NCBI GenBank assembly: GCA_016709725.1
Contig: JADJMG010000008.1
Coordinates: 67,189 to 131,188, forward strand
DNA from: Bacteroidota bacterium
GTDB taxonomy: Bacteria; Bacteroidota; Bacteroidia; AKYH767-A; OLB10
Reading direction: 5' to 3'
Length of the DNA: 64,000 nt
Shown here: piece after piece, positions 1 to 64,000 of the stretch
How the letters are laid out: each line of letters opens with the position of its first letter
Numbering within the stretch: position 1 is the first letter of the stretch
Position numbers and translations under genes: made by a program
The notes under the pieces: generated by a model
What the model saw: the letters and a program-made list of their open reading frames with translations, nothing else
What the model was told of the DNA's origin: nothing
The model's database searches: none

Positions 1-3000
1 CATCAAATGGCTCGATAGAAGCACGTCCTGAAAAGTTGGAGGAATACGTTCGTGTCAATGGATTGTTTAACGTAGAATCTGCTGTAATCCATCCTCCACG
101 TACTGCGCGCTCACGAATGTCTCTTTGCGATCCCACAGTAAAACCAATTCCCGGAGAATTGTTATTAAGATCTTGTCCGAACACATCCGAATAATTTACA
201 TAACCAGGTAATGATGTTCCATTGGTTTCACTGTAAGTAAATCCAACTGTTTTGAGTCCCATAATCATTCTCGCTACAAATCGAACAGCGTCAGGTGTTG
301 TGCGTGGTTTCTTTTCTGCAGGAACTGGTATTTTAGGCTTCAAGCTATCTGCTGGCGTTGTCGCTGGATCCGGTGGTTTTACCTTTGGTTTCGGCGGAGT
401 TTTTGGCTTCGGAGAATTCATCTTCTTCAGCCAAGGAACTTTATTATACAGCGTGGTCATGGTAAAATTACCATTGAGTTGCTTGGTATTTGAATTCTGA
501 ATGGTATTTCCCGTTCGCGGATCTGTGGTGAATAGCCCTTCGGTATTTCTTAAGTATTGCCCTGCTGTCCAACTGTAGTTAAATCCATAGCGCGCATTTA
601 ACGAAATCCAATTGGTAAACGGAAACTTATTCAACGGCACCTGATAACTTACATTACCTGTTTGCTGGTAATTTTTATTTCTTCCCAGCAAGAAATTTTT
701 TCCAAAAATATTACTCCGAATCGAATCACGATCTTCCTTCGAGTCAATTCTTCCTTCGGGCTCATCTACAACAGAGAAGTTGTTGGCATTGAAATCAATT
801 TTAATACTTCGGGTAAGATCTAATTTGAAATCATACAATCGACGCATCTCAAAATTTTTGTTGAAGAAAGTATCGCGAATGATGTCGTTATAACCTGTAT
901 TGTTTCTAAATAATTTTTCACCGTACATCCGGGTCACATCGGCACGGAAATTCAGACTGGTTGGAATCAAATTGAGGTTAATATCCTTGATGGGCTTCAG
1001 GTACTTCGATTTCATGATGTTCGCCTTTTCAAAAGGGGCGATGTACTTAGGGGTAGTATTGTAATTATAACCAACAGCACCTCGATGAGTTTTCACAACA
1101 TCGTATTCAATATTTATATCGCGATGAAATACTTCATCATACCCATATGTAAAATTGAAATTTTCAACGTCGTACACACGTGCCTTCGCTCCCGCAGTAC
1201 GATTCTTTTTTACATTGGTAAAGTTGATTCCTTTGGTTTGTGTATAATCCTGTGAACGCTTCTTGATTTCTCGCTTCTCACTCTTACTATCTGCTTCACC
1301 CAATGACTTAGTAAATAAAACATCTTGATCTAATGCATCATAAACTGGATTGCGAACTACCGTGCCGTAATTCACATACATCGGAATGTCTAAGTTTGCT
1401 TTTTGAGGAAGAAACTTTCCAAGATAAATAGATGACGTTACGTTAAAAGTAGTTTCTGAATTGACGGGACGTTCGCTTACTTTTTGATCCAAGGGACCAA
1501 AGTTCGCCGACTTATGTTGTCCGGCCACAGTGACATTTCCAATATCTGCTAATTTAGCATTGACGCGACCGTTCGCTGCCCAACCGCCTTTCTTACTGAA
1601 GTCGGTAAGTCGAAGTTCGTTGACCCATACCTCTCCGCATTTCTTTTGACCATCGTCACCACCCGGAACAAGTGGATTCAACTTGGGATTCCGAATTCCG
1701 ATCATAATGGATCGAATAGAACTGAGCGATGGATTACCGCGAACACTAAACGTTCGATTAGTACCTGATTCTCGTTCGGAATACAGACTTGTTATATTCA
1801 ATGCGCCTCCCGAATTATCTACAGCTTTATTACGCCGCAACTTCATGTCCACAAACTTCTCGAGTTCCAATTCAATGTTATTTGCAGTAGGCCAGATAGC
1901 ATCGGGCGATGTGGTTCCCCAAGCCGTCACACTTAATGGCACTTCGTATTCATAATAGTTTTCGCTGAAGTCATTACCCATGCGGATAAACACATTCATA
2001 TCACCGCTTTTCAATGCATCGGGATCACCAGAACTCTCTGCATGAATAAACATTTTTATTTTTTCATACAATCGCAAATCCAACTCAAAATTTTTAAAAG
2101 CTCCTCGTGCATCACCATCTTCCAAATCACACACTTTTAATGACAAACTTTGCTCATTCAATCGTTGAAGTACTGTTGATCCAATATTGATCTCACGTAA
2201 AATTCCTGGAGGAATCGCATAATTGATGGGAGTTCGTTTTCCATTCTCTTCAATGTTCACAACAGAAATATCAAAGGTGGCATTGTTTGGATCGGTTCCA
2301 ATCACATCTCCAATCGAACGTAAATCGTAATTATATTTTCTCCACTCACCACGTAAAAGTTCCAATCGTGCAAAACGCAAAGTCATCGGCTCATCAAATG
2401 TAGTCATGAACATACGAATGAAAGAAATAGTATTGAATCCTTCAATATCACCGATGCGGGTAATATTTGGATTTGTACCGTTGATTTCGCGAATTGGAAT
2501 TTTAAACTGATACCAAGTTACTTGATCTGATGTACCATTAGGTAAGTTTACCGTACGTGTTATTTTATCGACAATAAAATTTTGTCCTACTTCCATTTCA
2601 CCGGGACGCAGCGACACGCGGTATTGATAATATTGCTCGCTGCTTTCTTGATTGAAATCTTTATTTACGTCAGCTACATCAGGAATCGTTGTGGCAGCGG
2701 TTGGATAACTCTCTGGTGATTGCGCGTCTGTGGGTGAATTACCCTCTGGGTTACTAAATTTTTTATAACGATCTAAAATTCCTAAACTTTGGTTGTCGTA
2801 ATCAGTACCGCGATAGTAATGGTAGTTATCGGAAGATGGATCGCCTGCTGCTTCTGCATACGCTTGTGCATTTACATTGGCTTGCAAATCGCTCAAATAA
2901 GTTTGGAAGAAAGAGCCTTCTAAATTATTTCTAAGTCCATCAAAACCTACGTCTTGATATTGGCGTGCATCGGGACTGTTATCAAAAGCGTAAATAATGG

Positions 3001-6000
3001 GTGGTTGTGTTTTCGGTGTAAATCCCCAAATGGTATTACTAGCAGCGCTGGTGTCGCCATCAATTGGCAATCCATTTTCATACTCCAGTTTACCATCTTT
3101 CAACACATCCTCTGAAATATTTCCTAAGTTGAAATATAGATCTCCTCCACCTTGATTCACATTTTGAGTATTGCTATTAAAAGGATCCATCATCCAGAAT
3201 TGAATGAATTCAATATTGGCTACGTCAAAATCAGTAGTTTCAATTCTACGCATGATACCACCCCATCGTGAACCTGGATTATTCAATTTACCATCCGAGT
3301 TAACCACGGCACTTAATGCAGTGGGCACTACATCATAATTATAAGGTCCACGTTCCTCGGAAAATAACTGATATTGAATACAGGAAGTACAACGGTTTGT
3401 CCTTGCTGTGCTTCACGATTTGGAAATATTTCTTTCTCGGGAACTTGACGCACTAAATGATTGGAGATGGCATTATCGTCGATATTCGGAGGCGTAACAC
3501 CAGAAAGATCACGATAAAATAATGGATCGATGATATACCAAGAAAACTTTGCACGGTTCTTTCCGTATTGTAAACTCACGCTATCTGCCTCCGGTAATAA
3601 TCGAGTTGGTGCCGAAGCGAGAATCCAAGAACCCACATTTCGTAAATCAATCGTACTTTGACTTCCCTCGAAATCGTCGATATAAGCCGTACCATTTTTT
3701 CCAATGGCCTTATTATTTCCAGGTACTAAGTTTGCAAATTCTCCGGCAACCGTGATGGTGGAAACTTCTTTGGTAGATATTCCAGGAAGCTTGTCAATCA
3801 TTCGTGTTAACCAACGTGATTCTGTTCGCCAAGTTCCATCCACACCCCAAATAGTATTAGCGATGGGCTCATCACCAATATTTACTTTCTGAGTGATGGG
3901 ACGTTCGTTCAATCGTAAAATAGTACCTCCTAATACAAGATCCTTATTCACGGTATAATCGAAACGTGAACCGAACAACGTTTTGGATTGAATACTAAAA
4001 AGTGAATTACTCTCTAAAGAAATATTGATTGCCGTTCCTGAATTTAAAATACTTTGATTAATGATTTTTACACGACCTAAATTATAATCGACTGTATAAT
4101 CTACATTCTCCGTTAAGGGAGCACCACCTGCAGTCACCTTCACCGATCCTTGCGGAATGTTGATAGCATTTAATGGAATGTCAGATCCATATTTACTGAT
4201 GTAACTTCCTTTTAAACTAAATTTATTTTTAGATGCTTGCTGAATCGCGAAAATCCGTGTTGAATCATACAATGCCTCATATACATACGGCGCTGCTGCA
4301 GCTGAATCATTAAACTTACTTTCCAAATACGATCCAAAAGGCTCGCGAACCGGGAAAATAATTCGACCATTATTACTGTTGATCGTAACACCTTCAATGA
4401 AATCAAACTCTCCGTCGGGACGCGGATCGTTGTTACTATTTAATTTATCTAAATTGAAAAGTCGGTTTAACGGCTTGGCGTAAACGTTAGTTTGTGCAGG
4501 AGTTGTTGGAATGTAGTTAAGACGGTTACCAATGGTATCCACATAATACAATACATCCAATTTAAAATCTTTTCTATCCAATTGAAATCCGCCCAACGCA
4601 TACACGTTCTTCATCATCAAATCCCAGGTTGGTAACTTGGTATTGTTTACACGACCTTTCAAAAGTTTCATGAATAATACTTTCGGGGGTTCAATACCGG
4701 TGTTGGTTAAATCACCCACACGATAGACTTTTCCGCCAATGGTATATTCATAAGCCACTGCCAATACTTCATTCCCATTGAGTGCTTGATTCAATGAGAT
4801 ATAACCCAAACGCGGATTGAAGGTATACTCCGTAGTAGCTAATCGACGTGCGTTTTGAACTACCTCATAATCACGAGAAGGACTTAATTGCGTAATATTT
4901 GCAATCGAATTTTGCACCAACGTAACGTCTCTCAAATCTGGATTCAGATTGAATTGATCATACAAACTATTGGCTGAGTCTTGTGGAAAAGGGACCGTGA
5001 CATTAAAAGAATTTGTGATATATCCTGTGGGCTCAAAATAATTTCTTTCTCCCAAATCCATCGCCGCCAAAACTGTACGGGTATTGTCAGTACTATTATT
5101 CCGGTTGGTTACCCATACTTCCATTCGAGTAATGGACACTAATGAATTGATGAACGGAAGATCGGCTAATGAAACATCATACTGATCTTTGAAATATTGT
5201 CCGACGAAATAATGTTTGTTTACCTCATACTGATCGCAGGGAATATCAAACTTCGTGGTAGTTGCACCGCCTTTCACTTCGATGTTGGAAGCTTGTCCGC
5301 GTTGTTGTGAAAGCAAAGTAGTTACCATCAGTCGACCAAACTTCAACTGTGTTTTCAATCCAAACAAACTCTGACTTCCTTGAATCAACTGCGAATTGAG
5401 TGGTAAGCTTACGTTACCCGCTTCAATCTTTTGAATAATCTCATCTTCATAGCCAGTGTACTCCAATTTCATTTGATTCTCAAAATCAAAACTGGCTTGT
5501 GTATTATAATTGGTGGTAATCTTCAATTTCTCTCCGATATTACCAATCACATTCATTTGAATCTGCTCGCGAAAATCGAAAGTGGTGATACGACGTTGAC
5601 GTTCTGGTAAAGTTGGATTATCATAACGCGAAATATTTAATCCAAAAGCTAAAGAAGCGGATCCTTGCGGACGAATGTCGATGGTGTTCCCTCCAAAAAT
5701 TCTGTTGAACGCTTCACCCCCAACGTAAATTCGAGGAGAACCACTTTTACGTGCAGCAGCATTCTCTGCATTTGCTTTTTGTTTCCAATAATTTTTTGTG
5801 CTCTTTTCAAACTCCGACTCTTTAAACTCCTCGAAGGTCATGTAGCTTGGACTACGGAAAAAGTTACTCCCAATATTTTCATTGATATCGTACTGACGCT
5901 CTTCTGGATTATACTCAATGGTTGTTTGAATATTACTTGGATTGCCCATATAAAGTGGACTACTTGGAGCATTGCTGTTATACGGATCGGCATAACGATC

Positions 6001-6219
6001 ATCAAAAGGGTAAGGCAATTGCACAGCGGCAGTATCCGAGTCACCAGCAGCAAAGGGCATGGCATCGAATGGACTAAAAACGATTTCTGATCCAGATGCC
6101 CATACCAAAGATATGAGCAACGTGAAGCAAAAAATGATAAATGAGTACGAACGGATCTGCTTCACACGGGTAATTTCTAGGTTATTGAGGTCAACTTCGA
6201 GGCGCGCCAAAAATAGCAC
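1..6219 (-). CDS. sprA: T9SS translocon / cell-surface gliding protein SprA. N-terminus is near 6160-6219 and the C-terminal end runs off the window start. A single-base frameshift lies near 3340-3360 in a T-run.
   Basis: 963-aa ORF 3328..6219 has SprA-like sequence and an N-terminal signal (SFIIFCFTLLISLVWA). Downstream of 3328 the -1/+2 frame continues with SprA-like EERGPYNYDVVP...IEFIQFWMMDPF. The reading frame stays open to position 1. Confidence 0.85.
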
Positions 6220-6289
6220 AATTCTTTTTGGTAACGATCCTTACAGGGAACGTTTATGTTAAGTTCTACGCTAAACCATTTTATTAGTT

Positions 6290-6877
6290 TCACAGATGGC
6301 TCAGTGCAACCTTAATTAATTCCTCCACTTTGGAATTAGATCCCAATGATTTAGAGGCTTGTAGAATTGCTTTTTCGGCGCTCGCACGAGCAAAACCGAG
6401 GGTTAGGAGAGCACTTAACGCTTCATTACTTTCCGTATTGTATGTTGGGGATGTATTTATTTCGTTTAAAATCATCCCTTTTTTTCATCTTATCTTGCAA
6501 GTCGATAACGATCCTTTGGGCGGTTTTTGCCCCAATTCCCTTCACTTTTTGCAGACTTATTACATCACCCGAGGCAATAACCTGACGGAGATGGGATGCT
6601 GACATGGACGACAGCACAATTCGACTTGTAGAAGCGCCTACTCCACTGACGCTCAACAATTCACGAAACATAAAACGCTCTTCTTGGTCAAAGAATCCGA
6701 AGAGAATTTGGGCATCTTCACGCACTACATGATGGGCAAAAAGGCGAACGCTGGTCTTATCTTTTAATTGCCCAAACGTATAAAGTGAAATTTGTAAGTG
6801 GTAACCCACTCCCCACAATCAATAGTTACCTCGGTGGGCGAAAGTCCGGCAATTTTACCGTTGAAATAATCAAACAT
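6290..6877 (-). CDS. ruvA: Holliday junction branch migration protein RuvA, split by two homopolymer frameshifts (near 6810-6830 at ccactcccc, and near 6470-6490 at T7)
   Basis: Three fragments read MFDYFNGKIAGLSPTEVTIDC | GVGYHLQISLYTF...GIGAKTAQRIVIDLQDK | C-terminal domain LGFARASAEKAILQ. Each is a RuvA motif in a successive frame. Confidence 0.8.
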
Positions 6878-7119
6878 GTGGCAAATGTATCTTTTTTAGC
6901 CGTTTTTAGACGAGTGTGTACAAAAATCAAGACATTATTTTGACAAATTATTTGTGATAAAAGTCAATCTTTGTAGTTCATGAAAAAATGGACTGAGATG
7001 ATTAAACATATCTAAGTACAAATATAAATTCAAATTCCGCCTAATTATTGTTCAAGCCTCTCCCCTGCCCTCTCCAAAGGAGAGGGAGTTGTGAAAATTA
7101 TCTAACAACAATACTATCA

Positions 7120-8568
7120 ATGTGTAATTGGCTTTCCATTTTAATAACAGTAATCTTAACTTTCTTTTGTACAGAAGGATGGACTCAAAATTTATTCAAT
7201 AATTCCGGATTCGAGTTGTATAATCAGTGTCCAACATACACTTCACAAATCAACCGTTGCACGAATTGGGACTCCGCCATTGGCACAGCTGATTTTTACC
7301 ACTGCGGATATTATGCTCCTTCGGGCACGGGAACTTATGGAAATCCAAGAAACGGCAATGGTGTTATTGGGTTGGTAAATTCTCCTCCAAGTATATGGAA
7401 TCCGAGCATGGGTTGGTATGGAGAAACATTTAAAAGTTCTTTAACACAGACCTTAATTCCGGGAGCTACTTATCAGGTAGAATCGCATTGGCTTTATACC
7501 ACTACTAATTTGCCTGCACCTACGATGAATTGTTTTTCGATAGGTTTCTATTTTTACAAAAGCATTCATCCGCCTTCTGCACCATTGACAGGTTGTTCTA
7601 CATTTCGACCTCAAATTCAAATTGACCCTTCTATGATTCAAGTGGGTTCTTATACTTCTTTTACATTCAACTTTGTTGCCGACAGTTGCTACGATGCTGT
7701 GATGATTGGTTTCTTTTGCAACGACAGCACGGAAACACCTACGTGCATGCAGGTGGCAGAAAGTGATTATGCAAATGTGGATGATATTAGTTTAATCAAA
7801 GTGAGTGATGCGCCTATAACGAATAGTGGATTTACAAGCAATGAACTTTCTATTTGTGTAGATGAATGCATTGCATTTCAAGATACCTCCGATGCCAATA
7901 GAATTTCCAGAACCTGGTATTTTGAAAATGGGAATCCAGCAACTTCGACGGATAAAAATCCATTGTCGGTATGCTATGATGCTCCCGGTGATTACGATGT
8001 TACGTTGGTTACCCTTTACGAATGCGGCCGCGATTCTATTGTGAAAGAAGATTATATTCATGTAGATGAAATACCAAGCGTAGAAATTTCTGCAGACACC
8101 AATATCATTTGTTTTGGTCAAGAAAAAATTATTTCAGCTACGGGCGTGGAACCGTTCCTTTGGTCGACGGGTGAGATGGGTTCTTCGATTGTCATAAAAC
8201 AGTCGGGAATTTATTTTGTGAATGCATCTAATATTTGCGGTGTGGCAGGAGATACTGTTGAAATCAATTATGAAAATTGTCCATGCCATGTTTGGATTCC
8301 AAATGCATTTAGTCCGAACACGGATACAAAAAATGAAAATTATTATGTCGTTAGTGATTGCATTTTAGAAGAATTCAATTTACGAATTTACAATCGTTGG
8401 GGACAAGAAGTTTTTGCAGGAAATAATATTAATTCTTTTTGGGATGGCTTTTACAAAAACACTCTTGCACCTGAAGGAATTTATGTTGCCAAAGTAAATT
8501 ACAAAGGCTATGCAGACGGAAGGCTAAAAGATGAGCAGGTCGTGAGGTCGATTATGTTGCTTCGGTAG
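7120..8568 (+). CDS. Secreted PKD-domain protein with T9SS type-B (gliding-motility-associated, CHU_C-like) C-terminal domain
   Basis: Signal peptide MCNWLSILITVILTFFC. C-terminus IPNAFSPNTD...LRIYNRWGQEVFAGN...WDGFYKN...YVAKVNYKG matches the type-B CTD consensus. Confidence 0.7.
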   Translation: MCNWLSILITVILTFFCTEGWTQNLFNNSGFELYNQCPTYTSQINRCTNWDSAIGTADFYHCGYYAPSGTGTYGNPRNGNGVIGLVNSPPSIWNPSMGWYGETFKSSLTQTLIPGATYQVESHWLYTTTNLPAPTMNCFSIGFYFYKSIHPPSAPLTGCSTFRPQIQIDPSMIQVGSYTSFTFNFVADSCYDAVMIGFFCNDSTETPTCMQVAESDYANVDDISLIKVSDAPITNSGFTSNELSICVDECIAFQDTSDANRISRTWYFENGNPATSTDKNPLSVCYDAPGDYDVTLVTLYECGRDSIVKEDYIHVDEIPSVEISADTNIICFGQEKIISATGVEPFLWSTGEMGSSIVIKQSGIYFVNASNICGVAGDTVEINYENCPCHVWIPNAFSPNTDTKNENYYVVSDCILEEFNLRIYNRWGQEVFAGNNINSFWDGFYKNTLAPEGIYVAKVNYKGYADGRLKDEQVVRSIMLLR

Positions 8569-8635
8569 GAATTATAAGTTGACAATCACGATAGTGTTCG
8601 ACTGAGCTCACACCGGAGTCTATTGGGAAGTAACT

Positions 8636-8834
8636 TGCTTTGCCCAGAAGTCGTAGCGGAACCCTGTAGTTGAAGCAAAGCGAAATACTACAGGGAAGCG
8701 GAGTACTTCTGGTGCTTTGCCCAGAAGTCGTAGCAAAGCGGAGTACTTCTGGTGCTTTGCCCAGAAGTCGTAGCAAAGCGGAGTACTTCTGGTGCTTTGC
8801 CCAGAAGTCGTAGCAAAGCGGAGTACTTCTGGGG
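8636..8834. repeat. Tandem array of a 40-bp hairpin-forming unit (ctttgcccagaagtcgtagcaaagcggagtacttctggtg). Three perfect copies follow one composite copy that carries a 38-bp hairpin insertion. The array sits in the convergent intergenic space.
   Basis: Direct reading. Each unit contains two interleaved inverted repeats (gctttgc/gcaaagc and ccagaagt/acttctgg). There are no unique spacers. Confidence 0.85.
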
Positions 8835-8941
8835 TGTCGCGAGGTAGGATTGTTTTATCTAAGTGTAGGAATGAATCGGCGAACGGTTAATTCAAATAGA
8901 AGATACTGAATTTACTTAACCCTCCCTACTAGAATTTTACT

Positions 8942-10132
8942 TTAATACTTAATTACTTTCCTGAAACTATGCTGGCCGTCCATGGTCACTTTCAGCAAAT
9001 AGATTCCAGCAGGTAAAATATCCTTAAAACTCAATTTGAGTTTTTCATTTGCCTTGACATTTGAAAAATTTTGCGAATAAATTCTGGCTCCATTCATGAC
9101 AAACAAATCAATCAAGACCTTACTCTTTTCATTTTGGTCATTCTGAATAAACAAATCGTCTTGGAAAGGATTTGGAAATATTTCAATATTCAAAGTTGAG
9201 TTGTTTTCAATTGAAGTCGAAGTATTGCAAAGCAAGCATGTTTTTTGAAATACAATACTTGTATCTGTGGTGATCAGCGAATCAAACTGAGCACCTGAAA
9301 AGCAATCACCTTTCAATTCATATTTTAGCCAAGGAAGTAAATAGTTGCTAATAACAACATGCTGCTCCGCACGCGTAATGGTGGGTTGTGGGGTACATGT
9401 TGCTTCGCCAATACTGCACAAGAAATTATTATCAGCCATCTGGCAATGACTTCCGCCATTAATACTTACATAAGTCTTACAACTGCTTTGCAAAGAGTCG
9501 TACATCGGAACTTGATTTGCTGGAGGTGGCGTAACACAATCGTTACCACCGGCAATGATCAATGAAGGGATACTCAGACTTGCAGCCGCCTGTATAGCCG
9601 ATGGATTTGTTTCGGCAGCAGCAAGTGTGGCTATTGTTTTGATGGAAGGATCAAATTGTGCGGCTAAAAAAGCAGCACCGCCACCCATGCTATGACCCAT
9701 AACGCAATTCATCGTGTCGACGCGATTATAAAATAAAGAAGAGGTGTCTTGACTCAGTGTGGTTAATTCAGAAATCACAAAAGCAAGGTCTTTACCAAAT
9801 TCAGCATGAGAGGGCGCTAAACCTCCTTCCGTTTTGGGAAATGCAATAATAAATCCTTCTTGCACCACGGCATCCCAAATATTCTGATAAGCATTCCAGG
9901 TCATGACAAACCCGTGCCCGAAACTAACCACAGGAAATTTATCATTGGTAGTAATGGTAACCGGTTCGTCATCTCCTGCAACATCCGCAGGATAATATAC
10001 TTCAGTAGCGATGGAACGGTTGCTTCGACTGGTATCAATGAAGTTAATCGTAGTATGCCCAATCTGAAAGGTCTGTGCAAATAGAATATTGCTAAATAAA
10101 ATTGTCAAGATAAGAGTTAAAATTTTTCTCAT
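8942..10132 (-). CDS. Secreted alpha/beta-hydrolase (lipase/esterase, chlorophyllase/PETase-like) with T9SS type-A C-terminal sorting domain
   Basis: Signal peptide, GHSMGGG nucleophile elbow, C-terminal IFPNP...LKVTMDGQHSFRKVIKY. Confidence 0.7.
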   Translation of the reverse strand: MRKILTLILTILFSNILFAQTFQIGHTTINFIDTSRSNRSIATEVYYPADVAGDDEPVTITTNDKFPVVSFGHGFVMTWNAYQNIWDAVVQEGFIIAFPKTEGGLAPSHAEFGKDLAFVISELTTLSQDTSSLFYNRVDTMNCVMGHSMGGGAAFLAAQFDPSIKTIATLAAAETNPSAIQAAASLSIPSLIIAGGNDCVTPPPANQVPMYDSLQSSCKTYVSINGGSHCQMADNNFLCSIGEATCTPQPTITRAEQHVVISNYLLPWLKYELKGDCFSGAQFDSLITTDTSIVFQKTCLLCNTSTSIENNSTLNIEIFPNPFQDDLFIQNDQNEKSKVLIDLFVMNGARIYSQNFSNVKANEKLKLSFKDILPAGIYLLKVTMDGQHSFRKVIKY

Positions 10133-10250
10133 TTTTTAGTAGTTAGTTGATTAATCTATATTTTAGGTAGACATAAATATCGGTAGACAGCTTACCGATT
10201 TAACGATTATCAACGTTTTATCTCCCAATTAGTTTATTCCCATCATCATT

Positions 10251-10709
10251 TTATTTCTCACATATTTCTTTCAACTTGTCGAGTGCTTTTGGGTAGGCAT
10301 TGTTCATATAATCTACAAAATCTTCTGTAGTGTCTAAGTCAACTGTAACGAGTGTTTTTCCATTGTTTTCTTCGAAGGTATAATTCTCTAGGCCGTTTGC
10401 CCATTTGTCTACTTCTGGCCCTTCTGTAATTTCCTTATCCCCTTTTACTAGACCATAATGCTGAATGGAAACAAATCGATTGGGCATGTTTTCAACGATC
10501 TTAGAAACCATACCGCCCTTTTCTCCCTTGTCATCGACTCCAACAAATAGAATTTTACTTCCCTTGTCCCAACTTCCTTCGAAGGTAGAAGTCGCGTTAA
10601 ACAACGCAGTCCATTGCTCATAGGTGGATTTATCGTTAATACCAAGCATCCTATTATAAACATGGCTTGCGGGTGCTTTTACACTTACCTTAAATTGAAT
10701 TTTTTTCAT
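10251..10709 (-). CDS. SRPBCC-superfamily protein (AHSA1 / activator of Hsp90 ATPase-like)
   Basis: 152-aa ORF with an SRPBCC-like pattern and good coding context. Confidence 0.5.
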   Translation of the reverse strand: MKKIQFKVSVKAPASHVYNRMLGINDKSTYEQWTALFNATSTFEGSWDKGSKILFVGVDDKGEKGGMVSKIVENMPNRFVSIQHYGLVKGDKEITEGPEVDKWANGLENYTFEENNGKTLVTVDLDTTEDFVDYMNNAYPKALDKLKEICEK

Positions 10710-10781
10710 CCTAATTGACTTTAATTATTTAGTTTCATTTCAATAGCAAACTCAAATTACTTATGAAATTTTCTTTCGCGT

Positions 10782-11081
10782 TTATTGTGCTTTTAAAAGT
10801 GTATATCCTGCATTCCTTAATGCAGTATTTAATTTAGGCAGCGTACTTTTTCCAATTCCATGTAAAGTTAAAATTTCCTTTTCACTTAAAGTAGCTAACT
10901 TTTCCAGGGTGATTATTCCCTCTCTTTCTAATGCTCGGCGAGCGGGCGCTGCGATTAAGGATAGAAAATGGTCCGTGGGTTTTCTTTCTTCTTCGCATAT
11001 TGGACAAATTGGACAATCAGAACTTTTATAGAATTTATGTCCTTTTTTACAAGTCTTTAATGTGGGTTTGTTTACTGGCAT
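10782..11081 (-). CDS. Small zinc-ribbon plus helix-hairpin-helix (RNAP alpha-CTD-like) DNA-binding protein
   Basis: C-x2-H...CPICPIC cluster at the N-terminus. C-terminal LTLHGIGKSTLPKL is an HhH motif. Confidence 0.4.
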   Translation of the reverse strand: MPVNKPTLKTCKKGHKFYKSSDCPICPICEEERKPTDHFLSLIAAPARRALEREGIITLEKLATLSEKEILTLHGIGKSTLPKLNTALRNAGYTLLKAQ

Positions 11082-11146
11082 ATTTTTGAAATGGAATTGT
11101 TAATGATCAGCAACATTTTATGAGTAGGTTTAATTCAACTTTTGTT

Positions 11147-11833
11147 TTACAATTTTGTTGTATCAATTCCCTTTATGAGCAACCACAAACAAACCGACAA
11201 CTCTCCAATAAAAATTGGAATTGCAAGATAAACGAACATAGGATTCGCAAATCCCTTGGAAAGAAACATTGCAAAACTATTTATCAAGTAGCAGAGTCCG
11301 GCCAATGCATACAATACACCAATAATTCTCGGCATTGCATTCGTCTTGTAAATCACAAATCCAATCAAAATACAATAAAATCCAAAGAATACGAATCCAA
11401 TGGCATAACCTTGTGATTGGATGTTTAATGACAAAAGGGAAAGCGTTGCTAATTCGCCTTGCTGAAAAGTATTTAAGTAGGTGTCATTACTCAAGAGCAA
11501 TAAGGGTGTAATTTGATTTAACAGATTGACGGCAATAATTGCCGTTTGAATAATCACTAATGCCAAAGCAATTTGAAGTAGAATCTTATGTGACTTTTTG
11601 AAAAAGTGATAAATTATTAAGATGGTAGGTATGCCCACTACAAAATTGATAAGGTCAGCAACAAATCCCCAACGAAAAAGCATTTCGTTGGCTTGAATAT
11701 TATAAGCGGTCGTTAAAGCATCGTTTGACACCCTTAATGCCTGCCTAACGAAAACTTCGGAAAATAATCCCGTAGCAATTACAACTAAATAGCATAAGCC
11801 TGCAATTCTTGCTAAATTTTTATCTGAGATCAT
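11147..11833 (-). CDS. Polytopic membrane protein (DUF4386-like)
   Basis: 228 aa with about six hydrophobic helices. Confidence 0.45.
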   Translation of the reverse strand: MISDKNLARIAGLCYLVVIATGLFSEVFVRQALRVSNDALTTAYNIQANEMLFRWGFVADLINFVVGIPTILIIYHFFKKSHKILLQIALALVIIQTAIIAVNLLNQITPLLLLSNDTYLNTFQQGELATLSLLSLNIQSQGYAIGFVFFGFYCILIGFVIYKTNAMPRIIGVLYALAGLCYLINSFAMFLSKGFANPMFVYLAIPIFIGELSVCLWLLIKGIDTTKL

Positions 11834-11933
11834 GAAACTGGAGGAATAAGATTGTCATTGGCGTTTTCTATAGATAAATTTACTTTTGAATAAATTGAAT
11901 TGGCAGAATTGATTTTCAATTTTAGAAAACTGG

Positions 11934-12800
11934 TTATTCAAAGTGGTATTCTTTTCTCATCAGCTCTAATATCCGCTGTGCGCGTTTAGCTCTTTCTTTA
12001 CAAGCCTCTTGTTGTAGTTTACGTGCCCCATAATAGTATTGGGCATTTGTCAGAAACATATTAATTTCCTGTTCGTTGTTTGTAATCAATTTTAATGAAT
12101 CAATATTGGGCTCTTGTTTGGTTTTGAAGATTTGAAATAATACTTGTGCATCAAAAACTTTTCCAGCTCCATACATGTATTCTGTAATCCTGTCTTTGAT
12201 AATGTTGTTTTGCAAGTCAATTGCTTGTAATGAAAAATAATAAGCTGAAATGCTATCCGCCACTTGCTGATTTCTTATTAACCGCAAAAGTCCAGAGTGT
12301 TTCATTTGCTCGAAGGTGCGCGAATTATAACTAAGGAAATTTTTCACGTTCATTGTAGCTGCTCTTTCCAAAAAGTAAATTCTGTTAAGATGCTTATCTC
12401 TGTCGGGACTTTTCATCAGCATCATCAGAGAATCTATATTGGAAAAATATTTAAAAGAAATGCTGTCGTATTCATTAAAATGGTTTACGTCATCTTCTAA
12501 ATCTTCGAATAGGTTCTTTAGGTAAACCTCTTCACGGTCTCTCTCAATTTTATGCTCCAACTGGTATTCTGCTAAAAATCCGCAAAACACAGCCAGGAAT
12601 AGCATTAAAAATTCCCAGAAATAACTCTTCCAATTTTTCTTTCCGTTGTGATGGGCGTGATGATGTACTTCCATATTTTCTGTTTCCTGATTTGGGTGAA
12701 TTCCTTCCGGATCTTTATTAGTAAGAGTTTCGTTAGATGTATTTTCAGAATGAGGGTTTGTCGATCTTTCTAAATGTTTTACTTCTATAGTTTCAATCAT
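11934..12800 (-). CDS. Hypothetical single-pass membrane-anchored protein with His-rich N-terminus
   Basis: 288-aa ORF with a HHHAHH run and one TM segment (FLMLFLAVFCGFLA). Confidence 0.4.
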   Translation of the reverse strand: MIETIEVKHLERSTNPHSENTSNETLTNKDPEGIHPNQETENMEVHHHAHHNGKKNWKSYFWEFLMLFLAVFCGFLAEYQLEHKIERDREEVYLKNLFEDLEDDVNHFNEYDSISFKYFSNIDSLMMLMKSPDRDKHLNRIYFLERAATMNVKNFLSYNSRTFEQMKHSGLLRLIRNQQVADSISAYYFSLQAIDLQNNIIKDRITEYMYGAGKVFDAQVLFQIFKTKQEPNIDSLKLITNNEQEINMFLTNAQYYYGARKLQQEACKERAKRAQRILELMRKEYHFE

Positions 12801-12997
12801 CTATTAAAAGGTCAAATTAAAGAGTTTGCTTTCGCATGACGATGACGTTTTGGAGCTTTGAGTTCTGGCGAGATCAATGTGTGATTACTATTTAGTCTGA
12901 GATATTAAATTTACCAATTAAATTCTATGCGCCAAAATGCACGCCTCCCCGCGGTGTCATGAACAAAGGACCCGCTATGTGTAGGCTTTTTTCCTTA

Positions 12998-13465
12998 CTA
13001 GATATTCTCACTTTGCTCCAATTGTAATTTTTTAATTGCTTCCAATTCTTCTTCTGAAACGACCCAAGTATTTGACCACCTGTCATGCCAACCGTTGCTA
13101 TAATTGTACTTGTCACCGGTGCATGTGAATGGTTCAAATGGAACTATTCTTATTAGTGACCTTAAAATAATTGTTCTTAAGTCTGGTTTGTTTCCATATT
13201 CGTCTATTACAATTGATTTTGTAAGATATTTGCCAGGTGTTTTCTGCCATTTATTTTCACAGATAGCATAAAGTGTTGGATACAAAAGCAAAATAATAAT
13301 TGAATTAAATAAACCAATTGTCAAGTTTAATGCAACATTAAAATTCGACAAATTAATTAACATTTGGAAAGAGTATTCTACAATGTAGATTATAATTTGA
13401 AAGGCAATCAAATCAATTATAAAATGACCAAATCGTGGTCCAGGTGTAATGCTTTTACGGGTCTT
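12998..13465 (-). pseudogene. RDD-family membrane protein, apparently lacking a proper start. The open frame extends upstream to a TAA without a start codon.
   Basis: The in-frame upstream extension reads ...PRFGHFIIDLIAFQIII, an RDD-like motif. It is preceded by a stop, and the only start candidate is an internal TTG. Confidence 0.35.
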
Positions 13466-13873
13466 TTAGCAATATATTCTTCTGTGTCTCTTTCTCGGTT
13501 TCCATATGCATCTAATAGATGAATAGTACGCCACCTAGTCTCTGTAAGCTCTGTAATTTTTTTTCATAGTTTTGGATAAAACTTTTTAACTTTATTTCTT
13601 GAAAAAAAGATTTGCATATACTTTACTATTATTCAGATGTTCTATTTTCCAATAAAGCTTACACATTACGTTTTGACGGTTGGCGAAGAAGCGGATTCCG
13701 AAGTACTAAGTTAAATCTTTTCCCTGAACTCATTTCGAAGCTATAAATTTATTTATCATATGAAACCGTCTTTTTGCCAACCATGTGTTAGTTATAGGTT
13801 TTCGTCTTTAGCGTTGAAATAAATATTAGAATGAGATCTATATTTTATAAAAATATACATAAATTTGTAAAAG

Positions 13874-14776
13874 ATGAGTAAGGCAAAAATAATCGGAAAC
13901 GATTTTAAAATAAAGTTTGACGGTCAACAGCACCAAGTTGATGCAAACGTTCTTGTCAGTAGTCTAATACATACAACTACTATTGTTCAAGAAGTAAATA
14001 AATACTTGAATAGTGGTAAGAAGATTGAAATAAAAGTCAAAGCACTTGAAAAAGGTAGTTTTCTTTGTCATATTGAACTTGTTGAAACTACTATAGATTC
14101 TTTAAAGAATTTACTTACAAAGGATAATATCGAGGTCGGCGCTGCCATCGTTACAACAGTTGTCGGAATAATTGAGTTAAAGAAGTTTTTAAAAGGGAAG
14201 AAAGCAAAAGAAGTTCAAAAGCAAGGAGATAGAACTAAAATTATAAACAAAGATGGTAATGTCTTAATTATTGAGAACGCAACCTTTAATATTTATGAGC
14301 ATAGTCCTGTTGTAAAAGATGCTTTAGCTCAAAATTTTGATGCCTTAAATAACGACCCTGCAATTACTGGGTTTGAGATTACTGATAAAAATGAAAACGC
14401 CTTAGTTAGAGTCGATAAAAGTGAGTTTGTTGAATTATCTCAGAAGTCCGAAGAAGTTGAAGAAGGGGAGAGGAAAATTGTCGAGGCGGCAACTGTTAAT
14501 GTTGTACGAGTTTCATTTGAGGAAAGTTTAAAGTGGGATTTTTATTACAGAGGAATTAAAATTTCAGCAAAAATAGCAGACCCATCATTTTATGAGTTAA
14601 TTGATAAAGGTGAAGCATTTGCAAAAGGAGATGTTTTAGAAGTCGAATTACAGATACACCAAAAATTTGATGAAAGTGTCAATACATTTGTAACGAAATC
14701 CTACACAGTAAATAAAATTGTCAGACACTTATCAAGAAACGAACAACAAAAAATAAATTTCAAGCCAGAAGAATAG
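13874..14776 (+). CDS. Orphan 300-aa cytoplasmic protein of unknown function in an AT-rich islet
   Basis: Clean ORF with no signal peptide and about 460 bp of AT-rich non-coding sequence upstream. Confidence 0.5.
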   Translation: MSKAKIIGNDFKIKFDGQQHQVDANVLVSSLIHTTTIVQEVNKYLNSGKKIEIKVKALEKGSFLCHIELVETTIDSLKNLLTKDNIEVGAAIVTTVVGIIELKKFLKGKKAKEVQKQGDRTKIINKDGNVLIIENATFNIYEHSPVVKDALAQNFDALNNDPAITGFEITDKNENALVRVDKSEFVELSQKSEEVEEGERKIVEAATVNVVRVSFEESLKWDFYYRGIKISAKIADPSFYELIDKGEAFAKGDVLEVELQIHQKFDESVNTFVTKSYTVNKIVRHLSRNEQQKINFKPEE

Positions 14777-14816
14777 TTAAACAAAAATTTATTTTGTTCG
14801 ATTTTGCATTTGAAAA

Positions 14817-15386
14817 TCATTCCTTCGGCACTGAATATTCCATCCCGAAAAGTTTAGCATATTCTTCCAGCGTAGACATTCCAATTTTTGCGCGACGGAC
14901 ATTTACATTTTTTTCGTCTTCGATAGGGTAGAATTCAGGGGCGCCTGTGTCTTTATTGAAGACAACCTGACTCCCATAAATTTGTTTTCTTTCTTGTCGC
15001 ATCAAGATACGATCTTGCATTAAGGCTACGTTGCTAAATTTTGATTCGCCTATTTCTGCTGATTTTTGAAGTAAAGGAAAATACATTAACTGCGTTTCTA
15101 AATTAGCGTGTTGGATGACTAAAAACAAGGCACTATTCGCCTTTTCTCCAATCATGCTTCTGCCCATCCATCCGTATTTGTCCAGTAACATTTTTACTTG
15201 AACTAAATTGCAGCTGTCGATGTATTGCATAAAGGCAGCAGAATCGGCGCCCGTACGTGTTTTTTGATCACGCTCATAAATGGCATGTAATTCAGTTTGG
15301 ATGGCTAAGGTGTCGATGGGAGTTTGTGCTGAAGAATTCTTCCAACAAAAAAGGCTTAGTACGAAGATTAATTTTATCTTTTTCAT
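14817..15386 (-). CDS. Secreted protein/lipoprotein of unknown function (DUF6624-like)
   Basis: Signal peptide MKKIKLIFVLSLFCWKNSSAQ. Confidence 0.45.
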   Translation of the reverse strand: MKKIKLIFVLSLFCWKNSSAQTPIDTLAIQTELHAIYERDQKTRTGADSAAFMQYIDSCNLVQVKMLLDKYGWMGRSMIGEKANSALFLVIQHANLETQLMYFPLLQKSAEIGESKFSNVALMQDRILMRQERKQIYGSQVVFNKDTGAPEFYPIEDEKNVNVRRAKIGMSTLEEYAKLFGMEYSVPKE

Positions 15387-15427
15387 TGCATCCTATTTGA
15401 TTAATTCATCCTATTTATTCAATAAAC

Positions 15428-16015
15428 TCATCTAAACCGATACTGAAATCCCATATTTAAAAGGGGTACAAATTGGTCGATGATTAAGAAAAATCCATTC
15501 GCCGACCCGATCCCCGCTCCCAATTGAACTTCGAAATTTTTTACTGCTTTAATCTTCACACCAAAACCCGCAGTATTTTCAATGACCAAGCGTTTATGCT
15601 TTGCTGTATATGCAAGTGCGTGTTCAATAGTATAAACTTCATACCCGTAAAAGTAAGTTTGAAAAAAGGGTACTACTGGACCTTTCACTTGATTATAAGT
15701 ATACATATATCCAAACATGGCACCTCCACTTTCTTGCTCTAAAGGAGAAACTGAATATACTAATGTATTACTCCTAATTTGCGTTAAGCACGGACCCATT
15801 ATAAATGCGCTGTTTTTGTAAGTAAAAACTACCGCTGGTGTACTATGAACATTAGGATAGTTGTAATGATAACTTACATGTAATCCAATCCCCATTTTTT
15901 TTGAAACAGTAGCAGAATCATTTATTGTATCATCGCCATTAAAATTTGGACATGCTATCGCAGGTATACTAAGTAAAAACAGGAAGAAAATAATAATTCC
16001 TTTAATCATATCCAT
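15428..16015 (-). CDS. Putative outer-membrane beta-barrel protein
   Basis: Signal peptide, alternating aromatic/Gly beta-strand pattern, C-terminal ...FQYRFR. Confidence 0.4.
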   Translation of the reverse strand: MDMIKGIIIFFLFLLSIPAIACPNFNGDDTINDSATVSKKMGIGLHVSYHYNYPNVHSTPAVVFTYKNSAFIMGPCLTQIRSNTLVYSVSPLEQESGGAMFGYMYTYNQVKGPVVPFFQTYFYGYEVYTIEHALAYTAKHKRLVIENTAGFGVKIKAVKNFEVQLGAGIGSANGFFLIIDQFVPLLNMGFQYRFR

Positions 16016-16039
16016 TCAAGAAAGGAATAAGTTTACAAC

Positions 16040-18349
16040 TTACGTCTTCGCAGTCCGACTATCCGCTTTAGCATCCGATTTGATACTAGCATTATATTCC
16101 GCTTCTCTCGACTGCGCATCCACCACGGCAATGGTTACCATGTTTACAATTTCACGGACAGTGGAACCGAGTTGTAAAATATGTACTGGCTTTTTCAAAC
16201 CGAGAATGATAGGTCCAATGGCTTCAGCGCCTCCACGGGTTTGCATCAATTTGTATGCAATATTCCCAGCATCTAAACTTGGAAAGATAAGCGTGTTGGC
16301 TCCCTGCTCCGCTAAATCGCTAAATGGATAATTGTCTTTTAACATCTGCGGATTAAAAGCAATATTTGCTTGGATTTCTCCATCCACTAATAAGTCGGGA
16401 TACTTAGCATGTAAAATTTCTACAGCTCTGCGCATCTTCAATGCACTTTCGGTATTAGACGATCCAAAATTGGAATAGGATAATAATGCAATGCGTGGCT
16501 TAATATTAAATTGTCGTACAGCCCTCGCCGTTAGTAATGTGATTTCTACAATGTCTTCGGAAGTAGGATCGATGTTGATGGTGGTATCCGCAAAGAAAAT
16601 AGGGCCATCCTTCGTAATCAAAATATACATCCCCGCCACTTTCCCCACATGCGCTTCGGTACCAATGATACGAAGAGCCGGTTTAATGGTATCCACATAA
16701 TTACGAGTAAGACCAGAAATAAGCGCATCGGCCTGTCCGGTTTCCACCATCATAGCGCCATAGTAATTTCGCTCTTGCATCATCTTCTTCGCTTCATACA
16801 TCGTGAAACCACGACGCATTCTCTTCTCGAAAAATAATTTCCCAAACTCTTCTAAGGTCTGACTCTCTTCGCGGGGATCAATAATTTGAATATTGTCTAA
16901 TCGCAATTGATGCTCGTCGATGAGCGCTTGAATTTTCTTTTTGTTACCAAGTAAAATAGGTTGAGCAATTCCTTCCTCTTTTACAATTTGTGCCGTCTTT
17001 AAAATTTTGTACGTATCCGCATCTGCAAAAACCACACGCTTTGGATTCTGTTTCGCTTTGTTGGTAATAACACGAATTAATTTATTGTCGAGACCTAAAC
17101 GTTTCTTCAAATCGTTCTCATACTTTTCCCAATCGGTGATGGGCTTTTGCGCTACACCGGATTCGATGGCCGCACGTGCCACTGCAGGAGCAACAGTATG
17201 TATTAAACGCGGATCTAAGGGCTTAGGAATGATATAATCTTTTCCGAAACTAATATTCTTTTTGTTGTACGCTAAGTTCACCAATTCAGGAACGGGCTCT
17301 TTCGCCAACTGAGCGATGGCATGCACCGCAGCCAACTTCATCGTTTCATTTATTTGTGTGGCACGCACATCCAAAGCCCCTCTGAAGATGAAAGGAAAAC
17401 CAATTACATTATTCACTTGGTTAGGATAATCGCTGCGACCTGTGGCCATGATGATGTCAGGACGAGCAGCAATGGCATCGTCGTACATAATTTCTGGATC
17501 TGGATTCGCCATCGCAAAAACGATTGGATCAGCAGCCATACTTCGCAAATGATTTCCGTTGATGATATTTCCCTTTGACAAACCAATAAACACATCTGCA
17601 TTCACAAACGCCTCCTCAAGGGTATTTATATTTCGATGTGTAGCAAAACGAATTTTGTGTACATCTAAATTATCACGGTCGTGACGAATCACGCCTGTGC
17701 TGTCGAGCATAATAATATTCTCGAGCTTAGCGCCTAATGAAACAAACAACGATGTACACGAAATAGCAGAAGCACCTGCACCGTTCACTACAATTTGTAC
17801 TTCTTCAATTTTCTTTCCTGAAATTTCAAGTGCGTTGATCAATGCAGCTCCCGAAATGATTGCCGTTCCATGTTGATCATCGTGCATCACGGGAATTTTC
17901 AGCTCCTCTTTTAGTCGACGCTCAATTTCAAAACACTCAGGCGCTTTAATATCTTCCAAATTAATTCCACCAAAAGTGGGTGAAATCGCTTTTACTGTTT
18001 TTACAAAATCATCTACATTGGTTTGATCAATTTCAATGTCGAACACATCGATGTCAGCAAAAATTTTGAAGAGTAATCCTTTTCCTTCCATCACAGGCTT
18101 CGAAGCTTCGGGACCAATATTTCCTAGACCTAATACTGCGGTTCCATTCGAAATAACGGCTACTAAATTTCCTTTTGCTGTATATTTATAAACGTCTTCT
18201 GGATTCTTTTCAATCTCCAAACAAGGCTCTGCAACGCCGGGGGAATAGGCTAATGCTAAATCGCGCTGAGTGCTGTAGGGTTTACTTGGAATAACTTCAA
18301 TCTTCCCTGGTCGACCTGACGAATGATAATCTAATGCTTCTTGATTCAT
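16040..18349 (-). CDS. maeB: NADP-dependent malic enzyme (malic enzyme domain fused to a phosphate acetyltransferase-like domain)
   Basis: 769 aa. N-terminus [19 protein letters not shown]...[13 protein letters not shown] is canonical MaeB. Confidence 0.9.
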
Positions 18350-18465
18350 TGCTTTATTTTAACGATTTAAACTCTCTGAAATTATGTTGGTCGCATTACT
18401 TACGCTTCACATAAATCAATCCTTGTACACTAACTAAAATCAAAAAATAAAAATTCCTATAAAAT

Positions 18466-18490
18466 AGAAAAGGGACAAACGTCCCTCTTC
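18466..18490 (-). terminator. Rho-independent terminator downstream of the 18511..19239 gene (gggac-aaac-gtccc hairpin plus U-run on the minus strand)
   Basis: Direct reading. Confidence 0.5.
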
Positions 18491-18510
18491 TAATCAATTA
18501 TTTTAAGTGA

Positions 18511-19239
18511 TTAACGGTGATTCACCACTAAACGACTTGTATCTTTCACTTTTCCGTTAGAAATATAAGAAACCATATACATTCCTGCTTTCAAATCGGA
18601 TGTTGTTAAAACCAATGCTCCTGATTTTCCAGGGATGTCCATTGACTTCACTTTTGTTCCCAACATATTAAATACAATTAAGCGATCAGAATTATCTGCT
18701 GACTTTAAATTGTAATTATAAACAGTAAAAGCATCAGCAGGATTTTGCAAAGGCTTTGACAAACCAAATGCTTCATCATTTTCTCCAAGAGAAGTTGTGA
18801 TATCCCAAGCTAAATCAACACCTACGGAATCAGAAATATTATCAGTATCAAAAATTCGATAGTGAATGGATGCAGGTCCATAAACTCCAGTAGGGTTTAA
18901 AGTTGCTTTAAATGAATTATCGATTGAGTTTGCTAAGATCGTATCTTGACCATTTGACATGGCTGTTCCCGGAGGGTAACATAACCCCGTAGTTGCGCCG
19001 TAGCAGAAAAACTCAAATTGCCCAGACTGGATATAATTAATAATTCTTTCAATACGTACTTTCTTAAGAGTGTTTGAAGTGTTGGAAATAGCTACATAAG
19101 CGTCAATAGGCAACCAAGGATCAGAACTCACTGATACTGGAGTGACGTTACTTAAAGTAAAAGTTTGTGCAACGGCACTACTTAAACTTCCCAACACAAC
19201 TGCTGATAATAAGACAAGAGTAAATTTTTTCATACGCAT
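18511..19239 (-). CDS. Secreted protein with T9SS type-A C-terminal sorting domain
   Basis: Signal peptide. C-terminal ...LVLTTSDLKAGMYMVSYISNGKVKDTSRLVVNHR. Confidence 0.6.
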   Translation of the reverse strand: MRMKKFTLVLLSAVVLGSLSSAVAQTFTLSNVTPVSVSSDPWLPIDAYVAISNTSNTLKKVRIERIINYIQSGQFEFFCYGATTGLCYPPGTAMSNGQDTILANSIDNSFKATLNPTGVYGPASIHYRIFDTDNISDSVGVDLAWDITTSLGENDEAFGLSKPLQNPADAFTVYNYNLKSADNSDRLIVFNMLGTKVKSMDIPGKSGALVLTTSDLKAGMYMVSYISNGKVKDTSRLVVNHR

Positions 19240-19330
19240 TTTATATTATTTGCTTTGGAGGGTTAAAGATAATAAAATCTTCTCAATACCTAGCAATACC
19301 CATCTTGAATTCTGACAATTAGATTGCAAA

Positions 19331-20769
19331 TTAATTCATTTTATACACTTTAGATGTTTCTTGGCCTCTTTCACCCTTGGCGTTTAAAAAGTACATTCCA
19401 TCAGACAACCTACTGATATCAAGAACTTTAAAATAATTTTTATCGCCATCTTCATGAAAAAGCAGTTGCCCAGCAACATCAAACAAATTCCATGATTTCA
19501 CCAAAAAATTGGTTTTTACAGCAAATTGTCCATGGGTAGGGTTTGGATGCACGACCATTTCATCTTCAGGAAAACTTCCATTTTCAGGCATAGCAGTAAG
19601 TCCAGCTTCATCGATATGTAACAAGTAAAAATCTTCATCTGCATTGGTTCGTCTTCCAGCCACATAATATCCTCCACCTAAGGCAGTTGTTATACTATAT
19701 CCTATATCGATTCCATTGCCACCATACTCTTTCACAAACTGTAAATTTCCTAAAGAATCTGTGCGTATCACTGCCAAATTCAGGGGTTGGGTTCCATTCG
19801 AAAAGCTATTTGAATAGCCGCATCCAATTAAATCGCCATTGGGGTTTCAATCACATCAAAAAGAGCATCGGTGCCAGTACCTCCAAATACTTTTTCTCTC
19901 AAAAAACCACCCATCTCATCAAACATATAAAAGAAGAAGTCGAAAAGTGAAAAGGTTGCAATTTCTGTTTCGCCATAAACCACATTCACTCCTGAACTTG
20001 TTTGCATCAGGCCTTGACATCCATTCTGAAAAAGGTCACCATGAACGTTTGCAAAATTCACTGTACCGGAATTATTCACTCCCAAAAGTTGAACATCATA
20101 CCCTCCATTTCCACTACTTTTTGTATCAGATGATAACACATAATTTCGATTTGAAGATTCAATGATCTTCATTCCATAATCGTTATCCACGGCGGCATAC
20201 GCGGTATCCCAAACTTTGTCACCATTGGCATCTAGTTTTAAAACATAGACATCATTCGTACCCCAAGCATCCGTAGTTGAACCACAAAGAATATACATGC
20301 CATCGCTTGTTTTCTCCACATACTTGCAACTTTGGTTTCCGGGTCCGCCATAATTTTTTCGCCACAATTCTAGTCCCGCACTATCCACCTTAATCACTAA
20401 AATTTCTTGTTCCAATGGACCCGTCGTTGCCGTTAATCCAAGCAATATCAAATCAAAAGAATCGGCCAAATTCATGTAAAGTCCAAAATCAACATCGGGC
20501 GTACCGTAGTACTTTGTCCAAAGGAAATCACCTTGAGGGCTCAACTTAGAAAGAGCGAAATCCTCCCCCTGAGTACTTGTATTTGATGAATAACCAAACA
20601 GATAGACACAGCTATCGGGATTTTGTTTAACGGCAAAAGCGATATCCACTCCCGTTTGTCCATACGATTTTTCAAAAAAAGGAACTTGTGAAAATGAAGA
20701 ATTAAAACCAATCAACAAAAAAATCAATGGAAAGAGGTGGAAATGCTTTTGGAATGCAATCTTTTTCAT
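19331..20769 (-). CDS. SBBP-repeat beta-propeller T9SS cargo protein, split by a frameshift near 19800-19830 (G4 run)
   Basis: The 313-aa N-terminal ORF has repeated YGG..D.G...GN.Y..G.T blades. The 148-aa ORF carries the type-A CTD (VHPNPTHGQF...MYFLNAKGERG). The two are adjacent and out of frame. Confidence 0.65.
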
Positions 20770-20912
20770 AATATTGTATTATTATTATAAGAATTGTAAT
20801 TATTCGTAGTGCTCTTTGTAAAAAGCAATAATTCAATAATTAATTCCTTACTTTTATTCATTCAAAAAAAAACTAATTCTCAAAATTAACTAAAACATAT
20901 TAAAACCAAACA

Positions 20913-22777
20913 ATGAAAAAACTCTACACACTTGCACTAGCAATGTTTGTTGGTGTTGCTGTAAATGCACAATCACAACGCTTAACATTATTAGAAGAAT
21001 TCACACAAGCATCTTGCGGTCCTTGTGCTGCGCAAAATCCTGCTTTAAATGCATTGCTTGCCGGCAATGAGTCTAAAACGGTATCTATCAAATATCAAAC
21101 AAACTGGCCAGGTGTGGATCCAATGAATACTCAAACTCAAACATGGGTAGGTCCACGTGTAACATATTATGCGGTGGGCGGTGTTCCAAATATTCAATTT
21201 GATGGAAACGTATTAACTGCAGTTGCTCCAAATGAATTAAGTCAATCTGGAATCAACAATCGTTATGCAGTAGCCTCTCCATTGGATGTGGTTGTTACTC
21301 ATGCTTACAATGCTACTTACGACTCTATCACCATCAGTGTTGATGTTACTTGTACTCAAGCTGCAACTGGTACTTTAGTTCTACACACAGTTCTAGTAGA
21401 AAAGATGTTAATTTTTGCGTAGCGCCAGGTACAAATGGCGAAACAGAATTTTTCTCTGTAATGCGCAAAATGCTTCCTAATGCTACTGGAACTACCCTTG
21501 CTGCTGCTTGGACTGTAGGTCAAACACAAAACTTCCAATTTACAACTGCGGTTCCTACTTATGTCTATGACAAAAAGGAATTAGCAATTATTGCATTCGT
21601 GCAAAACAACGCTAATAAAGAAGTTCTACAAACAGGCATTAGCAATCCTCTTGCCTTACCTTTAGATGGATCTATCGTTGCTTGTGGTAACTCTTCTCTA
21701 ACTTGTGTTGGTTCTTACTCTCCAACCGTTGAATTAACAAACTATGGAACGTCTACCTTAACTACTGCTGATTTATCATACACCATTGCAGGTAACACGT
21801 TACCTTATACATGGAACGGTTCTTTAGCGACAGGAACTTCGACAACAATTTCTCTTCCTGCAGTTACTTTAAATAGTTGTACAAACACTTTCACTTGTAA
21901 CATTACTGGTGTTAATGGAACTACTGATTTTGTAGCAAACAACAACACCTATACAGCTACCATTATTTATAACAATACCGCTGGTGTTATTGCTCCAGTT
22001 ACAGAAGTATTTGTTGCTGCGACATACCCTCCAACAAACTGGTTAAGAATTAACGGCGGTAATGCTGCTGCAACATGGACAAGAAATGCGGTAGGTACTT
22101 CAGCTAACAACGGTTCATCTAAGATGGACTTCTACAACAGTCCAGATGCTGACGTAGATGAATTATTAACTCCAAAATTCGATTTGAGCACTGCTATTAC
22201 TCCTACATTAACTTTCTCTTTAGCGAAAGCTGGTTATACAGGATTTAGTGATTTACTTGAAGTTATGGTTTCTACAGATTGCGGAGCAACTTGGAATACA
22301 GAGTGGTCACAAGCTGATCCAACACTTTTAACTTCAGGATACATGACAGGAGCATTCACTCCAGTTTCAGGAAGTACTACACAATGGCGTAGTGAGTCTT
22401 TCAGTCTTAACTCTTATGTTGGACAACCAGAAGTATTGGTTAAATTCAAAGCTACTTCAGGATACGGTAACAATCTTTACATTGACGATGTAAATTTATC
22501 AGTTGCAGTTGGTGTGAACGAAAATACACTTGATCAACAAATCAATTTATTCCCAATCCCAAGCACAGGTGATGTATTCTTAAACTTAAGCGCAGTAAAA
22601 GATAATATGGTTCGTATTTCTATTAACGATGTTACTGGAAAAACAATTGAAACTTATACAACTGCTAAGAGCAATCAACATAAGGTTGTTATGAATTCTT
22701 TACAAGATGGAACGTACTTCATTCAAATTGATGCTGATTCACAACGCATCATTAAGAAAGTTGTATTAACTAAATAA
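20913..22777 (+). CDS. Omp28-related protein with a T9SS C-terminal sorting domain, split by a frameshift near 21395-21410 (A-run)
   Basis: N-terminus LEEFTQASCGPCAAQNP is an Omp28-like motif. The frame-shifted continuation reads KDVNFCVAPGTNGE. C-terminus DGTYFIQIDADSQRIIKKVVLTK is the CTD. Confidence 0.55.
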
Positions 22778-22800
22778 AAATATCTAATCAATCAATACTA

Positions 22801-22831
22801 GGGAATCGGTGCTACCGATTCCCTTTTTTAT
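22801..22831 (+). terminator. Rho-independent terminator (gggaatcggt-gcta-ccgattccc plus T7)
   Basis: Direct reading. Confidence 0.7.
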
Positions 22832-23039
22832 TTGAGATCACTAAAAACCGAGGAGACTTCGTTTTACAAAAATTTTCAAATCCTTATTTACTCTCGATAA
22901 ACTCCGATGTTGCCTCGTCTGCGAGATTTTTAAAGATACCTCTTTTCTTTAGTGACGCTTCCATGAAGCCTTAAAATTCCACTTTCTTTCCCTTCATTAA
23001 TTTTGTACTTTTGATATTCTAAAAATCTAAACTTACAGT

Positions 23040-23540
23040 ATGAAAAATTTATGGCTCGTTGTGGCTTCTCTTTTTATCTTCAATTTGAGTATTGCACAAG
23101 ACAACAAATCGGATATTGCGTCTGTCACCATTAAGGACATTGACGGCAAACCTTTCAACACAGCAGATATAAAAAATGATGGCAAACCCATTATCATCGA
23201 TTTTTGGGCTACTTGGTGTAAGCCTTGCATTGCTTCATTAAAAGATATGAACGAGTCGTACGCAGACTGGCAACAAGAAACAGGAGTAAAAATTTATGCT
23301 ATTTCTATTGATGATTCCAGAACCATGAGTTCAGTGGCTCCATTTGTTGCTGGAAAAGGCTGGGAATTTGATGTTTTATTAGATCCAAATTCTGATTTCA
23401 GAAGAGCAATGAACGTAAATAATGTACCGCACACCTTTTTAATTGATGGATCCGGAAAAATTGTGATGCAAAGAAATACATATTCTCCTGGAGACGACGA
23501 AAAGATGTACGAAGAAATTAAAAAGTTAACTGCAAAATAA
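23040..23540 (+). CDS. TlpA/redoxin-family thiol-disulfide oxidoreductase (periplasmic thioredoxin-like)
   Basis: Signal peptide. WATWCKPC active-site motif. Confidence 0.75.
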   Translation: MKNLWLVVASLFIFNLSIAQDNKSDIASVTIKDIDGKPFNTADIKNDGKPIIIDFWATWCKPCIASLKDMNESYADWQQETGVKIYAISIDDSRTMSSVAPFVAGKGWEFDVLLDPNSDFRRAMNVNNVPHTFLIDGSGKIVMQRNTYSPGDDEKMYEEIKKLTAK

Positions 23541-23560
23541 TAAAGTATTTACATTGTATA

Positions 23561-23588
23561 AGGGGGCCTAAAGCTCCCTTTTTTTATG
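23561..23588 (+). terminator. Probable rho-independent terminator (GC hairpin plus T8)
   Basis: Direct reading. The stem is short. Confidence 0.5.
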
Positions 23589-23824
23589 ACTACATTTAGT
23601 GGTTGACTCTACCCAAACAATCCATTAAACTCATATAGTAAAAGGTCAATAACCTGAATAATGCAATAGAAAAATCTATTGCATTATTAATGTAGAAATC
23701 GCAAAAAGCGATTACACATCAGGATTATCCCTGACAAAAACTTCGTATTCGTCAGCCAAAAGGGCAAATTATGCTATTGCATAATTTGGGATAAAGATAT
23801 TTGCTCTATTTTAGCTCCTCCAAT

Positions 23825-25471
23825 ATGAAATCAATGTCAATACTGTCCATCCGCAAGGTAATCGGAACTGCAATCTTCCTCTTCATCAGTTATCAAGCAC
23901 AATCGCAACAGGGACTTGCTCCAAGTAATTTTTCGGGCTACTTTGAAGCCAACGGACAGTATTATCAAGCAGACTCTGCTATTGATGCTCCTGAAGTTCG
24001 TGAGAAATATCTCAACAATGGCTTTATGGTTTTAAATTACAATAATGGGAATCTAACAGCTGGAATTCGATACGAAAGCTACTTAAATACGCTTTTGGGT
24101 TTTGACCCCAGCTATAAAGGAAATGGGATTACGAATCGATATGTAAGTTATTCAAATGATTTCATCACTGTAACTGCAGGAAATTTTTACGAGCAGTTTG
24201 GAAGTGGATTGGTTTTTCGAACTTATTGGGAACCTAATCTGGGATTAGATAATTCATTAGATGGATTGAAAGTAGTTTTGCGCCCAAGAAATGGAATTAC
24301 TTTTAAAGGAGTAATTGGTCGACAAAGAGATTTCTTCACCTATCCTGAAAATGTGGTGAGAGGTATTGATGGGGAAATTCAGATTAACGATGTCCTTGAA
24401 CAATTTGCGAATTCAAAACTTCGTATAGGCGTGGGCGGTAGTTTCGTAAGTAAGTATCAAAAAGACGACAAGCCCTCTTTAATTCTACCCGAAAATGTAG
24501 GTGCTTATGCAGGAAGAATCAATTTACGTTATGGAAAGATTGCTTTTGATGCTGAATACGCTTACAAAATTAATGATCCATCACAAGCCAATTTATTTAC
24601 GTACAATACAGGGGAAGCTTTATTCACGAATCTTACCTACACACAAAAAGGATTAGGAATTCGCTTAAGCGGAAAGCGTGTTTCCAATATGGACTATCGC
24701 AGCGACCGCAGTGTAACGGGCACACGATTACAAATAAATTATTTACCAGCGGTAAATCGTCAACAAACGTATCGTTTAGCTACGTTGTATCCTTTTGCAA
24801 CACAGTCGTTGGGTGAGATGGGCGGATCGTCTGAGATTTATTACAACTTCAAACCGAAGTCGGCGCTGGGGGGAGAATACGGAACTACCCTTATGATGAA
24901 CTATGCCGCGGTGAGCGATATCGATCGTAAAAATTTAGATGATACATTAGGATATACTTCTGAGTTTTTCTCAGTAGGCGATGATCGTTATTATCAGGAA
25001 GTAACTTTTGAAGTGACTAAAAAAATATCCAAGAAAAGTAAAGTTATTGTAAGCTACCTCTATCAAATTTATGACCGCGAAAAAATTGAAGGAAAAGTCA
25101 ATGAGAAACAAGTTACTTCCCATCTTGGCGTGATTGAGTATACCTACAAATTTAGTTCTACCAATAGTATTCGATTCGATGTTGAGCATTTATCTACCGA
25201 ACAAGATCGAGGCAACTGGGCTATGTTTTTGGTGGAATTTAATATGGCTCCCCACTGGACGCTCACCGCTTTCGACGAATGGAACTATGGCAATAAAGAC
25301 CCTAAAAAACAGTTTCATTATTATAATGGAAGCATCAATTATGTAAAAGATGGAACCCGCATTAGTTTGTCATGGGCACGCCAACGCGCCGGACTTCTTT
25401 GTGTAGGTGGTGTATGTCGATTTGTACCTGCGAGCAACGGGCTATCCTTAACTGTTTCCAGTAGATTCTAA
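23825..25471 (+). CDS. Putative outer-membrane beta-barrel protein (DUF6029-like). This type commonly sits beside Omp28-related lipoproteins.
   Basis: Signal peptide MKSMSILSIRKVIGTAIFLFISYQAQSQ. Beta-strand-rich with a C-terminal aromatic residue. Confidence 0.45.
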   Translation: MKSMSILSIRKVIGTAIFLFISYQAQSQQGLAPSNFSGYFEANGQYYQADSAIDAPEVREKYLNNGFMVLNYNNGNLTAGIRYESYLNTLLGFDPSYKGNGITNRYVSYSNDFITVTAGNFYEQFGSGLVFRTYWEPNLGLDNSLDGLKVVLRPRNGITFKGVIGRQRDFFTYPENVVRGIDGEIQINDVLEQFANSKLRIGVGGSFVSKYQKDDKPSLILPENVGAYAGRINLRYGKIAFDAEYAYKINDPSQANLFTYNTGEALFTNLTYTQKGLGIRLSGKRVSNMDYRSDRSVTGTRLQINYLPAVNRQQTYRLATLYPFATQSLGEMGGSSEIYYNFKPKSALGGEYGTTLMMNYAAVSDIDRKNLDDTLGYTSEFFSVGDDRYYQEVTFEVTKKISKKSKVIVSYLYQIYDREKIEGKVNEKQVTSHLGVIEYTYKFSSTNSIRFDVEHLSTEQDRGNWAMFLVEFNMAPHWTLTAFDEWNYGNKDPKKQFHYYNGSINYVKDGTRISLSWARQRAGLLCVGGVCRFVPASNGLSLTVSSRF

Positions 25472-25521
25472 TTGCATATCCCAATAAAATATTCTTACCT
25501 TTGAGTTAACAGCATATCAAC

Positions 25522-26367
25522 ATGAAAAAAATACAATTCACACTACTCCTATTTGTCATCACGATTCTAACTGCTTGTGATAAAATAGAAGGACCTTATG
25601 GTGTAGCAAATACAGGTGGACCCATTGGAGGAGACTCGATAGTACAAAAAGTTTTATTAGAAGACTTCACGGGTCATACGTGTCAAGCTTGTCCAAATGC
25701 ACATAGAGAAGGAAAGCGCTTGCGTGATATTTATGATGAGCGATTAGTGGTGTTGGCAGTACACGCCGATTTTTGGGCAGCTCCTTATCCTCCCAATGCT
25801 CCTTTCTTTACCTATGATTTTAGAAATGCTGTTTCTACTCAAATTGCAACTGACTTCAATGTTATTGGTCAACCTTTCCCAAAAGGAATGGTGCAACGCA
25901 TGTTAAATCCAGGTACAAGCAATCAATTAGTTCTGGATTGGGCTGGATGGGAAAGTAAAATTGATCAGTGGATTAATACAGCTGCAAAAGCGGGATTAGA
26001 AATCACTCCTGGATACAATAGCGGTTCCAATACCATGACCGCTGAAGTGAAAGTAAAAGCAGTTAGTGACTTAACCGATGGCGCCCACCTTGCGGTTTAT
26101 TTTTCGGAAGACAGTATAATAAAATGGCAAAAAGATGGAAGCATTAATGACTCTACCTATGTTCACAATCACGTATTACGCGGATCATTCAATGGAATGT
26201 TAGGTGAAGATTTAGGAGTAATTTCTACTGGTGATGAAATCATAAAAAATTATTCGACGGCGCTGATTCCTTCTGATGTGGACGTCAATCATGTTTACTT
26301 AGTTGCTATTCTTACGAATAGTGTAACGAAAGAAGTGATTCAGGTGGAGGAAGTGAAGTTGCAGTAG
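25522..26367 (+). CDS. Omp28-related outer-membrane lipoprotein
   Basis: Lipobox LTAC. LEDFTGHTCQACP motif. Confidence 0.6.
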   Translation: MKKIQFTLLLFVITILTACDKIEGPYGVANTGGPIGGDSIVQKVLLEDFTGHTCQACPNAHREGKRLRDIYDERLVVLAVHADFWAAPYPPNAPFFTYDFRNAVSTQIATDFNVIGQPFPKGMVQRMLNPGTSNQLVLDWAGWESKIDQWINTAAKAGLEITPGYNSGSNTMTAEVKVKAVSDLTDGAHLAVYFSEDSIIKWQKDGSINDSTYVHNHVLRGSFNGMLGEDLGVISTGDEIIKNYSTALIPSDVDVNHVYLVAILTNSVTKEVIQVEEVKLQ

Positions 26368-26933
26368 TTTTGTTCTCGCAACGGTTTCGTTTTAGAAGTT
26401 AATTGTAGTACATTTTTTTGATTGTGAGTGTTAGATGCTGGATACTGGACACATATATAATTGGTGTTACATAAAACATTGGACGATGCGAGTGTGTTTA
26501 TTACACAAATCACAAAATTCATTTCAACAGAAAGTATTAAAAAACATGCTCTTTTCAATATGTTTTTAATTCACTAATATGAACTACTTAATATTTATAA
26601 TAGTTATTATTTTTGACTTGTGAACTTGATAAACCACCACATGAATAGCAATAGAGCCAGAAGCTGTTCGTTCATTTTTGATGGAAAACATCCTACAAAA
26701 TAGCCATTAGCGCGGTAAAAATTTCGAAAAAAATTTTGTGACTTAGATATTCAATAACTTAAAAAGTTAAAATTTCTTGGTTAGAGCAAATGTCAGAATT
26801 CAGGAATATCGAGAAGTTTGGAGATTATCTCAATAATAGGGGCTGATTTGTATAAATATATATAAAAATCAGTTCAAGATTGAACTATTATACTTCCGAA
26901 TATATGTATCTTTGAGACACTCAATCCACTGCA

Positions 26934-29132
26934 ATGCGTATACTTCTTATTCTCCTAGGTGTTTTAGGATTCATTGATCATGCAAATTCTCAAACTCAAT
27001 TGTTGTATTTGGATCAGCGACCAAAGGTAATTGTAAACAATAATGACACATTAGATTTTCCATGGACAGGTGGATTTAACTCTACGATGCCCGTTGAGAT
27101 CGAGATGAACGGCGATACGTTAATGGATTTGATGATTTTTGATCGTATTGGAAATAGAATTTCCACTTTTTTGAATGATGGCAGCGGAAGTACTTCTGCT
27201 TATAGTTATCATCCGGAATACATCAGCAAATTTCCCGTTATGAATGATTGGGTGCGTTCATACGATTATGATTGCGACGGCGACATGGATTTGTTTACTT
27301 ATACCAATTCTGCAATGGGCGTTTGGAGAAATGATTATACGACAGCAACAGGTTTGCAATTCACAATGGTGAATTCACAATTGAGTTCTTGGTATGGAAC
27401 TTTTTTCACATTTATTTTTGTAACTCAAGTGAATTTGCCCGCGTTGCATGATGTCGATGGAGATGGAGATATGGACATAATTACTTTTACAAATTCCAGT
27501 AATTATTTGGAGTATCATATGAACTATTCAATGGATTCTTTAGGAATTTGTGGCGGATTTTTATTTACACTACAACCTTATTGTTGGGGATATTTTAAGT
27601 TAAGCGGGCTTACAAATTTGGGATTACTTAATCAAAATTGTCGTTCGGCAATTGTAGATGATAATGCAGCAAATCGAAATCGTCACTCCGGTTCAGTGCT
27701 TACTCCGCTGGATCAAGATTGCGATGGAGATGTAGATTTGTTAAACGGAGATATTCTAGGGTCAAACATGTTGTTTTTATTGAATGGAGGAACTCCTGAT
27801 TCTGCCCATATTGTTTCTCAGGATTCTGCTTTTCCGGTGTACGATGTGTCGGTTGATTTGCAGAATTTACCCGGAGCCTATTATTTAGATTTGGACAATG
27901 ACGGAATGAAGGATATGTTCTTGAGTCCGTTTGCAACCGTTGGCGAAGATTTTAATAATATGTTGTTTTATAAAAACACAACGAATAATTGTACAAATGT
28001 TTTTGATTTTGTTAAATCCCGTTTTCTATCTGATGAAACAATTGATGTAGGAACTTCCTCCAATGTTTCCTTTTTTGATGTGGATAAAGATGGCTTATTG
28101 GATATTGTAGCAGGGAATGATTCATATTACAATCCGAATCCTAATTTAGCTTATTCACGATTGGCTTATTTCAAAAATATTGGAACGTCAACGCAACCTA
28201 TGTTTACCTTAGTTACCGATGATTGGCTCAACTTATCTTCTATCACCCAATATGGATTGTTTCCTTCTTTTGGAGATTTGGACGGAGATGGCGATGAAGA
28301 TTTATTGTTGGGAAATGCAGATGGAACCTTGATTTATTATTCGAATACTGCTGGAGTAGGTTTGCCTTGTAATTTTGTTTTTACGTCTCCACAATACCAA
28401 GGAATAGATATTGGTAGTAATAGTGCTCCGCAAATTATTGATGTGAATCGTGACGGTAAAAATGATTTGTTGGTGGGCGAACGAAGTGGTGTACTTAATT
28501 ATTTTGAAAATTCAGGATCGAGTGTGAATCCTGTTTTCAGCACGAACAATCCGAATTTCGGAAATTTGAGTGTAATTATGTCCGGGGCGATTGCAGGATA
28601 CAGCTCTCCCTTGTTATTTGATAATAATGGCATCTATGAAATGTTGGTAGGATCCGATAATGGTACTATTTTTCAATATGCAAATATTGACGGCAATTTA
28701 TCAGGAAGTTTTACATTGTTGGATTCTTCTTATCAGAATATTGTGGAACTTAAAAGAATTACGACTGCGAAAGGAGATATTGATGGAGATGGAAAATTTG
28801 ATTTGTTGACGGGATGTAATTCCGGTGGAATGCGTTTGTAGACTCAATATACATCAGTGGGAATTTCAACTATGTCGTCCGCTTCAACTTTGAATTTCAA
28901 TTTAAGTCCAAATCCGACAAAAGAAAATTGTTTGTTGAATATCCAATCCGAATTTACCAACGAGGAATTTCAAGTTTCTATCGTCGATCTTTCCGGAAGA
29001 GTTTTATTCACTACATCTACCTTGCAAAAACAGATGCAACTAAGTACTACTGCTTTTTCGTCTGGAATATATATCGTACAAGTTAAAATGAAAGGTAATA
29101 TTTCAGCTAAAAAATTATTCGTACAACGATGA
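26934..29132 (+). CDS. FG-GAP/VCBS-repeat T9SS cargo protein. Its C-terminal sorting domain (28857..29132) is separated from the body by a single in-frame TAG at 28839-28841.
   Basis: Signal peptide plus repeated D.DGDGD.D motifs. The CTD reads NLSPNPTKEN...IYIVQVKMKG. Both ORFs are in the same frame. Confidence 0.6.
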
Positions 29133-29790
29133 AAATAAAATTATCCTATTGATCGCAATTTCTGTTTTTCCATATCTTTCCGATGGTCAAACTCCCTACA
29201 TGTTCAGAGATACCAACGTAGCGGTATTTCATGGAAGTGTCCGATTGGTGAATCCCTGAGCAAGCGGAATAAATACACCTGTATTTGCTAAGTTGGATTT
29301 GAATGGGGATGGGAAGATGGATTTAATCGAATTTGATGCGCCTAGTTTTCGAGTGAATCCTTTTATCAATTTGTATATTGCTAATAAGTCGTCGTAGGTT
29401 TATGCACCAGAATATCGTTCAAAATTTCCTGAAAGTTTAGAGTGGTGGGTGCGTACCTTCGATATTGATTTTAATGGTGACTTGGATCTGTTTTCGTATT
29501 ATGGCGGTGGAATTTCATATTTCAGAAATGATTTCTCAATGGGTGGCGGTTTGTTGTTTAATCAAATTACAAATTCAATTCAAACACATTATGGAGGATT
29601 TCAAACTAATATTTACGATTCTAGTGTGAATGCTCCTGCATTAAGTGATATCGATAACGACGGCGATATGGATATTCTGGCATTTAGTATTAGTGGATCC
29701 TGACTAGTACACTCTGAAAAATTTTCGATGGATTCTACAGGCAAACCTGGACAAATAAAGTATCACCTGAGTTCTGACATTTAGTACGAT
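29131..29790 (+). pseudogene. Decayed paralog of the upstream FG-GAP T9SS gene (N-terminal ~220 codons with three or more internal stops), truncated by the IS remnant
   Basis: Readable as MKIKLSY...KLDLNGDGKMDLIEFD...FDIDFNGDLDLFSYYGGGISYF...DIDNDGDMDILAF, interrupted by stops. Confidence 0.55.
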
Positions 29791-29810
29791 AACAATTCCC
29801 ACGTTTTAAT

Positions 29811-30960
29811 TCATTTAGCAGGAGGGCTTTCCATAATATCATTTGTTGGAGATCGAAAAGTAAAAATTTTCTTTGTGAATTTGTCCTGTATATGTGCTTC
29901 TGTAATATTCCATATTAGAAATCGAATTTCGCGTAATGATAATTTTGCTTCCAACTCCAAATATTTTTCAATGATTAAAGCTATGAAGCAGATTAATACA
30001 TGTGAATGTGATCGTATTACCTCCTCCTTTCGATGATATATATGTCTTGTTTCTATATCGCTTTTACTCATTCGAAAAGACTGCTCTACTCGGCAAAGAT
30101 AATAATAGTGCGAAATGACATTTTCATTTGACAAGCTTGCTTCATTGAAATCTGAGCAATATCCCTTTATTGCCAAAAGAAGCTTTCGTTTTCAATGAAT
30201 GGTGTGTTTAATTCTACTTTTTCTTTGGAAATTTTTTCGCAAATTTTACTATTTTGTTTATAGTTTGTTCGGCTACTGTTCTCTCTGTTTTTTTAATCAT
30301 TTTATTTAATTAATATAGAGCCATTTTGTATCGTTTGTCGAAAAATTCTCAAACTAATTCGCCAAGTAAAGAGGGAAAACGAGCATTTTTCCGTTTTTGC
30401 TTTCTAGAACAGAATGAATTTGTTTCACCAAATCCAAATTGGAATTTGCCAACCTAGCTCCGACAATATAGGAGATGTTTTTAATTGGAGCTCTGTCAAT
30501 CTTTCTTCCGACAACATTGCAGCATAGGTTGCTACGTTTGGCTTAATGTCTTTATGTTCATTCATAAAGTTGTCAAGAACTGGCAGCATTGTTTTCCTTT
30601 CAAATGTATTACCCGGAAAAACTTCATAGACTAGCGGGAAGCCAGATTGAGTTACCAATAACCATACAACGATTCGAGGTTGTTGAGATTTATTATCTTT
30701 TGAGAAACCTGGTATTCGTAATTCATCAGATTGAAAAGTTTCAAAATAATGTTTAGTTACATCATAGAGCAAAAAATAGAATGTCTCATTAAATTTTTCT
30801 ATAGCTACTCTAAAAGCATATTGTTCATTTAAAGAATTTTATTTTAGTGATTTGGGGATATCTTGGTAAACTCGTTGTGAATATGTGATTCCAAAATAAT
30901 GTGACAGTAATTCTATTGTTCTTCATTTAGATGCTGGTTCTATGAGTCGAATGATAACTA
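29811..30960 (-). mobile_element. Degraded IS1634/IS4-like transposase gene (fragments in several frames with stops). No intact ends were recognised.
   Basis: Fragments read LLYDVTKHYFETFQSDELRIPGFSKDNKSQQPRIVVWLLVTQSGFPLVYEVFPGNTFE (transposase N-region motif) and a C-terminal fragment at 29811..30176. Upstream pieces carry stops. Confidence 0.5.
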
Positions 30961-31110
30961 AATCAAGAAGGAATTAAGACTTGATATACCACATTCACTT
31001 ATGCAACTCATTAAAAATTGCCTAGCAAACTGATGCCTCCATCTGACAAAAGATAAAACTTAATTCGGATTAAAAAAAGCAAGTAGGTTAAAAAAGATTT
31101 TTAACTTTCA

Positions 31111-32998
31111 TTATTCATCGTAGTTAACCAAATTCAAACTGGTTAAAATGACAATCAATGTGACCCCCACATCAGCAGCAATAGCGAAAACTAAATTGCT
31201 GTAACCAGCAAAAGCAAGGATTATGAAAATAAGTTTAACTGCTATTGCTCCAATGGTGTTGAATTTTATTCTAATTAAAGTTTTTCGACTTAACCGAATT
31301 AAAAAAGGAATGAGGGATAGTTTATCATTCATCAATGCAATGTTTGCCGTTTCTATTGCGGTGTCACTACCGGCTGCACCCATTGCAATGCCAACGGTGC
31401 TTTGTGCCAATGCTGGAGCATCATTAATTCCATCGCCTACCATGGCAACCTTGCCATATTGCTGCAAAAGTTCTTTGATTTTTTCGGCTTTGTTTTCAGG
31501 GAGCATGTTGCCGAATATTTTTTTAATGCCAACTTGCTTTGCTACATAGATTGCCGCTTTTTCACTGTCGCCTGTAAGCATTACGGGTTCAATGTTGAGG
31601 GATTCCAAATCTTTTAACGCAGCTTCACTATCAGGTTTAATTTCATCCATCAAACCTATGACTCCTGCTACACCTTCGCCGAAACTAACTACTACACTTG
31701 TTTTACCTTGCGATGAAAGTTGCTCCACAATTTTCTCTGCTTCTTTATCTATGTGTTGATGTTCTTTTATAAAATCAAGTTTACCAACATAAATTGTTTC
31801 ATCCTCACACACCAAACATTTTGCTGTAGCCCCTTTCCCCATTATACTTTTGAAACCCTCAGTTTGGTGTGGTTCAAATCCTTCTTTCTTACTAGCATCA
31901 ACGATTGCCTGAGCTAGCGGATGTTCGGAAAATATCTCTGCTCCTGCAGTGCAGGCCAAAAGTTCTTCACGGCTTGTTCCGTTCAAAGGAAAAATATCTG
32001 AGACAATAGGGTTTCCAAATGTGATTGTTCGTGTTTTGTCTAATGCAATTGCTTTGATGTTTGCTAATGCTTCCAAATATTTACCACCTTTCACCAATGC
32101 ACCTTTAGCTGAAGCGTTACCAATAGCTGCGTAGATAGCCACTGGAGTAGAGATGACCAAGGCACAAGGACAAGCGATTACTAAAAAGTGTTATAGCTTG
32201 TTGCAGCCATTGATCGAAATCAAGTTTCAAAATAAAAACCGGCACTACAAATAGAAGTAAAGAAAGAACTAACATTGCAGGAGTATAATACTTTGCAAAC
32301 TGCTGAATGAATTTTTGCGTTTCGCTTTTGTTTGCTTGTGCTTCAAATGTGAGCCGAACAATTTTTGAAAAAGTGGTATCAACCGAAAGTTTGGTTGTTT
32401 CTATTTCAATGAAACCATTTTTATTTAGTGTTCCCGCAAAAAGATTATCACCAATTTGCTTGTCTTTTGGAATGGGTTCACCTGTGATGGCAGCTTCATC
32501 TACGACGGTTTCGCCTGAAATTATTTTGCCGTCAAGTGGTATCATTTCACCTGGTTTTACCTGAATGATTGTTCCTACAATAATTTTATCAATGGCAATA
32601 TTATCATTTTGTGATTTTACAAAAGCGGTTTTCGGAGCTTTGCTCACTAAATCATCTAAAGCGGCTTTGCTATTGGCAATACCAATATCTTCCAAGCGTT
32701 CACCTAATACATATAAAACAACCAATACTGCTGCTTCAGGAAATTCACTTAAATAGAAGGCGCCGATAACAGCAATAAGCATCAGCAAATTGATGTTGCT
32801 GAATTGGAGTTTGAAAATTGCTTTTACACCATTCCACAAAACATTATAACCTATGATTAAAATGAAAGTGGCATAAATGAAAGGTGCATACGGCATAGGA
32901 ATGTCTATTCCTACAATGGAAAGAATTTCCAATGAAACAACTATCGCGATTGCAAATAGAAGGAAGAGGAATTTTTTATCTTTGATTGGTAGTTTCAT
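31111..32998 (-). CDS. Heavy-metal-translocating P1B-type ATPase (CPC type, no N-terminal HMA domain), split by a frameshift at ~32150 (A5/T5 run)
   Basis: ITGEP, CPC, DKTRT (should be DKTGT-like), GDGINDAPAL and MVGDG motifs. Fragment 1 ends ...QQAITLF. Fragment 2 begins (A)LVISTPVAIYAAIG. Confidence 0.8.
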
Positions 32999-33121
32999 TG
33001 TTGTGTTCTTTTTGGCAGAATAGTTTTATGTTGAAGGCAATGACGTACTGTATTTCATTACACTTAAATTCTAATGTTTGTGCACTTAGTATGAGTTTGA
33101 CATTTTATTCTCATTAAGAAT

Positions 33122-34568
33122 TTAATGAGTGACACCAACTCCATAAGGGTCAACTGAAACTTCTGCTTTGAAGTTTGGAACTAATTGTAGTGTAATCATA
33201 TCAATGGCTGTCATATAACCGTTTTTGCCTCCACAAACAGATGAGTGATGCGGCGCTGGACCGCCAGTCGTTACATTACGATTAGAAATATAAACTCTGT
33301 TGTTATAATCATCCACTGCAATTCCATGTGGTTGATGACCAGTGTACACTGTGCCTACAACTTGCAATGTATTGTAGTCGATAATATATACTGAACCAGT
33401 TTTTCCAGGGAATGTTACAAAATCATCGGTGCATGAAACAAAGAGATAAGGATGGGTTTGAGAAACTCCCATTTCCTGTGGAAAAACACCTACAGGAATA
33501 GATGCAAGTAAACTGTCATTCATGGTGCTAACAGCTAAAATTAGATTGGTATTTTGTGCAGTGAGAAAATATTTTGAACCATCAGGACTAAAATGAATTT
33601 CGTGAAAGCGATGGTTACCGCCAGTGAAATTTTTCGAATTATAATTGGAAATATCATTAACTGGGATTTTCCATATGTTGCTACCAAGTTGTGCTGTTAC
33701 ATAAAGTGTGTCATCAGTTATATTCAGCGCAGAACCGTGAGGAGCACTAAACCCAAAATTCCAATTTTGTTTTGTCATGTTCTCCAAATCAACAAAGGAG
33801 ATGATGCCGGAATTGAAATCAACTACATATGCTTTTTTGGAATCGGAAGAAATTGCGAAAGTATTCCAAGAGCCGAAGCCAATATCAACCTGACCAAGTA
33901 AAGTATTATTGGTAGTGCTAAATTTTTGAAAGTAATTTCCTGCAATAAATGAAGCACAATAGAATTGGTTATTAGGAGCAACTTTAACCATGTGAGGAGC
34001 TTCTATTTGAGGAGAATTGCCCGCGTGAACATAACGCATAGTAAGCATTGAGGAAGCATCAAAAACAGCTATTTCATCGCAACCCTGACAGCCAGCATAA
34101 AATTTTTTTTCGCAAAGGGTTATCTGAAAATTTAACAAATCCATTCTTATCAGGTGCACCGTCTTGAATCCAACTTTCCAAAATACTTAGTTCTTCTATT
34201 GTAAGAAATGTTCCGTTAACAGGCATGGTTGGTTGTAATTGAAGATAAGGAAGAAGCGAATCGTGATTAGTGTAATATATGATCAAGCTAAAATCAGGAC
34301 GGTAGGGTATAACGGCTGAACCACCACTACCCCCTTCAAATAATTTTTCCCACGTGCTTAAATCAAGGCCACCTGCCCCTAAATGACTTTGCGTATTATG
34401 GCAACCTGCAGTAGCACATTTATTAATAACGATATTAGCAATATTAGCAGGATAATTAGTTTCAGGGACGGGTTCGGGCATTTCGTATTTGTCGTAGTGA
34501 CACGAAATAAAATTAACTACAACAACAAATAATATTGCTGCAGCAATCACTATCGAAATTTTTTTCAT
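33122..34568 (-). CDS. Lipoprotein with an N-terminal c-type cytochrome-like domain (single CXXCH) fused to a YncE/YVTN-like 7-bladed beta-propeller, split by a frameshift at ~34100 (T8 run)
   Basis: Lipobox/TM then KCATAGCHNTQSH. Downstream is a beta-propeller repeat pattern. The two ORFs overlap by 85 bp in adjacent frames. Confidence 0.55.
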
Positions 34569-34583
34569 AACATTTATTTTAAA

Positions 34584-35039
34584 TTATTCTGTAACAGGAA
34601 CAGTCAAAACTAATTGACCTGATGATTGAGAAAGAACATACGGAATACCGCCTTTTACAGGTGCTGATACGGTCGTATCATAAGCTGTCATGTAAATATA
34701 GTATTTGCCAGGCTTTAGATTTGCAATTTCAATGCTATTTTGAGTTGTGTCAGCAATAATATCCAAATCGTAAGCGGATGGATTTGCTCCTGGAAAGTCT
34801 TGCGAATTGAATTTGACATATGCATGGTAAGGTCTAGTCAATTTACTATGATGCTTTGGAAATGCAATAATTGTGGTGCTACCTCCTGTTCCAGCATATT
34901 GACACGAGCCATCATCTTCTTCGGCATCAGAATCGTATTTAATAGATATAGGGTCTGTACAACCCTTTTTCTTTTTGCAAGATGAAACAAAAGCAGTAAT
35001 AAACACGGATACTATGATAATTAAAATTGATTTTTTCAT
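34584..35039 (-). CDS. Lipoprotein of unknown function
   Basis: Lipobox FVSSC. Confidence 0.4.
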   Translation of the reverse strand: MKKSILIIIVSVFITAFVSSCKKKKGCTDPISIKYDSDAEEDDGSCQYAGTGGSTTIIAFPKHHSKLTRPYHAYVKFNSQDFPGANPSAYDLDIIADTTQNSIEIANLKPGKYYIYMTAYDTTVSAPVKGGIPYVLSQSSGQLVLTVPVTE

Positions 35040-35090
35040 TATAATTTTGAATTAAATTAGTACTAATTGTTTTAGATTTTGGGAATATTA

Positions 35091-35348
35091 TTAATGATTG
35101 TGTCCTTCGTGATCGTCATGAGTTGTATCATCAGCAGCATGGTCATGCCCTGAATGACTTTCGTATTTTGTTGAATCATGTGCATGTGCATTTTCATCTT
35201 TACTTTCAGAATCATAATTATGTAAGTCTCCTTCTGAATGTGTTTCATCAATTGTTTTAACTTCTGCTTTTTTCTTTTCGCTTTGGCAAGCAGTTAAACC
35301 AAATAATAATGCTGCGAATAGCATAACTATTGTTTTGATTTTTTTCAT
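35091..35348 (-). CDS. Small His/Asp/Glu-rich lipoprotein (putative periplasmic metal-binding protein)
   Basis: Lipobox LTAC. The mature part is about 25% His with HAHD/HSGHDH/HEGHNH clusters. Confidence 0.5.
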   Translation of the reverse strand: MKKIKTIVMLFAALLFGLTACQSEKKKAEVKTIDETHSEGDLHNYDSESKDENAHAHDSTKYESHSGHDHAADDTTHDDHEGHNH

Positions 35349-35411
35349 GATATTATTTTAATTATTGATTATTGCTTATTGATTATTGATTATTTTAATT
35401 AACTGAATTCA

Positions 35412-36767
35412 TTAATGTGAATGTCCTTCTCCTTTGTTACTCATTTTAGCAAGCACAAAAAATGCTCCCTGTGTTACTACTTTGCTGTTGGCTGGAATGT
35501 CTTTTAGTAAAGTAATTTCAGTGTAGCCCACATCAGTTGTTCCTTTGCGCACAGGAATTTTTTCAAAGGTTGTTCCTTCTTCTTCATGGTGTTCGCCTTC
35601 TTTGTGTTCATCTTTTGCTGCTTCGCTGTGTTCATGTCCGTGTTCATCATGTTTGTGTTCGGCTGTTTCGCCTTCACCATGTTCGTGATGTTCTTCTTCA
35701 GTGTGTGCATCTGTCACGATAAAAATAAATTCCTGCCCTTCATGGCTTACAATTGAATTTGTGGGTACTGCATCTAGTGTTGCATTTTCCAAACTCACTA
35801 AGGCAGTGATGCTCATGCCATCAATTAATCCCTGTTTATTACCTTTTACCATTGCATGTATTGCTATTGCCTTTGTATTTTGTTCAAAGGTGTTGCTAAT
35901 AGCATAAACATCTGCATCGTATTCTTTACCTGGATTATTGGTAAGTGTGAAATGTATGGTTTGCCCTACTTTAAGTTTTGACAAATCTTTTTCATACACA
36001 TACAAATCCAAATGCAGTTGGCTGTTGTCAACAATGGTAGCAATGGGATTGTTGGCATCAACATAGCTGCCAATATTTACCATTACATTGCTTACTGCCC
36101 CACTTATAGGGCTTGTAATGTTCACGATTGACTGAATGGTTTCGCTTGTGAGTGATGCGGTATTGATTCCAACGGATTCCAATTGCTTTTGCAAACTCGC
36201 TTTACGTGCTTTGAATGTTTTTAATTCGGATTCGCTTGTCTGTAAAGTTTTTAAAGCCGTTGCGTTTCCTTGCTGCAATTCTTTTTGTCGTGCAAATTCC
36301 AATTGTGCGAAATCTGCTTTAGCTGAAACGGAGATAAATTCTTCCTGCATGATGATGAAAGAATTGTTGGCAATAGTTGCTATGGTTTGTCCTTTGCTAA
36401 CGGTGTTACCTGTTTGTACTAAAATGGATTTAATTACACCTCCTAATGATGCGGTTGCTGTGGCCATGTTTTGATTAGGCACTTTCAACAATCCGTTTGC
36501 TTTGAGTGAAGCCGTGAGTTGTTTTTTCTCTATGCTGCCAAACTCAATCTTTATGGATTTCATCTGTTCGTCTGTAAGCGTTGCAGTGTTAGCGTTTTCA
36601 TGTTCGTCATGGTGCTCTTCGCCATGTTCACCATCTTCTGCTTTAGTTTCGGATTTACTACTGCAAGATGATATAGTGAATATGCCATAAGCGATTGCCA
36701 AAATAAATATTGTTTTAATTGTTGGTGGCTTCATTATGCTGAATTTATTTATGATTTTCTTTTTCAT
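35412..36767 (-). CDS. czcB: Heavy-metal efflux RND periplasmic adaptor (CzcB/CusB-like membrane fusion protein) with His-rich N- and C-terminal extensions
   Basis: Lipobox ISSC. MFP core (coiled-coil, lipoyl/beta-barrel). EHHDEHE and HEHGEGETAEHKHDEHGHEH tracts. Confidence 0.8.
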   Translation of the reverse strand: MKKKIINKFSIMKPPTIKTIFILAIAYGIFTISSCSSKSETKAEDGEHGEEHHDEHENANTATLTDEQMKSIKIEFGSIEKKQLTASLKANGLLKVPNQNMATATASLGGVIKSILVQTGNTVSKGQTIATIANNSFIIMQEEFISVSAKADFAQLEFARQKELQQGNATALKTLQTSESELKTFKARKASLQKQLESVGINTASLTSETIQSIVNITSPISGAVSNVMVNIGSYVDANNPIATIVDNSQLHLDLYVYEKDLSKLKVGQTIHFTLTNNPGKEYDADVYAISNTFEQNTKAIAIHAMVKGNKQGLIDGMSITALVSLENATLDAVPTNSIVSHEGQEFIFIVTDAHTEEEHHEHGEGETAEHKHDEHGHEHSEAAKDEHKEGEHHEEEGTTFEKIPVRKGTTDVGYTEITLLKDIPANSKVVTQGAFFVLAKMSNKGEGHSH

Positions 36768-36778
36768 TTTATTAGAAT

Positions 36779-37939
36779 TTATTTATTGATTAATAAATTG
36801 ATGTTGATAATGGATTGATTAATTTGATTGATGGATTGCAAATATTTTAACTGCACATCGGTAGCGGTTTGCAAGGCGCTTACATATTCAATATATCCGA
36901 TTTCACCACTGCGGAAACCAAGCGTTGCTGTATTTGTAATTGTTTCGGCATTTTTTACAGATGATACTTTATAAAGGTTGTACTTTTCCAAATAAAGCGT
37001 ATATTGCTGAAAAGCATTTTGCAATTGATTTTGCAAAAGCAATTTGCTGTTGTCTGCTTCTTTTTGCAATGACTGCTGCTGCAATTTGAGCGATTTAACT
37101 TTTGCTGTGTTGCTGAAAAAGGTAAGCGGAATATTTAATCCGACATTATAACCTGTGAATCTTTCGGATGAACCGAAGTAAACATCGTTATTGTTCACAT
37201 TTTGAAAACCAATGATTGATTGATTGAAGTAACCTACATTAAAGTCAGGAAGCGTTTGAGCGGTTTCCAACTTTTTATTTTTCTCTGCAATGACTGCCTG
37301 TTGATACAACATTTGCAAAGAAGGGTTTTGCATAATTGCCGATGTATCTAAAGTTGCTGTTAATGTGATGGGTTCAAATACAGTGCTTACTTCAAAATTT
37401 TCGCTGCTGTTCATCAGTGTTTTTAATGAGTTATAACTTGCAGCGTATTCGGCTTCTGCTTGTTTAAATAGCAATGTAATTTCATTGCGCTTTGTTTCAG
37501 CAGTTGTTTTTTCCAAGAGGTTTGTTTCGCCTGTGTTATAGCGCAATGTTGCAACAGTTACAAAATTGTCATACAAACTATCCAACTGTTTTAATTTAAC
37601 TTTTGCATTTTGCAAATACTGCAATTGATAGTAAAGTAATTGCACCTGTGCTCTTATTTCGTTAGAAGTTGCCTGTTGTTTTAACTCGCTGTTTTTATAT
37701 TCGGCTTTGTATAATCCTGAACGCGCACTGAAATAAGTGGGGAAAGGAATATTTTGTGCAATCTGAAAACTGTTGTCTTTATTAATGCTGTTGAACTGCC
37801 CATACTGATAATTGAGTTCGGTCTTGGGTAATTCAAAAAATGAATTTTTAAGTTTCGAATAAGATTGAACATTGAGTTGCGATGCCTGGATTTGCAAATT
37901 GTTTTTTAATGCAGTGCCTATTGCATCTTCAACTGTCAA
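36779..37939 (-). CDS. czcC: TolC-family outer-membrane efflux protein (CzcC-like). Its signal peptide is encoded at 37949-38023, in frame behind a TAA, and is fused to the 3' end of czcA.
   Basis: 386-aa TolC-like coiled-coil repeats. The start is an internal TTG with no signal peptide. Upstream in frame lies ...KPNIVATILVLCVFGFTSADAQT*KLLTVEDAIG. Confidence 0.65.
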   Translation of the reverse strand: MTVEDAIGTALKNNLQIQASQLNVQSYSKLKNSFFELPKTELNYQYGQFNSINKDNSFQIAQNIPFPTYFSARSGLYKAEYKNSELKQQATSNEIRAQVQLLYYQLQYLQNAKVKLKQLDSLYDNFVTVATLRYNTGETNLLEKTTAETKRNEITLLFKQAEAEYAASYNSLKTLMNSSENFEVSTVFEPITLTATLDTSAIMQNPSLQMLYQQAVIAEKNKKLETAQTLPDFNVGYFNQSIIGFQNVNNNDVYFGSSERFTGYNVGLNIPLTFFSNTAKVKSLKLQQQSLQKEADNSKLLLQNQLQNAFQQYTLYLEKYNLYKVSSVKNAETITNTATLGFRSGEIGYIEYVSALQTATDVQLKYLQSINQINQSIININLLINK

Positions 37940-37945
37940 TAATTT

Positions 37946-40900
37946 TTACGTTTGAGCATCTGCACTGGTAAACCCAAAAACACACAACACTAAAATTGTT
38001 GCTACAATATTTGGTTTTAATTTTGTTTTTGCTGAAAACAAAAGATAGAGCAGAGGCAAAACAAACAGTGTTAAGAATGTTGCAGTGATTAATCCACCAA
38101 TTACGACAGTTGCCAAAGGTTTTTGAACTTCGGCTCCTGCACCATGCGAAAGCGCCATTGGTAAAAATCCAAGTGATGCAACCGTTGCTGTCATTAACAC
38201 AGGTCGTAAACGGATTTTTGTCCCTTCAATAACTCGTTGTAAGATGCCTGTCATGCCGTCTTTTTCTAATTGATTAAATGTACCCACAAGAACAATTCCG
38301 TTTAAAACTGCTACACCAAAAAGTGCAATGAACCCAACACCAGCTGAAATACTGAAAGGCATATCACGTAACAACAATGCAAATACTCCCCCTATTGCCG
38401 CCATTGGAATGGCAGTGAAAATAAGTGTGGCTTGCCTTATAGATGTGAAAGTGAAATATAGCAACATAAAAATAAGAGCCAATGCAACCGGTACAGCAAT
38501 CATTAATCTTGCTGAAGCAGCTTGCAAATTTTCAAAAGTTCCACCGTAAGTATAATAATAACCTTCGGGAAGTTTTGCCTTTTCACCTAATTGTTTTTGA
38601 ATATCCTCAACCACACTTGCTACATCTCTGCCTTTTACATTGAAGCCAACTACAATTCTGCGCTTACCGTCTTCACGGCTAATTTGGGCGGGGCCTAATT
38701 CCAGTTTTACTTCTGCGACTTGCGATAATGGAATTTGTGTTCCATTTGCAGTTGGAATATACAAGTGGCTTACGTCATCAATATTGTTGCGGTGTGTGCT
38801 GTCGAGGCGAACTACCAAATCAAATTTTCTTTCGTTTTCAAACACAACTCCTGCGCTGCCTCCTGCAAATGCAGTGCTTACAATGTGGTTGATATCGTCA
38901 ATGTTCAAACCATAGTTCGCAATTTGCGAACGATTATATTTGATAACGATTTGCGGAAGTCCGGCAACCCGTTCAACACTTGGTTCGGTGGCACCTTCTA
39001 CATTTTGAACAATTGCGTTTACCTTATTGGCATAGTTTAATAACGTATCCATGTTTTCGCCAAATATTTTTACTGCAACATCCTGTCGAATACCTGTCAT
39101 CAATTCATTAAATCGCATTTGTATGGGTTGACTTTTTTCAAAGAAAACACCGGGGATAACTTCCAATTTTTCATAGATTTCATCTGCCAAATCATCATAA
39201 GAAATATCGCGCTTCCATTCGCTTTGCGGTTTTAGAATTATCATCATATCGGATGCTTCGGGAGGCATGGGATCTGTTGGAACTTCGGCACTTCCCGTTT
39301 TTCCGACAACCATTTTGACCTCATCAAATCCCTTTATTATCCGTGAAGCTTGCATAGAGGTTTCAATACTTTGTGACAAGGACGTTCCTTGTGATAAAAT
39401 GCAATGAAAAGCAAAATCCCCTTCTTGCAATGTTGGTATAAATTCACCACCCATTCTTGAAAAAATAAAAACAGATATCACGAATACTACCACTGTCGCA
39501 GTTACAATTACTTTTTTTAAACGGATTGCTTTTTCTAAAAGCGGAGCATAAATATGTTGAAAAAAGTTCATCATTCGATCACTAAAAGTTTGCTTGTATG
39601 AAATGGTTTTAGGTAAAAACGCTGCACACATCATTGGAATATAAGTGAGCGATAAAATCAATGCTCCGAAAATGGCAAAACCTACAGTTTGAGCCATCGG
39701 ACTAAACATTTTTCCTTCAATGCCAATTAATGTAAGTATAGGAATATAAACGATAAGGATAATGATTTCCCCAAACGCTGCACTAGTCCGGATTTTAGAT
39801 GCTGATTTAAAAACTTCGTCGTCCATTTCTTGTTGTGAAAGTTTGCCAATTGTTTTTCGCAAACCCAAATGATGTAAAGTAGCTTCTACAATAATTACTG
39901 CACCATCCACAATCAAACCAAAGTCAATTGCTCCTAAGCTCATGAGATTTGCACTTACGCCAAACACATTCATCATTCCCAAAGCAAATAACATAGATAA
40001 AGGTATTGCTGATGCAACAATCAAACCTGCCCTAAAATTTCCAAGAAATAAAACCAAGACAAAAATTACAATCAATGCACCTTCAATTAAATTTTTTTCA
40101 ACAGTGCTGATTGCCCTGCCTACCAATTCGGTTCTGTCAAGATAAGGTTCAATGACAACATCAACTGGCAAAGACTTTTGAATGGTTGTCATTTTTGCTT
40201 TCACACGGTTTACAACATCAGCACTATTTGCACCTTTGAGCATCATTACCACTCCTCCTACTGCATCCACCTCGCCATTGTAGGTAAGGGCTCCATAACG
40301 AACGGCACTTCCTAAACGTACTTCAGCTACATCTTTAATTAAGATTGGAATCCCATTTGGATTATTTTTTACCGCAATGCTTTTTATATCATCAAATGAC
40401 CCAATCAAGCCAACACCACGAATGAAATAGGCGTTTGGCTTCTTGTCAATGTAAGCACCACCTGTGTTCTCATTATTTTTTTCTAAAGCGGTAAAAATTT
40501 CAGGAATTGTAATTCCCATTGCAATCATTCGATCGGGATTAACAGCAACTTCGTATTGCTTGAGTTGGCCTCCGAAGCTGTTAACCTCCGCTATACCTGG
40601 CGTACCATATAGTTGTCGCGCAACAATCCAATCTTGCATGGTACGTAAGTCCATCGCAGTATATTTTTCCTCACTTCCTTTCTTCGGGTGAATAATGTAT
40701 TGATATACTTCCCCTAATCCCGTGCTGACTGGAGCTAGCTCGGGTGTTCCAATTCCCTGAGGAATTTTTTCTTCAGCTTCTTTTAATTTTTCATTGATAA
40801 GTTGTCGTGCAAAGTAGATGTTCACTTTGTCGTCAAACACAACCGTTATTACAGAAAGCCCGAAACGAGAAATACTTCGTAATTCAACCAAGTCAGGAAG

Positions 40901-41125
40901 GTTAGCAATGCTTTGTTCGATGGGATAAGTAACTAGTTGCTCTACTTCCTGCCCGGCAAGTGTTGGGCAAAGTGTTATGATTTGAACCTGGTTGTTGGTA
41001 ATGTCAGGAAGCGCATCAATCGGCAATTTACTAACACTCCATACGCCCCAAATAATAAGTGCAAAGGTCATCAGACCAATGATAAATTTATTTTTTATAC
41101 TAAACGCAATTATTTTGTCTAACAT
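37946..41125 (-). CDS. czcA: CzcA/CusA-family heavy-metal efflux RND transporter (HME-RND)
   Basis: 1059 aa with 12-TM RND architecture and a conserved CzcA N-terminus. The last ~25 codons look like the next gene's signal peptide. Confidence 0.9.
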   Translation of the reverse strand: MLDKIIAFSIKNKFIIGLMTFALIIWGVWSVSKLPIDALPDITNNQVQIITLCPTLAGQEVEQLVTYPIEQSIANLPDLVELRSISRFGLSVITVVFDDKVNIYFARQLINEKLKEAEEKIPQGIGTPELAPVSTGLGEVYQYIIHPKKGSEEKYTAMDLRTMQDWIVARQLYGTPGIAEVNSFGGQLKQYEVAVNPDRMIAMGITIPEIFTALEKNNENTGGAYIDKKPNAYFIRGVGLIGSFDDIKSIAVKNNPNGIPILIKDVAEVRLGSAVRYGALTYNGEVDAVGGVVMMLKGANSADVVNRVKAKMTTIQKSLPVDVVIEPYLDRTELVGRAISTVEKNLIEGALIVIFVLVLFLGNFRAGLIVASAIPLSMLFALGMMNVFGVSANLMSLGAIDFGLIVDGAVIIVEATLHHLGLRKTIGKLSQQEMDDEVFKSASKIRTSAAFGEIIILIVYIPILTLIGIEGKMFSPMAQTVGFAIFGALILSLTYIPMMCAAFLPKTISYKQTFSDRMMNFFQHIYAPLLEKAIRLKKVIVTATVVVFVISVFIFSRMGGEFIPTLQEGDFAFHCILSQGTSLSQSIETSMQASRIIKGFDEVKMVVGKTGSAEVPTDPMPPEASDMMIILKPQSEWKRDISYDDLADEIYEKLEVIPGVFFEKSQPIQMRFNELMTGIRQDVAVKIFGENMDTLLNYANKVNAIVQNVEGATEPSVERVAGLPQIVIKYNRSQIANYGLNIDDINHIVSTAFAGGSAGVVFENERKFDLVVRLDSTHRNNIDDVSHLYIPTANGTQIPLSQVAEVKLELGPAQISREDGKRRIVVGFNVKGRDVASVVEDIQKQLGEKAKLPEGYYYTYGGTFENLQAASARLMIAVPVALALIFMLLYFTFTSIRQATLIFTAIPMAAIGGVFALLLRDMPFSISAGVGFIALFGVAVLNGIVLVGTFNQLEKDGMTGILQRVIEGTKIRLRPVLMTATVASLGFLPMALSHGAGAEVQKPLATVVIGGLITATFLTLFVLPLLYLLFSAKTKLKPNIVATILVLCVFGFTSADAQT

Positions 41126-41221
41126 TCTATTAATAATTTTAATGAATAAATACAGTTCTTCTTACTGTGTGTATATACAGCAAGTAGGTTCGTTCTGAAT
41201 TAGCAGAACACTATAGATTCA

Positions 41222-41542
41222 TTAACTAATTTTTGGCGGTTGCCAAATAGACAAATAAACTTCTGAAAAAAAAGAAGTATAGTAAATAGGAAAAATCTCT
41301 TCTACAACAGGTTTAAGTCTGTAAATCGTAGAGGGATAAAAAATATTGGTAATAGATTGTCCACAACAGGCACAAATGCAAAAAGGGGAGCAATTTTCAT
41401 TGCCACTTTCATGATCAGAATGCTCGGAGGTGGTGTAAATATCTCTCTTAACATCCTGAAAATCACAGTCCTTTATGTCACTGCAAGGCCTTACAGCCAT
41501 GGCCAACAAGTAAAAACTGAATATAAGAGTTAAAACTTTCAC
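41222..41542 (-). CDS. Small secreted Cys-rich protein (CSPFCICACC motif, DUF6660-like) leading the efflux operon
   Basis: Signal peptide plus Cys cluster. Sits at the head of the czc operon. Confidence 0.4.
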   Translation of the reverse strand: MKVLTLIFSFYLLAMAVRPCSDIKDCDFQDVKRDIYTTSEHSDHESGNENCSPFCICACCGQSITNIFYPSTIYRLKPVVEEIFPIYYTSFFSEVYLSIWQPPKIS

Positions 41543-41919
41543 GTGTCAAATATATGCGTTTTAAGTTAAAAAGTCTAAAAAAGCTAGAAATAATAGTTAT
41601 ATGCGTAATAAATAGGCATTATCAATGATGAATCATAAAGTCAGACCTTTTGTTCGTGGCCGGCTGAAAGTAAATCAATCACCTAATATTTTCATTAAAA
41701 CCAAGCTAACATCGTTCACAAATGAAATAAAGGCCAAAAAATCTTAAAAATAAATTTTGGGAAGATTGAGTCCGGTTGTTACCAATTATAAAAGAAAAGG
41801 CCGTTAAACTTAATAAATTATCTCCAATACTTTTCCAACGCACCACAAGTTGTAAAGTACAAGAAAGAATAAGTTCATATATTTATTTCCAAATTCTTCC
41901 ATTGTAAAATTCGTTCACT

Positions 41920-42552
41920 ATGAATCCGCACCAAGAAACGCTTAACACTTGGAATAAAGTTGCACAACTTTATCAGGAAAAGTTTATGGACTTGGAGATG
42001 TATAATGAAAGCTATTCTCTCTTTTGTGATTCTATTGAAAAGTCGAATGCTTCTATCTTGGAGATTGGATGTGGTCCAGGGAATATCACAAAGCATCTAT
42101 TGTCTTTACGAAAAGAATATTCAATTTATGGAATTGATTTTTCTTCTAACATGATTGAGTTGGCTCAGAAAAATATTCCGTCAGCAAGCTTTGAAGTGAT
42201 GGATGCTCGGGATATATTAAAATTAAATACAACTTTTGATGGTATTATTGTCGGGTTTTGTTTGCCTTATTTGTCGGGAGAAGAAAGTCTTCAACTGATT
42301 GCAGATGCATCAACGCTTTTAAATAAAAACGGAATTCTGTATTTAAGTTTTGTAGAAGGGGATCCAAATCAATCAGGATTTAAAACGAGTAGCACGGGTG
42401 ATCGTACGTTTTTTTATTTTCATGAATTGTCTTTGCTAACAAAAAAAATGATGGATGCTGGATTTCTAACTCCGCAAGTATTACATGTTAATTATGGAGA
42501 ACCTAATTCAAAACAAGAAATTCACACTATACTTATTGCAAAGAAATTTTAG
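41920..42552 (+). CDS. Class I SAM-dependent methyltransferase
   Basis: LEIGCGPGNIT motif I and YGIDFS motif. Confidence 0.75.
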   Translation: MNPHQETLNTWNKVAQLYQEKFMDLEMYNESYSLFCDSIEKSNASILEIGCGPGNITKHLLSLRKEYSIYGIDFSSNMIELAQKNIPSASFEVMDARDILKLNTTFDGIIVGFCLPYLSGEESLQLIADASTLLNKNGILYLSFVEGDPNQSGFKTSSTGDRTFFYFHELSLLTKKMMDAGFLTPQVLHVNYGEPNSKQEIHTILIAKKF

Positions 42553-43047
42553 TTGGAAATGATCTTCTTTATCATACAAACTTTTTTTAACCTGCCTGCA
42601 GCAGGCAGGCACTAGAGGCACAAGAGGTCACAAAAGTGCATTAGAGAAATTTTATTTTTTTAAGCCTCTCGCCTTTAAAATAATATTTGAAAAATAATCT
42701 TGATTAACCAATTAACAATTACATGTTCATTTCTTTGAACAAATCAATTTGGAAATTCTAAAACTTAGTCTACATTTGTTTTCGAATTAAGCATTTTGTG
42801 AAGAGAGAATTTTTATAGAGAGCGAATAGCGACATCGGCAGGGACAACTAAACCCTTATGTAAAAACTGCCAACGATGCTCAAAAAAATGAATACGGTAT
42901 TAGCAAGAAGGAATTAGGTGCATTGCACCTATTCCATCTTTATGGTTTTATAATCTGTCATGACAGCATTATGAATCGGCTCCGACGTGCCTAAACGTTT
43001 CAAAAAATATTTTTCTATAAAAAACTTTAACAAAATAAAAAACAATC

Positions 43048-43497
43048 ATGAAAACACTTATATCCATCAACTTCAAAAAAATAATTTTCATTCTTGGAAT
43101 CTTTGCCTTCCTCTCTCTTGAATCATACGCTCAAAATGCAGAAAGAATTCGATTTGTCTTTGGTACACGTTCAAAGCCTGCAGCCATGGGGGATGGATGT
43201 GATGGTGAAAAAGGATTATGCATTCGATTTTTTAGCAGTTCAAAAACTGTTGGAACTGGAGAAGGAATTGCAGAAGTGCAAACTGTCCGCGGACAACTAC
43301 AACTGAATATCATAAGTGATACATCGCCAGCTGAAGAAAACGAAAACATCTTTTATGTATACGAAGACAAAACCTTACCTCAAGAAATTGCCGAACAATT
43401 AGGTTTTAGTAAAGTCATAATTCGCAAAGGTGAATACCGTCTCGACAAATCGAGAAATCGATTGGGAACAGTCATGCTCAATGCCATCTTCCAATAA
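43048..43497 (+). CDS. Small secreted protein, member 1 of a triplicated family (disulfide-loop motif CDGEKGLC, C-terminal LP.E.A.QLGF)
   Basis: Signal peptide ...SYAQ. Paralogous to 44248 and 44759. Confidence 0.5.
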   Translation: MKTLISINFKKIIFILGIFAFLSLESYAQNAERIRFVFGTRSKPAAMGDGCDGEKGLCIRFFSSSKTVGTGEGIAEVQTVRGQLQLNIISDTSPAEENENIFYVYEDKTLPQEIAEQLGFSKVIIRKGEYRLDKSRNRLGTVMLNAIFQ

Positions 43498-43568
43498 CAA
43501 TAACTACAACCCTGAGCCGGTAAGCATTGAACCACTTACCGGCTTCTTAAAAAAGATCTAAAAATTCT

Positions 43569-44177
43569 ATGCGTAACAAAATCAACAAATTATTTCTCGT
43601 ATCGCTCCTTGGAATGATAACACTCACAAGTAGCAGCTGTGAATTCTATATGAAAACATGGTTAGGGATCAAGAACCCAAAAATAATGGATGAGAAACTT
43701 CATACCCAGTATTTAAAAAAGTTGAAAGCTCCCGCTGACCAAGCCTACTTAATTGATACGAATTACATCCATTTCTTGGAAGTGAATGACACATTGCATT
43801 TCCGTGAACAAAAGAAAAATCACTACCAACCCATTCAAGCCATTTATTATGGCCACAATCAATTTCAAGAGGCCTGGTTTATTAATTGTTACGCACCCGG
43901 ATTCCCGCATTTGAATTGGAATATTGAAAACAAGTTTGCAGAATTCCCTCCACAAACCGCAGCACCGCTGGATTCGCTGGTAAGCTTTGATCGTTTGATT
44001 ACTCATGCACAATCCTTCAAGAATCCTATTAAGCATACGGTTGGAAAAAACGAACCTTACACGGTAGTATTCATTTGGAATCGATTCATGAAAAAAGAAA
44101 GCAAACGACTACACAAAATTTTACTCAAAATTAAAAATGTGTCAAGAGCCATACCGAATTATTTATATCAACAATGA
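43569..44177 (+). CDS. Lipoprotein of unknown function
   Basis: Lipobox LTSSSC. Confidence 0.4.
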   Translation: MRNKINKLFLVSLLGMITLTSSSCEFYMKTWLGIKNPKIMDEKLHTQYLKKLKAPADQAYLIDTNYIHFLEVNDTLHFREQKKNHYQPIQAIYYGHNQFQEAWFINCYAPGFPHLNWNIENKFAEFPPQTAAPLDSLVSFDRLITHAQSFKNPIKHTVGKNEPYTVVFIWNRFMKKESKRLHKILLKIKNVSRAIPNYLYQQ

Positions 44178-44247
44178 TAACATCTACGCTCAATCTGAAA
44201 AAATCAACTAACACTAACAATTCATCAAAAACTCAAAAAAAGAAATT

Positions 44248-44700
44248 ATGAAAAAAAACATTTTACTACAACTCCTTTTTCTGCTTAGCTTTTCTCTTAC
44301 ATGTGTTGCACAAGCAGATCGACCGAAGCCCACATTCAAAGTTAAGATTGCCTCTCCACGAAAAGATTGTGATGGCGGTTTGAATTTCTGTGCCACAGTG
44401 CTTTAACTGGGCAAGTTAATGCTGGAATCACCACTAAAGAAAATCAAATTCAATTTCATCTAGAGAGAAGCACGATGCATGAGACTTTAGAAAATGAACT
44501 GCTTCATCTACATCAATTCCACATCGAAGAAGAAACTCAACTTCCAATGGACATTACAAATAAAATTGGAATGATGAGAGAAGTAACCATAATTCGGGTC
44601 GTTATCCCATCCAAATTTCTAATGATTACATTTCCATTACTTGTGCCATTGAATAAATTGCATGGAGGCCCCGTAAGGCCTTTTTGTAAAATCAATTGAG
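44248..44700 (+). pseudogene. Family member 2 (MKKNILLQLLFLLSFSLTCVAQA...CDGGLNFC), with a frameshift/stop near 44400
   Basis: N-terminal 52 codons end at TAA. The rest resumes in another frame (ERSTMHETLENELLHLHQF...). Confidence 0.5.
44666..44686 (+). terminator. Rho-independent terminator aggcc-ccgtaa-ggcct plus T5, an exact duplicate of the one at 45196
   Basis: Direct reading. Confidence 0.6.
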
Positions 44701-44758
44701 TAACAATTAAAAATCCTTTTTAGAAATTATTTACCAAACCATTCTTAAAAATGAATTC

Positions 44759-45181
44759 ATGAAAAAAAACATCCTATTACTCCTATTGATTCTCGTTGGA
44801 ATCACAAAAACAAGTTCTGCTCAAGTAGAAAAATTAAAATTCACCTGGACTTTCCATTTTGATATTGCATCCTATTCCAAAGATTGCAAAAGTGGATTTG
44901 GACTTTGCTTTATTCCACCCAAATTCACCTTTCGTACCGTTGAAGCTGGGGCAACTTTGGAAGAGCAAAGAATACAAATTCACATCAACAGAAATTCTTT
45001 GCAAGAAAATCTAGAAAGAGAATTGCTACGACTCACACAATTTCCGATTGCAGAAGGAACCATCTTGCCTGAAGAAGTAAGTAGAAAACTAGGATTTAGA
45101 AGTGAAATACGGCTTAAGACGGGTTATTGTCCAATAATAATTTCCGATGATTTTATTACGATGATTTGTTTAATGGAGTAA
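44759..45181 (+). CDS. Small secreted protein, family member 3 (CKSGFGLC loop)
   Basis: Signal peptide ...SSAQ. Paralog of 43048. Confidence 0.5.
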   Translation: MKKNILLLLLILVGITKTSSAQVEKLKFTWTFHFDIASYSKDCKSGFGLCFIPPKFTFRTVEAGATLEEQRIQIHINRNSLQENLERELLRLTQFPIAEGTILPEEVSRKLGFRSEIRLKTGYCPIIISDDFITMICLME

Positions 45182-45195
45182 ACAGTACCCTTTTC

Positions 45196-45216
45196 AAAGG
45201 CCCCGTAAGGCCTTTT
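45196..45216 (+). terminator. Rho-independent terminator aaaggcc-ccgtaa-ggccttt plus T-run
   Basis: Direct reading. Confidence 0.6.
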
Positions 45217-45217
45217 A

Positions 45218-48200
45218 TTGAATGCCAACTCGTTATACGACTTGAAAATTCAGATAGAATCTAAGAAATTCTACTTAACTTTGAATACCATCTATGAAAA
45301 CACTCCTCACTATTTTTGTTGTATTTTTTTAAGTTGCTGGAATTTGCAACTTAAAGCGCAAGGTTTCAAAACTGAAATTTTAGGAAATGTTGGGCGTTCT
45401 AATTGCATATTAATAGATGCGGACACGGCATGGCTTGCCATAGAAAGTGGGATACTCAAAGTAAATATGGTAAACCATAATGTAAAATGGTATAACTCTA
45501 CAAATTCAAATACTAAATTCAGATCCAATAATTTTATTAAAATCTTAAAAGATAAAAAGGGACATCTTTGGTTTATTAACGCTCAAGGTCAAGTATTGAA
45601 ATATAAAGATCAAAATTTCATTTCTAAAAATAAAGGTTCTTTAAGATTCAATGTTACAAATATAAACGACGTCTTTTTTTGAGATGGATCAAAATGGAAA
45701 AATTTATTTTTTAAACACAATGAAAAGCATGCATTTGTTCCCGACTCATTAAAAATTTTAGTATGGGATACCAACAACATATCTAAATATAATTCGCCTG
45801 AAATGTTTTATAAAGCAAGTTATACAGCTGACAGTTCAGGAATATTTATCTTATCTGATAGTTCAATGTTCGTAGAATTAAGCATTTTGAGAATGGAATA
45901 TTTGATACATCATTTCCCGTAATTCGGAAATCCACAATTTCCTTACTTAGAGATGAAAGTGACTTGTTTTTAGTTGACACTATTTTTCATTACTTCAACA
46001 CACTGACTTATTCGAGGTTCAACTGTATATAATATACGCTCTTTTTCGTTATAGTAAAAGTGGCGCATTAATAGATTCAATAACGATTCCTGCCCAATTG
46101 CTATTCTAACGTCCAACGTTTAATCCAAAACCAATGAAATTTATTTCTTTTCTGCCAACAACAATCATTACTATATTAACTCTTCGGGAAATTTATTACC
46201 AACTCCCCAATCTATAGTACATTAACAGATGTAAATACAGCTCATTTTGATACTTTGGGTAATCTTTTTGTACTTCAAGGGAATAAAAAGCCATATTTAT
46301 CGAAAATCGATACAAATGGTATTGAAAGTCGATTTAATTTACCCTATCCAATAAATCACACGGTTGGGTTTGGTCCAAATGTGCAAGCTATTTACGACTC
46401 AAGCTTATTAGTATCTTATCCCAACGGTTCTGGAGCTTTGATTTTTGATGGAATTTCTGCTACAGATTTGCCTCCCGTACCAAAAAATTTTATTGTAGAT
46501 TCTACAAATACCATCTATTTCTTAAGAAATGATTCGATTATAAAATATAAAAATGGAACTATCCTTTTAAAAACTAAGCTCCTTATAATAGTGTTAACCA
46601 AATACAATTTCTTTATGAAGGAGGGACTCATTATATTTTTTCTATGCAAATAAAATTTACGCCCATAATATTCATAATGGCATCATTTCACTCATTGGTA
46701 ATCTAGGCAATGGGTATCTAACTTTAAGTAAGAAACGAGAATTATTTTTTAGAGTATCTTCTTCTAAATTGTACTGGACTAGAGATAGCAACTATGTATG
46801 GTATGCATTGGACTCTACTATTACTGGCATTCTATACAATGAATTAAAAGCAATCCAAATCCAACTTCATTTAAATGACGGAAGTACATGGTTTCACAGT
46901 GGTGACCATATTATGAAAAGGGAACAAAATGGAGTTTGGTTGATTTATAACTATTCATTTGAAAATATTTCTCCAATTACCCCCTATTTATATGGTGGAT
47001 TTTATGACGATTTCCGAAAGTGCTATTGGTTAATTTCAAATGGGTTTATTTTAAAAGTTGATTCAATTGGAATTGCCAAATATAATTGGGAAAATTCGGA
47101 TTTATTTTTTGACAACCTTGCAGGCAGGTTTAAAATATCAAATGATAATAAAATTTGGTTTGTAGGATATTATGGAGGTTATACAAAAATTACTTTTGAC
47201 TCGATTAACTCTAAAACCAATTATCAAAAACTTCAAGTTTCAGGAAATGTATACCATGATATTAATGCCAATGCAACAATTGACAGTTTAGATACTGCAT
47301 TACCCTATATTAAACTAAAGAATGAAAAAGGATACCTATCATATTCTAATCTATTAGGTAAATATCATTTTTTAGAACCCCAAGGTCCACATGTAATTCA
47401 ACCTGTTCTTAATTCATTTCTTGCGCTTTCGTGCGATTCATCTTCATATACATTTAACATAAATACCATCCCAATTGACTCGCTTGATTTTGCTTTAAAA
47501 TCGATTGCAGATACTCTATTGTATGCTTCTTCCTTTTCTTCAAGTCAAGCAAGATGTTCTGCTACGAGTTCTGCTCATATTGTCGTAAGAAATAATGGCA
47601 ATGCGAAAATCAGTGTATTATTTTCATTCACCCCTGACATTCAAAGTGGCATTTTAAGTTTTAGTCATTCTCCAGATTCCACTAATGGCAATACATTGTT
47701 TTGGAAGATAGACTCATTAAAATTACTAGAATCCAAAAGCATTAATATTTCTTATACAGTTCCATCTGTCTTATTCAATGAAATAAAATCAGTCGTTTCT
47801 TTTTCTGTTTATGATTCAGTAAATATTGTTCATTACAAAACAGACACCTTAACGCAAACTATCATCTGCTCTTTTGATCCAAATGAAAACAAGTATCTCC
47901 AATTGGAATGGGTTCTGCTCATTACACACTTTTTTCAGATACACTCATTTACACATTACTCTTTCAAAATACCGGAAATGACACCGCTTTTTCAGTATTG
48001 CTAATTGATACCCTTTCCCCCCATTTAGATATTGAAAGTTTCAACTTACTTTCCATGAGTCATAATGGAGAGGTAAGCATTGATGAAAATAGAGTTTTAC
48101 GTGCAAAGTTTAATGAAATAAACTTACTTTGGGAAAGCGTTAATTCTTTGGCAAGTCAAGGTTACATGCAATTTTCAATTTTACCAAAACAAAGTCTGCC

Positions 48201-48573
48201 TGAATTTACATTGGTTAAAAACAGTGCACTTATTGTATTTGATAGCAATCCATACATCTTAACCAATGAAGTATTCAACACCTTCGTTACAACATATCCA
48301 ACTACAGCATTAAATCAGCTTCAGAAAGACGCTAGTAAAATATCGATATATCCCAATCCATCTAAAAATTATTTCAGCATCTCATTTGATCAAACCGTGA
48401 ATTTAGAATACGAGGTAACATTGATTGACATCTCTGGAAAAATTTTACAAAGCTGGAAATCGAACGAACAAAACCCCACTTTCTCCTTAGAGGCAATAAA
48501 TGCAGGTTTTTACTTGATTCAAGTAACCAATAAATTTGACTTTAAAGCCATTGCCAAGTTTATCAAACAATAA
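45218..48573 (+). pseudogene. Large T9SS cargo gene in decay. 45218-46768 is heavily stop-ridden (Reg_prop-like beta-propeller fragments). 46769-48573 is nearly intact (Cna-B/DUF11-like repeats plus type-A CTD) with one frameshift at ~47900.
   Basis: Consecutive ORF fragments in changing frames. The C-terminus reads CSFDPNENK..LLFQNTGNDTAFSVLLIDTL...IYPNPSKNYFSISFDQ...GFYLIQVTNK. Confidence 0.5.
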
Positions 48574-48696
48574 ACTTATAGCTTAAACTGGTGACCTTTT
48601 AGGCATTAAAATCCATATTTCGTTTAAATTATTTATTTCAGCTATAGTACCATGGTATTTGCTATTTTTGCACCCTATTCGAATTAATAAATTATT

Positions 48697-49875
48697 ATGT
48701 CAAAAGATCGTTTCCAGGGCCATGATTATTACCTCATGGATGAGTTACTTACCGAAGAACATCGCCTTGTGCGCGACTCTGTTCGTGAATGGGTAAAACG
48801 CGATGTGTCGCCTATCATTGAAGATTATGCTCAGCGTGCTGAGTTTCCTACACAAATTATAAAAGGATTGGCGGGCATCGGTGCCTTTGGTCCGTACATC
48901 CCTGCAGAATACGGCGGTGGCGGTATGGATCAAATCTCCTACGGACTCATCATGCAAGAAATTGAGCGTGGTGATTCTGGTGTGAGATCTACTGCCTCTG
49001 TACAAAGTTCACTCGTGATGTATCCCATCTACACATATGGATCAGAAGAGCAGCGTAAAAAATATTTACCGAAGCTTGCTACTGGAGAGATGATGGGTTG
49101 CTTTGGATTAACAGAACCTAATCATGGATCCAATCCATCGGGCATGTTAACCAATATTAAAGATGCAGGTGATCATTTTATATTGAATGGTGCAAAGATG
49201 TGGATCAGCAATGCTCCATTCGCCGACATCGCTGTAGTGTGGGGAAAAGATGAAGAAGGTGTCATTCGCGGAATGGTAGTTGAGCGTGGCATGGAAGGAT
49301 TTTCTACTCCTGAAACGCATAATAAATGGTCGTTGCGTGCAAGTGCTACCGGCGAATTAGTTTTCGATAATGTAAAAGTTCCAAAAGCAAATATTTTTCC
49401 AAATGTAAAAGGACTAAAAGGTCCGTTGGGATGTTTAAATTCTGCTCGTTATGGTATTGCATGGGGTGCGATTGGTGCTGCGATGGATTTTTACGATACT
49501 GCACTTCGTTATTCTCAAGAGCGTATTCAATTTGGAAAACCCATAGGTGCATTTCAGTTACAACAGAAAAAATTAGCCGAGATGATTACCGAAATCACCA
49601 AAGCACAATTGTTGACATGGAGATTAGGAGTTTTGAAAAATGAGAACCGCGCAACTCCTGGACAAATCAGCATGGCCAAGCGAAACAATGTAAACATGGC
49701 ATTACAAATTGCACGTGAAGCAAGACAAATGTTAGGCAGCATGGGCATCAGCGGTGAATATCCAATTATGCGTCACATGATGAATTTAGAATCAGTAATT
49801 ACCTATGAAGGAACACATGATATCCATTTATTAATTACGGGTATGGATGTAACTGGATTCAATGCTTTCAATTAA
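48697..49875 (+). CDS. gcdH: Acyl-CoA dehydrogenase (glutaryl-CoA dehydrogenase-like)
   Basis: 392 aa with ACAD motifs and GcdH-like sequence throughout. Confidence 0.8.
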   Translation: MSKDRFQGHDYYLMDELLTEEHRLVRDSVREWVKRDVSPIIEDYAQRAEFPTQIIKGLAGIGAFGPYIPAEYGGGGMDQISYGLIMQEIERGDSGVRSTASVQSSLVMYPIYTYGSEEQRKKYLPKLATGEMMGCFGLTEPNHGSNPSGMLTNIKDAGDHFILNGAKMWISNAPFADIAVVWGKDEEGVIRGMVVERGMEGFSTPETHNKWSLRASATGELVFDNVKVPKANIFPNVKGLKGPLGCLNSARYGIAWGAIGAAMDFYDTALRYSQERIQFGKPIGAFQLQQKKLAEMITEITKAQLLTWRLGVLKNENRATPGQISMAKRNNVNMALQIAREARQMLGSMGISGEYPIMRHMMNLESVITYEGTHDIHLLITGMDVTGFNAFN

Positions 49876-50019
49876 TTTTTTTCCTGCTGATGGTAGGAAA
49901 GTAAAATAAAATTCAAATAATAATAGGAACCTCGGATGTAAAAATTCGGGGTTTCTTTTTTTCTTTCGTACAAGCTACAAGCTACAAGCTGTCACGCTAC
50001 AAAATTTAAATAATAATAA

Positions 50020-50373
50020 TTACAAAGAATAATTTTCTTCCCAGGCGTTATAAAGTTCGTTCAGGTAAAGATTTTCTTTGGGGGTGATGTTTTTATCGGC
50101 AATAACCAGTTTTACGGCAAAATCAATAAAGTGGGAACGTTCATCAGCGGTTGAGTCCATATAAAAATCGTTCATGGCATTATTAAAATGGATGGGATAA
50201 TCGGATGGATCCATTTGGCTTAAAACCTCCATTTGGTCGTCCAAATTCATTTTTGGAGGAAAATTTTCAATAATATAATCGCGAATTACCTGATCTTCTT
50301 TTCCATTAAAATGCTCATCTACAGCGGATAAGATCATTAACATATGGTAGCCAGCAATAGCTTTACTTTTCAT
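50020..50373 (-). CDS. Hypothetical protein (TerB-like fold possible)
   Basis: 117-aa ORF in coding context. Confidence 0.3.
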   Translation of the reverse strand: MKSKAIAGYHMLMILSAVDEHFNGKEDQVIRDYIIENFPPKMNLDDQMEVLSQMDPSDYPIHFNNAMNDFYMDSTADERSHFIDFAVKLVIADKNITPKENLYLNELYNAWEENYSL

Positions 50374-50575
50374 GACATAAAATAATTAGAGTAGCTAAAG
50401 TACGACAACTAAATTGGTATTCCTCTAAAAATCATCAATTTCTGTCAATTATTAGGTTAAAGTGCACAAATTTGATCCTCAAGTGCAACCAAAAGGACTT
50501 TACGGCGTTAAGCAGAAAGAATTAAAATCATAGGGTTGGAAAAACATAATTCACTATGTTTGCACCCGCTCAAAT

Positions 50576-50646
50576 GGTCGCGTGGCCGAGCGGTTAGGCA
50601 GAGGTCTGCAAAACCTTGTACAGCAGTTCGAATCTGCTCGCGACCT
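50576..50646 (+). tRNA. tRNA-Cys (anticodon GCA), 71 nt. CCA is not encoded.
   Basis: Folded manually. Acceptor stem ggtcgcg/cgcgacc, 3-bp D-stem, anticodon stem gaggt/acctt with loop cuGCAaa, T-arm agcag-TTCGAAT-ctgct, discriminator T. Confidence 0.85.
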
Positions 50647-50654
50647 CAACGAAA

Positions 50655-50695
50655 AGCCCCTTATTCAACGAAAGTTGAATCGGGGGTTTTTCTTT
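50655..50695 (+). terminator. tRNA terminator: cccc-ttATTCAAC-gaaa-GTTGAAT-cggggg plus T-run
   Basis: Direct reading. Confidence 0.6.
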
Positions 50696-50842
50696 TTGTG
50701 ACCATGCAAGTTTACTTGCAAATGGGCAACAAAAAGAAAAATCCACGGCCAAGCCAAAGGCTTGGGTGAGGGGGATTTGTTGGTGGAGCCCCTTGATCGC
50801 GAGGCCTGCTTGCAGGACTCGCACTCTGCTCGCGACCTCAAC
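50692..50842 (+). repeat. Module A: ~150-bp structured repeat ending in an 18-bp copy of the tRNA-Cys 3' end (tctgctcgcgacctcaac, 50825-50842)
   Basis: Direct comparison with the tRNA 3' end at 50633-50650. Internal hairpins gcaagt-tt-acttgc, ccaagcc-aaa-ggcttgg and gcgaggcctgc/gcaggactcgc. Confidence 0.8.
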
Positions 50843-50879
50843 AAAAACGTCCCTGTCCCGCTCCGCGGATGGGGATTTT

Positions 50880-51072
50880 TGTTTTTGTGACCATGCAAGT
50901 TTACTTGCAAATGGGCAACAAAGCCCCAGCGGGACCAGTTGCACTTGCAAATGGGCAACAAAAAGAAAAATCCATGGCCAAGCCAAAAGCTTGGGTGAGG
51001 GGTTTTTGTTGGTGGAGCCCCCTTGATCGCGAGGCCTGCTTGCAGGACTCGCACTCTGCTCGCGACCTCAAC
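50880..51072 (+). repeat. Module B: second copy, with an internal 35-bp duplication, ending in core copy 51055-51072
   Basis: Near-identical to module A. Confidence 0.8.
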
Positions 51073-51358
51073 AATAATACTCTTTTCAACTTCGTTTTAT
51101 GGGGGCAATTCTTTTCTGTTAATCTAAGTTTATCGATGTCATAGTATACATAACTTACAAATAGACGGCAAAAAGAAAAACCCGTATACAAGCACTCCTA
51201 AAAAATCAATTACAAAACAATAGATTTTCCTTACAACATATTGTGCACTAATTTCTGAAATTTAATATATAAGTAACCATCACATTAAATTGTTTCAATA
51301 AACCTATAGTTAGAATTACTTACTGATTGCATTAATTATTCAACTAAAAAAAACAACC

Positions 51359-52230
51359 ATGAAGAAACAAATTTCAAAACTGATTATTCTAACACTGATC
51401 TTAGGATTTGGATCTTGTAAAAAAGACGATTCCAGTAGCAGCCCAACTACTACTGCAAGTGTAATGAGTGCGAAAATAGACGGAGTGAGTTGGACTTCTC
51501 TAAGTAATCAGACAACAAGCAGTATCTTGAATCATGCTTCCACTTGCACCGGAATTGCGGCAGATTCATCAAGAATTAATTTCAACATACTCCAAAATGT
51601 AGCCCTAAATGGAACTTATAATATTGGATTTACAAGTGGAAATGTGGCTACTTATGCTACAACTTCTACATCTGTAGTTTGGCTTTCTAATGGAGACCCA
51701 ACTTGCACTGGAACATTAAAAGTTACGGGTTTAAACCCAACTACAAAACGCATTTCAGGAACTTTCTCTTTCAAAGGATATCGGGCTTCAGACAATACCT
51801 ATAAAAATATTACTACAGGCGTATTTACAAATGTACCTTATCAAACAGGAATTTCAAACGGAAGCAACACATTCAATGTAAAAATTGACAATGTAAATTG
51901 GGTCCCTACTTTTATTACGGGATATTCAAGTATTGGCTTTATAAATGTTGAAGCCTCAGGTTTAGGATTAGACAAATCAGTTCTTTTATTTTTCCAGATA
52001 CTATTATGGCTGGTACTTACTCGCTTGGCGGACCTAATTCTTTTAATGCGTACTATTCACCTGACACAATTTCTACTTTTATTGCTACAAATGGAACACT
52101 TAGTATTAGTTCACATAATACAACAACGAAAAAGATAATTGGGACATTTAATTTTAATGCAGTCGATGCTATCGGAGGAGTCACAACTCATTCAATTACC
52201 AATGGTGCTTTCAATATAATTTACAATTAG
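51359..52230 (+). CDS. Lipoprotein with two repeats of a beta-rich domain, split by a frameshift at ~51990 (T-run)
   Basis: Lipobox LGFGSC. The two halves are similar (...RISGTFSFKGY... / ...IIGTFNFNAVD...). ORFs 51359..52138 and 52006..52230 overlap out of frame. Confidence 0.5.
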
Positions 52231-52251
52231 CGCCATAAAATTAATTACGCT

Positions 52252-52292
52252 TTGAGCTTCAATTACCCCCCCATTCAAATAATGAATCGGGG
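52252..52292 (+). terminator. Terminator hairpin C7-ATTCA-aataa-TGAAT-c-G8, related in design to the tRNA terminator at 50655
   Basis: Direct reading. Confidence 0.55.
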
Positions 52293-52334
52293 GGGGTTAA
52301 TTTTGAGTATATGAAAGTTTATCCACCAAACAGG

Positions 52335-52469
52335 TATTTTTGCTTGTAAATGGGCGAACAGTAAAAAGCATAGGCCAATCCTTATGGCATAGTTGAGGGG
52401 GATTGGTTGGTGGAGCCCCTTGAGTGCGAGGCCTGCAAGCAGGCCTCGCACTCTGCTCGCGACCTCAAC
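52335..52469 (+). repeat. Module C: third, more diverged copy with a perfect 14-bp palindrome gagtgcgaggcctgc/gcaggcctcgcactc, ending in core copy 52452-52469
   Basis: Direct comparison. Confidence 0.75.
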
Positions 52470-52980
52470 ATTATTTCGCTGCATCCGTGGGCAAAACCTT
52501 TTTTTAAGAATTAATACACTTAAATATCAAATGCAATTGATTTTAAATTTTGAGCAACCAACATAAGATCTCGCAAATCCAATCATTTTATATGCTTCTC
52601 AATAATTTTTTCATTTCAATTTTAATCAAACATTTTTTTAATCAATCGAAAATTCCAAAAGAAAAAACGTATTCCGTCTAATCGATTGCAAAATTGGAAT
52701 TATCGCTTCGCAATTCTATTTAAAAAGAATGAAATCTCAACCGAGCATGATTTCTTCCATTATATCAAAAGCAATTTCAAATTCATTTATAAAATCACAA
52801 ATTGACTTTCAGCATAAGTTAAAGTACTAAGTAACATCTTCTTCTTTAGTGTAGAAGATTAATTGGAGACCGTCTAACCTTTTAAAATACCCTTGATAAA
52901 ATTGCAGAATGTGGGAATAATGTAAATAATAGAATTTATTGTGTAACGGATCATCATCCTTTTAGCATCAACTTTGCAAA

Positions 52981-53598
52981 ATGAAATATCCTCTACTCAT
53001 GAATAAACTAAAATTAATTACAAGTTGCTTCGTACTTATTGTTTCCATAACGATAAGTAATTCTATATCCTGTTTTGCACAAGAAACCACACAAAACAAC
53101 TCTTATGGCAAAACGCTAAACCTAGGTCTTGGAATTGGGGGCTATGCAGGCTACTATGGTTATGCGGGGAGAACATTACCTGTGTTACATTTGAACTATG
53201 AGCTTGATGTTGCAAAAGATTTTACCCTAGCTCCATTTATTAGCTATTATTCTTTCAGCAGAAGTTATTACTACGGAAATAATTCGCTCAATCACCCATT
53301 TAAAAATTATACGTATCGCGAAGTAGTAGTTCCGATTGGAGTAAAAGGCACCTACTATTTCGATGATATCTTAAATGCAAATTCGAAATGGGATTTTTAT
53401 TTAGCCAGTTCGCTTGGATTTGCGATCGTCTCACGTTCATGGGACAATGATTATTATGGAGACAAAAATTATTTCCGTCATGGAAATTCTTTATTTCTTG
53501 ACTTTCACATCGGCACGGAGTATCATCTATCAAAACGCGTCGGACTATTTCTTGATCTCTCAACCGGAGTATCGACACTTGGGCTAGCCATACATTAA
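52981..53598 (+). CDS. Outer-membrane beta-barrel (porin-family) protein
   Basis: Signal peptide, Gly/Tyr-rich strands. Confidence 0.45.
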   Translation: MKYPLLMNKLKLITSCFVLIVSITISNSISCFAQETTQNNSYGKTLNLGLGIGGYAGYYGYAGRTLPVLHLNYELDVAKDFTLAPFISYYSFSRSYYYGNNSLNHPFKNYTYREVVVPIGVKGTYYFDDILNANSKWDFYLASSLGFAIVSRSWDNDYYGDKNYFRHGNSLFLDFHIGTEYHLSKRVGLFLDLSTGVSTLGLAIH

Positions 53599-53681
53599 TT
53601 CAATCTAAAAAATATTCAGAAACTATTTTTAATAAAAAAACTATTAATCAAAGTTTTTAATCCAATCAAACCAAAAAAAAC

Positions 53682-54281
53682 ATGAAAACTTCAAAATTAA
53701 TTGCACTGATCGTAATAGCGCTCTTTGCAACAAGTATCCAAAGTACTGCACAAGATTCGACTAGAGTTAGAGAGAAATATCCAATTTGGTACGGTGTAAA
53801 AGCGGGAATTAATTTTGCCGATCTACACACGAAAAACAGCGACGAATCTAAAATGCTAGTAGGATTCAACGTAGGTGGATTTGCAAAATTACCACTCTAC
53901 AAAATGATAGCTATACAACCTGAGATTTATTACACGACTAAAGGATCGGAAGTAACCTACAACAATCTTATTGCACAGGGCACAGCAAAGTTCACATTAA
54001 ACTATATTGAAATTCCGTTATTACTCATCGTGAATCTCAATGAAAATTTCAATGTTTATGCGGGTCCTTATGCATCTGCATTAATTAGTGGAAAAGTAAA
54101 GAACAAATCAAACACCGTACTCTTTGATTACGAACATAACATCAAAAGAGAGGATTATAGCGATTATGATCTTGGAATTATAGTGGGTGGTGGTGTTGAC
54201 ATTGGCAGAATTGGAATTGGTGGAAGATATTGTTACGGTACTAAAACAGTAGGCAAACAAAAGATTTTGCAGGTTCATTAG
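53682..54281 (+). CDS. Outer-membrane beta-barrel (porin-family, OMP_b-brl_2-like) protein
   Basis: Signal peptide ...TAQ. IEIPLLLIVN / GGGVDIGRIGIGGRY strand motifs. Confidence 0.5.
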   Translation: MKTSKLIALIVIALFATSIQSTAQDSTRVREKYPIWYGVKAGINFADLHTKNSDESKMLVGFNVGGFAKLPLYKMIAIQPEIYYTTKGSEVTYNNLIAQGTAKFTLNYIEIPLLLIVNLNENFNVYAGPYASALISGKVKNKSNTVLFDYEHNIKREDYSDYDLGIIVGGGVDIGRIGIGGRYCYGTKTVGKQKILQVH

Positions 54282-54369
54282 AGACCTTCCCCGATTCAAA
54301 AAACGGAGTTCTTAACTTTTATGTCTCAGTAGGCTTAAACTAAATATTAACCAATTAAAACATCAAAAA

Positions 54370-54528
54370 ATGAATAATATACTCTATATCATTGCCGTTC
54401 TATTAATAATAAGTTGGGCGATTGGATTCTTTGCATTCAACACAGGTGGTATCATTCATATCTTATTCGTAATTGCCATTATTGCAGTATTGCTTAGGAT
54501 TATCTCAGGAAATAAAATAGTAAAATAA
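54370..54528 (+). CDS. lmo0937-family small membrane protein (52 aa)
   Basis: MNNILYIIAVLLIISWAIGFFAFNTGGIIHILFVIAIIAVLLRII. The ORF track missed it because it is under 60 aa. Confidence 0.5.
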   Translation: MNNILYIIAVLLIISWAIGFFAFNTGGIIHILFVIAIIAVLLRIISGNKIVK

Positions 54529-54552
54529 GTTAAATCAAAAACACAAACCATC

Positions 54553-54831
54553 ATGAAAGAAGGAAAAATAGTATTAGGCGTATTAGCAGGATTAGCTGCT
54601 GGTGCTGTATTAGGTATCTTGCTTGCCCCAGATAAAGGCTCAAATACCAGAAAGAAGATTACCGGAAAAGGTTCAAAGTATATTGATGATATTAAAGAAA
54701 AATTAAATGATGTTTATCATTCAATTCTTGATAAAACGGAGTCAGTAATTGATTCTGGAGAAGATATGGCGAACAAAGCGAAATCGAAAACAGAAGATTA
54801 TCGTAAAGCGACGCATAACGCTACTTCGTAG
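54553..54831 (+). CDS. YtxH-domain general-stress protein
   Basis: GVLAGLAAGAVLGILLAP plus a C-terminal amphipathic region. Confidence 0.65.
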   Translation: MKEGKIVLGVLAGLAAGAVLGILLAPDKGSNTRKKITGKGSKYIDDIKEKLNDVYHSILDKTESVIDSGEDMANKAKSKTEDYRKATHNATS

Positions 54832-54868
54832 TCCGAGATTTTATTATCTTTAGGCCACTATTTACATT

Positions 54869-55213
54869 ATGCAAGAGGATCCTACATCGGCAGAACAACT
54901 CATTGACAAGGCGGAAGCTTATGGCAAGACAACGTTAGAGTTGATTCGTTTAAAATCAATTGACAAAACTGCCGATGTATTATCTTATTTAGCGGGTTAT
55001 TTTATACTTTTCATCTTCATGGCCGTTTTTGCAATGCTACTTAATATTGGAATTGCACTTTGGATTGGAGAGTTATTAGGTAAAGCTTATTATGGATTTT
55101 TAATTGTAGCTGGCTTCTATGGAATTCTTTCTATTTGTTTTTATGCCTTCAGAAATGATTGGATTAAAGATCCTCTGAACAATGCGATCATTAACCGTTT
55201 CTTGAAAAAATAG
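54869..55213 (+). CDS. Holin-like small membrane protein (Phage_holin_3_6-like), typical partner of YtxH
   Basis: Two TM helices and conserved synteny. Confidence 0.45.
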   Translation: MQEDPTSAEQLIDKAEAYGKTTLELIRLKSIDKTADVLSYLAGYFILFIFMAVFAMLLNIGIALWIGELLGKAYYGFLIVAGFYGILSICFYAFRNDWIKDPLNNAIINRFLKK

Positions 55214-55218
55214 CGATT

Positions 55219-55635
55219 ATGAAATCTCCCTCCGCCGCTGAGCTTCTAAGTATCGAAATTGCTGCCCTTGAAAAAAAACAAGAGGCGGAATTACTAGAGT
55301 TGAAACAATCGTTACGTGATAAATACGAAAGTCTCAAACCCATTAATATAATTAAAAGGACATTCTCTCAACTCACCAGCTCTGACGATGTGAAGAATTC
55401 TATAGTGAGTGAGATTGCAGGTATTACCGCCGGAGCACTTTCAAGCAAACTGCTTTTCGGCAAATCAAAAAATCCATTAAAAGTTATTGGTGGATTGCTT
55501 TTTCAATTTTTGGTAGCAACTTATGTTTCTAAAAAGGAAATATCCATAGATAAAATTACAGAAAAGCTTTCCAATTTTTTTTCCGGAAAGATGAATCAAG
55601 AAGAGGAAGAGGAAGAAGAAAAAAAAGAAGTTTGA
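55219..55635 (+). CDS. Hypothetical protein with an acidic EEEEEEEKKE tail
   Basis: 138-aa ORF, third member of the operon. Confidence 0.4.
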   Translation: MKSPSAAELLSIEIAALEKKQEAELLELKQSLRDKYESLKPINIIKRTFSQLTSSDDVKNSIVSEIAGITAGALSSKLLFGKSKNPLKVIGGLLFQFLVATYVSKKEISIDKITEKLSNFFSGKMNQEEEEEEEKKEV

Positions 55636-55725
55636 GTTTTTTAGGTTTACTAATTTATCAACTCCTTAACCTGCGCTTGATTCATAAGGTAATGCGGTTT
55701 GTGATTTCAAATATCCTTGATGAGA

Positions 55726-56108
55726 TCACTCTCTCTCAAAAAATTCTTCCAGCTCACCGAAATACGATTCTTTCCATCCATCGGTAATATCATCAAATGC
55801 TTCATCGGGAATATTGGTGTGAATTAGTTCGGCTGAAGTCCCGTGTTTATGCGGATGCAATTTGATCGTTACTATAGACGCTTCTTCCTGATCACCGAAA
55901 TACCACTGTTGCACAATTTTTTTATTGGGCTCAAACTCTAAATTCTTTCCGGTAATACTTCCTCCCACATGCTGAACTCAGATCCAGGCTCTGTCGACAT
56001 TACCGCTTCTTCACCGGTCCAAAGTTGAATGGTGAGCGGATTCGTGATAGCAGCGAATACATCTGATGGTTCGGCTGGTATGATGAAATATGATTTGAAA
56101 TTTTTCAT
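55726..56108 (-). CDS. SRPBCC/AHSA1-like protein split by a frameshift at ~55965 (gggagg)
   Basis: Upstream frame reads MKNFKSYFIIPAEPSDVFAAITNPLTIQLWTGEEAVMSTEPGSEFSMWE. Downstream frame reads GSITGKNLEFEPNKKIVQQW. Confidence 0.5.
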
Positions 56109-56111
56109 GCT

Positions 56112-56153
56112 GGAAGTTGGATGTTAGATGTTGGATGTTGGATGTTGGATGTT
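56112..56153. repeat. Microsatellite (GGATGTT)x6 directly abutting the IS3 left end
   Basis: Direct reading. Confidence 0.8.
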
Positions 56154-57573
56154 GTGACTTAGCCTGAAATAGGTTGACTTTTTAATTAGATTGTATTTAA
56201 TGTTGACTTTTTTCTTTTTTGCTTCTTTTTTCTTTTTTGTTAGCAACTGGCATTTCTGTTAATAATGGATGTGACCATTTATACACAGTCATTTGCGGAC
56301 GATCTTTTTCATCTAGACTGCTAATATACTGTTCGTATTCAACAGGGGTCCTATTACCTAAACTTGAATGTGGTCGTTCATTGTTATAGAGCCATAATAT
56401 TTGCATTATTTTCCTCTGAATATTTTCTTCAGTAATCATCTCTGGATTCAAATATTCATACTTTATTGTTCCCTGTACTCGTTCAGCATATGCATTTTCT
56501 TGAGGAAGTTTACACATGCTAGGAGTCATTTCTAATTCTTTTATTAGTGCTATTTGAAGTTGACTTATATATTGTGTTCCTCTGTCTGAGTGGAAAATAC
56601 ATCCTTTAAATGTTAATCCATTACGAGCTTTTATTGCCTTTCTCAATGCTACTACATTCTGTTCTGCCCGCAAAGTCTTAGATACATGTAATGCAAGTAA
56701 TCTACGTGAATAGACGTCGATAATACATACACCATAATAAGATTTACCTGCAACATCGAAGTAAAAAAATATCTGATTGAAGTGCTTGATTCAATCCATT
56801 AAATACTTTTCCTTCTAAGTGATTATCGAATATTGCCAACTTAGTTGCCCAGGTAGTTCTATGCTTATTCCTTACAATTTGAAGTTTAAAGCCATTGGAA
56901 AATCCAATTTGCTCGAAGTTATCTCTGCCAACTTGCATTGTGTTTTTAACTCTAGAATACATCTTACGACAACTCATTCGCTTGTGATTTTTACGAATTT
57001 TGTTACATACTTTAATGACTTCTTTTGATACACTAGAAATATATTCTTGCCGCAATCTATATTTATAAATTGCTTGTTTACTTATCCCAGCTGCAATATA
57101 CAAATCCTTCATTTTGTAGTGGTGGGTGGTTCGTTTTTCGACTCGGAATCGCTCGAGGGCTCCTTTGATAAATTTTTTTTTAAATCTGTCTTAAATTCCT
57201 CGTTAGCTAAATCAATGATCTTAGAAAGTAAATCTACTTCCATTTGTTTACGACCCAAGGCCGCCTCCAAGTCCTTTATGCGACGTTCTAGTTCTTGGCT
57301 GCGATAAGCTTCGCTTTTATCTTCTACTACCATAACCCTATTTTTTATCAAATGTCGGGAATATCGGTAAATCCAGTTGTAAATGGTTTGAATGCATACT
57401 CCTAGCTCATGACTGGCTTGTATTACAGTGCATTTGCCTTGCTCCACATCCTTCACAACAGAGCGTTGAACGGCTTCACTGAAGACTCGTCGCTGCTCTA
57501 AATACTTTGTTTTTTTTACTTTTTTCGTTTCCATTTTAGGTTGATTTTTTGGTCAACCTATTTCAGTCACGCA
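56153..57573 (-). mobile_element. IS3-family insertion sequence (~1.42 kb). OrfA is 57109..57534. OrfB is 56197..57112, in the -1 frame relative to orfA and additionally broken at a T7/A7 run (56720-56730). Imperfect terminal inverted repeats TGTGACTtagcCTGAAATAGGTTGAC / GGTCAACCTATTTCAGTCACGCA.
   Basis: OrfA has an HTH plus leucine zipper. OrfB has an rve DDE core (HSDRGTQY...ERPHSSL). The ATG of orfB overlaps the orfA stop in the -1 frame (ACAAAATGAAGG). Terminal IRs identified by eye. Confidence 0.8.
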
Positions 57574-57582
57574 CACTAGAAG

Positions 57583-59151
57583 CTAATCCTTAACAACAAA
57601 TTTACGAGTTAGAATAATATCACCTTGTATAACTCGAATGAAATAAACACCAGCCTGTAGTGAGAATTCTATTAAACGTTGATTGTCATTCAGCAAACCT
57701 GATTGTACTACTTGCCCTGCTACAGAGTAAATAACATAATTAAACTCACCAGTTGGCATTCCAATTATACTTATATAATCTTGTGCAGGCACTGGAGCGA
57801 CAACCCATGCGTTATCATTTTGCAACTGTTGAATTCCAGTAGGGGTTGCTTGCAATCGCCACGAAGACATTGAATAGTTCAAACTTTGAGAATCGTAGAT
57901 CGATGCCCCTACAAATAGCGTATTGAAATCGGATTGAATCATATTAACTTCACCAAAGCCCACGGTATCGAGTAAAACTAAACTTGACGTTTGCACACCC
58001 ATTGAATTCATGCGCACCAAATAATAATTTTGCAAACTATTGGAAAGGGCAATACTCTTATCTGTCAATAAGGTAATAGTACCGGTTGAATCGATCACTT
58101 GTGCTCTTGCATGATAATCGACTCCCGCAGTTTGTGCAAGCGGAGAAATAAATAAAGAGTCGCCCGTAAATCGATTAATTCCTCGAAGCTCAACTTCTGG
58201 AGATGTCAATCCAACAGTTTGATACTTCGTGTGTGAAATGTAAAGCATCGAATCAAAAGAACATAGACCTATAGGATCTGAAAGATAACCTGAAGTATAG
58301 GATTGAATCCACAATGGCTGCAAAGTAGTATCGGCGCATACAACGCCATAATGTGATCCTGCGGACATACCTAAAGACTGCATATCTAACAAATACAATT
58401 TATCTTCTTTGAAAAGCACATCTGAAATAAGGTTGCTATAATAGTTTGAAAGGGATATGCTAGCAACGGTTTGTCCTGCTGTATCCAACTTTAATAGCAT
58501 AGCATGAGATGGTGAACCCGTAAACCCTGTCATGCAATTCAAGTACAAATGCTTTTCATAATAGGTAATACCAAGTCCTTGCTGTGTTGAAGGGATAAGC
58601 ATCGACCACAACTGCTGTCCTGCAGGAGAATACTTAAGTAATTTTGCTTTATACGTTCCACTCAAACTGTATCCAGTAAAATAATAATTGTTTGCATCAT
58701 CAACACAAACTCCCATCCCTTGATCATAAAGTTGACTGGTTCCATCGATGGTATCCAACCACAACAACTGTCCTGCACTACTATATTTCATTATTAAAAT
58801 ATCATTGAGGTTGGAGGCATTAAAATACTCACCACATAAAATTAAATCTCCGTTCAAATCCAATGTTGCCGCAACTATGGTTTCATTCTTCCCAGCAGGA
58901 CCTGCATAAGTAGTTCGCCAAATTTCTGCGCCTTGATCATCATACTTTGCAATCAAAAGATCACTTCTTGTTTGCCCAGCGGGAATCAATCTACCGATAG
59001 TATAAACGAAGCCAGTATCCTTCACCAGTAAACTCGTGTATTCATCACCATTGGCGCCATCATCCAATATTTGTTGCCAGCTAACCTGGAACTGCGCAGT
59101 TGCATTGAGCTTACACAGAACGACTAGAAGTAAAACTATAATTCTAAGCAT
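57583..59151 (-). CDS. SBBP-repeat beta-propeller T9SS cargo protein (paralog class of 19331..20769)
   Basis: Signal peptide, propeller blades, type-A CTD ...VYFIRVIQGDIILTRKFVVKD. Confidence 0.65.
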   Translation of the reverse strand: MLRIIVLLLVVLCKLNATAQFQVSWQQILDDGANGDEYTSLLVKDTGFVYTIGRLIPAGQTRSDLLIAKYDDQGAEIWRTTYAGPAGKNETIVAATLDLNGDLILCGEYFNASNLNDILIMKYSSAGQLLWLDTIDGTSQLYDQGMGVCVDDANNYYFTGYSLSGTYKAKLLKYSPAGQQLWSMLIPSTQQGLGITYYEKHLYLNCMTGFTGSPSHAMLLKLDTAGQTVASISLSNYYSNLISDVLFKEDKLYLLDMQSLGMSAGSHYGVVCADTTLQPLWIQSYTSGYLSDPIGLCSFDSMLYISHTKYQTVGLTSPEVELRGINRFTGDSLFISPLAQTAGVDYHARAQVIDSTGTITLLTDKSIALSNSLQNYYLVRMNSMGVQTSSLVLLDTVGFGEVNMIQSDFNTLFVGASIYDSQSLNYSMSSWRLQATPTGIQQLQNDNAWVVAPVPAQDYISIIGMPTGEFNYVIYSVAGQVVQSGLLNDNQRLIEFSLQAGVYFIRVIQGDIILTRKFVVKD

Positions 59152-59212
59152 AATCCTTTCGATTTACAACCTAAAAATAATAATTAAATTTATACAAACA
59201 AGAAAAGATAAA

Positions 59213-62200
59213 TCAATGCTTCACCACAAACTTTCTACTCTGTGTGTTACCATCTCTAGTAATCCGCATAAAGTACACTCCATCAGAGAACAAACTGGTA
59301 TTCAACTTAAATTCATTCCTTCCTTCATTCGAATCTATTTCTTTTTGGTAAATAGTTTGTCCAAGGATATCAATACATGACAGTTGTACTTTTTCGTTAT
59401 TCAATGAATTCCATGTTATGTTAAGTTCATCTTGCGTTGGATTCGGATAAAGTATGAGACTATTGATTTCTTCATCCTGCAATCGAGGACAATTAATTAA
59501 GGTAACATTTAAATGCGATTTGCGCTTATGCCACAACTATTAATTGCTTTTACTTTTAATGCTAACACATTACCAACTGATCCTGTAAAATTTAATAAAA
59601 TTGAATTTGTTCCTTGTCCACTTATCAAACTTGCACCTGCAGGATCGTCCAAGTGTAGATACTTGCTCCAGCTGTAGCATTGCAGGAATACACAATATTT
59701 TGTCCATTATAACAGGGATTGGATGGCCCAGTTATCGTAGAAGGTGCAGCAGGTTTTCCTTTTAAAGTTTTGAAAGAATTTACAGCGCTTCCACATAAAC
59801 TTGTAGCCGAAACAATGATGTCACCAGTGATGAAGCTGCTATTAAAAGTAACATTAACTGAATTCGTACCTTGCCCTGAATTAATAATTGCTCCTACGGG
59901 AACTGACCATCAATAATTTATTCCAGGAAGATTTACAACTGAATAAGTTTTTGTAAGTCCACAAACACCGTTTGCTGTTCCTGTAATATTTCCAATAGAA
60001 CTTAAGCTGGCGGTTGCTTCAATGGTTAAACAACGATAGCCAGAATTACCGCAAGTATTTTGCGTCCGAACACAAACATCTCCTTGAACATTCGTGGCAT
60101 TTCCTGTAACCGTAATTGCATTCGTTCCATTTCCATTCAATATTATTAAACCTGATGGAACTGTCCAGTTATAGTAACTACTTCCAAATACAACATTGGT
60201 TGAAAACACAACGGTGTCAGAAGCACAAAAAAGGTTGGGGCCATTCACTGCAGTAGGTTTAGCTGGTTTACCATAAATAGTTTTCGTACGTGCATTACTG
60301 TTACCACAAACATTGGAAGCAACAACAGAAAGTACACCTGAAACAAATGAAGTGCTATATTGAATACTCACGGCATTAGTTCCTTGTCCTGATAAGATGG
60401 AAGCGCCAACAGGTGCTGTCCATAAATAAGTAACATTCGCAACATTGGTTACTGAATAACTTCGTGTTAAACCACACACACCAAATCCTGAACCTGTAAT
60501 GGTAGAGGGAACAGATGGAACACTTGAATTGGCAACTAAATTCAAACACATGGGGGCAGTTGTACCACATACATTGGATGCGGTTACGCATAATATTCCA
60601 GCGGTGAAATTACTTGCGAAATTTACGACAAGAACATTAGTCCCATTTCCAGATACAATGGTCGTGTTAGCGGGAATTGTCCATTGATAATTGGTAGCTC
60701 CTAGTGAAGCGGGAACCGTGAAAGTAATGTTTGATGACCCCGCACATACCGAAGGGGAACCAATAATATTACTTAACGGTGCGGGTGGTTGATTGAGCAC
60801 ATTTAAAGTAAAAGAAGCCGATGACGTTAATCCATTACCGTCAGTAACGGTAACCGTATACGTTCCGGTTGTCAAATTACTTAAACTAGAAACAGCACTT
60901 CCATTACTCCAAAAATAAGCGTAAGGAGAAACTCCTCCAGTAACCGTGAGCACTATAGCTCCGTCGTTTCCTCCGGGGCAGGTTTCATGTGTAATAGTTC
61001 CACTCACGGAAAGAGCAGAATTAGGTCCATATCCGCAGGGAGTAGTATTAGCAGTGATCAACCATGGATTCGAATTCCCATTGGGACTTGAAGGTATTGC
61101 ATATGGACTCGTTTGAACCGGAATAATTGGCCAATCCCAACTCGTAACTCTAACAGAATCATAAGCAGGGGAAGCATTGACACCATAGCTTTGAGTGTAT
61201 GTAACCGTAGTGTATGGAGTTATCAATCGCATCCAATAATCAACAACAGACGTTGCTCGATAAGGCTGTGCTTTCCCTTGATTAAATGCAGACATACCAG
61301 TAGCTCTTTCTGAAGTTGTAAATCGATACATAATATCGGCAACTGGATTTGCTCCTGTTTTACTTAATATCCAATAACGATCCACTGCTCCGGCAGCATT
61401 ATTTGCACCCGCTAAATTATTAATATGGGTAACTGTTGGAGGCAATGGTAAATTTCCTGGAGCATTGTACGTTGAGATGTCCATGTCTCCCATATTTCCA
61501 CTTTTATGTAAAAACGAAAAAGGAATATAAAGCGGAGCTGCAATGGCACCACTACCGAAAGGCACCACACGATAACCGAATACTGAATTAATGTTTTTCC
61601 AAATCACAGATGCAGTTGCACTTTCGGAGATTAAAAAGCCATTGGTTCTTTCAAACGCACCTTTAGGAGAAACTAAGTTTCCTGTTGCACTCATTGCGCC
61701 TGGATTGTTCATGGTTAACGAATAGGTATTCATCCTCAATTGTCCTTGAGAAAGAATTAAGGAGGTATCAATCGATATAGCACGCATCATGGTTACAAAT
61801 TGGGAAGCAGCACCTTTATTAATTTCCAACTCGTTGAAAGTAGTAGACTGAGTACCTGCAATAGTTTGCGCAACGGTACTATCCATTTTTACTCGACTAT
61901 AACCTGCCTCAAAGATCCCATTATTCAACCAATCTTCTTGTATATTAATTATCGCTTTACTGTAAGGTCGAATAATTAAGAATGTAAAATTAGGACGGAA
62001 AGAACTTAATCCACTAAAGAAATTATCCGTTACACCCGCACCAGGAAACAAAGCACAACCTGCACCAGCATTGGTTGTTGAAGATAGAATCAGCGTTGAT
62101 TTAACTCCTGTTGTTTGGGTAATGCTGATCCGATCATCATTGGATCCGATATTAGCTGAATTGTCAAAACAATATTGAATCAAGATATTATTGACACCAT

Positions 62201-64000
62201 CCCATACAATAGGTGTTGCTAAATTGATGGTATTTACTCCAGGGAAAGTAGTTGTTAACGCTGTTGGGCCATAAACGGTTGTAAATGGACCAGCATAGGG
62301 TGTAGTACTCGCATGCTGCGTAAACGGAACCAACGCATAGCTTACCGTAAATCCACCAAAGGCAGCGGTACTCCCTTTAAAATTTAAACTAAACTGTATT
62401 CCAGTAATATTATCATTGGGCGCTAGTCCCGCCAATGTTAATTCAGCTTGAGAATAAATAATTTGCGTTCGAGCATCTGTGCTTTGTGCTTTGAGAAGAG
62501 TATAAATATTGTTTATGATTGTTCCATTACCGTATTTCAAATTTTTAGTTAATGAATTGATCACTTTTACAGTGCCATTATTAATTAAATCTTTTCTCAA
62601 TTTTAATGCATTCGCACTTGCATTTGGAGCGTCTATAATTAAAGAATCCAATGAAGAAATCGTCAAGTTGTTTGCATTACCCCCAACTGTCGACTGAATC
62701 GTTGGACAGAAATAAGGACGTGTTGAAATTCCAGAAGGAGGAAATACTTGCACCCGATCTACTACAGCATCATCAGAAATAGCAGGAACACCTCCACACC
62801 AGTTTCCAGGGCTATTCCAATCGTCTGTATTTCCTAACCACAATTTATATCCTACAGGACAGTTAGGAGAAATAACAATATTAAAATCTTCAATCTCTCC
62901 ATAATTTTGTTGAGAACAAGGATCAATATTTGAACTGGCAAAAACCTCGCGCACTCTCATACGTGTTAACCCAGTATAACCTGCTACAGGGGTAACGAAT
63001 GGTATACTCAACGTTTGATTTGCACCGCAATTTACTTGTCCTAATTTTTCGCCAGCATCAATAAAATCACCATCTCGATTATAATCGATGAATACAGCAA
63101 TATTATTATTTGATAACCATGTTCCAGCTTGCACTGCTATAGAATAGGCAGTTCCTTGAGTCAATACTACAGTTCGTCCTGCTACAGGATCCCACAATTC
63201 ATAATCGGGTGGATGTGCTGTAAAGTCACAACCAGCACCACCATTTGACACCAAACATGGCAAGTTAGAAGGTAACCCTGTATTATTATTTGTTGGCCCA
63301 ACAGATGTATTAATTGCAGTTCCACTTGCGCCATTTAAAACAACCGATTGAATAAAATCATTATTGGTGTAACTAAAAACATTACCTGAAGTTCCATGCG
63401 TGTATGATCCAATACAATACGGCAATCCAATTTGACTTGCGCCTGGCAGAGAGAATCCTCCAGCACTAGGAGTAACTGTAACACCCGAACCTCCAGGTGA
63501 TGGACAAGTACCAGCAGTTCCACCCACTGCGGAACTACGCAAATCAGCATCAACAAAATTATTGCTGGTAGCAGTAGCTTTAATATCGTACGTCAACCAG
63601 AAATAGGTAGTATCGTATTCTAGATACATACACGATGTAGCTCCATTTACAAAATCGAGATTGGTACCGGGAGCAGCTATGATTTGTCCAAATCTGCGAA
63701 CTGGATAATCATCAGTTCCAGCAGTAACTGGAAATGGACTTACATAATTCGTGTCAAAGAGTGTACTACCACCTGTGTAATAAATTTTTGCATCATCAAT
63801 ATCTAATACATTGGTAGTTCCATTGGTGTTCATTAAAATCGAATCCAATTTTACTGCGGTAGAAAGAACTCCATTCACAACACCACAACCACTTGTACCC
63901 CGATAATACAACGAAGGCCAACAATCATTTGATTGTTGGTACTTTCACCTACCGACGCACCATTTTGTAAAAACATATCCAACTTTACATCGCTTGCTAA
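59213..64000 (-). CDS. Giant cell-surface adhesin-like T9SS cargo protein (SprB repeat, multiple ~95-aa Cys-bracketed Ig-like repeats, type-A CTD). The N-terminus is at or past the window end. The C-terminal 700 bp are broken by at least three frameshifts (59530-59910).
   Basis: The 1333-aa ORF 59910..63911 contains HETCPGGNDGAIVLTVTGGVSPYAYFWSNG...GTYTVTVTDGNG (SprB repeat). It also has repeated GKP..P..I.G....C....YSV...V..Y.WT.P.GA.I.SGQGTN units. The CTD ORF 59213..59536 reads LILYPNPTQDELNI...GVYFMRITRDG. Intervening repeats are readable in shifted frames. Confidence 0.6.

Follow-up and report, generated by a model that had tools for sequence, protein, structure and literature searches.

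Tandem hairpin-rich units ending in copies of the tRNA-Cys 3' end in a Bacteroidota bacterium: possible insertion modules stacked at an integration hotspot

Our analysis confirms that the tRNA-Cys gene in the stretch of Bacteroidota DNA studied here (64,000 nucleotides, hereafter the window) is followed by a ladder of short, non-coding, hairpin-rich repeat units of ~190-230 bp. We tentatively favor the explanation that they are cargo-poor insertion modules, or remnants of such modules, which piled up at an integration hotspot, tRNA-Cys, before unequal crossing-over remodelled the array. Displaced tRNA 3' ends are usually regarded as inert island footprints. In this ladder, they belong to units that show compensatory changes, are confined to one tRNA gene, lie beside a live integration site and bear signs of horizontal exchange.

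The recurring core is an 18-mer, TCTGCTCGCGACCTCAAC, with exactly four copies, starting at 50633, 50825, 51055 and 52452, compared with 0 matches in shuffled sequence. A preliminary description of this DNA had taken all 18 nt for the tRNA 3' end; the four exact copies stand, but only 14 of the 18 nt are tRNA (the last T-loop base, the T-stem 3' strand, the acceptor 3' strand and the discriminator), and CAAC is trailer. A 14-nt core match at 5559-5572 lies within the coding sequence of sprA and is not surrounded by a module; it was set aside as chance. The features of the locus are:

50555-50562: Bacteroidetes-type -7 box TATGTTTG of the tRNA-Cys gene (motif positions)
50576-50646/7, + strand: tRNA-Cys(GCA) gene (ARAGORN; Rfam tRNA, 60.6 bits)
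50633-50650, + strand: core copy 1 (14 nt of tRNA and the 4-nt trailer CAAC)
50651-50842, + strand: unit A (covariance model, 131.6 bits; left-part fold, z = -8.8; covariation)
50656-50686: terminator of unit A, T_A
50681-50747: HP1 of unit A, T-run pairing with A-run
50747-50765: HP2 of unit A
50768-50792: HP3 of unit A
50795-50826: R1 quasi-palindrome of unit A
50825-50842, + strand: core copy 2, 3' end of unit A
50843-51072, + strand: unit B (terminator scan, folding, covariance model)
50849-50876: terminator of unit B, T_B, different from T_A
50923-50962: 40-nt insertion splitting HP1 of unit B
50976-50994: HP2 of unit B
50997-51022: HP3 of unit B
51025-51056: R1 of unit B
51055-51072, + strand: core copy 3, 3' end of unit B
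51073-51195, + strand: decayed left-part remnant (terminator and HP1) directly after core 3 (fold, z = -0.8)
51359-52230, + strand: DUF6252 lipoprotein gene (PF19765), frameshifted near 51975-51990
52261-52469, + strand: unit C (repeat alignment, folding, covariance model)
52265-52296: terminator of unit C, T_C, which doubles as the lipoprotein gene's terminator
52297-52370: decayed HP1c of unit C, with an apical insertion
52372-52392: HP2c of unit C
52395-52419: HP3 of unit C
52422-52453: perfect palindrome of unit C, 15-nt arms
52452-52469, + strand: core copy 4, 3' end of unit C

The units run in the order terminator, HP1 (a long T-run/A-run hairpin), HP2 (a small hairpin), HP3 (a G-run/C-run hairpin), T-arm-like hairpin and core. 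A homologous module does lie directly 5' of each of the displaced cores 2-4, as had been described, but the ~130 bp given for it fall short of the true repeat unit, which is larger and includes the terminator. The hairpins listed at that stage are present, with strong folding of the left part of unit A, and modules A and B are indeed near-identical (93-96%), while module C matches them at 79-89% across its right 85 nt. By contrast, the 35-bp internal duplication ascribed to unit B is in fact its 40-nt insertion, made up of a 20-nt duplication and 20 nt of filler. The terminators of A and B differ although the remainder is 95% identical, an arrangement also found in the related lineage L011; the two terminators of C-run/ATTCAA/G-run design, whose likeness had been pointed out, are homologous and themselves part of the repeat. 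Module C is diverged and its palindrome perfect, as stated earlier, but the arms measure 15 rather than 14 nt, and where A has TT in the loop, C has the inverted AA. The palindrome had been put down to compensatory change; it comprises three changes and the inverted loop. Correction of quasi-palindromes by template switching is an established mechanism, fits equally well, and may lie behind this palindrome.

Right-part hairpins come in three types (R1, with CCTTGATCGC...GCACTCTGC; R2, with the invariant base CAGATCACC...GGTAATCTG; and the L011 type), each of which breaks tRNA homology inside the T loop. They always stand in place of the T loop and combine a conserved base and fixed mismatches with a freely variable apex; bulges as well as mismatches are conserved in the units. 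A tRNA pseudogene as the source of the whole right part was rejected, as the Rfam tRNA model gave no match in the units at E <= 10, and its resemblances to a D arm and an anticodon arm were judged too weak. Readings as attC, PBS-like sequence, guide RNA (omega-RNA/crRNA) or group II intron were also discarded, the defining motifs or partner genes being absent.

Under the explanation we favor, the left part of a module comprises the replacement tRNA 3' end (core), a few trailer bases, an intrinsic terminator, HP1 and HP2, and the right part comprises HP3 and the T-arm-like hairpin, abutting the older displaced tRNA 3' end. The modules would belong to an element family whose site-specific recombination targets the T-loop/acceptor 3' segment of tRNA-Cys, either as members with little or no cargo or as collapsed remains. 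The youngest module would adjoin the tRNA gene, and each insertion would restore the tRNA and bring a fresh terminator. Unequal crossing-over, slippage and deletion would then have reshaped the ladder, and recombination between terminator-HP1 repeats flanking cargo, such as the lipoprotein unit, could have yielded the ~190-bp form, in the manner of solo LTRs. The making of the core junctions by a recombinase, the identity of that recombinase and any present mobility of the small units are inferred rather than observed.

Several observations count in favor of insertion. Reiter 1989 and Williams 2002 reportedly describe attL/attR products whose tRNA end has been rebuilt from the incoming DNA. 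The same geometry is seen here, as the four cores are exact and the displaced ones have a module on their 5' side and a terminator on their 3' side; direct repeats of the tRNA-Cys 3' end bound the inserted DNA and the tRNA is restored, as in att scars and in CIMEs. Products of this kind, with the tRNA end restored by incoming DNA, are also described in PMC9897764. Furthermore, integration into the 3' end of tRNA-Cys is a live process, since near-identical strains differ by an island inserted exactly there: a defence island with a tyrosine integrase (PF17293 + PF13102 + PF00589) and its own terminator directly after the core occupies this end in L021, L023, L026, L036 and L050-L055, and the occupied site of L023 can be set against L022 (97.7% identical) and L025, which lack the island. 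The comparison of occupied and empty sites proposed in the preliminary description is thereby available, and the insertion at the same core in sister strains supports our explanation.

The distribution of the units points the same way. Homologous units, varying in copy number and type, lie behind tRNA-Cys in eight related metagenome lineages, only behind this gene and the adjacent lipoprotein gene and always in one orientation; BLAST and covariance-model searches of ~0.2 Mb of related DNA and the 64-kb window found none at unrelated sites, so the proposed specificity of the module to tRNA-Cys is borne out there. Lineages also differ in how left parts are joined to right parts (R1, R2, L011 type), so that the units are mosaics. 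We counted both the confinement and the mosaics for insertion. Within the locus, a left part also follows the lipoprotein gene and another, the remnant at 51073-51195, is the fourth at the locus; neither had been recognized before. The lipoprotein gene placed between cores 3 and 4 is present and is the only coding cargo between cores, but it is frameshifted, in a window that has several split genes; in L019 its ortholog is interrupted by a stop at codon 4, and in L029 it is truncated. Decay increases from proximal to distal, with A and B intact, the left part of the third unit decayed and the lipoprotein gene frameshifted, and this age gradient away from the tRNA was counted for insertion.

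Similarity between the window and L029 jumps across the tRNA: the left part is about 0.91 (0.89-0.94) identical, compared with 0.58-0.77 for upstream intergenic sequence and 0.36, that is, saturation, for 4-fold synonymous sites. The left part is flat at 0.91 to one close and one distant host, whereas its identity to L022/L030/L039, whose hosts are as distant as L029, is 0.67-0.69. This difference among equally distant hosts, and the discordance with the flanks, points to horizontal exchange of the left part, in keeping with the integration proposed earlier, although uneven constraint may also cause the discordance. We counted the jump for insertion.

Nevertheless, part of the evidence weighs against insertion. 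No integrase or longer element carrying the units' arms was found in viral, genome, metagenome, phage and plasmid collections. Units A and B had no BLAST match in phages and plasmids, viral contigs held no relative in an integrase-protein scan and gave nothing, or chance matches in coding sequence, in DNA-pattern scans, and right-part pattern scans of genome and metagenome contigs gave chance matches except for one true relative, L011. As had been reported, the window has no integrase, at least none homologous to the tRNA-targeting family (tblastn, E > 0.07; Pfam on mid-size ORFs). The island's attL arm is unrelated to the units and carries TGTTTCACCT direct repeats; arm-type direct repeats are absent from the units. 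The island's attR was not captured: L021 lacks a second core, and 10 kb of flank stopped short of the far end of the island. On these grounds simple scars of a known element, one of the possibilities raised initially, are not supported. Of the broader proposal, serial integration or a small element at tRNA-Cys, the live site, the locus specificity and the discordant left part hold up, while a parent element has not been found.

Two further points weigh against remnants of insertion. The covariation check across copies suggested earlier gave a clear result: 20 of the 43 base pairs of the left part have compensatory (double) changes, 94.6% of cells are paired, covariation is seen in all four left-part helices, and 0 of 500 shuffles were as good. 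Such strong covariation, together with the invariant R2 base, suggests ongoing function rather than dead scars. Local tandem duplication, moreover, demonstrably acts at the locus. L022 has a 4x 61-nt sub-array that disregards unit boundaries, the displaced cores of L030 and L039 share the non-functional variant ctgcGAgcgac, which indicates that they were copied from each other, and L037 has an N-gapped, collapsed tandem array. Local duplication alone explains these arrays.

It would be tempting to extend this to a purely local history, in which the tRNA 3' end became fused to its own downstream spacer through a single illegitimate duplication and unequal crossing-over, slippage and template switching did the rest, with no site-specific recombination and no function beyond a tRNA terminator. 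All units are mutually homologous, the arrays of L022 and L037 and the shared core variant of L030/L039 follow naturally, and template switching could have produced the inverted loop of palindrome C. We nonetheless consider such a history unlikely, since it leaves unexplained the similarity jump across the tRNA between distant hosts, the different A and B terminators beside 95% identity (in L011 too), the existence of three right-part types, each departing from tRNA homology within the T loop, and the maintained covariation. Far less credible is an ordinary dispersed repeat (MITE/REP-like) lying near the tRNA by chance. HP1 does resemble a pair of ~28-nt terminal inverted repeats that lie nearly back to back, but no dispersed copies turned up in the regions searched, target-site duplications are lacking and the orientation behind tRNA-Cys is constant.

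The units might instead be a tRNA-operon RNA, read through from the tRNA-Cys promoter, processed at the tRNA-like 3' ends and acting as a regulator or decoy. The closest known architecture is that of the E. coli tyrT/RtT repeat (Rfam RF00391; rttR, tpr), in which four RF00391 units, recurring every 178 nt, each finish with the 3' end of tRNA-Tyr from T-loop AAT. Both systems consist of tandem, structured ~130-230-nt units directly behind a tRNA gene, each with a ~18-21-nt tRNA 3'-end copy that begins in the T loop; in both, a 5' segment pairs with the T-stem/acceptor 3' strand and the 3' part resembles a T arm with an enlarged, hairpin-bearing loop ending GTAAT. E. coli RtT units are transcribed and processed, rtT RNA being released from the tyrT transcript. 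To our knowledge, the E. coli repeats have stood as a curiosity without explanation since the 1970s and are not known to be made by an integrase, and the shared architecture was counted against an integrase-made ladder. The two lack sequence or covariance-model similarity and differ in tRNA (Tyr versus Cys) and phylum; unlike RtT, the ladder has an intrinsic terminator in every unit, a gene in one unit, and evidence of horizontal exchange and an integration hotspot. rttR is mentioned in bioRxiv 10.1101/2024.07.17.603846. An RNA would account for the covariation and the conserved bulges and mismatches. However, RF00391 had no match in 49500-53500 at E <= 10 (the positive control, E. coli, gave four matches of 133-138 bits), nor did any other Rfam family match the units, and each unit opens with a GC-rich hairpin and T-run that should stop read-through. 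Neither unit A nor unit B yielded an internal promoter motif, and two matches to the TAnnTTTG -7 box lie in the left part of unit C. A strand test for RNA by G-U asymmetry of folding was mixed, L and R1 folding slightly better on the + strand and R2 consistently on the - strand. The left-part identities (flat 0.91 versus 0.67) also fit transfer better than uniform constraint. The transcription hinted at previously is therefore not specifically favored, and we give this reading a rather low probability.

Also improbable, in our estimate, is that the ~190-bp units are themselves mobile, as bare recombination-site cassettes, with or without a gene (for example that of the DUF6252 lipoprotein), moved serially to tRNA-Cys by a recombinase acting in trans. 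They would then pass between genera, the right-part hairpins would serve as folded recombination sites, and the result would be an integron-like cassette ladder anchored on a tRNA gene. The likeness to integrons is an analogy: CALIN arrays similarly have small units with or without an ORF and no integrase in the array, and attC sites similarly have an imperfect palindrome, a conserved base and a variable apex, with the newest unit next to the anchor. However, the ends are of opposite polarity (RYYYAAC...GTTRRRY in attC, 5'-GTT...AAC-3' in the ladder), the anchor here is a tRNA 3' end, and no IntI is present in the array or the 64-kb window. 

CIMEs, decayed integrative elements that build up at tRNA 3' ends through site-specific accretion (Streptococcus ICESt1 family and others), share with the ladder integrase-less segments between tRNA 3'-end direct repeats. 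The segments form a tandem stack at a site that integrase-bearing elements also use, with the newest adjoining the gene, and a resident element is able to mobilise CIMEs in cis (PMC5704250). In contrast to the ~190-230-bp units, they are kilobases long and recognisable remnants of known ICE/IME; the ladder, unlike CIMEs, is all hairpins, is conserved and covaries across genera, has no known parent, and lies at a site whose co-resident island has an unrelated visible arm.

The ladder represents a system in another phylum that parallels RtT in architecture while being unrelated in sequence. The T-loop-expanded mimic seen in RtT as well raises the possibility that tRNA-3'-end-mimicking repeats make up a general class that has gone unrecognised. 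Should the units be mobile, few known site-specific integrative DNAs would be smaller, and the units would show how tRNA-linked repeat ladders, possibly including RtT, originate; if they are transcribed, they would form a new RNA family that mimics a tRNA end. The locus also explains metagenome assembly breaks at tRNA-Cys in these bacteria; the integrase-bearing contigs all break inside the tRNA.

The repeated tRNA end behind tRNA-Cys is a real feature that is conserved across lineages, and it amounts to more than repetition by chance or one isolated scar. The 18-mer TCTGCTCGCGACCTCAAC (the core) starts at 50633, 50825, 51055 and 52452, with no further site even at two mismatches and no copy expected by chance, which bears out the preliminary description in that the tRNA end recurs three more times. 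The identification of all 18 nt as tRNA end holds for 14 nt, comprising the last T-loop base, the 3' strands of the T stem and acceptor stem and the discriminator, but not for the final CAAC, which is trailer and lies outside the tRNA. A repeat finder and alignment confirmed that the same module directly precedes each displaced core. The GC-rich hairpin and T-run after each core belong to the repeat too (families D5 and D6), and the true unit thus spans core to next core, in the order terminator T, HP1, HP2, HP3, R1, core:

50576-50646/7, + strand: tRNA-Cys(GCA), one gene (ARAGORN, Rfam)
51073-51195: fourth, decayed left-part remnant, after core 3
51359-52230: DUF6252 lipoprotein gene, the sole gene between cores
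HP1: long hairpin, 5' arm a T-run and 3' arm an A-run
HP2: small hairpin
HP3: G-run/C-run hairpin
R1: quasi-palindrome before the core

Units A, B and C end in cores 2, 3 and 4. Relative to A, unit B has a different terminator and an extra 40 nt, half of it duplicated sequence (20 nt) and half filler (20 nt); this takes the place of the 35-bp internal duplication first described. In unit C the left part (terminator, HP1 and HP2) has decayed, and R1 together with core 4 is much better preserved than the remainder; its palindrome is indeed perfect, with 15-nt arms instead of the 14 bp reported and a loop inverted relative to A. A 14-nt exact match to T loop and core (GAATCTGCTCGCGA) within the sprA coding sequence (5559-5572) has no module nearby and is probably due to chance; a similar 12-nt match lies at position 10772 of L050, a related locus, within the second of its integrase genes.

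Eight other lineages (L011, L019, L022/L028, L029, L030, L037, L039) have homologous units following tRNA-Cys, while a more distant lineage (L032-34) has only a plain terminator there. L011, one metagenome contig, was found by DNA pattern, and syntenic loci were fetched via homologues of the TerB-like protein. The number and make-up of units vary at every locus. L019 starts with unit A, its core truncated, followed by a unit whose right part is R2 (GCAGATCAC...GGTAATCTGCTCGC) and by a decayed R1; in L037 a full R2 unit with an 18/18 core is succeeded by the same terminator and an assembly gap; L022 has four 61-nt sub-units in tandem with truncated cores; R1 and R2 occur together in L030 and L039, where all displaced copies share the core variant ctgcGAgcgac; and L029 carries a deletion from HP2 into the lipoprotein gene. 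In L011 a third right-part type retains 15 extra tRNA nucleotides and has an 18-nt hairpin in the T loop, and all three types can be read as a tRNA T arm in which a foreign hairpin replaces the T loop. Because contigs break systematically inside or right at tRNA-Cys (L024, L027, L031, L038, L050-L055) and an N gap lies inside the L037 array, unit counts from these metagenome assemblies are lower bounds.

We tentatively favor, at slightly less than an even chance, a history in which site-specific recombination at a tRNA-Cys hotspot piled up cargo-poor insertion modules or collapsed remnants, which unequal crossing-over reshaped. In L021, L023, L026, L036 and L050-L055, different sequence follows directly after ...GACCTC of the tRNA, forming a family of defence islands with a terminator, two to three TGTTTCACCT direct repeats, and then a small gene followed by a tyrosine integrase that has Arm-DNA-bind_5, SAM-like and catalytic domains (L050 has two adjacent integrase genes), beyond which lie type I/II restriction-modification, AbiEii and Fic genes. 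L023 and L022 have flanks that are 97.7% identical, yet only L023 carries an island, and the pair shows that integration at the 3' end of tRNA-Cys is current. An intact element bearing the unit flanks, as envisaged earlier, did not emerge among the relatives. All island contigs break inside the tRNA, leaving the far end uncaptured, and the visible (attL) arm is unrelated to the units. Directly past the array, L030 1-5300 holds WYL, ExoX-like, AAA_15/AAA_21 and rve genes and looks like another defence island adjoining the ladder; the 6 kb of visible sequence contain no integrase.

In the comparison of the window with L029, the two flanking genes are saturated at 4-fold degenerate sites (0.36-0.37 identical) and the 200-nt intergenic region upstream of the tRNA is 0.58-0.77 identical, whereas the 118-nt left part downstream reaches 0.89-0.94. 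The same left-part value is found against L019, a close relative (4-fold identity 0.70), and just 0.67-0.69 against L022, L030 and L039, which are as distant as L029 by dehydrogenase amino-acid identity (0.94-0.95). This jump exactly at the tRNA 3' end, uneven across equidistant hosts, looks, from sequence comparison, like horizontally acquired DNA at an attachment site; at this sampling of eight lineages, uneven purifying selection is a plausible alternative.

The genes flanking the ladder are ordinary for Bacteroidota (acyl-CoA dehydrogenase, TerB-like protein, outer-membrane beta-barrel proteins, type IX secretion substrates), with a fragmented IS3-type transposase 4 kb downstream. The reported absence of an integrase was upheld in the window by Pfam among mid-size ORFs and by tblastn of 30 members of the tRNA-Cys-targeting integrase family (best E = 0.07). 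The lipoprotein gene, behind which the left part also occurs in the window, L019 and L029, appears to be in decay in each of these: in the window it is frameshifted within a T-run near 51975-51990, matching the L019 protein in frame 0 up to residue 176 and in frame 2 from residue 171, and the orthologues have a TAA at codon 4 (L019) or are 5'-truncated (L029). The two tRNA-proximal units are intact, and in the third the left part has decayed and the gene is broken, a gradient that, with the decay in L019 and L029, fits serial insertion beside the tRNA gene. Overlapping ORFs also split a P-type ATPase (31111-32998), a type IX secretion substrate (46769-48573; a single 610-aa gene in L019) and the IS3-type transposase (56197-57534; three pieces), reflecting either many pseudogenes or homopolymer errors of assembly; if the latter, C-, G- and T-run lengths in the units are uncertain.

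A purely site-specific history is opposed by the superior preservation of R1-C and core 4, and by the L022 array, the mutated core common to L030 and L039 and the collapsed L037 array, which show ordinary tandem amplification. Purely local duplication would account for such arrays and is nonetheless unlikely as the whole explanation, given the similarity jump at the tRNA end. A dispersed repeat is very improbable, as neither BLAST nor a covariance model detected copies elsewhere in the window or in ~0.2 Mb of related sequence.

The hairpins are, as judged from covariation, clearly maintained. In a covariance-model alignment of ten left parts, which was fitted to the structure and is hence biased in its favor, 94.6% of cells are paired and 20 of 43 pairs changed on both sides; none of 500 shuffles equalled it, slid controls were no more than 35-58% paired, and an independent MAFFT/RNAalifold run gave double changes in 8 of 25 pairs. 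Complementarity of the HP1 arms is 80-90% in each lineage, against an identity of only 65-75% between lineages, with a conserved AA bulge. The R2 base CAGATCACC/GGTAATCTG, including a C-A mismatch, does not vary across eight copies (five lineages), unlike the freely variable apex, and the R1 flanks CCTTGATCGC and GCACTCTGC are retained around a hairpin that is entirely replaced, even when the closely related L030 and L039 are compared. Folded as a single strand, the left part of A is structured far above shuffles (z = -8.8), as is R1 of C (z = -4.1) but not R1 of A (z = -1.2). The maintained hairpins of the left parts agree with the selection on structure first proposed; nothing says that the hairpins act as RNA, and the strand asymmetry of folding energy is mixed. 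The perfect palindrome of C had been attributed to compensatory change; template-switch correction of quasi-palindromes is an established mechanism, and it would produce both the perfection and the inverted loop without selection.

The closest known architecture is the E. coli tyrT locus (K-12 1286709-1287622), fetched for comparison, where four RtT units (RF00391) follow tyrT and tyrV at a 178-nt period, each ending in AATCCTTCCCCCACCACCA, the 3' end of tRNA-Tyr beginning in the T loop. In the RtT model, 5' GGGGAAGG pairs with this copy as an outer helix, and the 3' part, in which a T stem (GAAGG/CCTTC) encloses an enlarged 23-nt loop that bears a GC hairpin and ends in GTAAT, has the same design as the R2 hairpin. 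An RtT-like processed RNA is nevertheless doubtful: around the locus (49500-53500) Rfam matched only the tRNA and not RtT, making the units an analogue of RtT and not a member. CIMEs, decayed integrative elements that pile up at tRNA genes through site-specific accretion (PMC5704250), share the geometry and hotspot, although the present units are tiny, all-hairpin, conserved and without a parent element; tRNA fragments are known to arise from integration (PMC9897764). Integron attC sites likewise form ladders with a conserved base and variable apex, but here the end polarity is reversed and IntI is absent. A dispersed MITE was ruled out by the distribution of copies. The ladder belongs with tRNA-end repeat ladders and att remnants, kinds already known, and constitutes no new category; its significance would grow if unit mobility or transcription were demonstrated.

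In L028, whose flanks are 98.9% identical to those of L022, the trailer after the tRNA, CCAAGGCAAACCATC, matches in reverse complement the beginning of the 61-nt sub-unit of L022 (GATGGTTTGCCTTGG; L022 9530-9590), a possible sign of a small inversion or a template switch.
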